This document shows, one piece after another, positions 1 through 64,000 of a stretch of 64,000 bases of DNA. The stretch lies in assembly GCA_907165135.1 (NCBI GenBank), contig OU015569.1, forward strand, positions 5,580,001-5,644,000, in the 5' to 3' direction. The notes beneath the pieces are model-generated. The model searched no databases and was not told the origin of the DNA. It saw nothing but the letters and a program-made list of their open reading frames with translations. Made by a program: the position numbers and the translations under genes. The stretch comes from Oikopleura dioica (Eukaryota; Animalia; Chordata). Positions within the stretch are counted from its first letter, which is position 1, and every line of letters starts with the position of its first letter.

Positions 1-2204
1 CAACCTTTCTGCATTTCGAAAATACATCACAGTAGCCTTTAAAGTCATCACATGCAGAACCGGGTTTTCTGTAAATCGTCCTGTTGTTAAAATACTTGGT
101 AAGCTCTCCAGTTGACATACAAGTATTTGGTTGGCCTTGTAACTGAAAATCTTAGTGAGAAACCGACAGATTTCGTGGCGATACCTGACAACAGACATGG
201 CAATGCTTCTTTTTCTCGGCCTCTGTAGCGTCAACTTCCGGCACTGGACAGTTGCAAGACTCAAGGATCCCTGGAAATTTGTCACATGCACTTCCAGAAC
301 AAAACCCATCAATACAAGTCATCGTTTCTTTCTGGCACCACTCTATAAATGAAATTATAACTTCTAATTCTTTTAGAACAACTGTTCTCAATAGATTATG
401 TATGAAAGAATGACACTTACTGTAGTTCTCTTTTGGCTTTGGTGTCGGGCATTCAGCCTTCTTGCCAGAGCACATGGTCGGCTCAGTACAGTCTTGTTCT
501 TTGGCGCAGAGAACATTTGTTCCATGATGTCTACACGTGTTTCCATCGCAGCATGGACCTTGTGAGATGGAGCACTGCGCTCCACGCTTCAACTTGCATC
601 TTTTGTTTGGAATGTCGAAATCTGCCGGGTAGCAGCAGTTATCCTTGAGTCGCTTGCATTCTTCTTCGAATCCACAGTCACACTCTTCCTCCTTGTCAAC
701 AATTTGGTTGCCGCAAATAGGTGCATCGGATGTAACAAAACAACTTCGCTTTTTGCTCAGCACTCGCGTAATGTTTCGGATCGAGCATTCCGAGAATTTA
801 TCATTATTTGCTTTGTCGCCGGAGGTGGCACGGGAGAACATGATATAATTTCCATCCCTTTTGATGGACTGATCCATCGAGTCGCCTGGTGTGCAGAGAA
901 TACCTCCATCATGAGGAGAGCCAAAATTATGACCCACTGAAAAAATGAATATTGAGTCATTGCCGTTTAATCTTACCTTCGTGAGCGAAAGTGATATGGG
1001 AGACCTTGGTGGGGACAATTGAGCCATAGTTCTCGATTGTGATGATGCCTGTGTTCAAGCTCTTCGTATTCCCATCGTTGTATCGTTTGTTCTTCTCACA
1101 AATTCCGCCAGAACTACCTTCCGGCTGAGCAACCCAAGCAAGTCCAAGAACACCAGAGTTAAAATCGCGCTTTGTAAATACATAAGACAAGCAGTAATCG
1201 TCATAATCGTCGAGCGAAGCGTACTCAAGAAACTTTTCCACACCAATATTGCGCGATCTAAAGTTGTCTCCTTCGCCAGTAGTGTCATCGATTTTGATTC
1301 GCTTTACTTGGAAGCGAGGTCGGATGTACACCTTCTTTCCCTTGGCGCCATCGACAATAAACTGGTGTTTGATGTAGATTTTGTTTATTGCCTTCAAATG
1401 CGAAGAGATAAAAGAGAGAATCTCCTCCCGATCCACAGGACAGCTTGGTGAGCGTTTTCCATCTGAAAATTACATAAGAATCTAATGATTAAATAGTGCG
1501 GTACCTGGACATCTTTTGTACTCATTGGAGAACATGTGATCTACTTGAATACGCATGATACAAGTGTTTCGCTGATCCTCTTCGTACGTTTGATCAGATT
1601 CACGGCGCACTCTCGATCCGTCATCAGGCTCAGTGTGGTGATATGCACCCATTGGCGCATTAAAATCAGCAGGAGAATGTTTCATCTCTTTGCAGTGACC
1701 GAAATCTTTCGGAAGTTCAATTTCATTTTCATGATAAATAACAGAGTGAGTGGTCCCAGCTTCTCCCCGTCGCTCGACGTAAAACGTTCCCCAAAGCGGA
1801 GAGAATATCGTCCCACTGAAAACGCCCTGTCGTAACTGTCCTTCTGCGTGTGAGCCTGGTTGATCAGCGATCTTGCCAGAAACAAGATGATCAATCCGGT
1901 GAACTAGTGAATGCCCTTTATTGTCTTCTACTTCATAACCTTCCGCAAATACAGAAGAGTCAGCATGAAGCAGCAATGGGAAATGGTAACCCTTCGCAGT
2001 AAAATTGAGGGAAACAACTGGCGATCCCTCTGAGTCAACGAGACTGCGGCGATAGCGTCCTTCGTGATGTAAATCTCGCACTACTCGATGTTTCCGCTCA
2101 ATTTGAACTGGATCATATTGGAGCGGCTCGAAGCTTTTTACGAATTTGTTTAGTCTCTCACAAGACGTACTGGCAATGAAGACATGGAGAAGAGAAATTA
2201 TCAT
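1..2204 (-). CDS. ADAM10: ADAM10/Kuzbanian metalloprotease, multi-exon, 3' end runs off the window
   Basis: Signal peptide, prodomain with cysteine switch (GHCKEMKH) and furin site RVRR. Splicing gives [12 protein letters not shown] (zinc motif), followed by a disintegrin domain ([15 protein letters not shown]) and a Cys-rich [15 protein letters not shown] exon at 1-90. Confidence 0.92.
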
Positions 2205-2325
2205 CCCCTATGTCGCCGATTCCGATTTCCGTAACTCGGTATTATCGTTCTAAAAAATATAAATAAGTTTGAGCAAATACATGAAGAAATTGAAAGGCAT
2301 TATGAAAAGACATCCAAAGTCGGTT

Positions 2326-4177
2326 TTATTTTTTCATTTTCGTCGCTTTCTCCTTCCGTTTCTTCACGTGCTTGGGCATTTTATGTTTTCTCTTTTCTCT
2401 CTGTGCTTCCTTCACTTGTGCTTTGTGCTCCTTCATTTCTTGTTTCGTCATTTTCTTCCTGTCTTTTGGATGCACCCATGTTTCTTCCGGTTTTATAATT
2501 TCATCCTCATCAGTATCTTCATTTTGGTTATTGTTATCTTCTTCACCCTCTGACTCAGCAGACTCGTCATCTGATAACCGATTTTTAATTGAATGCTTAC
2601 TTTTATTGCGTCTCGTAATTATAACTATACCTGCTAAGATATTCGGCTGTTGGGCTGCTCCAGACATGTCCTTTCTCAGTCCCGAGACAATCGCATATAG
2701 TGCGCTTCCTCCACCATCTTTTCCCGCTTTGATGTCCTTCTCCGCCTGCAGAAAGCCAATCTCACTCAGAGTTCGTGGAATCGGCATTTCAATAAAGATC
2801 TTGTCTTCTTCCTCCATGTCCTTTAGGTCTGTCTCGCTGCGATTGATAGCGCGTGTCATAATTTTGTCGATGTACTCATCTTAAATTTACTTCATTATAT
2901 CGTCTTCGACAGAGTATACTCACCTATGTTAGAGTTATTAACGCTTAAATCCACAACGAACTCGAATACTTCTCTCACGCTCGGTACATTGACTCCTTGC
3001 TTCTTGAAAAATGCATTTACATTTCTGCAATCGAAACGTAAAAAATCCAAAGCGTAGGGATGATCGTGCTCGACAGATTGAGACACGTCGATTATATAGC
3101 ATACGCCTTAAATCGCCGCTCAGCATTAGGAAAGAGAAGTAAGCTACCTTTGTGGTAAAGAATGTTGAATTCTGACAGATCTCCGTGGACTAGTTTGCAA
3201 GTTTGGTACATAGTCCGAACATGCTTCACGACTTCCAAATAAAGAGAAATCCATTTTGAGGGCTTTATATGAGGAGCAGCATCCTTGAGTCGAAGCGCGG
3301 CAACGCCGTTGTCTCCGATAAATTCCATCAAAAGCACTGAAAATCTTCTTTTTCTTTATAAACTCTTGTAAAACATACCATGAGCTCTTAATTCCAAGGG
3401 AACTGGCGAGGGAATGCCCGCTGATTGCAGTCGACCCAAGTTTCGCATTTCTTTTTCTGCCCATGTCGCCACCATCTTTCGCGGATTTCCTTTGATAGAC
3501 TTGTTTTTATGAGGGCTGAGAAAGGAATATACCTTTGCAATAGCGCTGCCATCTGAATTCTCCCTTCATGTACTTTTCTCTGTCTTTGAAGACTAAAATT
3601 GAGGTTTTATAAATCTTCAGCGCGCGGTGAGCTCCAGACTCTGTCAGCGCATGATACACGTTTGCTTCTTTTCCAGTGGATATGCAGCCGTGGATTGAGT
3701 GCAGCAGTTGCCGCTGGAGCATCTTCTGCAGGATCAGCCTTGTTCGGGGATCGAGTACTTGCTCAGTAGTGGCACGCTGGGACTTGTCCTTCCGCCGGAT
3801 CTCTTGTTCACTCTGTTGCTTCCTTTCGTGCTGCTCGCGCACGATCATCGCTGTATTGATTCTGCTGTCGAACTTGTGCTCTGCATGCTTTGGCTGGAAT
3901 GAGCCGTGAGCACCCTTCGATATGCTCTGTACATCGTAGGAGCTGAACTCGTTGTCATCGATGAAGCGCTCGTCTAATTCGAACTCTTCGGCGTTGCTAT
4001 CTTCCCGCTTCGTTTTTAACTTCGACATGACGATAGTCGAGATCATCTCTTCGATCTAACTATTTTTAAACACGTTCGACTGAATAGCTGTGTACCTGAA
4101 GCTTGTCCAATTCGTTTTCATCTTCGTCTGGATCATCAAACTGACCCGGAGCGTAGCCAATTCCGCTTGTAGTCATT
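2326..4177 (-). CDS. RIOK1: RIO1 atypical kinase
   Basis: [59 protein letters not shown] and the basic tail [15 protein letters not shown] at 4177 read manually. Confidence 0.92.
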
Positions 4178-4305
4178 CTAACTGAAAGAAAAACGCTTAT
4201 TTATCATTAAGATTTCCTGAAAATAAATGTATTGTGGCTAGAAAAATAAAAAAGTACGGAGTTTTCTATGTTTGTGAGGCAGAATGGTGATGCGTCAAAT
4301 GAAGA

Positions 4306-5264
4306 TTAGAGCGCATTTTTGGGCCATTGGTGGGAGAGAATAGTAATGTGGCGGTAGAAAGGATCAACGAGGAAAAACATCTTCGTCTGCGGATGAGGAT
4401 TGCACGCACCCCCTGGCTGGTAGTGAGTGGAAATGCAGTTCTTTTGCTTCTGCACGTCGATGATGAAGGCAGCTGTTCGAATGTCCTTTATGCCTGCGGC
4501 GTTCTGCTTGATAGCCACAAGGTCCTTGCCACAAGTTTTATTCAACATATTTCTCAGCTTCTTTTACCTTGTAAATAGTTTTCGTGGTTTCAAGATATTG
4601 ATCGATTTCGTCTTCGTACTGGCAGAGTGGACCGCCGAGAACCAGACTCGAAAAGAGCTCGAAAATGAACTCATCTCGTTCGTCCTCGTTGAAAAGTTGA
4701 TAGTTGTCGGATTCTTCGTCGACAAGCATTCTGCGCAGCTCATCTTCTATTGTCATTCCCTGGCGAACATCTGGGGGGCATCCGACAATGTGCCCCGTGT
4801 GACGGAGAATCGGAGTTTCTGTCCCTGTCTTATGCAAAATGTCGAAAAACTCCATCGACATAATATCAGTGTTCAATTGTCGTACGTCGATTTTGTTCAC
4901 GTATCTATCCATCTAAAGTGCCAGATGAATGTTTGTATAATGAGAGACAGTTATTTTTTCTTCGTCCCTGAATGTTTACTTATCTAACCTGTAGTAGAGA
5001 TAGAACAGTCGCGTCTTCGAAAAAGTTCTGAATCAATCTGCCCATATCGATCTCGTTCGCTGGCTTATCATAATTGAAAGTGTTAAATTTAAGATCCAAG
5101 TTCCATTTCTGTAATTTCTCCAGCACTTCTCTATTCTTCAGAAAGGCAAACTGTTTGTCGATCTGAAACGGGCACATTGAAAATCATAATTTGAAAATAA
5201 TTATTTCTCTAGTTGAATCATCGGTAAGATTTACTACCTTGGAGAAGATGAATGGTTCGCTCAT
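4306..5264 (-). CDS. CFAP300: CFAP300 (C11orf70) dynein assembly factor homolog
   Basis: EDELRRMLVDEESDNYQLFNEDERDEFIF...LVLGGPLCQYED and C-terminal HPQ...VDPFYRHITIL. ATG at 5264. Confidence 0.8.
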
Positions 5265-5336
5265 GATTTCCTTTTTGAAAATTGCCTGGAGGGTTGGGAG
5301 CTTCTCTGAGCTGAGCCCGAGCTCGCAAAGGATGAG

Positions 5337-5372
5337 CCAATAGCAGGCTCAAACGCGCCCTGCGCAGCCAAT
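5337..5372 (+). promoter_or_regulatory. Tandem CCAAT boxes, 31-bp spacing
   Basis: GCCAAT at 5336 and 5367 in a GC-rich patch just upstream of the CFAP300-RIOK1-ADAM10 run. Confidence 0.45.
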
Positions 5373-5704
5373 AAGCGCTCCGTGAGTTTTCCCTTTTTCC
5401 AAAAGAGAAGACAAAAAAGAAATGCTTCTGAGGCCGGGGACGAAGACAATCCTCTGGAGACGGAAGGGAATAAATCTCAAGAAGAGCCCTGATCTGTTGG
5501 AATTCCGAGCGCTTAAAATTTCAGCCCTGAGTCAAGCAAATGCTCAGAAAAAGAAGACGAATGAGCTCATGGGTCAAAGAAAGTTAGTGTTTTCATTTTT
5601 CGGTGCATTTGAAGATTGACTGAAGTGCATTTTTTTGGTTTCATTTATTTTTTTTTTGTAATTTTTCAGTAAAGCGGATAAAGTGGCCGGTCTGATAAAG
5701 AAAT

Positions 5705-6597
5705 CTAATAGACAGTAGGCTCGCATGGGCCCTTATTCATCATCATAAAGAACATAAGGCTCTCATTGGAGTCGGCGCTGTCGTCGGACATCAGCAAAAG
5801 AGGAAGCATGACATTGGTGCCCATCGTCGTTCCAGGCGCCTGGGACTGCATCGCCATCAGAAGAACAAGCATGTCCACGTCAACACCGTCGGTAGAACGT
5901 CTTTTGCGTCGATTGTCTTCCTCGGACAAAAGCATTAATGGAAGAAGCATATTGAAGCTGTTGTCGAATCCTTGCTCCGTTGTCATGCCTCCGTTCATTG
6001 AACTTAGAAGCACCTAAACAAATTGTTCGAAATAACTCTTATTTTGTTCATTTTTACCATGAGCAGAACCATATTGTCATCATCGCTTGCGATGTCATCA
6101 CTCATCAGAAGAATAGGAAGAAAGCTGTTTATGTCCGCGCCGCCTGATGACATCGTCGAAACGAGGAGCAGACTCATCAAACTATCCCTAGAAGAGGTGG
6201 AGGCAGATGAAGAATCGTCGCTCAATAAGAGCAAAGGGAGGAGATTGTTCATTGCCGAGTTGGTGTTTTGAGTGCAATCGTTTTGAAGAACTGTTGTGAG
6301 CAGGAATAAACTCGTCATGTCGGTGCTTCCTTCGTCTTCGAGAATCAGGAAGGGCAGGAGATGAGACATCTCGCCAGATGAGCCAAGACCACCGGAAAGT
6401 GCCATAATCATCAAAGCCTCAGAGTTCGACGAGCTGTTGCTAGAATCCTGAGTGAGAAGTAACAGTGGCAACATCTGGTGCATTGCGTTCTGTTGCCCAG
6501 CTGGCTGGTTTGAAGGCTGATTCTGCATTAGAAGGAGGAGCATCGTTTCGTCGATTGCTACCGCAAGGGCAAAGAAAATTGAAAGTAGAAACTTCAT
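5705..6597 (-). CDS. Secreted Met/Leu/Ser-rich repeat protein of unknown function
   Basis: Signal peptide MKFLLSIFFALAVA, about 6 repeats of an LLPLLLLS-like motif, RRKRR furin site. The two ORFs are joined by a short intron near 6010-6040. Confidence 0.7.
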
Positions 6598-6912
6598 TGT
6601 CTCTTTTTTGGATTGATAATGCAACTCGAAATTTCCCCTTTATATGTCCGTAAAGATGCTCTTGATTCCTCCACGTGAGCACTAATTAGCCTGTTTCATG
6701 GACGGATGAACGTCACGGACTAGTTATTTATGGGGACAGAGTTGATCTATGGGGACTAGTAATGACCGGTTTCCCGAATTTGAACCGATTATACGCCGCT
6801 TGGTTTTTATCTTCAAAGAATTTTTCTTAATTCGTTCCCAAGATTTTCGCTAAATTATTTTTTTAGCCCGGAAGACCGACTCTTCATCAGCCAAAAACGC
6901 GCCTCTGATATT

Positions 6913-7905
6913 ATGGCTGGAGCTGCCGACTTCAACCAGCTCAAATACGAACAAGAGGAAAAGAAGTTAGAAGTAGAAGCTTCGAAAATCGCTAGAGGTG
7001 GAAGTGTCTATTTCCTTTGCATGGCACTTGTAGCGATGTACGTTTGGATTCTCAGACAAAGATCAAATAAAGAACATGTCGCCAAAAAGGTCGAAACCTT
7101 GGGAAGAGCTAGTTTGGAGGGCAAGTTCGACCTTGTTCAGGTATTGTTTTGCCGAAAAAGAAATACGTTTTCAGTAAAATTTATTCAGACAAAAGATGGA
7201 GAAGCATTTTCTACTGATGATCTTCTTGGAAAATGGTCTCTTATCTATTTTGGCTTCACTCGCTGCCCTGATGTTTGTCCTGAGCAGCTAGAAAAGCTGG
7301 CATATGTTATTCAGTCTGTTGAAGAAAGTAAGCTACATTACTTTTTCGCGCTTTACCATTTATCTCTATTAAGCAAAGAAGAACCCAAAGTCTGAAATGG
7401 CTGATGTGGAAATCGTTCCTCTTTTTATTTCGATAGATGTTAGAAGGGATACTTTTGAAGAAATTAATGAATATTGCGAGGTAGAGATTTGGCTGCGGTC
7501 AAGCATATGACTAATTTTTTTAAGAGTTTCCATCCGTCCTTGATAGGTTTATCAGGAACAGAGAAGCAGGTCGACGCAGCGGCTAAATCCTTTAGATTGT
7601 ATTTCTCAAAGGGCATGTATGGTAAGTGACTTTTGAAATGGCCGCCAGTGAGAAATATTTAAGGCGAGAGTGAGGAAGACTATTTACTTGACCACACTGT
7701 TGTGATATTCTTGCTCAACCCTGAAAATAAGATAGAAGAGTATTTCACCCAATCCAAGAGTCCTGGCCAGATAATATTCGAAACGCATCAAGCGATTAAG
7801 AAGTGGAAGTTCCTGGATGATTATATGGAAGTAGCTCGGCAAATTGAAGCCAAGAAAGAAGAAGTGCAAAAGAAAAGACTAAAGAAAGCCCTTTCGAAAG
7901 ATTAA
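6913..7905 (+). CDS. SCO1: SCO1/SCO2 cytochrome c oxidase copper chaperone
   Basis: GKWSLIYFGFTRCPDVCPEQLEKL (CxxxC), N-terminal TM helix, PLFISID and EFHPSLIGLSG exons. Confidence 0.88.
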
Positions 7906-7971
7906 TGTTGCTCGAATCCACCTTTCCCTTTCTTCAAGTTCAAAAAACTTAAATTTTTTCGTCGCTTCAGA

Positions 7972-8910
7972 ATGAAAAGCTGGGAGATCGATCTGGTTCA
8001 GTTGCTAGGAGTGGCAGCGGAGAAGAACTGGTGCGACGCGTTTTTCTTCCCCTTCGAGAAAGTAAGCAACTTTCGCCCAGAAATGGATGGGCCAATGCGG
8101 GTTCATACTTGTTTGATGAATTTGAAAAGAAGTATTTTCGATGAGGACGAGGAGAACTTAGAACTAGCCGTGCTCAAAATGGAGAAAATCCCGAAAGAGT
8201 TTTTGGAAGTTAGGGAGCTCGATATCCTCGCTGGAACAAGTAATTATTCAATAATTACCCCAGATTGACCACTGAAAAGAGATAATTTTTCTTTTTAGTC
8301 CTGAAAATGAGCATACAGCGAAGCTTCCAATGGACAATGCTCAACCAGTATTATCTTAATCTGCGCAAGAAGTGGTACCGCCTGCTCCCAACTAACAAGC
8401 TCCTGAAAATCATCAATTATATCCAGCACAAACCGCAATCGATCGATAACTTCAAAAGTGTCCTCAGTACGCAAAGTTTTTTAACCGCTCGAACTTTAGC
8501 GCAAAGCTTAGATAGGAATGGATTTGACCTCATTTGATTTTATTTGGACTATTTGATTTTACAATTAGTGTAACTTCTGTTAATCTTCATAATTGATTTT
8601 AAAAATTTTGACAATCCATCGAAAGTAACACACTGAGAGCTCTTATGCTGCGCATCATCACCGAGGACATCTCTAATGCTGTATTGGACGAGAAGAAACT
8701 GACAATCACTCCCATTCAAAAAGAACGAACGAAACACGCTTCGCATCGAAACTCGATAAGCAAGAAAGCGAAGCGTAAGTTAGACTGGGACAACCTTCCC
8801 GGGCCTTCAAAAAGATGAAAATCATTTTCATCGAAAACCGCCGTGTTGCCTTCAATTCTCGTGAAATCGAACTGCTCTATCTGTCATTGTGAAACACTCG
8901 TTAATGCTGT
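7972..8910 (+). CDS. Hypothetical multi-exon protein (3' end approximate)
   Basis: ORFs 7972-8268 and 8307-8537 join in frame across a GT-AG intron; an acceptor-like cttcag lies directly before the ATG. No family recognised. Confidence 0.4.
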
Positions 8911-8968
8911 GAATAAATCCTTATGTGGAATCAGGGAAGCTAACTCAAGATAGATTTCTTCAGAATCT

Positions 8969-9704
8969 ATGGTTCGCGTTTTCTTAACGGGCAAGCCAGG
9001 AGTAGGAAAAACAACTGCAATAAAGGAATGCTGTTTTATTACTTGGCGTTGAGGCTAATAGAAATTAGAGCTCTATATCTTGCGAAGTGTCATCAGTAAG
9101 GAAAATAATAATTCAAGAGAACAGCTTATTTCAAGAATATTGTAGAGCAGTTAGGTACTCAAACCTGCATTTTCAATTTCAGTATTTCTTAGGGACTGAT
9201 AGAGTGTACGGATTTTTTACGGAAGAGATGCGTGATGCAAACGGCGCGAGGGCAGGGTTTACCTTGTGCAATATAGAGAATAAGAAGTCAATCGTTATGG
9301 CTAAAAAGAACTCGGGCGGTGGACCCAAAGTCGGTCCTTACTCGGTTGATTGTCGCCAAACAGCCGAGTTGATGGTCGATTCGCTTCAAAATAACAGCGG
9401 AAAGAAACTAGCCATCATGGACGAGATAGGCAAAATGGAGATGGTTAGTCTGCGCGATAAAGCCAACTTCTTGCTGGAGAAGGAGTTCTTCAAGTGCTTT
9501 GACAAGGCGGAGCATATAATTGGTAAAAATAATCGACTTCCTCCAAGATGACTGGTTTGAGTAGGGACCATTCCAGTGGCAGCGACCAAAGATAAATTCT
9601 TGGATGAAATCAGGAAGAGCAGCCTCGTGATTACGGTGGATAAATCGAACCGCGATTCCGTTCCTGACCAAATTATGACTCTACTGAACTCTGAGAACTG
9701 CTAA
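8969..9704 (+). CDS. NTPCR: Cancer-related nucleoside triphosphatase (NTPase 1/THEP1 family)
   Basis: MVRVFLTGKPGVGKTT P-loop, GFFTEEMR, VGPYSVD, MDEIGKME, IIGTIP after splicing, ITVDKSNRD. Confidence 0.88.
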
Positions 9705-9939
9705 TCAATAATCTATATATCAAAATATAGTAAGAGATAGAAAATACAGAAATGTTGATTTATCAAAGACGTGTCTTGCTAAAGCATTTCAGTTTACAGA
9801 ACAAATATGTACTCATTCAGTATCCAACTGCTGACAAAAGCTGAGTAATATATTCGGATGAAGCCAAGTGAAGCGGTGACTCACTGCGCTCTATAAATAC
9901 AAAAGGCAAGCGCCATTTCAAACCATTTCGAAAAACATC

Positions 9940-10751
9940 ATGTCCGTCACTGCCCTAGAAGAAGTTTATCAAGAGCAAAGAGTGAATCTGACGATCATTA
10001 ACGATCTCAGCGAGAACGAACGAGTATCGGTTTCGTATGCTTACAGTGATGGCGAACTGTTCATTGACTTTCCCGAGGACTATCCAGAGGAATCGCCACT
10101 CTTCTACCCTAAATTTGAGAAGCTGGATGATCAAGTAATCGAGGTTATTTTGAAAACTAGCTGGGAGAGATTCAAGAGCGACACCTTTAGGCTCGATAGA
10201 TTGATGGAAGATTTTGAGCAGTCATTATTGCCTGGTAGGTCGATTGAGTTCATACTCAAACTATAATCATAATGTTAGAATTACGCCAGGAGCAACTTGC
10301 GTCAGCAGAAAGTAGAAAAGCAAAAGAACAGACTGCAACAAAACCACACGAAGATGATGATATTGAATACGAAAGTTCGAAAAAGTTACCAAAAGCAGTA
10401 CCCCCAAACAAAAACGAAAAACCGAAAAAAGTAAAGAATCCAAAGCTGAAAACGGCAGAAGATGTTATTCGCCGAATTCAGTGGGACGAACAACTAGACT
10501 CCACAGAGTTCATCGTCGGTTATGTAGACCGCTTTGTCGGTCTTCAAGAAAAACAATTCGACGAGTTTTCATTTAAAAATTTCGTCGATGTTGATTTTGA
10601 AAAACAAGAGTTTGGCGTGCCCCAGCATAGGATTCAGTATTTCAAGTGGAGAGGGCACATTGTTTGGGACAAGACAATACGTATGGACTACATCTTTGGT
10701 TCTGGCAACTCCGACAAAACCATTTTCGAACCTGACTTTGAATTCCAATAA
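9940..10751 (+). CDS. RWD-like domain fused to MJ1316/DUF504 (LENG9-type) domain
   Basis: N-terminal LFIDFPEDYPEESP (RWD YPxxxP motif). C-terminal AEDVIRRIQWD...FIVGYVDRFVG...PQHRIQYFK..G.IVWDK. One GT-AG intron at about 10235-10278. Confidence 0.75.
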
Positions 10752-10924
10752 ACACTTTATTGTGTGATACATCGAGTTAGAGGATGATCCAGGGGACGCA
10801 TGCATCGAATCAAAGATGAACTAGGAGATATTAAATGAAAAGTGGGAGAAATTACTTGCTCCACTTTAAAAATAGCGTGTCAAGTCACTGTTTTCTACGA
10901 AAACGAAAAAGCAAACGGAATTGT

Positions 10925-11086
10925 GCAAATAGCAAAAAATATTCAGAGAGTCAGTGTTGATATGTTCACCGAGGTCGTGCCTTCTAACCTTAGTTCTGTA
11001 CTTGGATATAAAGGAAGCCTTCTGCGCACTGAAGATTGACGAATTTTGCCATTTATTAGGTCACATACAACTGATGTTTCAGCTTT
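10925..11086 (-). ncRNA. Candidate small RNA (left-arm copy), unannotated
   Basis: An exact 22-bp copy of the SL upstream element lies at 11141-11162 on the minus strand, at SL-like spacing. The unit ends in ATTTTTTG at the edge of arm homology. Confidence 0.3.
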
Positions 11087-11291
11087 GATTTTCTAAAAGA
11101 ACTTGCTAAAGACGAATTTCCAGGAAGACGTGTTGTGATCTTCGGCCTCTTTTCAGAAAATCAACCTTTCTTCCATCCCCATCAAGCCAGAAGAATCACG
11201 CGTGAAGGTGGACTGACGGTGTCTGGGTAGTTCGAAACATGAATCTGAGTAAATAACTTGCTATAAAATGTACCTTGACAGAGCCATCATC

Positions 11292-11410
11292 GCTTAGCGT
11301 CATACCGCGTAGAATAAACCAGTTCTCGTCCGATCACTGAAGTCAAACTACGACGGGCGGGGTTAGTACTTACATGGGTGACCGGTTGGGAATACCTCGT
11401 GCGCTAAGCA
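11292..11410 (+). rRNA. 5S: 5S rRNA
   Basis: 119 nt with GCTTAGCG...CGCTAAGC terminal stem, internal GTTAGTACTT..ATGGGTGACC..TGGGAATAC, followed by TTTT terminator. Confidence 0.95.
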
Positions 11411-11593
11411 TTTTGATTTTTTGCAAGGAAGGATCATCCTTTTGCCTTGCAAGCCTGCTTTAACATCATATTTCTTTAGAATCGGGTTATCTGTGGTTGA
11501 AAAAAGTCAAAATGTTAGTGTGAGGCAAGTACTGAGAGTGGAGCTTGCGTTGCGGGCGGCGTGGCACTTGTGAAAAAGCGCCCTCTACCGCGC

Positions 11594-11615
11594 GATTTTC
11601 TGAAAAGAGGCCGAA
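11594..11615 (+). promoter_or_regulatory. PSE-like upstream element of the SL RNA gene (GATTTTCTGAAAAGAGGCCGAA)
   Basis: Lies at -75 to -54 of the SL start. Present 4 times in the palindrome: 11141-11162 (-), 11594-11615 (+), 12751-12772 (-), 13204-13225 (+). Confidence 0.55.
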
Positions 11616-11668
11616 AATAGGAGCGCGCAGCGACAAAACGACCTCGAAATCAAGCACCCCTTCTCTTT

Positions 11669-11765
11669 ACTCATCCCATTTTTGAGTCCGATTTCGATTG
11701 TCTAACAGGTAAGAATCGTCTCCATGCCTACTCTCTCCTACCCCTCTCGCCTCTTACAAACGGAA
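11669..11765 (+). ncRNA. SL: Spliced-leader (SL) RNA gene (3' end approximate)
   Basis: ACTCATCCCATTTTTGAGTCCGATTTCGATTGTCTAACAG (40 nt, the O. dioica SL as I recall it) immediately followed by the donor GTAAG. Confidence 0.93.
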
Positions 11766-12111
11766 AACAAGGAAAGCACAAGAAGGGGAGATTCCTTTGA
11801 CGCGCTTTTTTTAAGGGACTAGGCCGAGTGAGCGTCGCGCGCCATTTTCTCACTTTCGCCAGGAAGCCCGAATTTTTTATTCGAATTTAATAAAATTTGG
11901 CATACAAACTAAACTTCTTATTCTCTTTCTTCTCCGACTTTTAGAATTTTCATATCTTGCCGACGAGCTGAGTTATGATCGAAAAACAGATGCTTGAATT
12001 CACGTGTACATAAGTACTTGAAATATTCGGATTGAGACTTTGAGACCAAGTCCACTGAAAAGCCCGTGGTCTCTTCTACAAAGTCTACTAATTGAGATTT
12101 CCCGGAAACGT

Positions 12112-12246
12112 CTATTTACCTGATTATCGAGGGATTACTGTGGGTCACCTGGAGCGCTCGGCGTGAAATGCGGTGTTTTTGCACTATTGGCACGCGATTC
12201 CCGCTGCGCTCGACAAGATCACCTGGATTACCTGCGAAGTTATCAG
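12112..12246 (+). ncRNA. Divergent U1-snRNA-like sequence in the palindrome spacer
   Basis: TTTACCTG, GGTCAC, TTTGCAC, GCGATTCCC..CTCGAC and a terminal CTGCG hairpin, in U1 order and at roughly U1 spacing. No canonical Sm site. Confidence 0.4.
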
Positions 12247-12600
12247 CAAACAATTCACTTCCAGGAAATCTTAATTAGTAGACTTTGTAGAAGAGACCAC
12301 GGGCTTTTCAGTGGACTTGGTCTCAAAGTCTCAATCCGAATATTTCAAGTACTTATGTACACGTGAATTCAAGCATCTGTTTTTCGATCATAACTCAGCT
12401 CGTCGGCAAGATATGAAAATTCTAAAAGTCGGAGAAGAAAGAGAATAAGAAGTTTAGTTTGTATGCCAAATTTTATTAAATTCGAATAAAAAATTCGGGC
12501 TTCCTGGCGAAAGTGAGAAAATGGCGCGCGACGCTCACTCGGCCTAGTCCCTTAAAAAAAGCGCGTCAAAGGAATCTCCCCTTCTTGTGCTTTCCTTGTT

Positions 12601-12697
12601 TTCCGTTTGTAAGAGGCGAGAGGGGTAGGAGAGAGTAGGCATGGAGACGATTCTTACCTGTTAGACAATCGAAATCGGACTCAAAAATGGGATGAGT
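12601..12697 (-). ncRNA. SL: Spliced-leader (SL) RNA gene, mirror copy
   Basis: Reverse complement of 11669-11765. Confidence 0.93.
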
Positions 12698-12955
12698 AAA
12701 GAGAAGGGGTGCTTGATTTCGAGGTCGTTTTGTCGCTGCGCGCTCCTATTTTCGGCCTCTTTTCAGAAAATCGCGCGGTAGAGGGCGCTTTTTCACAAGT
12801 GCCACGCCGCCCGCAACGCAAGCTCCACTCTCAGTACTTGCCTCACACTAACATTTTGACTTTTTTCAACCACAGATAACCCGATTCTAAAGAAATATGA
12901 TGTTAAAGCAGGCTTGCAAGGCAAAAGGATGATCCTTCCTTGCAAAAAATCAAAA

Positions 12956-13074
12956 TGCTTAGCGCACGAGGTATTCCCAACCGGTCACCCATGTAAGTAC
13001 TAACCCCGCCCGTCGTAGTTTGACTTCAGTGATCGGACGAGAACTGGTTTATTCTACGCGGTATGACGCTAAGC
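12956..13074 (-). rRNA. 5S: 5S rRNA, mirror copy
   Basis: Reverse complement of 11292-11410. Confidence 0.95.
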
Positions 13075-13279
13075 GATGATGGCTCTGTCAAGGTACATTT
13101 TATAGCAAGTTATTTACTCAGATTCATGTTTCGAACTACCCAGACACCGTCAGTCCACCTTCACGCGTGATTCTTCTGGCTTGATGGGGATGGAAGAAAG
13201 GTTGATTTTCTGAAAAGAGGCCGAAGATCACAACACGTCTTCCTGGAAATTCGTCTTTAGCAAGTTCTTTTAGAAAATC

Positions 13280-13445
13280 AAAGCTGAAACATCAGTTGTA
13301 TGTGACCTAATAAATGGCAAAATTCGTCAATCTTCAGTGCGCAGAAGGCTTCTTCTATATCCAAGTACAGAACTAAGGTTACAAGGCACGACCTCGGTGA
13401 ACATATCAACACTGACTCTCTGAATGAACATTTTTTGCCATTTGC
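13280..13445 (+). ncRNA. Candidate small RNA (right-arm copy), unannotated
   Basis: Starts 55 nt after the PSE-like copy at 13204-13225. 5' hairpin AGCTGA-AACA-TCAGTT; ATTTTTTG at 13430-13437. Confidence 0.3.
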
Positions 13446-14144
13446 GAGTTTTCCGGAAGAGAACTCATTTTAGGAACTGGGGAACGCAATGACGTCCTTC
13501 TAGATAAGTTTCTAGATTTTCTCCACAGATTCCAAATATGTTTGGTGTTCTGGGATTTTAAATGAGCAAGTGGGTGAAATAAGTTGCACCGACTTAAGAA
13601 AAGCACGTGCTTTGACGTAATTAACGTGTCAATTACTAAAAAATTTTCTTTCTTCAGGATTTAGATTTACTGCTCCGTGTGGAGCTACAGAAAAATTCAA
13701 ATACTCATAAGAGTGTCCCTCTCCACGGAATTCTTTAGTAAAAGGCGAAAGAATTATACGTTTTGAAGAGAGACCAGAGCTGAATGGTCAGTGGCCTGAA
13801 AGAATCCCAAATCGGCCGCCGCAAAGTATCATTATGGTGCGCGAGCTCGCCAAAAGAAAATCGATTCTTAGCTTAGATGCTTTTGACGGGAAGTTGTAGA
13901 AGAACGACAATTTGTTATTTCACCACGAGGATATAGAATAACATTTTGTGGAAATTCTTTTTGATAGCGGAAGCAGAATGATATGGAGAAGTGTGCTCAT
14001 CGTCAATTCTGAAGCGTCACTTGCATTTGTTTACAATATGCGGCATATTATATGCGAAGGGAAAATATTTTCTAGTGAATGAATATTAAATCCCGCAAAA
14101 CAATTGAGCCTTTGTCGATCCCTCTGGTCAGAAAGAGATAAAGT

Positions 14145-17100
14145 ATGATTTTACTTTTTATTTTGGTCTTTGTTTCGTGGGCGAAGATACACAAGACGAT
14201 AAGAATCGGCGATGATCAGGGTTATGAAGGATTCGTGATTGGCATAAGCAATACTGTAAAAAGGGACTTGAGTTTTGTCGCTGGAATGAGTGATAAGTTC
14301 ACACGCGTTTCGAAGGAATTGTGGGACTCTTCTAATGGGAGAACTTTCATCAGTGAGATAACCATAGTCCTTCCTGAAAATTGGGAAGAGCCGACTGAGG
14401 AAGAGATAGCGCAACACTCACTGAATTATCGAGGGCCAGTCTCAGGACTAAGCTTCGATCGAATGGCGATGCAGGTTCATCATGCGACTGACGACTTCAA
14501 CCCACACAGAATGTACGCGATTAAAGTGACTCCCTGTGGTCATTTCGGCAAGCACATTCGCGCCACTGATAACTACATCAAGAAGTCAGACGACGCAGAT
14601 GTCGTTGAAAGGCATGGACGCTTCGAAAAGGTCTTCGTGCGAGAATTTGCAAAGCTTCGATGGGGAGTTTTCGACGAGACAGTTAACAAAGATAAAGATG
14701 AGTACATTTTTGACAGTGAAAAGAACGAAATAATACCTGCAAAATGTTCGCGTGGGCTGATTGGAACGCACGTCTACAAGGCGAATTTCGATGCAGAAAA
14801 TACAAAAGCGGGCGACATCTGTGAAGAAGCCTCGCACAAATACCACGGAAAATGCCATTTTATTCCGAATAGCGATCAGACTCCAGCGGAGGGCACGAAA
14901 GCGCCCTGGATCGGAAGCTTTATGTACAGCACTGCTGTTAAAGATATCAATACATTCTGTCGCGACAGTACCAACGATGCGCTTGGACACGAGTGGCGGC
15001 CGAACACAATTCACAATAAAGAGTGCGATAAAAAATCAGTTTGGGAAGTAATTACGAATTCGCCAGACTTTCAGCAATTTACTGACAGCGTTGATCTGGG
15101 CGAACTTAAAATTAATATTGTTCGAGACACAGCAAGACGAATTGTGCTAGCTATCGATATGAGTACGTCGATGCAACTACCCGGACAAACTTACGATCGA
15201 TATTTTGCTGTTAGAAAAGCAGCAGTCCAATTTTTAGAAACAGTTTCTTTGGGGACATATATAGGTAGTCTTTACTAGCAATTTTTCAATTGAACTGTCA
15301 ACAATTATAGGCTTGATTTCTTTCGACAAAGGATCGCGTGTGCATTCAGAACTAATGAAGATTGAAGATGAAGACAGCCGCACAGTTTTAATCAAACGAT
15401 TGCCGCGAAAAGAAGACCTTGTCCGTGGAACCTCTATTGGCGCTGGAATTCTTACGGCAATAGAAGTTCTTGAAGAGACTGGTCCTGAGGATCTTAGAAA
15501 TCATGGAGGCGAGATTCTTTTGATTACCGACGGAGCGGAAACTGTAAAACCTCATCTTTCAGATATTCTCGAAAAGGTTTCGTCCTCGGGTGTTACAATA
15601 CACGCGATCTCACTAGGCTCCGAAGCTCTTTATGGCGTGGAGATAATAAGCGAAGAAACTGGAGGACTAGGAATTTTCACTCCTGCAACCGTCGACTCCA
15701 GAAACACCATGAACGTCAATCTACAAGATGCTTTCAAGCAGCAGTTCAACGGCGAAGGCGAAACCTTGACTGTTAGCTCAGAAGCAATTGATCTTGAAGA
15801 CGAGCTGGAAATACCATTCGTGCTTGATGACAGCATCGGTTTAGGAACCAGGGCTGGTAAATTCGCGTCCTAAATTCTGTCGAAAATTTTTAGTGCGCTA
15901 AAATTAGTGCGCGAATTTATTTTGTCGAGACTTTTAGCGACTTTCGCGTGCCTTTCGCGTGTGTCTCGAAAACTGTCGAAAATAAGGGCTGCTGATTGGC
16001 CCGCCAATGAGCGCGGGCTCTTTAATTCTGAAGACTACGTAAGTTTGAGAATTTCAAACTTCGTTTGAACTAGAATTTCAAAAAGTTTGGTTTTAATAAA
16101 GTGGACAGGGTAATCAAGGGCGTGAATTTCTAATATGAAGTCAAAAAAGACTTTATTAATCCATTTGTTAATTTTATTTATAAATATGAAGAAACAAATA
16201 TAGCCTATATTATATAAGGAAAAATATATTTTAACTTTTGTTTGCAACTCTTTCTGTGCTGGATTTGAATGATAAGCTTAGACTCTTCGCCTAAGATTAG
16301 CTTTCTTAGGGAGGTCTTCTCCCTAATTTTTTTTCTTGAAGGGCCATCCGCAGCTTGTTCTTCCTGCCTTTTCCCTTTCTTGCCATTCGTCTTCTTGTCG
16401 TCGTTCGACAACTTATCTTCGATGTCCTCAATAGTCTGAAGCTGGAGCAGCTTTGTGCAAATTCATAATATAATTCTTTATTAACAAAATCAAATTTATT
16501 TTATAATTGAGAAGGGAGATCTTCTCCCAAGTTCATGCTTAGATTATAATAATATAAATACAATATAAATATTATAATATGAAACATAAACAACTTTGAG
16601 AGGAGTTCTTCATTAGCAGTTATCAACTTAGCGTGAATTTGGGAGGAGACCTCCCTTCTAAATTATCAAATAAATATGATTCTGTGAATAGGGAATTATA
16701 TAAAGATGCTCAGAAGAGCTCTTAGACCTCGAAAGTAGAACGTATCAGTCAAGGCTGCTCTAGCTTCCTTGAGGACAGCTATGAGAAGTTGTCGGACGAC
16801 GACAAGAAGAAGAAAGGCAAAAGATGAAGAAAAGCAGGAAGATCCAGCTGCGGATGGCCCAGCGATAAAAAAATAGGGAGAAGACCTCCCTAACAAAGCT
16901 TATCTTAGCTCATCATTTAAATGCTTGACAGAGAAAATTTCAAACAAAAGTTGACTTTTATTCTTTTCAACTTATTTGTTACTAAATAAGAAATTTTTTT
17001 TAATTAAATTGTGTCATATTTACGATGCATTCAATGATGATTAAAAGTTTCAATTTGAAACTGCGAAAAAGTTTCAGTTTGAAGAAATTCTTCCCTGATC

Positions 17101-20048
17101 AAAATCGTCTTCCATGAGACTGTCATCCGGGAAGAGCTCATTGGATGATGAAAAGAGCCTCTTTTTTCGCGTCTTTAGCGCTGATCAGCTCTCGAAAAGA
17201 CGCGAAAATTTCCGAGAGGAAAAATTAGTGTCATTTTAGCGCACTAAAGACGCGAAAGACGCAAAAATGACTCGAAAAAAAATTAGTGCGCTAATTTTTT
17301 TTCTCTTCGAGAGAAAATAGTGCGCTAATTTACCAGCCCTGTTAGGAACTAAAATTTTCGTTACTTGGCCAGAAAGCGTCGCCGAAGAAAGCGCGCCTGA
17401 ATTGTCACTAGAGCTTCCTTCTGGTGCCACCGTCGATAAAAATTCCTCCGACAATCTTGGCTATTCATTTACTATTGCTGACACGGAAACAAACTCACTC
17501 ACAGTCAAAATGCCTGATCCTTCAGATGTCGGCCGCTACACAGTAAAAATCAAAAATCCTACCTCTGAAAAGTATTCTATTACTGTCGCGATCAACTCCT
17601 TTCCGAGAGATCAGGTGTCTCCTGTCAAAGTGACTGCATACTCAATGCTTGATGATGATGACAGGCCTTTAGTGTACGTCGAAGTCTCACAAGGAATGTA
17701 TGCCGTAATTGGTGCCACCGTCGATGCGCAATACATTCACCCAGAGCTGGATTCAAAAGATACGACTGAGCAAAAGTACTCTTTGCACGATGACGGGGAT
17801 CAGACGACGCCATCGCAGACGATGGAATTTACACTGGCACAATCGAGGGTGATAAAGATGGCGAGTACTCTGTTATTCGAATCACAGTGTCAACAGACAA
17901 AACTGGCAGCAGCACTTATGTCAGTCGCGAGCATTACCTCGGCTGGGGAGATTTGAACACACTTCGAACCATTCCTGAAATCAGGACACCAAGTAGGTAC
18001 AGAAGAGACATCGACGAACCCATCCAACGAATTCTCCGTCAAGAAACTATAGTCACGCCTGCAAATATGTCTACTATTTCGGCGGTAAACATACCAATCG
18101 GGCATCACGATGATGCGCACATTGAAGTGAAAATATCCGGAAAGAATCTTTATAAACTAAACATAGAACTTGTACATAAGAATTCCGACGTTACTTCAGT
18201 CCGGCAAGAGACGAATGTAAGCGTGTCATTTACAATAAAGAAACAAACTGAGCTTCCTCAAAGAATGCATGAAGCCTACAATTTGCTGATCACGAACAAT
18301 AATCCTCAGAATGCGTCAAGTGTATTCTTCAGTGTACGTTCAACTGAGTTAAACAATTCTCGGAAGCGACGAGATACGGAAAATTTTCAAGAAATCAACT
18401 TTACTCGATCAACTTCTATGTCTCTGAAAACAAAGAGGACATCATGTCCTGATGGATTTAAGCATTACAAGAGTATGAAGATTTGGCATAGATTAACCAT
18501 TTAACTTTATGCGCTTAGATAATTGTTGGCATTATAATCCTACGAAAATGATTTACAATCAAGCGAAAAAGTATTGCGAGTATAAAGGAGGAGCGCTTCC
18601 GATCATTCAAAATGATGCAACGAAACAAGCCTCTTTTCGGTTTGCCTATTTTGAAGAATCGAAACACTCTTCTTTCGACCGTTTTCTTTCTTATTGGATC
18701 TCATCAGAAAGTAACTTGCTAAAATCAACCTACTCAGCAACAGTCGAAGTACCCACACGAGAAGAAGTACTTTCATTTGAACAAGATCTGCAACGGCGAG
18801 GTCGACGGTTGGAATCATCGAAGCACTCCTGTCCGTATTTCTTGTTCGCTGACGGGACTTGGGAATTCGGAGCTAGTTCGTGCGCGGATGAAAATGACAA
18901 ACGAACAATTCTTTGTGAGAAAAAACTTGCCAACGCAATTCCGCCTGCTGGTATTCATTGAGACTTTGCTATTTTTACAAAAACTTAGGTCGAATTAAAG
19001 ATTTATCTGTAAGGACCATTGATAGCTCCGGAAACGAGGTCTTGCCATTTCTTGACACAGGTAGAGATGTTTAGAGAAAAGCAGGAATCGATAAACCTAC
19101 CCCTATAAAATCTAAATATAGACGAGAATGACACATGGGTTCACGAGCTATCGTGGACAAATCCTGACGAACTTGGTGTTCGCGGTAATCCGATGTCAAT
19201 CCAACTTCGGGTTTCAGCAGATGTCAAAGAAGACGGCGAATTCAGAGACGCTCGACTCTTGGCTCAAGTCACAGTTCAAGTTTGGAAGGCTCTCATTGCT
19301 TTTTATTCTCTACTTTAGGGAAACGGAATGTTCAATCTGAACAACTCGGAGTTATCCTTCTGTCCCCCAAATATGCCCATTGATGTCGTTTATTACTTCA
19401 AATTATCTGACCACGTCCTGGCGAATGAAATCAGCATGGTTTTGGATGAGTTCTACAAAGCTCATTTTCATACAGGCCCTTATGAGTTGCAGGTAGTTTT
19501 CCATTATCTCTTTTCTTTCGTAAATTTCTCTTAGGTTTCCTATATTTTTGACGACATTATAATCCATGGCGAAATAAATGACTCGACGATGCGCGACGAC
19601 TTCGATAATGTAACCATACTCGTTGTTGACGATCAAGACGATCAAGAAGAAGCAATTTATAATCGACAATTCGAGAGAATAACGAAAATTCCACGTATCG
19701 ACAATATTACTGAAATCATCGTCGAGCACATTCGGCTTGGAGATCTGGTTCACGATTATTGCGAAAAGAGATTAAAAGTGTCCAGGTTGATCAGAGCAGC
19801 AACGATAAGCAAAGATGGTTTCATCGCGAAGCCTTCTCCGGGCGCAAGGATAACAGTTCAGGTTAGTCAGCTCAAGAAAAAATAGAAGACACTTGTAGCT
19901 CAAAAATCGTCTACCGAGATCTATTCAATCAATGATAGAAGCCACTGCTCCCGAAGCTATTGTTGAACCCAGTTTCAACAAACAACTTTCCTTACCGAAT
20001 GCGAATTCGCTTGTTATGTTCATGGTATTTCTTCTTTTTTCTGTATAG
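14145..20048 (+). CDS. CLCA-like protein (CLCA-N, vWA, beta-sandwich domains) extended by a C-type-lectin-like domain and a hydrophobic GPI-type tail; interrupted by a hAT element
   Basis: Signal peptide, FISEITIVLPENW, CGHFGKHI, LRWGVFDE, vWA DMSTSM, GTSIGAGILTA, LLITDG. WHYNPTKMIYNQAKKYC...GALPII lectin-like segment. Ends NSLVMFMVFLLFSV*. The 3' exon joins are less certain. Confidence 0.82.
15849..17341. mobile_element. Non-autonomous hAT-type DNA transposon, 1493 bp
   Basis: Perfect 15-bp TIR CAGGGCTGGTAAATT / AATTTACCAGCCCTG. 8-bp TSD TTAGGAAC at 15841-48 and 17342-49. Subterminal TAGTGCGC/CGCGAAA repeats. No transposase ORF. Confidence 0.93.
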
Positions 20049-20161
20049 TTACTCATTAAATGCTTATTTAAACAATCAATTAGTAGATTTATTAATTCCA
20101 GTATAATACAACTTTTTACATGATCAGACTCTAAAGCATTGCGGCTTCTTTGAAAATGGGC

Positions 20162-20730
20162 TCAGTTCTGACGAGTCGACCTAGCGACGCTGTTGAGAAT
20201 ATCTTCCTGAACGCAGGTTGGATGGATATTTTTCGGAAGCGATTTCGCTTCGCGGACCACTGGCAGGCTCGCATCTTCTCTGGACGATTCTTTGGGTTTC
20301 CACCTTAAATTTGGGGTCAGAACCTGATTGAAGAAATTAATCTACCTTTGTAGTTTTTGCATTTGCATTTTCTTCGTCGACCGTTTCCCACGTTGTAAGA
20401 GTAATTCTCGACGCAGGTGAGCTCGCAAACAGATCCTTTCTTGAGCCCGTCACTGCAGGACCATGAGCCGAAATCATCTTGCAGCTCCTCGCATTTGCTG
20501 ATATAAAGTCGGCTAGAGCGGTTACCATGCGAGAGTGACTTACCCTGCATCTACGCAGTTAGTTTGGTAGCTTTCCTCGTCGACTTTCCATCGGCATTCG
20601 TCTGACTTGAGCAGGATACCACCGAAGGAGGTTGTGCAGTCACAGCGCGCCGATATCGACTCGCCATAACAACCTAAAATTGGACAACTGTCCCCGTGAC
20701 TTGCCTGTGATGAGCAATCCTCGTTCAAAT
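20162..20730 (-). CDS. Cys-rich sushi/CCP-like extracellular protein (5' end not located)
   Basis: CEELQDDFGSWSCSDGLKKGSVCELTC...KCKCKNYK..W and an upstream Cys-rich exon. Confidence 0.5.
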
Positions 20731-22850
20731 ATCCCTCTTCAAGGTCGAAAGGCCCGCAATTTCCATCTTTTATGTGATAACCTTACTTCCCAACCTAATG
20801 ATCTCAAGTACGGCTTAAGCGCAATTGTATTGATTTCTGACGCTCTATGGAAATCTAATCACTGTTTCTATTCAAAATCCTTATTCTCAAATGTATATTA
20901 TTCACTTTCCTGGCATGTCCAAATAAATCACAGTTTCGTTTGAGCTGATAACAGTTCGTCGATCTCTTGACTTTCGCGCAGCCTCGGCGCAGAAGACTAT
21001 CAAATTAAAAATTTTCATCGTGAAAATGCTAAAAAGTGTATTCCTCGTTCTCCTCAAGGCAGAAATAAGTTTTATGACATTTGGCTACAAGCAGAGCTTA
21101 TATATAAGTAACATATCGGCGGGCGAGTATCCGATTTCCAGTCTTACCGAGCTCTTGAGTTGTGCGGCGGAGGGCGCACGTATGCTTTCCTATCTCATTC
21201 TATTGCGTGTGTTTTGATTATTTTTTGGTAAGTATTTGACGAATGAATCCGTGCACTAAAATATCATGTCTTACGAACTGGTAGACAACGGATATCATCA
21301 TTGAAAAAACAAATTCATGTATTTTTTAGAATCCTAAAAAAATGATTCTCTACGTTGTTGTAGTACAAAGCCATGCTCACTCGTTATCTCTACCAAAGGT
21401 TAGCTAAAAAGATGGCTCAACTCTAAGTCCTCTAAGTTGACATGCGCATAACTTCGAAATTTCAAAAGAATCATCCTCTTCATTTAATATTTTGAATGAA
21501 CCGAGTGCGAACAGATTGAGTCTGTTATTCAAATGACTACGGTTTAGTTGAAGGTTCTTTTTTAGAATTTTTCCGCTTTACTTTTTGGAAGCCTTCTTCC
21601 GCTGTGTGCCTTTTCCTTCACTTCGGAGATGACATGATCTCAAATTTTTAAAAGCTCGGGGTACACGCGGAAACCGGTCTTTCCTAATCCCGTTCTACTA
21701 AAAATGAATAACGCTACTTAAAGTTTAAAATGCGATGAACTTTATTTTTAGTGATCATATATAAAAGTTCATTAAATATTTTCTGGGAGTTTATCTTGCA
21801 TTCAATAAGATGTCTTTCACCAGAGGTTCTGCACTATATAATATCTGTAACTATTATAGGGGCGAGCCCGGGGCGACTATAATTTTGAATTGGCTAAACA
21901 TTCACACCTGCATAAGATAAACCGATCTGTATGGCTTCTTAACCTTCCGGATTCCCAATATTAGTGGCATTTTATGCTACCTTCCGGGTGTTTCTTGAAT
22001 TTCATCAGTGACAGGTCTCTGGATTTTAGACGCAAATAATCCTTTTCCTCGTGAGATAGAAGGCCACTCGTATAGTCCAAAATCACCCGTGTCAGCCTTT
22101 AATCTTCAAACAAGTGACCTAAGCTTCTTATTTGAAACGGTCTTATCTCCTGGCAAATTTATGCAATCGCGGAAAAAAGCAGATACAAGTCGTTGGCGAA
22201 TACGTATATCATCCTTGGTCGGATTTATTGTTAAAGTACACCGCTACACCTGGCTGGCTTTTTCTATTAGTAGAATGTGATGAAATAGGCATCAATTATA
22301 GTTAAAACAATAATCCCTGCTAATCACTTAGCGCACCTGGCAGGTAAATAAATATGAACATTCTGCTGTTTCTTAAATCTCTTATAAACCGATCCGCTTT
22401 GATGGAAGTCAAGTAGAGTCACCCTGAGTCAACAAAGAAGCTCTTCATGAGTTTGAGGATCATTTCATCCTTGACAGATTAGATTTGGCATTCTGTTTTA
22501 TTTTGTTCTTTGTTTCATAATTCGTAGAAGGAATTGGATATGGCAAATTTGGATTCTGCCACTGCTGTGGAATGAAACGTGTGTTGTGAGACATGACCGG
22601 TAATCCCCCAACTCCACTGATCAACTCACACAACCGTTTACTCTCACACCACGCAGCAGCTATAACACCTCTTCTTTTCTGCACAAAACCTGTATTTGAA
22701 CGAGAAACTAAATTTTTAGATGATATTTTTAGGCGCAATACACATATTAATTACAAAATAATTTCATACTCTCCAAGTTTATTGCAGAATAGGCGACAAA
22801 ATTTCTTGACAGTTGGAAAGACTCACTGTTTATGACCAGAATTCATCAGT

Positions 22851-25604
22851 TTACAATCTAGGGACGATAAAGGACTTTGATTCGCCACCGCAGTAGTTAG
22901 CACAAATGACCATTGGTTGACCAGGTCGGCCGAGTCCGAAAGTCAACACTTTATCTTGGCCAAGCTCGTACATCGCCTCAGCCAACTTACTCAGATCTCT
23001 TAAGAGCTCGGTTAGATTCGATAAGATTTTCTATTTCCTACATGAGATCGAAGCAGAAACCGTATCGGGGCACAATGCTGTACTTCACTTCGGAAGGTTT
23101 GACAGAGATTCCGTGCTCCAACGCCTCACCATTGGTGGTCTTGAAAATGACAGATCTGTCTTGGCCGATGGTGATTCTGACTTCCTGCCCTATAAAGGCC
23201 AAGCTGCGGCAGGTTTGACGAAAATCAGCAGTGTTCATTTTGAAGATAAAGCTATACACATTTATTCGTATGCAGGGCTAACTTATTACTGATACCTGTA
23301 TTTTCCTTCTGCAAGAAGGGAGAAAGAGGGAGCAGAGCGACCATTGTTAGGGCTGCCACATAAAAAATCGGCCCAACTCAACCTCTTAGAATTCGATTTT
23401 TCTAACCCTACCACGCTTTAGGGTTAGCCTTGAGGTTTTCAAGAAAAATAAAATTTTTCGAAATTTTAAGGATGTAGCCCCCGAAAAATCGATTTTTTCG
23501 CATTTTTTTCGGTTTTTTTGCCTCCGGAGGCCGAATTTTCAACTTTTTTCAATTTTTATTTTGCGATCATCAAATTCAGGGCATTTAACAACCCCAGTGA
23601 GTGCAGCTATGAAAAACTCAAATTTTTGCATAAGAAAATTTTTTTTTTCAAAAAAATCGAAAATAATGATTTTCTTAAAAAAGCTTTCTAAAGTAATTTA
23701 ACTCTCAAAGTCAAGCCCCTTAAATTTAGAAATCAAGGAACGGGGCTGAGACGGCCCGAAGGGCCGTCAAGCCCTTAAATTTAGAAATCAAGGAACGGGG
23801 CTGAGACGGCCCGAAGGGCCGTCAAGCCCTTAAATTTAGAAATCAAGGAACGGGGCTGAGACGGCCCGAAGGGCCGTCAAGCCCTTAAATTTAGAAATCA
23901 AGGAACGGGGCTGAGACGGCCCGAAGGGCCGTCAAGCCCTTAAATTTAGAAATCAAGGAACGGGGCTGAGACGGCCCGAAGGGCCGTCAAGCCCCTTAAA
24001 TTTAGAAATCAAGGAACGGGGCTGAGACGGCCCGAAGGGCCGTCAAGCCCCTTAAATTTAGAAATCAAGGAACGGGGCTGAGACGGCCCGAAAAATATTG
24101 TTTGACCCAAAAAATAAAGTCAAAATTGTTTAAAAAAGATTTGAAAAAAAATGAAATTTTTCGAAAAAATAAAATTTTCTATCCATTTTTTTTACTGACC
24201 ATGGTTGGTCATACTCGGAGCTGCACTCACTGTTGATGCGTTAGCCCCTGTTCTTTCAAAATCTAGAAAGAAAACAAAAAAAATCAATATCACGTGACTC
24301 CGCTGGCCATTTTGATGATTTTTGGCTATTTTCGCTATTTTTCGGACTTTTGGGCTCATTTTTCTCAAAAAAACTCCATTATCTCTCATTATTTTTCTGC
24401 TTAATATGATTCTACTAATCACGTAGAATATTCCAGGGGGTTTTGGGGGTTTAGGGGGTCCGATTTTTATGTGGCAGCCCTAACCATTGTCGATTATTTC
24501 ATGCTTCATTATTCTTGAGATGCTCTTAAAAAATCAACTATTTTACCATTAATGAAAATAATTAAGGATAATAATAAAAGATTTTTTTCTAAGAATAAGT
24601 AATAATTCTCTGAAGTTGTTTAAAATCTCTTCGGTTCATTGATAAATATGTGTGCTTTCAAAATGCGCAAAAGAGAGGCAGCTGGCTAGAGAGAGAGGCC
24701 AACGGATTTAAAATGTCTTCCAGACGCTTTAGCATCGCGCTGACGGGAAAATAGGAAAGTTTTCGCTTCCAATTCAATTTTCACGAAAATGTATTTGTAA
24801 TAATTAGTTATTATTAATTACCATTTTGAATTGAAATGTTTCAACGAAATCGAAGCCGATAAAACGATTGGTGAGCAGTGTCCAGTGATTTGTAACCTAA
24901 ACTCGTGTGGAAGTCGTCCAAAGTTAAGGAAACTTTTATTTCAGCGCGGAGGGTCTCGATCTGATTTCCCCTTCGGTGTGAATTTCTTTTTTAATTTTTT
25001 GGGCAGAAGGGATGAGTGCTGGCTTTGGAAGAGAAGCAAGGGAAGTTACAGTTTGTGCGCGCCAACGTGGACAACTAACTAGCTGTTTAAACCTGGCTAA
25101 ATGGACCCACTTCCGGCAGGGCTTATGTACAAACCTTATTGGAATTATGGACTGGTCACGTTGTCCGAAAGAATATCGGTAAGAGCTCAGCTCTGAGTCC
25201 TCCCCGGATAACACTAAGACGAATCCATTCTCATGTGAAATTCGACCGTGGAAATGAACTTGTTGCCTCAGCTTTATTCAATATTCTACTCATACTTCCA
25301 TCTTTGTTTTTCATTGACGAAAACCTGCGAATTAAAAAATACAAATTTTGAGGAAAGCCGCAAATCCTTGGAGAATCATTGAAAATTTTCCAATTGGATT
25401 GAAAGGCAAAATTACTACTTATCTTCTGCTTCCGGTGAACAGTATAATATTACTATTGAAGTAAGCACAAATTCGTTTGGGCCAACTACAAGTTCTAGCC
25501 CACAACGTTATTTTTCGCTTGGTTTGATTATAACTCGCCCAAGAAATTAGAGCCATGTTGAATCTTTTCAACTGTATGTCGCCTCTTTTCACTGCACATT
25601 TCAT
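22851..25604 (-). CDS. PCNA-fold sliding clamp, most like the 9-1-1 subunit Rad9; disrupted by a hAT element
   Basis: Probable start MKCAVKRGDIQ (cf. Rad9 MKCLVTGGNVK). EGKYSFIFKMNTADFRQTCRSLAFIGQEVRITIGQDRSVIFK, FCFDLIDLSKLAEA and LTFGLGRPGQPMVI (cf. Rad9 IHFDAPGRPAIF). Confidence 0.6.
23348..24482. mobile_element. Non-autonomous hAT-type DNA transposon, 1135 bp
   Basis: TIR TAGGGCTGCCACATAAAAA(A)TCGG / CCGATTTTTATGTGGCAGCCCTA. 8-bp TSD ACCATTGT at 23340-47 and 24483-90. Confidence 0.93.
23712..24092. repeat. 55/56-bp tandem repeat, about 6.9 copies, each forming a hairpin
   Basis: Units start at 23712, 23768, 23823, 23878, 23933, 23988 and 24044. Each contains GACGGCCC-GAA-GGGCCGTC; units differ only in a C-run. 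Confidence 0.97.
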
Positions 25605-25890
25605 GTCCTTGGCCTCTTACAAAAGATTTATTTTAATGCAATCACCTTATCTTTTTAAGCCATTGAGAACCTTCTCTTCCCCTTATAAATGTTCAACTAC
25701 AACACGTCGCTTTGAAGATTCGTTTCTCTTACGAATTATTTATAAACAAAAAATTCCTCGTTCAATCCAAGATTTCCTTTGAACCGAACCAGCGCTTCAA
25801 CCGCCGACTTTTCAAAAATTTTCTTACTTGATTGCCACTTCGAAAAATCGCAGTCTGAGATTGAAATAGATCTAAAACAGATTGTAAATT

Positions 25891-27918
25891 ATGAAAGCTT
25901 GCGCCACGCTTCTAGGTTTCTGTACATTTTCCGATGCATTCGAATTCGAGAAAGCCGACCGCGAGAAAAGTGAATTGTTCGCAGAGATGGCAAACTTCAA
26001 ATCGTCGATTTCTAATAATGAGGCGGCGCTTGACAAGCTGAGTGTTTTTAAAGAGCTTGTCCAAGGCGCTTGGGACCAGACGATCAACAATTCACGAGAA
26101 CTGGATGCACTTGAACAGAGTATTGATCGAAACTCGGATGCTATTGTGAAAGAAAATGTTCACCGCCAAGCATCAGACAAGATGCTCTTTGAATTATTCC
26201 AATCGGTGCTGGAGATATTGAACGACGACTCCAAGCGCTTTCTGGAGCTTGAAAAATCAGCCGATACTTTGGAGAAGGTCGAAGTTGCCAATGCAAAGGC
26301 AATGGAGACTCGGGTGAATGAAGAGATCTCTGGAACGAGACGCTTACTCGACTCGCACGCTCACAAGCTCAACGAGCACTCCGCCACGCTTGAGACAGTC
26401 TCCAGCCTCGAAAAGAAGCTCCAAGACCTTGAATTCCAGGTGACAGTCGAACTCGCCAAATCTGAGGCTCGACAACGCACGGCATTAGTCGCCGCCAAGA
26501 AAGTCTCAGAGAAATCTGACGAAGATTTTGTCCTAGATTATTCAACACCTATTGACACTATTGAATTAGAAGACAGCTTTGTTACCGAATCGGATATCAA
26601 ATTGATCCAGGACGGTGTTACCGAAGAAATCAATGTTTTCGTAGCGAGATTAGAAGGTTTAGAAAGAAACGTCACCGCGCTTGATGAAAAGTATCTGCAG
26701 CTCCATCAAACTCAGCTTAATATTACAGAAATATCGCAGAATAATACTCTCGAAATTTTGAATCTTCAAAATGCAACAGATATTCTTGACAGGAAAGTAG
26801 ACGATTTGGAACAAATGATTAATAGAACTGTCGTGCGCTTCGCAAATCAGACGATGGAACTTGCCACCCATGTTTCTGACATTTCTAATTTGACTGATGC
26901 TCACGAAACGGAACTATTCGAGCTCAGGTCTGAGCTCATTCACGCGCAAATGGAGATTCAAAACTTAACAGATACGATTTTTTGGCTCCAAACAGAAAAT
27001 GAAATCGGCGAAGAAAAGGATGATGTAATCAAGCAGCTTCAAGAGACTGTCATCGAACTTCAATATGGCCTCATTCCAGCGCCAAAACAAGGGGAGATTC
27101 TCATCACCGGAGGTCTCCAAGACTTTGGTGCCGACTGGTCTAGCATGTTGCTCAGCGTTCACCACAGAGCCCAGAGAGAGTTCACACAAATGCCTCTTGG
27201 GCGAAGCTCGCATTGTTTGGTTAGACTTGATGATGACATTTTTGCTCTTGGTGGAGCATTCGACTCTGCTTCACGTCTCTCTCGAAGCTTTGAATGGAAA
27301 GAAATTGATCCAATGTTGGAAAGTAGGGATGATGGCCCTGGATGCGCAACGTATCATAGCAGAGTCTGGGTTTGTGGTGGTCACGATGGGCAGACCTTTC
27401 TTAGTAGCTGTGAGTCGTATCATCCTTCTGACGGATGGCGATTCGAAGAGAGTCTTCTTGTTCCTGTTGCAAGAACAACTGCCGTCGTGAATTCCGAAGG
27501 GCTTTTCATCATAGGTGGCGCAAACGATTCTGGCGATGTACCGTTCGTTCAATGGTTCGACGAATCCCTCAGCATGTGGCGTCTGAAGCAGGATATGCCG
27601 CTAAAAGTTGCCGAAGGAAAAGCCGTCGAAGTTTTCGATGAAATATACTTAGTCGGCGGTTCGGGAGGCAACGAGCATAATATTCTGTACATGAATACGA
27701 CTTCCGAAGAATGGATGCTTGCTGGAGAAATGAACAAAGATCGAGTTGGGGCATCCGTCGTTGCCAAAGAGCATGAAATTATTATAATCGGTGGGGAAAT
27801 TTGCTTCGACAATTGTGGCAATGTCATAGAAGTCTTCGACACGTTCAATTTAGAAGTAAGGAAGGAGAAAATCCGAAACCTTCCAAACATCAGTTATGGC
27901 GCGGCTCTGCTTATTTAA
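25891..27918 (+). CDS. Intronless secreted coiled-coil + kelch-repeat protein
   Basis: 675-aa ORF with a hydrophobic N-terminus, long heptad region, and kelch repeats (IFALGG, VWVCGGHDG, LFIIGG, IYLVGG, IIIIGG). Confidence 0.88.
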   Translation: MKACATLLGFCTFSDAFEFEKADREKSELFAEMANFKSSISNNEAALDKLSVFKELVQGAWDQTINNSRELDALEQSIDRNSDAIVKENVHRQASDKMLFELFQSVLEILNDDSKRFLELEKSADTLEKVEVANAKAMETRVNEEISGTRRLLDSHAHKLNEHSATLETVSSLEKKLQDLEFQVTVELAKSEARQRTALVAAKKVSEKSDEDFVLDYSTPIDTIELEDSFVTESDIKLIQDGVTEEINVFVARLEGLERNVTALDEKYLQLHQTQLNITEISQNNTLEILNLQNATDILDRKVDDLEQMINRTVVRFANQTMELATHVSDISNLTDAHETELFELRSELIHAQMEIQNLTDTIFWLQTENEIGEEKDDVIKQLQETVIELQYGLIPAPKQGEILITGGLQDFGADWSSMLLSVHHRAQREFTQMPLGRSSHCLVRLDDDIFALGGAFDSASRLSRSFEWKEIDPMLESRDDGPGCATYHSRVWVCGGHDGQTFLSSCESYHPSDGWRFEESLLVPVARTTAVVNSEGLFIIGGANDSGDVPFVQWFDESLSMWRLKQDMPLKVAEGKAVEVFDEIYLVGGSGGNEHNILYMNTTSEEWMLAGEMNKDRVGASVVAKEHEIIIIGGEICFDNCGNVIEVFDTFNLEVRKEKIRNLPNISYGAALLI

Positions 27919-28042
27919 CTTCTGAGTCCAATAAAATGTATATTCGAAAGAATTTGTTCAAAGTGTTAGGTGCGTTTATTAGTCACAATGAAAGAAAAGT
28001 TGCTGTACAGGGGTTGAACTTAGGAATGCTAGACTGACGTAT

Positions 28043-29634
28043 CTAGAGGAGTGACTTCGGGCGAACTAGTTTTCTTTTGAATAATTTCTCCCCACGCAGG
28101 GCCAAGGGATGGAACCCAACCAGGACGCGGAGTCCGCACTTGATGAGCAACTGCGGTGGATACTAAATATCTCGGTTAAATTTTTAAAGCATTGTTCTAC
28201 TATCAGTTTGATCACTTGTGAATTTTACCTGAATATACCGAGGAAGAGTTAGTCTGAATGTCAGCCTGGACTTGTGCTTCCTTGAAATTAAAAGAGACGG
28301 GAGATTCGGCAGAAATGCCGCTATCTCTTTGCTGAGTGGTAAACGCCGGATTCTACGAAATTTCTTCGTGAAAATTAATTAAAAATAGAAACTTACCTCG
28401 TGAGAAATTTGATTATACTCACAGCAGGACTGTTTGCTTGCGCTAGAAAGGACAGAAGGATAAACATCGACGCTAGAAGGAGCTGGAACCATTGAATCTC
28501 TTGGTTTGTAAGTCCCTTGATTGTCGCGTTTTTGACGACAACGAAGGCACATCAGCCAAATAATCAAAACCAGAGCAAGAATCGTGAGGAAAGTTATACT
28601 GATGAGTATCAGATACAGAGCCCAATCGTCGAGGCGATATTGACACTGCGCTCCGAAAAACCAAGTGCTGTCGTTGTCTAATTTAAGGACTGGGAAACTG
28701 ATTAGGACGTGAACCTCGATTCTTATTTGAGTATTCTGGTACTATTTTAGTAGCTGACTTGGTTTGAAATCATGATGCATCATTGATTGACTAGCTGGAA
28801 TAATATTTCCCAGCCCTTCTCTGCGCAAAAACAACGTGGCGCGACGTTAATACTCTCATGCGTACAAATAGCATCGTTTTTGCAGTAATCGGCTACACAA
28901 ATCGACTCGCAGTAAGCTATTGCTATCAGCTGGCCTTCGGGCTCCGTGCACGTCTGATACCGCGGACAATCAATGCTCGGGCAAACGCTGTCGCCAACAA
29001 TCTGCGGCTCTAGGGGCTGATTGCCCAGTACGCTTGGGAGGATGAATTCGGAAACAAGAGAGTTCCTTGTAAATTCCCGTTCCATGGCGGTAAGATCCCT
29101 CAATTTCGCCAAATTGGCGATCGATGCCGATCGAGCTGAATTTCTTTTGATGCCTTCTAAAAGAAAAACAAAGGTGGCACGCTTACCTGGGACAGAGAAA
29201 AAGACCGTTACAGGTGTGGTTTCGTCAATAGATGCGGAGAACGACGAGTTTCCTCCATCGGGACCCTCCTTCAATTCGTGTTAATCATTTAAAACTCCTT
29301 TCGGGAAACTACTTACCACTTTAGTTAGGGCTGGAACGATTCCAATCGTTGAATAAACACTTGAATAGTAGCTTGCGAAGAATTCTAAAGAAAGAATATA
29401 AAAAATACTCTGAAAACCGAAAGCTCAACTCTCAAAGTCGGAGATGCGCACATTGCGGACATTTGTACGGGCCCGGAAGTTGACAGTGATTTCGTAGCTC
29501 TTGAGCAAGTTCTGAGGAATTCTCGCTTGAACCGGCTCGAAGTTGATGTCGTCATTATTCTCTGAGTTTTGCGCGTGAACAACGGAGTACTGGAAGAACG
29601 TGTGCACCCATAAGATTAATCGGATTTTGCTCAT
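28043..29634 (-). CDS. Type I membrane protein with possible SEA-like region, EGF domain and TM helix
   Basis: Signal peptide, CVADYCKNDAICT...PRCFC...WFFGAQC (EGF), TM ALYLILISITFLTILALVLIIWLMCL followed by RCRQKR. Confidence 0.72.
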
Positions 29635-31212
29635 TTGAATTGGCGTCTGAACGGCATCGAGAGGCCTCCACGATTCACTCGAGCGCGTTTTGAAACTCCT
29701 TCACTCTGAAAACAGCAAAAGGCTATTTGAGACTCTCAAAAAAGTTAAGCAGCGAATGTGTGCCTGAGAATTTTTACTCATTATCAATACGCGTCTTCCT
29801 GCAAAAGTTTCTCTTAAAAAACATATTTGTAAAAGTATATCTTCACACCTGCTAGGCGGACCAAATCTATCGATTTTTCAAAGGATCATCCACCGACGGA
29901 AATTCCTTTAAACATCGATTTCTAGTTGATGTAAATATAACGACAAAATAGAAGACGTGCCAGTCATTTGGGATATAATGGACATAAAGTAAAATAAGTA
30001 TAAATAAAACGCTCCATAGGTTCGTTTTCATATTTTGAATCACAGGCTGTGATACCAGAATCATATAAAAAGCTAGTGAGGGAATTAAGAAGCTCAAAAG
30101 ACTTGTCAAAACATGAGACACGTTTTTTTGGACTCTACCTTACAATGGATTCTTACGCGCGTTATTTTTTCTTGTGAAAGCACGGCTCTCTTTCTATTTT
30201 CATGCGAGGAAATCTCTGTCCATTTTTGTAAATTGTAATTAAGAAGCTTTGGTCAAACTTGACATATAGTGGGTAGTCGATGTCGTCTATGAAATGAATT
30301 TTTAACAAGACTGGTGCTCTCAGGGGACGATTAGTGGCTCATTTCGTTTTCTCTTTGGTGCGATTGAGCTATCCTCTTTCATTTCTCAATTTCGTGAAAT
30401 TGTCTTAGTCCGAGCTGATTACCCCTAAATTAGAAAGATAGGAAGTCAGTGCCCCTCGGGGGACACTTTTTAGCTGATACAAGGGTTCAAAACAGCAACT
30501 AATTTCAGAGCAAAAGAATTTATAATGAGAGCGATGCACCATAATTTATTCATGTCCATGTTCAAAGGAACAGCGTCTTGTAATACATGCCTACCCATTT
30601 TTAAAGCGCATACTTCAAACATTTTATTCGGCTCCCTTCCCAGGCGCATAACCGAACCTCGCATGCATTTTCCCTGATGAAGATAGATGAACTTTTCTTA
30701 TTGTTCTCTTTTCAATTATTAACGCTGCTTTTCGATGAGATACCTGGAAAAATAGATGTGTATATAAACAGTATATTAGTTGCTGGCAGTATTTGCGTTC
30801 TCAAGATGACTCTTCGTTAAATTCATCTAAGGTGATTTGGAATTGGGGCACCCTGCTTCGTCTCTTTTGTCAATTCTCATTCTCTTTTGTCCTAAAGCAT
30901 CTCACTCACTGAGAAGTGTCCGTGACTGATCCAAAGCGCGATTTCAAGAATTCATTATTATAGTGTTATTTATATCCTCATCCGAAAAGTCGTTAGAACA
31001 ATCCTTATCACATAGATTATCAGATCAACTCATGCTAAAGCTAAAGATAAATATCCTCGATATAATATCGGGCTAAAAGTTTTACTTTTATTGAAAGTCA
31101 TTCCGATGGAAGTTCAAGTTTTAACGGAAACTGATTTATATCACAGAAACAAATCTCTCATTCCCGCCCTTTTTTGCAAAAAATCTCCGAGAAAGCACCA
31201 TTGCATTTTCTC

Positions 31213-32300
31213 AAAATTGATGACGCCGATCGAGTTTGGAGAGAAAAACGCTCAGAAACCGACGAGAAGAGTCAAACCAATGGGTTTTGAGGAGCCGGTT
31301 CCTATGAAAGTCCAAACGAAAAATATGGACGGGACTGAAGAGCGAAAGTTGAAACCGGCAGTTCGAAAACCTACTGATGGCAACAAGGAGGATATTCCGG
31401 AAGATCAAAAGCTCTCTTATCCTCGCGTGAAACGTAAGTTTTTATCTACCACCTGCTCCTTATAAATTGCTTCATGTAGACACTGACTTCTTTTGGTCGC
31501 CCGTTAGATTCAAAAAGCGGATGCCACATAATCATGGAACGTTGATAAACGAAGATTTCACTTCCAGATTTCGCAAAGGAGACGTTTTTCCAAACTTCAA
31601 GGTGATAAACATGCGTCTTGTTCTCGTTTTATCTTAACTTTAGATAGAAGTAAACATCTCCAGCGAAAAGAACTGGTTAGATCAACCAGATCGCTATTTC
31701 GAAGCAAACGATATTGAGGCTTTTGAAGGCTTGGTTTCTATACTTGAAGTCTTCTTAGAGAATCTCAAACAATTTCTCTTTATGACGAACTTCATTCAAT
31801 GTTACTTCAAGTTACTTCAATACTAAACATGATTTCATTTTGAAACCAGCAATAGACTCCTTGAGCCATCTTCGCGAGTCAATTGAAGAAGCTTACGACT
31901 CTCATGCCCCAAGCCTATCGAAAGCTGAGCGATGCATCAACGAAAACTTAGGCCTTTACGATGACAACAGCTTGTTCGAAGAGCCTTCCGTTCCACTGGA
32001 CCCACCGGACCCAAATCAAGGATTCCTAGAGTGGGTGCGTAAATCACTCTGTATGTTCTTTTTACTGTCATTTAGCTGGAAGCCAGAGGAATACCCTACC
32101 TCAAACCAGAATACAACGATGAGGACTCCTCCGTTGATGAAGATTCATCTGAATGTGAAAATGCCTACTATGACTTCGATGGCCAACGTCACTGGGACCA
32201 AGAGAAAACCTTCGTACCGGAAGACACAGACGATTCCTACAATCCCTACGACTGGTAGATTAACCTGCCCATCCATCTGCAATTAGTCCGCTTTAATTTA
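31213..32300 (+). CDS. Hypothetical low-complexity protein (boundaries approximate)
   Basis: Charged ORF segments separated by short GT-AG introns; no family recognised. Confidence 0.3.
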
Positions 32301-32785
32301 TTTTGAAATTGCTATTTCCGATTACATTTTGCCAAAAATTAAACACAACAATAAAAGTAAAAAGGGGAATGTGTGAGTTTATTTTTGAACTATTGGAATG
32401 AACAGTGATTGGTTTTTTACGACAGTGATAGTTTATCCGCATCCGCGGACACGGTTTTGAACTTTGAGATTGTTCCTCAATCGGAGGAGACAATCGAAAA
32501 AAAAGTGACGCAGGTAGAAAGTGAAACTGCTCAAGGGGGTGATCCTTTTTGAACTTTGAGATTGTTTTCCATAGAGGAAAGACAACTCCCTTGAGCAGCG
32601 AAATGCTATTTTGAACTTTGAGATTGTTCTTCAGACAATCTCAAGTGAGTTTAACGGGAATCGGTGAAAGTGAATTGTTTGGAGGTTGTTTACCTCCAGT
32701 TAAAAAGCACATGGATTTGGGGAGGAGGGGGGATCCATGGCCGTGAAAAGGGGCGGGGGAGAGGACGACAGGAAGAAAAATTGGG

Positions 32786-33196
32786 TCAGGGTGGCCGGAA
32801 GTGTTTCGACTGCGCGGGAGCCACATTTTCGGACTCTTCTTCGGCGATCGACTGGACACCCATTTCCCAGAGACGCATTTGCGCCTCCTCGCGAATCTTC
32901 ATATACTTTTCTTCTTCCTCAATTTTCTTGTCGCATTGAAGCCGCTTTTGCTCGTACATCTCAATCGATTTGGCACGCTCCTCGATTTCTTTTCTAAATT
33001 TGGCTAAAACTTTGCTCGCGAGAAAAGATGAGTACTTACAGTAGAGCGCGGTTTGCCTGGCTTTGTTGGAAGAACTCGCGGTTGAGTTGCTGGACGTTTC
33101 TGTCGCACTTGGAAAACTGCTGCAGCACTGTTTTTCGCGCATTCAACAGCACTTTGCACGAGTCCAGTAATCCGTCCAGACGTCCCTCGAGTTCCT
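32786..33196 (-). CDS. Coiled-coil protein, 3' exons only
   Basis: ELEGRLDGLLDSCKVLLNARK...ANRALL joined by an intron to FRKEIEERAKSIEMYEQKRLQCDKK. 5' exons not resolved. Confidence 0.45.
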
Positions 33197-33737
33197 AAAA
33201 AAACCGTTGAAAGATTGACTTGGAAAGATAAAAAATGAGAATTTTAAATGTCGATCTCGATCGTATCAAGAAAAAAAACCGCCTAATGTCTTGTTTTCAA
33301 GCAAAAAAGCAATAGATAAACAAAGATACGGAGGTTCACAGAAAGCATCCGATGAATGCCTTAATTACGAAATCATGAAAGGCAATAAATGCATTACAAA
33401 GATGAAGAATTCGTTCTTCATCCGAAAAAGCGTCTCATTCACTGGAAAATACATTAATTTGATGCTAGTTAGGAATTAATAGTTTAAGGGAGATGACATT
33501 ACGATAACTAAGAATAGTATAATTATTAAAAACAAACCTTTATTTTCTTTTCACAGTCTGCGTTTTTATCTGCTGCTCTGTTAGCCTCTCTGTGCATCCA
33601 ATCGAGGACGTTTTGCTCCATTTTGGCGAGTCTTTTTTATTTTTCGCAAAAATATTTGGTTTTTTTTTCTAGAATGCGGTGGTTTTGATTTTTTCAATTT
33701 TTTGAATGCGTCCGCGGCGCAAACAGTTCAAGTCGAG

Positions 33738-33773
33738 ATTGGCCGCGCTCGCGCTCTCCGCCCACCTCATTGG
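33738..33773 (-). promoter_or_regulatory. Tandem ATTGG (CCAAT) boxes, 31-bp spacing, between divergent genes
   Basis: ATTGGC at 33738 and 33769 in a GC-rich island upstream of ATP synthase gamma. Confidence 0.45.
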
Positions 33774-34091
33774 CTCTGGCTCGAGTTCGCCGACTTACTT
33801 CACGAAACAAGAAAGAAACTAACTACTATCTCGCCAGAGAATCAAATCCCATTATCAAGAGCATCAGAAACCGTCTTTCCCGCCAATATTTCGTTTTTCA
33901 GTAACTATTTATTTTTTGTATTTTTTTTTTCACTTAGAAAGTTGCCATTCTCTAGTTTCTACCTTTCAAATGAATTACATTGAAGATGAATAATTGTAAC
34001 TATTTGGATAATCTCGAAAGGCGAAAATTTATTTTCACATATTATTCTTTTTCTTCTAAATTGTTTTGCTCATTTCTATTCCTGTGGCGAA

Positions 34092-35536
34092 ATGATTAAC
34101 GGAAGTTCAGTTTTCCGTGGTCGCCTGAGATTTTGGTTTTTGAAAATAACAGTAGTGGTGTGTTGTAGAATGCAGGCTGGTCGACAGATCGTAGTTCAAA
34201 CCCGAAACTCCTCGGGTAAGCTGAAGGAGCTTGGTATCCGACTCAAGTCCATCCGAAACATCGAGAAGATCACCAAGACAATGAAGATGATCTCCTCCGC
34301 CAAGTTCGCCAAGTCTTCCAAGAAGATTGGTCCTGCTCGAGCCTTCGGAATGGGCGCCCAGTCCATCGATGCCGTAAGTTCGAAAAGCCACGATGTCGCT
34401 CTAACCGAAAATTCTTCTTGTAGAGCACCGAGGGAGCCCAGAAGGAGATCTTCGTTGCTGTCACCTCCGATCGAGGTCTCTGCGGTGCCCTCCACACCAC
34501 CATCTGCCGAGAAATCGAAGACGATATGGCCGCCTCCTCCGCCGCAGAGAAGAAGCTTGTCACCATCGGAGACAAGGGCCGAGTCTACTTCGCCGCCAAG
34601 GTATCTTTCAAAATTCAAAGCAACAATGCCGACGAATTATTCAGAACCCTGATGATCTCCTGCTCGAGTTCAAAGAACACGGCCGAAACGAACCTACTTT
34701 CGAGGACGCCTCCTTCATCGCTCAGCAGATCCAGGCCACTGGTTTCGACTTTGAAGCTGGTACTATCAAGTTCAACCAGTAAGTCGTCCTTCTTTCCATA
34801 AAATTGTTCAGCTGCAATCTTTTAGCTTCGCTTCTGCCATGAAGCAGGTGCCCACCAACGCCACACTCCATTCCGTCAACTCTTTGAGCAACGCTGACTT
34901 GTCCGTTTTCGATTCCATCGATGAGGCCGTCCTCTCTGACTATGCCGTAAGCAATAGTGTCTCTCTTCCGTTTCCTTACCTTCATTTTTTAGGAGTTCAA
35001 CATGACCGCTTTGATCTTCGCTTTGATCAAGGAGAACTACGTCGCTGAACAGGGAGCTCGAATGGTTTCCATGGACGGTGCTTCTAAGAACGCTGGTGAC
35101 ATGATCGAAAAGCTCAACCTCTCCTTCAACCGAATGCGACAGGCCGTAAGTACTCATGCTTTCTTCTTGGCAAACCATAAATGATTAATGCGTTAACATC
35201 AACGGTAGTTAATCACAACCCGTTTTCTGATCACGGCAATGGTTTCATGAGAGTCAGCAGGCCGGCGATAGGACTTCTGGGGCGGTTTTTCGTCCCAGTC
35301 GACCTTCTCTTAGCCGGGCGGTGTTAGACTGTTGCTAAATCGAAACTGGTCATGAGAGTTGTTAACGGCGCTGCCTCGCGCAGAATTTCCTGCCGTTAAC
35401 TTAGAATTGATCCAGACAGAGCTAACTAAAACTAAACTTAAACTATCTATGAAGAATACGAACGTTTACATCTTGGTTCTAGGTCATCACCACCGAGTTG
35501 TCCGAAATCATCTCCGGTATGGTCGCCATCGAATAA
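34092..35536 (+). CDS. ATP5F1C: Mitochondrial ATP synthase gamma subunit (start approximate)
   Basis: RLKSIRNIEKITKTMKMISSAKF, VTSDRGLCGA, EQGARMVSMDGASKNAGDMI, FNRMRQA, last exon VITTELSEIISG (35483-35536). Confidence 0.95.
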
Positions 35537-35740
35537 TTTCTCCTTTGCTCTGTCAACATGTGTCTCCCTCAACGAGTTCAAGAAGAAACAAAAAATTCTA
35601 TTTATTTGATCGGGTGAAAATTGTTCCCGGTTCAACTGTTCGCTAGGACAAATTTAACTTATTAAAACCATCTGGATTTCCCCCTAAATGACCCGTGTCA
35701 AATGTTGGTTCTGTTCTCAAAATAAAACAACACGTTCAGA

Positions 35741-37447
35741 ATGGCGTATATTTTCGTATCCGCAGGCTGGAACGCTAATCACTCAGGTAGAGACTCCCTT
35801 CTCTAAGAAAGGTTTCATCGAGCATTTTTTCAGTCGTGCAGTTTTTCCAGGATGACTCCGAGAACGCGCCAAGGGAGGCATTCTACCAAGAAAACAACAA
35901 ACCACGCATGATTTTGCTTGATAGAAAAGGCGCTGGCGCGATAGACGCCTTCGACGACGAAATTTCACCGAATGTCAGTATCGACTCTGATTACAGTAGG
36001 CTACACGCCGTGCCGGGCGCAAACCAACAGACTTTCGACGAGGAAAAAGACGGTGAAAAGCGCAATTTCACAGAGAGAACTGACGAAGAACTGGTCGAAA
36101 CGCAGATTGAAAATTGGGACGGAGGTGTGGAAGTTCACCGATCACAGAGCATGAAGTCGGGATGGTCTTCTAAGTGGAATAAGAATTGGACACAATTCAG
36201 ATACCCAAGTTTAGTCACGCTTCCTGAACTTCACAATGCAAGGTTGGTGTATATAAAATTATTCGTTTCATTGTTATTTTTCTTCAGTCCGCCAGAGTTG
36301 ACTTCCTACGCAGCGGGGTACGAGCGAGTAGGAGAAAGTAAATATCTAGAACAAGTCGAAGACGCTGTTCGAGTGATGGCGGAAGAGAGTGATCGAGTCG
36401 AAGGGTTTATTTATCTTGCGGATTGTTTTGACGGATTCGCTGGTGGCGTCGATAGAGTGATTGAGATGAACCAAGACGATTATCACAGACGCTCCTTGCT
36501 GTTCAGTTTTGACGAGCCGGAGCCAAAGGCAACACCCTTCTCCCTTGTCTCCAAATCACTCGCACTCCAATCACAGGCTGACCTCATCATCCCTCTTTGG
36601 TCACCACAATCAACATCTACCGACGAGCAGTGCACCGCTCTATCCTCCGTTATAAGCAACGTATGTCTCTTCAAATATATTTTGGTTAAAATTTGTCACG
36701 AAGGTTATGTACCTCCTCGAAGGGATCCACATTTCAGCAGTGCAACATCGACTGTCGCCCTTTTCAAGGCAAAAAATTGTCCAAACGATGTCCTTAAAAA
36801 CCAATCAGCCGATAAGTCAGATGCTGCAAAAGAAACCAGAAGAAATTGAGAGAAATCTCCATTGGATGGATTGGAAAGCGATTGCTCCTCCTTCTTATAA
36901 ACCGAAAAAGTCTTTCCAGCCGCGTTCTATTGTTAACGTTTGCTTAGGTTAGTGTTAAATGTTATGTATCTTAACGTGATAGATGTGCAAAAATGAATCC
37001 CTTCATATGAAATTAAAGGTCAAGTGTCACGATCTCAGTACAGGGACAGTATTGACAATGATTTATGCTGTTGGTACAATCGGCATTTGCGCTGCGCGGC
37101 CCAATCTGTTCTCATGCCGTCATCCTCTCAATCGATAGAGGAGGGAGCATCACTGATTTCTTTGAGAACCACGAACGCCATCCACGAATACTTAGCTTGC
37201 TTGCTTCAAAGAGTCAAGAAATTCCCCTACAAATTGAGTGGATTTGAAGGAAAGGCTTTCTTAAAAAAATATCAATGAGAAGTACACTTTTCAAAAGTTG
37301 TCTCCGTGGGATATAATCAAAAAATTTATTAAATACCACATAAGAAAGCTTTTTAAAGATGATGACTGGGCTGAAAAAGTCGAAAACCTGTCAGCATTAC
37401 GTGATCAAACAAGTCCAACGGATGACTTCTCTTCAGATTCTGACTAA
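35741..37447 (+). CDS. MSTO1: Misato (tubulin-like) homolog
   Basis: N-terminal AGWNANHS segment, PRMILLDRKG, EDAVRVMAEESDRVEGF...DCFDGFAG. Confidence 0.78.
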
Positions 37448-37707
37448 ATGTCGACGATCAAACTTCACATGTTTTATTTCACATGAGTGCCTCTTTCTTC
37501 ATATAATATGAATCATATTATACTGTTTCGTTTATCCAGTTTTGTTTAAGTGTTATTTGCGATTGTTAGAAAGTCAACCAGCTCTAGTACTCTCGCCAAG
37601 AAATTGTTTATTCTCGAGTTTTAGCTTTCCTTTAGTTCGCACTGCCTGACTGTCAGAAAATGTATTGTTTGTTTGTTTCTTCTGTATTCTCAATTTTTTC
37701 TTTTTAG

Positions 37708-40448
<2,741 letters not shown>

Positions 40449-40602
40449 GTTCATCTATTCTGTTTTTAAATGCTATTTAATCCTTATGACTCCACGTCGC
40501 TTCAACTGTTCGCATTAGTTTACTTATTTCCAGTGCAATACGAGAAATCATCTCAACCCTAACTCATCTAAATAATGATCTCTTCAGAAGCTATGACTCA
40601 AA

Positions 40603-42700
40603 ATGAGCGACAAAACGGAACACGATGATAGTTTTAAACGCACAGCCTCGGTAAGGAAGTCAAAACGAGTAGGTCGCCATCGAAAAGAAGACGAAAGCGG
40701 CGCAGTTTTTTACAAAAAAGCACCGCAAGATCATATCTCTGGCGCTCTCCAGTTGGGAATCACGCACTCAGTTGGCTCCCATACTGTCGACCGTGATGTT
40801 CTACTCCAGGACTTCGAAGTGATCGAAACTATCGCATTTCCAAAGGCCGGAACTACCCTGACCCCGCATCATACATTCGATGACTTCCGTTTCAAGTCCT
40901 ACGCTCCACTCGCCTTTCGATACTTTCGCGATATATTCAATATTTCCACTGAAGACTTTTTGCATTCGATAGGCGCTCGAAGCCTCATCCCGATCGGCAA
41001 TCCTGGCGCTTCTGGAAGCTGCTTCTGGATAACGCACGATGATGAGTTTATTGTCAAAACGGTTCAGCAAAAAGAGGCGAGCTTCCTCACAAAACTACTT
41101 CCAGCCTATTTTATGGCCGTCCATCAGAATCCCAAAACGCTCCTGCCAAAATTCTACGGTAACTTTGTTCGTGCTTCTTATCTCAAACTTTTATCAAGGC
41201 CTTTTCAATATTAACATTGGAGGACACAACATAAGAGTCTGCGTTATGAACAACTTATTGCCTCGGCGTGTGAAGATGCACCAGAAGTATGATCTGAAGG
41301 GCTCAACTTTCAAAAGGAAAGCGAGCAAGTCCGAACGCGAGAAAAAATCACCCACTTTCAAGGATCTTGATTTTGTGGATTTCCTCCCTGACGGAATCAA
41401 GCTAGAATTTGAATATTACGAAGCCCTGAAGCATACAATTCAAGCTGACACCAGGCTGTTGCACTCGTTTAAAATCATGGATTACAGGTATTATTTGATT
41501 TGGAGTCATTTTTAATCTTTTTCAACATTAGCCTCCTACTCGGAATTCACAATGAAACGCTTGAAGCTGAATCACGCGATAAGGAAGAAAAACAATCAAT
41601 TGATTCAGAAGGATCAACTGTGACACTTCGTGGTTCTAAAAAACGTAATTTTGAACGAATGTTTCGAAACTTAACTGAACGTTCAGCCCGAGACCGCTCA
41701 AAACATATTTCTTTAAATCCAACGACTCTTCAAAATATTCTTGCGAAGTCAACCCGTCCAGAACGATTCCAAATCGCAGCAGATCCCTGGGGCGGCATCC
41801 CGGCTACTAATAGCAACGGGGACAAATTGAAGATCTATCTGGGAATCATCGATATTCTCCAGTGTTATAAAAGTAAGAAAAAACCCTTCCGCCTCTCTTT
41901 CTAAATAAATATTTCTACTATTTTTTACTGTTAATCCCATAACCAAGATAAAAAATAAAAAGAGAACCCCCCTTCGTATGTACCCTCTTTGTTCTTACTT
42001 GTATCTAGCCATGAAGAAGTTGGAGCATGCTTGGAAAGCTATTATCTACGATGGCAAGACAGTATCGGTTCATCGCCCTGGATTCTATAAAAAACGCTTT
42101 GAGAGTTTTTTGTTCGGCACTGTATTCAGAAACTTGCCCATGACTGAATCACTTCGCAGGTAATGCACTGGCTGGGGTCATATTTTTAACGCGTTGTCTG
42201 AATAAAGGCTGAATGAAAAGGACAAGCAGAAACTGAAGCAACGCGCCAAGTTTCCGCCCAAGACTATCGCCGAGCACGATGCCGAAGTGGCCATGGACGG
42301 GAATCTCGGGGATATACAAGCCAAACTGACTGCCGAGCTGAATGAAAATATCAACTCTATTGATAGACGAAGAACATTCAAGGGCACAAACGTGATTCTA
42401 CCTTATTTCTTTTCAATTAGAAACTTTGCTTTTAGATACCTATAAAAAGAGACGACGCTGTCATCACTCCTGACGGATCCGGCGACTCCGCTGATCTCGA
42501 TGCCAAAGATGTCGAAGTAACTATTGCGGAAAAAGTCGAGGAGCCGCCTACAGTCAAAGTTCTCCACTGCTCGCACGAGATGTCCACCGATTCTGGTATT
42601 TTTAGTAAGCGAACTTTCTTGTGCAAGCATGCTTTTTAGAGCAAGTTCACAAATCAACCGACCAGATTTCCGCAACGACGCATTGAAACTACGCCTTCAT
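40603..42700 (+). CDS. PIP5K1: Type I phosphatidylinositol-4-phosphate 5-kinase (3' end approximate)
   Basis: [54 protein letters not shown]. Confidence 0.93.
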
Positions 42701-43301
42701 ATATTTACAGCAATACCTCCTATATTCCATTTTCTTTTCTTCCTGCTTCCACTTCCTATGTAATTATTTTTACTAATAAATGTTCGCGCTTTTTATTCAG
42801 AATTTCCATATTCCTTATTTGTCAACTATTTCCAATAAAATATCTTCGGATCAGATTAATCGCAGTCTACTTCTCCCTGTGCTCGGCAACCTTAGCCAGG
42901 ATCCCGAAAGAACTTTTATGAAAATCCGCAAAAAAAGTACGGGACTTTTTATGAGAGCTCTTTCAAGACCTTGACTCGGCTTTTCTACACAGATTGCGGA
43001 GCCCAGACTTCTCTTATTCAAAGTGTATAGATAACCGCTGTTGAACAACGTAAATGTAAGTTTAGCCCAGGGAAGAGTGAATCTTTATTTTTCTTTCGTT
43101 CAAGAATCGCATTTTCTTTTGTACCAAATGAATGAGCTGTTCGTTTTATTACTTATAATCTTCAGCAAGACTTCGCCTTACGATTTGACTGTCTTATATT
43201 CCAGTGTCATGTTAGATAAACAGAAATGATTGTTTCAAAGTAAAACTACTGCTTATATCTTCATTTTTGACAATAACAACGACAAGAACGCCTGATTAAG
43301 A

Positions 43302-45422
43302 ATGGCCGACGACGAAAGAACGCACTGTATATGCGGTTTTACACATACGACTCGGTTGATGATTTGCTGCGACAACTGCAATGTGTGGCTACATGCGGAG
43401 TGCTACGGGCTCGACCAAAAAAAGGTTAAAGAAATCGAGAAGAAAAACCTCGACTTTTTCTGCAACGAGGTAAGACTTTTATCTGTGCTTTATTGAACAG
43501 AAAGTAAAAATGTGCCTGAAGCACGTCTTGATTTTGATTGAACATCTCTCTGATCATCAGCAGGTTATTTGGCATGAGTATTTGCTATTATGTGTCACCA
43601 TGGGCAGGCGTGACTAACACGATGCGAATTTAAAGTTTTTAAGTGTCAACCGCGTACAGACTTGGACTTGGAGCGTGCGCAAGCGATTCAACGCCGGGAA
43701 GCCGCTAGGCAGGAAGAGAAAAAGGAGAAAAGACGAAGGAGACATCCGGCATCCGAGTCGTCAGAGTCGTCCGAAGAAGACGAGGAAACAGAAGGATCGG
43801 AGCGCAGATTCTCGAGGTATTTACTTTCTACACGTGCAGCGAGTGTTACTTTCAATAGGGAGGATCGTAAAGCCATGGAATACGAGAAACTCTTCGACAA
43901 GCTCAAAAAGGATGAAACTAAACGGCGGCGAAAGGAACGCCCGGAAAATGAATTAAAGGGCACCTCCGACGTCGAAGACGAGGAAAACGAAATAACAGAC
44001 GAAGAAGACGAGACCCTAAAAGCTGGGAGAGGCCGAGGTCGTCGCGGGAGGCCCCCCAAAGGAGCTGGCAAGAGCAAAGAGCCAAAAGAACTTCCCACTC
44101 GCAAAACTGTCAAAGGTACAACAAAATTCCAGACTTTTTGCTAATTGTTTTCTTCAGATGTCGAGAGCATACCGACAACTAGGAAAAAACCTGGTAGACG
44201 TCCAGGCAGACGTCCAGCCCGTGCGACAAAGACCGCAGAGGTCGAGACTCCTGTGCAGCCAGAGCCCATTCCTGAAACTGAAGAACCCGAGACGGAATCC
44301 GCTGATAGGTGAAAACCAATATTTCTTTATTTGTCATAAAACTTGATTATCAGCGGATTGGAAGACGAGGAGCCGATAATAATGTCGAGGTTCATCGAGA
44401 TTCCCGTCAGAGGAAATCGCTCGAGAAAGCGGAAGACGCTTGACTTCAGCTTATTTACGAGTGTTGGTGAATTTGGCAAAAACACACCGCAAAGTGATAA
44501 TATTTTAGCCTGGCGAAATGGCAATAACTCGAAAACTGTTGTTAGACCTGAGTTAGTCTCTTGCCATAAAGGCGTGTTTTTAGCTGATTTTAGGACTTTC
44601 TCGACGAGGACTGAATCGCATGGTGCGCACTACAGAAAACAGTGGTGCAAGCAGCACTTCGAGGCGACGAAAAATGTCCCGCTCGTGGAGGATATTGTCA
44701 AGCAAGAGCTGCGCAAACGTAACATCGACTTGTCCACTCTAGAGGGCCTCAATAACTCTGCAAATAGCGATAAAAATGGATCACTTATGGAAACACAGTC
44801 ACAAGGCGACGAAACAAGTAGTCAAGACAGTGAGCACTTGTCTATATAAAACACGCACTCCTGCTATTCCTATATCTGGTTATAGTTACTATTGTACTCT
44901 TAGGCGAATCCTCGGAGAAGCCCGTCGCACCTCCTGTCGATAAAAGCAATTCTATATCTGCTGCCGAGGCACAAGACAACGATGGGAAGAAAAAACTGTC
45001 GCTCTCTGACTATGTCAAAAGACAGCGTGAGAAAAATGCGAAAATCGCCGAAGAGCGCGCCAAAGAAGAAGCCGAGAGAAAACGACAAGAAAATAATCGA
45101 CTCAACCCCGACGCAGTTTCTGCGGTCCTACACAGCGCAGTCGATGCTGCGTCCAAGGTCAGTTCTAACTTGGAAACAAGGCGAAAATGAGTAATTCTAG
45201 GGCTCGAGAGTGGCAACGGTCACTCCGGAGGATCTCGACTGGCTGGCTCGGCTAGGGATCAATCTGCAGGCCGAGAACTCGCAGGATCTGCACCAAGTAG
45301 CCACACAGCTGGCGAAAGACACCGAACAAGTTCTGAACATATTCCGCGCGGCGAACATCCTCGCTTCCCTGACTGCGAGGAGACGTCTCTCTCGCCGCAC
45401 AAACACATTCGAAGATTTCTAG
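43302..45422 (+). CDS. PHD-finger protein related to KMT2E(MLL5)/SETD5/UpSET, no SET domain seen (3' end approximate)
   Basis: PHD CICGF..LMICCDNCNVWLHAECYG, NREDRKAMEYEKLF (cf. REERKMEAI) and KKKLSLSDYVKRQR (cf. KKVSLLEYRKRQ). Confidence 0.7.
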
Positions 45423-45630
45423 CTTCTCCTTTTTTTGACGACGCTAGCTTCTCCTATTTGTCTCCCAGTGAATCTTTTTCTATTCTTCGTTCAGATAAAC
45501 TCTTTCCCTACTGCCATTTATTTCATTTATTGCTCTTTCTTCTTTCCTTCGAAAAAATCAAAAATAAAATTCCGAGATATTCCGTAGCAAGTGTTCATTC
45601 GCTGCTTTTAGTAATTTTGACCGTGGCGAA

Positions 45631-46070
45631 ATGGCGTCACTGATGAACAAGCCGAAGGCCGAGCTCACTCCAGAGGAGCTTGAGGAGCGGGAGAAGCACG
45701 AATTCCAAACCGGGCCTCTTTCTGTTCTCACGGAATCCGTACGCAACAATACTCAAGTCCTAATAAACTGCCGCAACAACCGCAAACTCATGGGCCGAGT
45801 CAAGGTAAAAATTTTTTCGTTTCTTTTTTCAACCTTTCTCCCAGGCTTTTGACCGTCACTGCAACATGGTGCTCGAAAATGTGAAGGAGATGTGGGTCGA
45901 GCGACCAAAGACGTCCAAGGGAAAAGGTTACTATCGCTTCCGCCATTCTTATTGTTGATTCTCTTTCAGGCGGGCAACCTGTCAATCGAGACCGATTCAT
46001 TTCAAAGATGTTCCTTCGCGGAGACTCGGTCATCATCGTCTTGAAAAATCCGCTCGAAGCTGCCAAGTAA
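45631..46070 (+). CDS. SNRPD2: Small nuclear ribonucleoprotein SmD2
   Basis: [66 protein letters not shown]. Confidence 0.97.
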
Positions 46071-46845
46071 ACTCGCTCTCTAGCAAAGAAAATACTCCTG
46101 GTTATTACAGTCTGCTTTCTCAACATTTATCCTGAGTTTTGCGTTAAAGAATAAACGTTCCAACGCGGGGTTGGTAGAGCCGAAAATGATTAAAGAGAAT
46201 GAAATTTTGAGAATGAACAATCTTTTATAGTCAAATTTGTACAATCTAGTGTTACTTATGCAGGAATTCAGGCTAACTTATCGTTGAATAAGTATAGATT
46301 ATATTATTGCAGATGCTTATCAATTCCTTGGGCAATCTATATAGTGTGTTGACTAATTAAAACATTTTTTTATTAAAAAAGTGAACATAAAAGCACAGAT
46401 AAAGTGAGGACAGAGATTACCATTGTCGTCTTTTTATGATTGGTTTTATTGGAAATTTAGGAAAACGAACTAAATAAACATGAAAACATTTGTGATGCGG
46501 GTTTTTCTGTATTTGCCGTTAAATGTCTATTATGAAGGAGGTGCAGCCAGTTCCTCCTCTCGCCGATTTATTTTTGTTCTGGGCTTCGTGCCCAAAAGTG
46601 CTTTATGAATGGCGCTTGAGGCTACTAAGTAGATGCTTGATCCAGAAAGACAAAATCAAATTTGAGCAAACGATACTCAAGCTAAAATTTTTTCAATAAT
46701 TCTTGTTTTATGACGCTCAGCGAGCGACTAGCAAGAATTTATCTGGGAAGGAAACTCAGCGGGAAATGTTCTGAAATTAACGAAAACGAAAATCGAGAGT
46801 TTTTATAAAGAATGTTTTTGAAGAGCTTCATCGAAAAAGGAAAAA

Positions 46846-48700
46846 ATGAGTAGCAGGGAGAAGTCCACGCCGATTCAGACGCCGACAATTTACTCGGAAA
46901 TAGACGATGAAAAGTCAGACTCTGTTTTGATGTCGTCGCAGTCAGAAGCTTCTTCGGTCCGTTCAGGTGCTATAAATGTATTATCTTCCGCTTTCTAAAA
47001 GAGAGAAGTGACTCCGAAAACTTCGCTGGATCAGTCGCTTAGGACTATTCCTCAGGACTCCTTCGTGACGGACGGGAGAAGCAGGACAAAGTGGGACAAG
47101 AAAAATGAAAACGAAAACCTTTTGAAGAACGACGCATCGAACGCTACGACATCCGCTCTTGCTAATCTGGGCGAGTCGTTGTCCTCTTTTGCAACTCGAG
47201 TATTTTTGCAGATGTCACCATCAGAATAGGATCAAGCTTTAAACGCTTAATAAATTTCCCGCAGGAAATTTTCATTCCTATCTGATTTTCGAGCTTGAAT
47301 TCAGGCTCACAGACGTTCGATGCACACCGGTAATTTTACGGTTAATTTTACTCCTTTCAGTTCTGATTATTTTTCAAGGATTGTTCTTGCCTCGCAAAGC
47401 TCAACATTTCGTAACATGCCATGTTTTCGATTCATAATCCATCATATATGTTGATATGCAAATCGAAAACAACTTACAGCTTATCGAACGTCCTCTCAAT
47501 AAACGTGGCAAAATCGACATAGACATGGAGGTGTCTTCACATGACGCGGCAAAAGGTGAATCCCTTTCGAATTTAGAAAATAACAGAATTTGCGAAGAAT
47601 TCCCTAATCTGCTCAAGTACATGTACGGAGGAGGGCTCACGTTGAATCGCAGCAGTGCTCCCGGACTATTGGGATCAGGCTAGAAAATATTCTTGAAAAA
47701 GAAAGAGAATTTAATCGTCACGAAAAAAGTATTGATACAGCCTCTGAAAAGACACTTGCCGTCAAACTCGATATTACTTCAATCAAATCACTTTGCGACA
47801 GGTTAATACTGGACCTCATTGAAGATGCAGATTTGAACGATGCTCTCAAGGTGATATAAATGTCGTTAAATTAGTTCTATCAAGAACTTAGTGGCTTGAG
47901 TTCTCCGCAAAAAACGGCCTCGATGATCTTGCCATTAAATGTGTCGACGGAGTTATTGCCGACTTTTGTCAAGATATGATGTCTTCTTCTGGAACTGATA
48001 AGCTTTCAAAACAGGCGATGGTTCAATTGCTCAGATCGTCTACTCTTCTTGTTCCCTCTGAGTGGTTCGTTTTTCAGGAAAATTTGAAAAAGAGACTAAT
48101 TTTTATTCTTCTTTTGAAAGTTTCAAAACCCTACGTAGATGACTGAAAAATGGCTCTTAGAACAAGAGAAAACTTCCGACGACATTCTTTCAAAAAGGAA
48201 TCAAACACTTTAAAAACTCGATTCGGGGACAACGAAAGATTCCATTGAATAGCTATTGACGATGTTCTTGATCAGATTCGTTTCTATCAAATGTCTGGCA
48301 AAGAGCTGCTTCAAGTTGAAGAATCGGTACTCGGCAGTCGCTATTCGACAACCGTCCAAGTGTACCTAAACCAAGCATATCGCTACCAGATAATTGCCTC
48401 GGCCCGACCTCCAGACAGCTGTCCGACCTGCCAACCACGTGACTACACAGGCTCTTGCGTTTATGAATTATTTTATATCTTATGTAAAGTACTAGAAGCA
48501 GTCTAGACGTTTTGGACATTTGCGAGCCTAAACAGACACTTGCACTCAATTATTCTACCACCCCCGTTCAAGGGCAAAGAAATGGATTTCATCAGATGCA
48601 AAACTAGTTCAATCAACTTTTCCATTTCTTATTGAAAGCGGCAGAATCAGTCCAGAGCAGTTGCGGGAAATGGGAAGTTACACCAAGAAAATATTATGAC
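46846..48700 (+). CDS. BTB/BACK-domain protein (BTBD17/LGALS3BP-like tail; ends approximate)
   Basis: IVLASQSSTF, LLKYMYGG, BACK-like KLSKQAMVQLLRSSTLLVPSEWFVFQ, IRFVSMSGKELL...QPRDYT. Confidence 0.6.
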
Positions 48701-49846
48701 ACTCTCAACGTAGTTGTGGTCTTGAAATCCAGGTCTGGTTCTGACACTTTTCCGATTTTTCGCACAGAAAGCAGAATTCCTGAAATCACAAAATAGTGGC
48801 GAACCAAACATTTGAATCGGATGGGATGCACGCGTTTGGATATCTATTGTTATTTTCGATAGAGTGGGACGCCCTGCAATGCGACTCAGGCCGGTCCTTT
48901 CTAATAAAAAAAAGCTAAGAGTCAAATTCTTCGGGCTCAGCCGTAAACAACTTTTCTTTGTGATATACGATAGGACCCTAAAAATAAAGGCGCCGCCCGT
49001 TTCAAATTCGAGATCCTCTGCGTAGTATGTCGGTGAGTAGAAAGGAATAAAAGCAACTTATTGGAGTGAACGTGTTCTTCAGACAACTCTCGACGCGGAG
49101 CTTTTCGCCATCGACAACATTTTAAATCAGGATGATTATCAAGCGGCAATCACGCATACTGGCTCCAACGGACTGCAAATTGGGATGATACTTCGCATAG
49201 AACCCCTTTCCTTTGAAGGAACGGGCCGTGAAGTTTTCGTCTAGTAGATTATACTCGATCTTATCAGTTACTTTGATAATCAGCCCGTCCAAAGAACCGA
49301 GCTAAAATTATTCGATATCTGCCAATTAATAAATTCATTTTTACTTTCCGACGTCTGGTATTGGCAGTGTTCTCAATAGCCAGCACATATTATCGATACA
49401 GTTTTAAACTAATTAAAACGGACTCCGCTTTACCCTTGAAAAGACTCAGCATAATTCAAAGCGAGCTAATATATCCTGCTGATTTCTTCCACCGGTCTTT
49501 CTTTGCTCAGCCACCATTATCAGGTTTACATTTGAATTAGAGCCGCCTCTATCTATGCTGTGTCGCAGATTAAGCAAGTGACAAGTGCAGGTTTAGAGGC
49601 AATGTGTGCTCATATTCTGTGTTTACTGATCGTGAATCGCGCGCCTTAAAATATTTTGCTCTAGTGGTTCGCTGCAGCTTTAGAGATAGAATAATGTAAT
49701 CGACAGTTTAAAAGCCTTTCTGTGAATGAGCGCAGTTATTGGGAAAAGGGCAATTTGCTGGTCTTTTACGCCATCTAGAGACGTTTCACACTCAAAGAAT
49801 TCTTTCACACTTATCTTTTCTGTCGTCTGAGACTTGAGAGGTTAAA

Positions 49847-51700
49847 ATGGAGACAGGTATTTACCAGAAAATAGAAGATAATCGAGTACTTTTTATGTCG
49901 AAAATTATTCTCAAAGTATGGTTTGTGTCCCTTGGGCACATAGCCGACATAATATATCATTAATAGAATTGAGTTTGCGATCATTATCAATATCCAAACT
50001 CTCTTTTTATACTTTTTAATTTAGAGAATCCGAAAAGTTTTCGTTTTATGATTGTCACAGGAAAAGTTTTATCTTTGAATCTTCACTTGCTGATTACTAA
50101 GAAAGAACTTGAGCAAGAAATCACACTCCTTGTGATTGGAATTATTATCAACCTGTCTATTCTGGATTTTCTCTTCGGCATAACAGGCAGGATACGATTG
50201 CACTTGAATAGACGAGCATTCAGTTGGATAAAGAAATCGTGAAAAGAACTTTCTCGGAAGCGGTTAAAAGCAGATCCAATTCGCAACGAAAGTCACGTGA
50301 TATTATTTTTGAAGAATTTGGCTGTGGCCGACTCGCTCTTTATCATTGCGATGTTGTTTAGGAATGGGTGAAAATTGAGAAAAAATTGTTATTACCGGAG
50401 CTTTTTCACTCATTCCTAGAACGTTCAAAAGTTGGAGTTTAGGCGTTACGTTTTGCAAAGCAATTACTAGCATCGATGTAGGCTGGTGTTCTCCATATCA
50501 ATACAAAATATAGAAAACGTGGGAAAACGCACGAAAGCCTTTCAAACGATATCGATATTTTTCGTTGGAATAATCGCTACTGACCGGTTGGTGCGCACGA
50601 CAAGGCTGCTCCCTATGAACACGCCGTTCATCTACAGAATGCGGAGAATTGTCGCAGGCTTTGTTTGGTTACTGTTGCTCTGTGGCAAAGTGTTTCAAAC
50701 TTTTTACAATTGGTAGTATTGAGTATGAGTTGAAACGCGCGAAGTTCTTCCTTCATTTGGCAAATCACTGATGTTCGCGAAGACCGCGAGGGCCAGTTGG
50801 CTGGAACTGATGTGAATAAAACAGGTCTGCACTGCGGACTATATTTCGACATGTGGGCCAACGCGACTGAAAGATATGAGCAGTTTCAAGCGAGTGGAAT
50901 AAATGATACGAAGGAACAAATTGTCCGTGAGATTGAGCAAGAAGGAAGACGTAAATTTATGTGGACAATGCTCATTGTTGGCTTGATTGAAAGAAGTTCG
51001 CAATATTCTCAAAATATCTGCTAGGAATTCCCGTTTTTTTTTTCAAATTGAGAGCTCCTAAAAGGGCCGGGACTGTGGTTCACGATTTGTTACACAAAAA
51101 TTGGATACGATATTCGCCGCCACTCTTTGAAGAGTACTCGCACTTCAACTCATAAACTGGTCAACAACACTATTCAGGTGTCTTCTTCGATAATGCTTTA
51201 TAGATATTAATTTGGTAGAACATGACAACAATTGTCGCTGCGTTTTTATTCACGTGGACTCCTTTCTATACGATCCGGTTAGGTCAGAGTGACAAAAACC
51301 AAAATGAATTTACTATTTATAAGTATACCATGCATGATATATTCCGCGTAATTGTAAAACTCTGTCTCAGCGTATGAGTACGATCAGCACAGCATCGATG
51401 GGCCCTTAGAGATCATCTACGAAGCTGCCTTTAAGATAACGTGAGTCACAAGCTTCAATCATATTCGTCAATGAAAAATTCATAGGGAGCTTCTTGCGGC
51501 AACGAATATGATTGTTATAAATCCAGTACTGTCGTTAGTGAATGACTCCAGATTGCGCGAAAAATTTCTGCATAGACACAAAAGTACCTATGGCAAGGTT
51601 GAATCTCATATTTCATTTTCCTCTGTTATTAACGTGCAAAACCTCCACAGAACTGTAAAGAAGATTTTCGTCAGAAATGGCACTGTAAGTTCTGTAGACA
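49847..51700 (+). CDS. Class A (rhodopsin-like) GPCR (boundaries approximate)
   Basis: NLAVADSLFII (TM2), FCK (extracellular Cys), IIATDR (DRY position), FLFTWTPFY (TM6), several hydrophobic exons. Confidence 0.62.
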
Positions 51701-52480
51701 TTTAGCGCTCTGTTTTTTGACTGTTGCTTTGATCAAAGTTGAGCTCTCTTTAAGAAGGGCTCATTTTAATGACTGCATACCGGAAAGATATCATTAGTTA
51801 GCCCTGATTAGACTGTGAACACGATTGATGACTCGCTACACGGATCGCCAGATAATGTACGCTCTGAAGTGACAAACAATACACTTTTATCGGAACCCAC
51901 GCCCCAAGAAGTCTCGACCAAGCTCATTCTCGTTCCAAAATAATCTACAATGCTACATCTTTGCGATACTGGGCGCGGCAGATGCGCCAACTGAGTCAGT
52001 GACTTTGTTCTGCCATTTGTCGAGACTTTCTTCAAAATAAAACTACACATAGTTTAGGATCTGTTTTCTCGTTGCAGCTTCTCCCGATCACTCAAAGATT
52101 AAGACATTGATCGATCATCTGCAGCGGAGGTGGAGCTTCGCTCCGAGGGCATGTCAGCAATGTCTCTAGAATTAAGCAATTACAGTCGTATAATGGGTAG
52201 TAACAGTGCGTTTGTCGTGACTTGGACGATTAAAAATGTGTAAAGAGTCTTCTCTGAGTTGTTTCATGCAAAGCAATGCTGTTTTGGCCGGTGAAGACGA
52301 TCAAGACCATGTTCGTGTTTATCTGCTGTCTGTGAGTCGAGGCGAAATATGGTGTCCCCTCGACTCCACCAAAAGCCACTTACTCGTGGACCGGCACACT
52401 TGACTCTTTAATTTTTAAGTTTTTAATAATTACGCTCGAAATTCCACAATTATTTTAAACAAGAGACTTTTGAATCCACA

Positions 52481-53275
52481 ATGAACGGGAACGAGGGTGG
52501 ACATTACAGATCCTTGTCGGCTTTTGTGGGATTAGAGAACCACCTCCAGTCATTTGACATGGTAAGAGAAAGTTGGAATGCGCACAAGATTAAAATGATT
52601 CGAGACACCGATGAGTACTTTCTTTCAAAACCTGGGCGATCGAACTTGGGGAGCAAATACATTGGGCAATGTTGGCGGCGGCAATTCAGCTGTGCTCGGC
52701 GGCACGTCTGTCTCACATGCTCCTTCTTCTTTCAGCGAGGCACATAGTCCCTTAGGATCAACGGGAGGCTTTTCTATGGACGACTTCAGTAGCCACTTTG
52801 GTCAAGATGGATCTCTGCCTGCAAGTGTGACTCTGAGCCCACAGTTCAAAACAAGGGTAAACCAGATTCTCACTCAAGTTGGGCTAAACGAGCAAATGCT
52901 GAAAACAAAACCTGTCAAGGAACTGAACAACGTCTTGCGAAATTGCCCGTGAGTTTTTATTTTTTGTTCTATTTCGAGAGGAAGATAACCTCTTTGACCT
53001 AGATATTTGGGCAAGAACGAAATTAAACTTATAAAAGCACGTCGTCGAACTCTAAAGAATCGAGGATACGCGTACAACTGCAGGATAAAAGTAAGTTAAA
53101 TTGAAAAAATGAGACTCAAGCGAGGTCGTAGAGAAACGTGGAGCAGCGAAAACGGCAAAGCCGTCTTCAAATTATCGAAAGTGAAAACGAAGAATTAAGA
53201 AATCGAGTGATGGACCTAGAGGAAGCGCTTGAAATTGATAATATCGGCAGTAAACAAATAGAAAAAAGTTCTTAA
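52481..53275 (+). CDS. Maf-family bZIP transcription factor
   Basis: KPVKELNNVLR (extended homology region), RRRTLKNRGYAYNCRIK basic region, zipper LQIIESENEELRNRVMDLEEAL. Confidence 0.88.
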
Positions 53276-54060
53276 TTATCAAACGAAAAAAAGGAGAAGC
53301 TGAAAGTCGAGCAATGCCGTAAGTGCTGCTCAACATAAATCAAGCTGCCCGCCTTTCAATTGCAAATTTCGAAATGCAGGATCACGTGCACACCACCACG
53401 CGACCGACACACACAGCCGCTTCGACACTCATGCTTGCAACTTTTCTAGTAACCGCAAAACAAGGTTCTATGTTTTCGCATCTAGCAGGAAGTATTCTGA
53501 AACTTGCGAAAACGAATTTACTGCGCTTCTCATGTTCTTTTTACTTACAACTCTAACTCAATGAATAACCAGACTCACTCTATCACTAGAATAACACTGA
53601 TAAAGACAGCGGGAAAAAACTTGATTTGTCAAAGATGAAAATGAATATAAAAAATATCTTCTGGTGAAAATAAACTTTTGATGAAGTTTATTTATGTTGA
53701 AAAATAAATCAGCTTTGATAACAACGAAGAAAACGACGAAATAATAAGTTCTGATAAGCTCATAAGACGTTTTTATATGAATTGAATGACTTTATTTGCT
53801 AGCTTGCTGTTTTTCTCATTCCTAAGAAGTTATCAGTATGCTGCTGAATCACGACAATTAAAATTGTCTTCTCATTATTTTCTTGATGTGTTGAGGGCGC
53901 GAGGGAGCCCAGCGCAAATGACGCTTTCAAACTCATCAAAAAAGACGAAGACGAGAATCAAACTCCAGCTGATTCCTACTAGGAACAAAGTCATACAAGA
54001 TATTCGGAACTAGCATAGAAGCTAAAGACGCTTATTTTTTCTGTAAACTAAGTGGAGAAG

Positions 54061-56402
54061 ATGGACTTCAGAGAAAAAGTAAAAAACGTCATCAATAAGT
54101 CGCGACTCATAAAAGCATTTTCCACGAGACTGAAGACACAAGAGGAAACACGAAAACATCCGCTCACTCGCTCACAATCCGGTGAGTTTAGGAACCTTAA
54201 CTTGAAATGAATCATGAAAAATCTGTACTTTCAAATAATTCTGGTATAGTATTTGGGAGAACCAGTGACAAAATATTTTGGTTCCTACCTAATGATGAAT
54301 GAAAATGGCATTCTCGGGACCAAATCCTGACCTCCTTGTTTCTTGTGCTTATCTGAAAGCCCATGATCTAAGGAGTCGAATGGTATATAACTTAGGGTCT
54401 TAGTCATAGATAATGACGTCATTTTGGTCGAAATAAGGGCCTTATGGGGGAAACCTATGTAGTGCCATAACTTTTTATTGGACTTATTAGTTACGTTGAT
54501 TTTGGGCTCATTCGATAGAGGAACTCAAGATCTAGGTCGGGAGCTATAAACCATGGTTAACCGACCGGTTTCAAAATTTTGACCACGTGGTTTACCGGGT
54601 GGTTGACCGCGATTTTCCCCTCCCGACCTAGATCTCGAGCTGCTCTTTCTAATGAGCCCAAGATAAATATACTTTTATAAGCTCATTTAAAAATTAGAGC
54701 ACTACATAGGTTTTGACCAAAATAGGTAGCCCTATGACGTCATAGTTGATGACTAACACCCCTTACCTATACCATTCGACTCCCCAGATCACGGGCTTTA
54801 AAATAAGCACAAGAAACATGAGGGTCAGGTTTTGGTCCCGAGAATGTCATTTTCATTAATCTAATGTTTGAGAGGAGGCTTTTGTTATACCGTGTTAGTA
54901 TGTTATATAAGCTTCAGTATGCTTCAAATTTTAAACAATTAAACGTAGGATAAGACGAAAAACAGGTCCACTTGAAGAGGCTTACGCTGAATTTCGTATC
55001 TAACCTATTTTCTGCAATTGATAACGATTGCATCGGGCGATAAGAACATGTCCTTTTTGACAGGCCTCGTGTCCACGAATAGATGATCTCGAGAGGGAAA
55101 CTATTCTTCGCAGTGTCCAGCTATTTATCTCGACTTTGAAGAACGGGCGTTTTTGATTGAGTACCACTACTTGGCCTTCGCCTTGGAGCCTCCGTCAAGT
55201 GGTCGGCCTCAGAATTTAGCGATGAAACACATTTCTTTTCGAGTAAATGATTAATTAAGCACGTCTGAGCTCGGAAAGGCTTCCACGAAGACATCGTCCA
55301 GGTTTAAACCTGCCAAGCACTGAATCTAACGACTTTCAAAGAGCAGTCACTGCTATCCACTTAGGAAATGGGCTACTGAACGTTCTTCAAAAACACAACT
55401 AAAAACTTCTCCCTTAGTACCCTTAATAGGATCCGTTGTCCAGCTCAGACGCGTTTTGCAGGTAAGTCTAGCTGCTAGACTCTAGCATCATCTACGAATA
55501 TATTATTAGATGAAGTGAATCTTTAAAACCATCCATAGTATAACGAACTCTCCGATAAAACCCATCGCTTCGCTATAAATGGTTATGACGAACTCGGGAG
55601 AACATTGGCCATTCATTTTGCCCAGAAATGTCCACGGTAATTCAGGAAAAACGTCAATAAGTGACAATCCTTCATATTAACATATTTATATTGATGCTGA
55701 CTGTCAACTAGGAAAAATGCACTGCAAATGATAGAAGTGCTCTCGGAATTCAGCGTCGACTTTGACTTGGGCACGAAGTCGGAAGGAGTCACGGTAAACC
55801 ACTCTCGAAAACAAGTTGATGAGTTTTAGCCGCTCATGCTCGCTGCACAGCGCTTCGACCTCGACGTCTTTATTCCTGCAATTTTGGCAGCAGGAGCCGA
55901 TCCAACTATCTGCGACTACAACGTACGTAGAACAAACATGACCAACTCTGAATAACAACTTTGATTTTCAGGGAGAGACAGTTCTGCATTGGTTAGAAGC
56001 CGGGGGAATCGAAGACGAGCAGGAACAGTTCGAGAAAAAGAGGAGTTCAATTCGTCGAGTGCTAATAAATTCCGGCGCAAAACCGACGACAAAAAATTCC
56101 AAAGGCATCACTTCTGGAGATATAAGAGCCAAATGGCCTAAGCGTCCAGTTCTCTACGACTTCAGCTGTGACGAACAAAGTGATGAAGGTTCATCGTCAA
56201 AGGTCTAGCTCTCGTCACACGTTTTTTAGAGGACTACATCGGCACACTCAAACGGAGGAAGAATCATTCTGAAACAGGGTCAACGGGTGTTCCCGGTCCA
56301 TCCCTGCTCGGCCAACAAAGCGAGCAACAATTCCACGGAGTAATATATGACGAGCTCGATTATTACATGACGCGGTTACAAGAAGAAATCGGCCTTTTTT
56401 GA
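54061..56402 (+). CDS. Ankyrin-repeat protein (start uncertain)
   Basis: Spliced exons give INGYDELGRTLAIHFA, TPLMLAAQ..ILAAGADPTICDYNGETVLHW..LINSGAKPTTKNSKGIT. Confidence 0.72.
54294..54861. mobile_element. Foldback/MITE element, 568 bp, intronic
   Basis: Long imperfect inverted arms (AATGAAAATGGCATTCTCGGGACCAAA / TTTGGTCCCGAGAATGTCATTTTCATT) continuing inward; flanked by TAAT direct repeats. Confidence 0.82.
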
Positions 56403-57298
56403 CACTCAATTTGCGCCCTATTTCCTTTCAAACAAACATGAGCACTACAAAAAGTGATAAGCAGTTTTTGGCCCTCGTGATTTTAATGAAAATAAAGTGA
56501 ACTTTGCCACATAATACCTTGGTAGATGAAGTGATCCTGGATAGTATTACTAATACTGAATAAGTCAAGCTTAGTCTGGAACTGGATCGAGGATAGAAAG
56601 TTACCGTTCATATTTGTGAGATAGACTACGAAGTCCTTTTCGGGATAGCCTACCCAGATTTTCCTTCATAGAAGTTCCAGGAGAGATAGATTAAGGACTT
56701 TTCAGCTGACAACTTGGGAGAGCAGTGTTCCGCTCTGTCAGATGCTAAAGGTAGAATGGTTGTCTCTAATTGCTTCGACGAGATCGCCGATCGAAACTAA
56801 AAAGTTTTTAGTAAAAACGGTTACCCGAAGAAAAGTTACACTTCTCGAGTCTTGCTAGAGTTATTTTTTTTTGGAAAAGTTGGCTCTATCGTGGGTTCCA
56901 GCGAAGATGATAAAGGCGAGATCACCTTTGTTCACATTATTGTAGAATCCGCAGTCATTTCCACAGAGAAAAACAATTAGTGCCATCGAAAAAAGCATAT
57001 TCTATTTAGTGTAAGTATAAAGTTTCAGAAGAGTATCTTGACGAGGAGGGCATTTCGACAAAAAATGTCGAATTAGACTCGTGGGGTTACGCGCTCCGGT
57101 TCGACTCGTGGAGTTGAGAAACTTGGGTTTTCCAGAAATAGGTGGAGCGCCCCGACGTAGGTTTGAAAAAGAGAAAAGTTCTCGGAAATTTCCGTCAAGT
57201 GACTAAGAAGTTGTCCAATAAGCATCCAGAGTCACTTCTAGACATTCCCATTTCTCACTCGAAGCGAAAGAGCTCGATCATTCCAGTCTGAAAGAGAG

Positions 57299-59504
57299 AT
57301 GGACTCAAACGGTTTCAAGTTTTCGCGGCCAAAGACGGAAAACGGCTTCGGTCCGTCGATAATTGAAGTTCTCAATGATGAGGCGGGGATTAATATGAAG
57401 TCCTTGGGAGAACTCGCGAGCAAAGGACCGCTCGGCGAAGGCTGGGTAAGTCATAACTTGCGGACTCTTCGTTGATTTCCTTTTAGAGCGAGGACGAGTT
57501 TTTGCTCTTTGCGGACATCATAACCGACGAGGCCATCTTCTACGGGGAATATTATGGGCCCGACATGGTCATTGGAATTATCAAACGGTTCCTCAAAGAA
57601 AGACCTGGCAAGACCGAATTCCAAGCAGCCTGGCTCTCTCAATTCGTCAGAGAGCTCATGTGGTAAAGCAGTTTCTCCTTCAACGCGTGTCCTATCTCTT
57701 TTTAGTGGCATCGAGAAATACGCAGAGTCTCAATCAGAGAACGAGTATCTGAAGACGCAGCGTCTTCTTGCACGAGTTTTCGACCTTTGGCAAGATGCAA
57801 GGAGCGCCAAGATTCGTCAGGAACTATTCCGGGGAGTGTGCGCTCTTTTCGACGATTTCTGTAAGTTTTTGCCTGAAAACTAAAAACCAACTTGCAAATT
57901 TTAGTCATCAAGAAAGAGCTGAAGCTGCCATCAAAACATCTGGAGTTCATCAAACTAACGATGCTCTTCCAATTGGGCGACAGATACTTGCCAGAGAAAT
58001 CGATGGCGAAGAAAATAGTCGACCTGATTCTTCGTCAAGAGCAACCAGCGCCTGTTCAAGTCTTTGGCTTCAAATTTCTTCAGACTCTATGTGAGTAATA
58101 ATAGCCTAGATTCGGCAGGCTGTGTACATAACCTGGGACAGGGATATGAAAGTTATTTAATTAAGTTTCGTTTTAGCCGCTACGAGGCTTTTAATTTGAG
58201 AACTTTCAGACCCTGACTCAGGTTTTCTACATAGGTTGACGAGCCCGGATTGCAGCGTATCTTCTGGAATTAAATTTAATTTCAGATGCTCAAGGGAAGA
58301 ATACGAAGGAAATCTTCGAGAACTTCGATGAATTCGCAAACTACCTGGAGAAAAACCCTAGTCTTGCGGAACTTTGTCGAAAGTTCCAAACGCTCAGCGC
58401 TTTCGATCTGATTGAAAAAGTCATGATCGGAAAGAAGGAATTTTCCAACGCGTATCTCTCCTTCCAAAGAAAATTTGGGCTCATGATGATCATCATCGAA
58501 GGCTCTGACGAGGTCGACTTCATTCCCATCTTCAAACACGAGACGAAGAGAACAGCAATCAAGCGGAGTAAGAAATATGTAAGCTTGAATGTTATCGATT
58601 TCAATTAAAATCTGTTTCAAGGTCTTCATCAAGTTGGAGATCGAAAGCGAGGAGCTGGGCGGACAAGAATTGACGATTTTCTTCAATAGAAACTCCACCT
58701 TTCATGGAGCGAATACTGAAGATGTGGTCAAAAGAGAAGGGCCTTTTTTCTTCACTGCAGAGAAAGAAAAAAGTTCCTCTTTCGAAACTACAACCGTCAG
58801 TCCAGTTCCCGCCAGTGCAACAAGAGGTATCTGCCTATCCCATGCCTAAAGTTTCAACACAGATTATAGAGTTAAAATACGACTTGGAACCGCACGATCG
58901 AGAATTGGCTCCACTCTGCAGAGGTTTCGAGAGCCAGTTGAAATTGAAGCGGACGCCGGCGAACGACGAAAAGTATGCTTCAATATTTCAACTTTTTTTT
59001 TTCTAATAATTCTTTCAGTTCGATGGAGGAGGCCTCCCCAAGTAAAGTTTCAGGCAAAATAAGAGGCTCAAGAGGCTCGACTCCGGGTGTGCCAGTCGAG
59101 AGCAAGAACAGCTCAGCTGACGTGAACTTGGCGCCTCCTCCGAAAAAGTCAGAGGCAAAGGTTCTCCCAAACTCCGACCTGCCGCCGGAGACGATGGCGA
59201 AGTTGAGAGAGGTAGGATTGACAGACTTTATTCAACTGAAATGATTTCCTTTTAGAAATTCGCAACCATTTCTCAACTCATGCCCCGGGTGGAGGAAAGC
59301 ATCGAAGAAATCGAGTCCGTCAAGAAGCAATTTGACGCGCACTTGGAGCAAAGGGAGAAGGCTCGGGAAGATCTGCGCCGAAATGTGGAAAAAGTGATGA
59401 AGGCCTCCGGGGAGCATATCACAGTGGGCGAGCGTAAGAAGGCGTTGGCGCTGATGTTGAAGGAAATCATGGAGAAACTCATCGCTGACATGACCCGCAA
59501 ATAG
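57299..59504 (+). CDS. Hypothetical multi-exon protein with C-terminal coiled coil
   Basis: A chain of open exons with GT-AG introns from MDSNGFKFSRPK to EIMEKLIADMTRK*. No family recognised. Confidence 0.5.
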
Positions 59505-60608
59505 GAAAACTATAGCGAGCCCAGTTTTACTGCCCATCCATGACCTGCCTTACGTAATAAATAAACGTAATAATAAACAGAATATTTTTACCCAATTTTT
59601 TACCACAAGAAAAAATCACTGCTTCTGGGTGACAATATTTTTATTGACTGCACTGGCAAGGCATTTTCTCGTCAATTTACAGCGTCAATCATGAAAACTA
59701 CAGTACCAACAGTTTTCATGTTGGAAAGCATCATTTTTCGTCATTTTTATTGGTAAAAAATACGGGCTATCGACATCATGTCGGCGACATGACCAAAAGG
59801 CCGACTCTATCCGACCCGACCCGACCATAATTTAGCCATTTTAAAGTGATCCGACCTTAAAAAAATTTGGTCGGCGCCGACCCTAAGTGAAAATCGGTGT
59901 TAACAACGGTGAGAAATGACTGTAGATGTTGAAAAGGTACCTCTCAAAAAAATAATTTTAGACGTGCGGACAAAAAAGGGTGGAAATGTCGAATTAGCGA
60001 CTCATTTAAATAAAGTCTTTGATGATTAGAAACTGCTGAAAATGGGAGACCACAGGGTGAAATCGATGTTCCGCGCTGTCATTGACCATTGAACAATATT
60101 GAAGCTAGCCATTCACTTCTTTCCAGAGACTTCATTCTCAGGGTGAGCACTTTTCGAAGATAGAGAAAAGCGAGTTTTCGTTCTCTGTAAGTATCGATAG
60201 CGTATTGCCTAAAATTGATTGACGAGCGATTACGTCCTAATTGAAGCCATTGCCTATCATCTAAAATAAGAAAAGAGAAAAATAGAGAGATAAAGTTTTT
60301 TCGGCCAAGTTTATAATTGGTTAACTCCTAATCCCCGGATCCGGACGAGGCTGGGTTTATGCAAATATTATCAGCAGATGCTGACGCAAAGATCGAAACG
60401 TTTATCAACAACGGGCGCTTCGTAGTTCAAACCTTCTACACAGATTTTTTCCATTCTTTTTTGTCATTGTAGATTTCGTTGCGTTCATCATAAAGGTTGC
60501 GAAAAGTCAATGAATGAATATTTATTCTGAAAAGAGAACTCTGCGGAAAGTCTGACGAATCTTCTTTTTAGAATTCACTTCAGAGAATAAGGAAGAAGAA
60601 GAATTCAA

Positions 60609-63570
60609 ATGAAGTTACTTCCGGCAATTTTGGCCTCAACCTTAGGTAATCCATGAGCTTATTTGCTTGGAATATCAATTAATTGACTATGGGTAATTTT
60701 TAACGATTTATTGTATCTTTTTTCCTCATGGTTAAAATGAGAATTTTTGATTTGGACTTTTAAAAGATTTCAAATTTTATCTCTTGAATTCTACGCCAAA
60801 ATACCATGATTTAGGGTTTGATGCTGACAGCCCAATGGAAGCAATTCAATTTGCCCATTCCCGAGTTCGAAATGGCTTCGTTTTGCCAGAAATGGAAGAA
60901 ATTAATTTTGCGAACGAACGCCTTCTTGCCGAAACATTCAGTCCATCAAACAGAAACCTAAACGTGCAAGATGCTGTTGAACGATCAAATAATATTACTC
61001 TGGGTTTTTTCCGCCAAGGAAGTTGCGATACTTCCTTTCCTTCGTTAGATGGCAGTTGTAACGCTCCTAACGACCTTGGTAGATCAATGCAGCAGTATAC
61101 AAGGTGGAAATCATTTTACTTTTTTTATAACGCGGATCTGTAGATTAGTACCAGCAGATTACTGCGATGGGCAGCAATCCCCAAGATGCTCCTCACGAGG
61201 ACGACCCCTTCCGAGCGAACGACAAGTCATGATTAGAATGAGAGGAACTAACGGAGCCCCAACTAGAAACCCAGTCGCCTCTTATGCATTCACTGCATGG
61301 GGACAGTTCCTTACCCACGATATCATTCAAACCCCAGATGTTGGCGGAGCGTCTTGTGCCTGCAACGGTAGCAACAATAACTGTAAAGTAATCGACATTG
61401 ATCGACAAACGGATCCAATTCTGACCTTCCCTTGCATGTTCATCAAGCGTTCATCTGGAAAAGTGGGTCAACAGGGTGGAGAAGCCGTTCGAGAGCAAGT
61501 AAATCAGCTTTCTGCATTTATCGACGGCACAGTTGTTTACGGTTTTACTAACAAGCACAAAAATCTCCTTCTCGCTGCGGATGGTATGCATCTTAAAATG
61601 CGAAACAGTCCAAATGGACCTATTCTTCCTGGACTCAACCAGTTTAATGACAATCAGATTAAGAAAGACTTCGCCGCAGCCAATGTTTTCAATGACAAGG
61701 GACATACTCCTCAAGTAGCTGGAGATACTCGAGTTATGGAAAATCCTATTCTGATGAGCTTCCACACTATGTTCGCTCGACTCCACAATCGAGTGGTAGA
61801 CGACCTCGTCAAAGAGAACCCTCAGTGGCAGGCAAGCCGAGTTTTCAACGAAGCAAGACTTTTGTTGGCGCTATTCTCAAACAAATCACTTACAATGAAT
61901 ACCTTCCTATTCTTCTTGGAAGAAATGCAATCAATTTGTTCCCGGGTGTTCGAATGAGCAAAGCTGATAAGCGGCCAGCGAGAACTCGATTTGCTAAAGA
62001 ACCAGATGAAGAAGAAATCATGCAAAGAAATACTGGTTTTGTTCCACCAGCACAAGATAATCCTTCTATTAGACAGGAATTCCTCGTCGCTGGATTCCGA
62101 GTTGGGCACTCTACTGTACCCGAACAACTTCTTAGCGCCAACAGAAATTTGCAGGTTCAAGATCGACGAGATCTCAAGGACAATTATTTCGACCCCGATA
62201 TGTCTATCGAGCATGGACCCGCTGGTTGCATTCGTGGTGCGATGGCTGGAGACTCCAACCGAGTTTCCGGATCATACGCTCAGGCAACGATGAGTCACCT
62301 CTTCAAGCCAAACAACTTCAGGCATGGAACTGATCTTGGATCCATCAACATTGCCGTTAGAAATTAAATAAATAAATTTTGTCTTATCTAATATTCTAGC
62401 GAGGCCGTGAACACGGCGTTGGTAGCTATGAAGCTGTCAAACGATTTTGCATGGGTCACGAAAGCTTCAGACGCCTATACAATGGCAACAACCCTGCCAT
62501 GATCAATGTAAGTGAACTTAGATTGATAAATAGGAAAAAACGTTTATAGGGCTGGAACAACATCCTTCGATTATACGATGACCCCGAGGATGTGGATTTG
62601 TACGTTGGAATCCTAAACGAGCAGAAGATGCCCGGCGCTGAAATCGGCCCCACAGCTGGGTGCATTGTTCTTGAGCAGTTCATTGCCCTGAAACGAGGCG
62701 ATCGATTCTGGCATGAAAATGCCGGGGTGTTCACTGATGCTCAGTTGGCCGAGATTAAGTCCACCACGCTCGCCAAGGTTATTTGCGAGACCATGGAGGA
62801 TATGGAGAGAACAAATAAAAATGTCTTTCTCCGCGCCAACATTCGATTCCAAGGCCAGACAAACAATATTGTGACCTGCGCCAATGTCGGCAAACTCGAC
62901 TTCCGAAGCTGGAGAGTTGAAGAAACTCAGGGACCCAATGATCAGCCAGATCCAGAGACAGCAACTTCAGCGCCACAGACCCAAACAGCGGACCGTGTCG
63001 AATTCGGTTGCAAATTGGTATTTACTTATCGTGATTTTCAACCCTGATTTCAACAACATTAGGTAAATGGCCGGCGACACGGTCTTATTGAATGTGGCCG
63101 AGCTGGCGACTGGACTGATGCTACTCTCGATGATTTAGTCGAACACGTCAAAAGAAGAGGAGGAATCCCAATCCAAGGAAAGCGACAACAAATGGTCAAC
63201 TTGGCTTTGAAGGCTGTCCGACGTATTTCAATCGCAGGAAACAGCCAGGTGAAGAGAACATTTTGAGTTCTTGAATTAATGCTTTGTATTAAGGTTACGA
63301 GTTCCGACAAATTAAAAGGAGTGATCTCACAATTCAACAATCTTCTCGAATTGGACATTTCAGGAACTGGAATTTCGGTGAGAACTCATTCGAATCATCT
63401 GCGTAAATCTTTGTTTCATTTAGTCATTTACAACAGAGACCATCAGCAACAACAATGTGCTCGGAAATGTGAACTTGGAAGGGACTAACGTCAACAACAT
63501 TGATATGGATCTTTTCATGAAGCTGAGAGAGAACCTTGCTCGAGGAAACAAATTCATCTTCTTCGGCTAA
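60609..63570 (+). CDS. Animal heme peroxidase with LRR-like C-terminal extension; contains an apparent frameshift at 61860-61863
   Basis: Signal peptide, DGSCN, WGQFLTHD, AGDTRVMEN, FRVGHS, RGREHG, DVDLYVG, GDRFWHEN. Tail FNNLLELDISGTGIS..LGNVNLEGTNV. Confidence 0.9.
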
Positions 63571-64000
63571 ACTCGAAAAACTGGTGACCCTTATTGACTC
63601 TTGAGTCTGCAAATAAAATGAGGAAGCAATAAAATTCATATTTTCTAAAAAAGAGCGCCATTTAAATCATTACTATATTGCCAAAATAATACATTTCTTT
63701 TATTTAGACTACAATGTAGTGTTTATTTAGATTTATTTCGGCAGTGAGTGTTTTAGTTTATATATATATATATATTGCTTCGAATTCGAGCATTTTTTCA
63801 GCCACGCGATGAGGAAACGTTTTCTGGAAGGTGATTGAAGAACCTCGTTTTTTCATATTTATACATTTTTCTTCGCCACGTGATTTGATGATTGGAATTG
63901 AATAGATAGGTTAGTCGTGAGTCTCAAAAGAAAATTCCGAACTCCAAGGCGCATGATAATTATAGGGTCGTTAGAAGGTGAAGAAACTCATTCCATTTGG

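Follow-up and report, generated by a model that had tools for sequence, protein, structure and literature searches.

A foldback transposon at the centre of a palindromic 5S/SL locus in Oikopleura dioica

We analysed a 64,000-nucleotide stretch of the Oikopleura dioica genome (contig OU015569.1, positions 5,580,001 to 5,644,000; hereafter the window, in which all positions are counted from its first letter). It contains a 2.5-kb palindrome that is very probably one of the dispersed 5S/SL inverted repeats of this species, with a transposon (MITE-A) and no gene at its centre, and with arms that have undergone conversion. The anatomy, the repeat families, the absence of a U1 signal and the way in which the arms differ were all observed directly. 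The palindrome lies between an MJ1316-domain gene that ends at ~10751 and a CLCA-like gene whose start is at 14145.

Table 1. Coordinates of the palindrome and of the elements in and around it
Feature	Position	Strand	Remarks
MITE-B short terminal fragment	10840..10882	+	directly outside left arm
Left palindrome arm	10925..12107		X, 5S, SL, MITE-B stub and left MITE-A arm; arm alignment
X, left copy	10932..11124	-	conserved segment of ~195 nt with T6 end; candidate small-RNA gene
Second SL promoter motif, left arm	11141..11162	-	outward, towards X; 0 chance matches expected
5S rRNA gene, left	11292..11410	+	Rfam RF00001, 97 bits, model positions 1-120 (full length); T-runs after
SL promoter motif, left SL	11594..11615	+	GATTTTCTGAAAAGAGGCCGAA in gene sense; 53 nt upstream of SL start
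SL RNA gene, left	11669..11765	+	40-nt leader 11669-11708, GT donor at 11709
MITE-B stub, left	11799..11814	+	16 nt; ends in TTAA (11811-11814) flanking MITE-A; same sequence as the MITE-B ends of L030, L031 and L060
MITE-A	11815..12551		737-bp TTAA-flanked foldback non-autonomous element; termini GGGAC...GTCCC; arms 11815-12107 / 12258-12551; asymmetric core
MITE-A core (unique centre, formerly 'U1-like' spacer)	12108..12257		first ~105 nt conserved between subfamilies, last ~45 nt not
Right palindrome arm	12258..13445		mirrors left arm; arm alignment
MITE-B stub mirror, right	12552..12567	-	TTAA at 12552-12555
SL RNA gene, right	12601..12697	-	mirrored 40-nt leader at 12658-12697
SL promoter motif, right SL	12751..12772	-	motif match
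5S rRNA gene, right	12956..13074	-	Rfam RF00001, 97 bits, model positions 1-120 (full length)
Second SL promoter motif, right arm	13204..13225	+	outward, towards X
X, right copy	13242..13439	+	mirror of left X
MITE-B degenerate right-hand terminal repeat	13487..13610	+	directly outside right arm

Anatomy of the palindrome and differences between its arms

A repeat search found a single inverted repeat, 10941-12124 / 12242-13425, with 1184 nt per arm and 99% complementarity, and direct alignment placed the bounds of arm homology at 10925/13445 on the outer side and 12107/12258 on the inner side. Both approaches confirm the 2.5-kb palindrome proposed in a preliminary description of this DNA. The unique spacer reported there also exists, with an unpaired length of 150 bp instead of the 151 bp claimed, and the repeated unit does exceed 5S plus SL, as the arms also hold a segment termed X and half of MITE-A. 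At 1183 bp the arms are the longest among the palindromes examined because X and half a transposon are included.

In both arms, the exact 40-nt O. dioica SL, followed by GT, lies downstream of 5S on the same strand; the identical 40-mer is printed in bioRxiv 10.1101/353979. The 3' end of the SL RNA was set at the point where conservation between loci ceases. The 5S to SL linkage with genes facing inward, also part of the preliminary description, was thus borne out on both sides. The locus comprises two convergent units, each made of 5S, a ~258-bp spacer bearing the SL promoter and a SL RNA gene of ~97 nt. Pol III, acting at an internal promoter, would transcribe the 5S rRNA, and a snRNA-type promoter would drive the trans-splicing leader RNA. 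The core of the SL promoter motif was found upstream of all SL copies examined, and each arm carries a second copy of the motif (Table 1).

Arm-to-arm alignment showed unbroken identity across 11014-12093 (1080 bp), with a 4-nt indel at 10940 and substitutions at 10931, 10984, 11011 and 11013 towards the outer end and at 12094 and 12103 towards the inner end. The outer-end divergence noted earlier is real, but differences are also present at the inner end. Counted in 100-nt bins from the outer end to the centre, the arm differences were 8, 0, 0, 0, 0, 0, 0, 0, 0, 0, 0 and 3, and a similar end-only pattern was observed in two other palindromes, L049 and L038. Three substitutions, all within the outer 89 of 1169 bp, give P ~4e-4 if uniform placement is assumed. 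Both inner mismatches are left/right asymmetries of the MITE-A family that this copy inherited, and the changes that set the MITE-A of the window apart from its relatives L002 and L004 occur in both arms. The end-only differences (in the window, L049 and L038) and the symmetric private changes in the transposon support arm-to-arm gene conversion, in agreement with the conversion within the palindrome suggested previously. Such conversion would keep the arms near-identical while seldom reaching their ends.

The central element and its U1-like reading

A genome query with the spacer gave at least 25 matches of 79-100% identity. Inspection of ~1.5 kb on each side revealed no 5S or SL near these matches, the window's own copy excepted, and all the other matches retained the inner ~200-300 bp of the palindrome arm, mostly on both sides. 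Fourteen complete copies of the element were found, of 737-1024 bp (13 of the 14 at 737-753 bp), and all have GGGAC..GTCCC termini with a TTAA next to each end, in flanking DNA that is unrelated from copy to copy. The terminal inverted repeats read GGGAC[CT]..GCCGA at one end with the complement at the other, and the arms are 86-99% complementary. The segment 11815-12551 is one such MITE-A element; the spacer is its core, and its ~295-bp arms form the inner quarter of each palindrome arm. MITE-A sits in the terminal TTAA of a MITE-B stub. Judging from the flanks of the 14 copies, TTAA may be its target duplication; in the window, the right flank is a mirror copy. The first ~105 nt of the core are ~80-90% conserved between two MITE-A subfamilies, above much of the arms, and the core may carry an RNA or a protein-binding site.

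The preliminary description had placed a U1-like gene in this spacer. No Rfam RF00003 (U1) match was obtained at E<=10 in 10400-14000, and the same model found four canonical U1 genes elsewhere in the genome, at ~115 bits. Local alignment of the centre with the genome's own U1 scored 15 and 17, where shuffles averaged 15.6 and 15.2, and 319/500 and 106/500 shuffles reached these values; the folding z-scores of the centre, -0.4 and -1.2, were nothing unusual. The U1 5' recognition sequence ACUUACCUG has a 9/10 match, TATTTACCTG, at 12113-12122, on the border between arm and core; in MITE-A subfamily 2 this site reads ACTTATCCG. We rejected the spacer as U1 on the grounds of Rfam, U1 alignment, folding and the true U1 genes elsewhere.

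Segment X, MITE-B and the other 5S-SL loci

X has three copies in the genome, the two described here and one in a central position in a 5S-SL palindrome at C5:13.10 Mb. The window and C5 versions are 74-75% identical over ~170-200 nt, both end in T6, and their immediate surroundings cannot be aligned with each other. From its sequence, X may be an undescribed small RNA co-regulated with SL, for which it is a candidate. That X by itself is a real small-RNA gene of ~160-195 nt, with an SL-type promoter motif and riding in the arms of an otherwise transposon-centred palindrome, is possible though doubtful. This conservation of a segment with so few copies, between surroundings that do not align and up to T6 ends, argues for a gene, as do the sharply bounded copy of the promoter motif, whose spacing predicts a start ~53 nt downstream, and a hairpin that, in our own reading of the alignment, occupies an equal position with a differing sequence in both versions. 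Against this, neither version has an Rfam match, the two independent sequences show no compensatory pairs, the folding z-score is -0.44, and the C5 copy has MITE-B ends on either side and no promoter motif. Moreover, the motif core occurs genome-wide at ~9 non-SL sites versus ~7 for a control pattern and is therefore not a general promoter mark. X was also compared by eye with U7-like, U2-like and U3 or box C/D RNAs, with a telomerase template and with a second SL. No fit was seen with any of them, and the Rfam search gave nothing for either version of X.

MITE-B has 169-nt terminal repeats that occur genome-wide as inverted pairs ~500 bp apart. We regard it as mobile because one U1 gene is interrupted by MITE-B with a 3-bp duplication and because the genome holds at least 77 matches to its terminal repeat. 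A motif, GTGGGTGAAATAACTTGC..TTAAAAAAGCGCG, is present on both flanks of the palindrome and also precedes X in its C5 copy; it was considered as a shared Pol III-type 'PSE + TATA' promoter and rejected, being the outer ~40 nt of the MITE-B terminal repeat. Some weak Rfam matches to plant miRNAs (MIR7504 and others), all below the gathering score, coincide with MITE-B hairpins and have no significance. MITE-B is also found 60 nt from the U5 gene of the window.

The same inverted layout was found at 14 other loci. MITE-derived sequence, mostly MITE-B, lies at the centre of 14 of the 15 palindromes examined, a set from which the pairs C4:8878489, C4:12013432 and C1:14488831 were left out of full examination. 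The parts that the other loci share are limited to 5S, a stretch of ~170 bp upstream of SL and ~94 nt of SL itself, and several arms begin 0-60 bp from the 5S start. The palindromes as wholes were considered as transposons and rejected, as their outer boundaries vary from one palindrome to the next and we saw neither shared ends nor target duplications.

These comparisons bear on the earlier proposal of a co-maintained trans-splicing cassette, in which a U1-like snRNA in the spacer and a further RNA, X, on the outside would be selected together with 5S and SL. The 9/10 match to the U1 5' end, the relative conservation of the first part of the core between subfamilies, and the exact copy of the SL promoter motif and T6 end of X can be cited in its favour. 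The proposal is nevertheless very unlikely: the U1 search was negative while real U1 genes lie elsewhere, folding gave no signal, and the core is part of a dispersed, TTAA-flanked repeat, the remaining copies of which have no 5S or SL within ~1.5 kb on each side. This centre is found in no other 5S-SL locus and X in only one other, at a different position; other SL loci thus lack the outer and central parts, which by the preliminary description's own reasoning removes the cassette.

We also considered an assembly artefact, in which one X-5S-SL unit would have been duplicated in mirror image through a foldback or chimeric nanopore read or through a mis-join at the hairpin of the transposon. A hairpin-forming element does sit at the symmetry axis, and the assembly was built from nanopore reads (PMC8008620). 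However, the outer arm ends diverge by four substitutions and a 4-nt indel, the central MITE-A copy is complete and has the correct asymmetry, and at least 14 further loci show a like architecture with varied centres and arm lengths. Furthermore, the inverted layout is credited, in PMC8008620, to Ganot et al. 2004, long before the assembly. Taken together, these observations make an artefact extremely improbable.

Origin of the inverted layout and comparison with known systems

The order of events that we favour would begin with the insertion of a foldback transposon downstream of SL, after which the flank would be mirrored or symmetrised around the hairpin. Flanks are mirrored up to the MITE ends in three of the 15 palindromes (the window, L030 and L043). 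The SL gene of L030 is truncated at nt 72 on either side of the centre, each time by a MITE-B end. A single insertion cannot yield this, and post-insertion mirroring of flanks therefore does occur in this genome. More broadly, transposons might be the cause of the palindromic 5S/SL layout of O. dioica, with foldback MITEs (MITE-B across the genome, MITE-A at this locus) inserting beside snRNA-type genes, their hairpins seeding the mirroring or re-symmetrisation of the flanking 5S-SL unit, and conversion maintaining the arms; we put this forward as a plausible but tentative proposal.

In the reversed order, a spacerless 5S-SL palindrome of 2 x 886 bp would have come first and MITE-A would then have inserted in a TTAA at its exact centre. 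Removal of MITE-A and one TTAA indeed yields a perfect palindrome, with a TTAA available at the centre. However, perfect spacerless palindromes this large are generally unstable, insertion at the exact axis would require cruciform targeting, and the L030 gene cut on both sides speaks for the opposite order. We therefore consider the reversed order unlikely and retain insertion followed by mirroring.

We found no explanation in the literature for the inverted 5S/SL layout, which has been noted since 2004, and the foldback transposon at nearly every axis points to an origin that is concrete and can be tested. The preliminary description would have enlarged a trans-splicing cassette by a U1-like gene and a new RNA, of which the U1 and cassette part fails. 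Annotators should note that both the 150-bp centre and the 'promoter-like' motifs beside the palindrome belong to transposons.

The arrangement of the window's palindrome is already known. 5S and SL form inverted repeats in O. dioica, with 27 copies, 22 of them inverted (Bliznina 2021, PMC8008620), where the inverted repeat is credited to Ganot et al. 2004 (Mol Cell Biol 24:7795). The published query coordinates chr1:8487589-8879731 (PMC8008620) match our hits C4:8487563 and C4:8879733, which identifies the same Okinawa assembly, and the palindrome described here is one of the ~27 copies (22 inverted) already counted. It is like these in species, assembly, the order of 5S then SL on one strand and head-to-head pairing, and differs by having X and a half-transposon in its arms. 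The cited O. dioica 5S/SL papers contain no description of what lies at the palindrome centre; new here are the transposon centre, the MITE content of the other centres, the arm-difference pattern and the description of X.

MITE-A resembles TTAA-specific piggyBac-type MITEs in being small and dispersed, with inverted termini, TTAA flanks and no expected coding capacity, and it shares long inverted arms with foldback elements. It differs in its termini, GGG...CCC versus the canonical piggyBac CCC...GGG, and in its arms, which are unusually long for piggyBac-type MITEs (~295 of 737 bp); no autonomous element with matching ends was found in the genome. The genome has two PF13843 piggyBac-like transposase loci, and a piggyBac partner for MITE-A was rejected, since both have terminal repeats unrelated to those of MITE-A.

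Nematode SL1-5S repeats form ~1-kb tandem arrays at a single locus, whereas the O. dioica palindromes are dispersed; in both, the SL RNA gene is physically linked to 5S genes. The SL1-5S rDNA repeats of C. elegans and C. briggsae are mentioned in PMC7986045.

The palindrome described here also shares near-identical arms and a unique spacer with human Y-chromosome ampliconic palindromes but is a thousand-fold smaller, contains RNA genes and has a transposon as its spacer. Gene conversion between arms keeps the Y palindromes homogeneous; for the O. dioica palindrome, we report differences that cluster at the arm ends.

Finally, hairpin-primed duplication starts from a short inverted repeat that folds on itself, after which the neighbouring DNA is copied as a mirror image; this fits flanks mirrored up to the MITE ends; the Tetrahymena rDNA palindrome is a further hairpin-primed inverted duplication. 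Foldback inversions and inverted duplications primed by hairpins are treated for S. cerevisiae in PMC7467729. In O. dioica, such a process would be read from its end products, and the locus may represent a small natural case in which a hairpin seeds an inverted duplication whose arms then evolve in concert.

Anatomy of the palindrome and of the other 5S/SL loci

A repeat search returned a single large inverted repeat in the window (10941-12124 / 12242-13425, 1184 nt, 99% complementary), and when one arm was aligned against the reverse complement of the other the homology spanned 10925/13445 to 12107/12258. The preliminary description of inverted arms, each carrying a 5S rRNA gene (found by Rfam) and a spliced-leader (SL) RNA gene (40-mer plus GT), was correct; the identical 40-mer leader is printed in bioRxiv 10.1101/353979. 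The palindrome and a U5 snRNA gene fill the 3.4-kb gap between an MJ1316-domain gene and a CLCA-like gene. The 3' end of the U5 gene lies 60 nt from the end of a terminal-repeat fragment of MITE-B, a dispersed transposon family.

Features of the palindrome and its surroundings
Feature	Position	Strand	Basis or remark
ORF with MJ1316 domain (RNA cyclic-end recognition)	10272-10751	+	
MITE-B, shorter fragment	10840-10882		
5S rRNA gene, left	11292-11410	+	Rfam, full-length, 97 bits
SL gene, left	start 11669	+	40-nt O. dioica spliced leader then GT; mirrored on other arm
MITE-B, 16-nt stub	11799-11814		adjoins MITE-A, ends in flanking TTAA; mirrored at 12552-12567
MITE-A	11815-12551		TTAA at 11811-11814 and 12552-12555
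Unique centre	12108-12257		150 bp; arm-to-arm alignment
5S rRNA gene, right	12956-13074	-	Rfam, full-length, 97 bits
MITE-B, degenerate right terminal repeat	~13487-13610		just outside right arm
U5 snRNA gene	13670-13782	-	RF00020, 85.6 bits, full-length; outside palindrome, 225 bp to its right
CLCA-like gene, ORF encoding CLCA N-terminal domain	14145-15278	+	

The core 5S/SL palindromic arrangement is already known: the inverted arrangement comes first from Ganot et al. 2004, as cited in PMC8008620, and Bliznina et al. 2021 (PMC8008620) counted 27 copies, 22 of them inverted. Our 5S-SL matches at C4:8487563-8488040 and C4:8879280-8879733 agree with the query of the latter authors, chr1:8487589-8879731, and the window thus belongs to the assembly they used. 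Across the genome (64,281,565 bases, 19 contigs), a 551-bp 5S-to-SL probe gave 45 matches, mostly convergent pairs. To assess sharing, segments of the window locus were mapped onto 30 retrieved loci. Other loci had in common the 5S gene, at 97-100% identity, the ~130-190 bp lying directly upstream of SL, and SL itself over its first ~94 nt; the entire 257-bp 5S-SL spacer could be aligned in only two others (78-82%). Neither the outer arm segment X, the inner arm nor the central spacer was shared in position among these 30 loci; the X-to-5S stretch was mostly unshared, a 54-nt piece of it recurring upstream of 5S at several loci, and the post-SL segment was unshared beyond a short 24-nt piece. 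The proposal that the whole forms a co-maintained trans-splicing RNA cassette is therefore unsupported, its outer and central parts being absent from other SL loci.

In the remaining palindromes the arms measure 549-1078 nt, with 95-100% identity, and enclose centres of 44-453 nt; neither common termini nor target duplications were seen at their outer ends. The arms of several (L047, L035, L055, L045) begin 0-20 bp from the 5S start, and a TATA-like box lies ~25-30 bp upstream of 5S in other palindromes. An extra 5S/SL palindrome, L068:1-1951 (G000:C4:11763200-11765150), was missed by the 551-bp probe; its arms of at least 947 nt are 100% identical around a 44-nt centre, and in both arms its SL is missing the first ~9 leader nucleotides. 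Locus L028 was not readable: starting at ~2010 (region G000:C1:13335770), withheld or masked bases, written as N, lie directly downstream of an SL gene.

Identity of the palindrome centre

The centre had been read as a U1-like RNA gene. The Rfam U1 model gave no match at E<=10 over 10400-14000, and the same model recovered four canonical U1 genes elsewhere in the genome at ~115 bits. Local alignment of the centre to U1 of the same genome gave scores of 15 and 17, where shuffled sequences averaged 15.6 and 15.2, and its folding was unremarkable (z-scores -0.4 and -1.2). The sole resemblance was a 9/10 match to the U1 5' end. The Rfam search, the shuffle-level alignment and the folding give no support to a U1-like gene here.

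A 166-bp centre probe found 25 genome matches (79-100% identity). Apart from the window's own copy, no 5S or SL was present in the ~1.5 kb retrieved on either side of any of them; every one carried ~200-300 bp of inner arm sequence, in most cases as an inverted pair around the centre. These copies are discrete elements with termini GGGAC...GTCCC, here called MITE-A. Fourteen are complete, with TTAA at both sides and unrelated flanks; 13 measure 737-753 bp, and one (L005) reaches 1024 bp with an internal insertion. MITE-A comprises two subfamilies and has its own ~295-bp inverted arms around an asymmetric ~150-bp core, whose first ~105 nt (12113-12215) are ~80-90% conserved between subfamilies, against 50-70% for parts of the arms. 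Thus, as judged from sequence, the palindrome centre is the transposon MITE-A: in each palindrome arm, the innermost quarter is a transposon arm, and the "unique spacer" is the MITE-A core. Its superfamily assignment is putative, with TTAA as the sole basis. The genome holds two piggyBac-like transposase (PF13843) matches, C1:539284-540003 and C5:1088671-1089363, one with two stops and one open; the C5 match lies inside a 3.25-kb element whose 60-nt terminal repeats bear no relation to MITE-A, and the ends of both loci proved unrelated to it.

Differences between the arms and segment X

Arm-to-arm alignment revealed 1080 bp without any difference (11014-12093). Differences occurred at the outer end (10931, 10984, 11011, 11013 and a 4-nt indel) and at the inner end (12094, 12103), giving counts of 8,0,0,0,0,0,0,0,0,0,0,3 in successive 100-nt bins running inwards to the centre; two other palindromes gave 9,0,0,0,0,0,0 (L049) and 3,0,...,0,1 (L038). 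The substitutions at 10984, 11011 and 11013 all fall in the outer 89 of 1169 bp (P ~4e-4 under uniform placement, by our own arithmetic). The two inner differences recur as left/right asymmetries in the MITE-A copies L002 and L004, and so are inherited rather than new. The window MITE-A carries its private changes, several substitutions and a 7-nt deletion, in both of its arms, and L002 and L004 likewise carry theirs in both. These end-clustered differences and symmetric private changes make arm-to-arm homogenisation well supported. The suggested intra-palindrome gene conversion is upheld to that extent, but the gradient exists at both ends, the inner one having a different cause.

X occurs three times in the genome, twice in the window palindrome and once in the centre of a palindrome at C5:13.10 Mb. 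Over ~170-200 nt the window and C5 versions share 74-75% identity, and each terminates in T6. A motif occurs 53 nt ahead of every SL gene examined, and X is preceded by an exact 22-nt copy of it in the window but not at C5. The 14-nt core of the motif has ~9 non-SL sites, close to the ~7 of a control pattern, indicating that it is not a general promoter mark. Neither X version matched Rfam, RNAalifold found no compensatory pair (two independent sequences only), and the folding z-score was -0.44. X is a reasonable, though unproven, small-RNA candidate.

Transposons at the palindrome axes

MITE-B is a ~600-bp element with a 169-nt terminal repeat, and its termini start with GACGCGCTTTTTTAAGG; at least 77 terminal-repeat matches were found, typically as inverted pairs ~500 bp apart. 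A motif flanking the palindrome and preceding the third X copy, considered as a promoter, is really the end of this repeat. A 592-bp MITE-B, bordered by a 3-bp duplication (AAT), interrupts a fifth U1 gene (L060:1600-2191 / L061; G000:C4:6603540-6604297), giving direct evidence of MITE-B mobility and of its ability to hit snRNA genes.

MITE-derived sequence was central in 14 of the 15 5S/SL palindromes that could be examined, L055 being the sole exception. Some centres hold complete, multiple or nested MITE-B copies, others as little as a ~69-nt fragment (two loci), and in L068 only the two terminal repeats of a MITE-B make up the centre. Flanks are mirrored right up to the MITE termini in the window, L030 and L043. 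In L030:1882-2914 (G000:C2:5493110-5494904), a 5S/SL palindrome 97 kb upstream of the window palindrome, both SL genes break off at nt 72, precisely where each meets one end of the central MITE-B, and both copies are probably dead. One insertion event in a palindrome that was already there cannot explain a cut on both sides, which implies that mirroring of the flank, or symmetrisation of the centre, followed the arrival of the transposon.

Two orders of events are possible for the window. MITE-A may have inserted into the end of a MITE-B next to a single unit, with mirroring of the flank afterwards; this order predicts the orientation seen in the MITE-B remnant outside the right arm. Alternatively, MITE-A may have landed in an existing MITE-B-centred palindrome, with later loss of the asymmetric remainder.

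We infer that foldback transposons may seed or re-symmetrise 5S/SL palindromes, a step in which the hairpin of the element would act. The one possibly new point is the transposon at the axis, recurring at nearly all 5S/SL palindromes. The proposed seeding would resemble the hairpin-primed foldback inversions described in yeast (PMC7467729).
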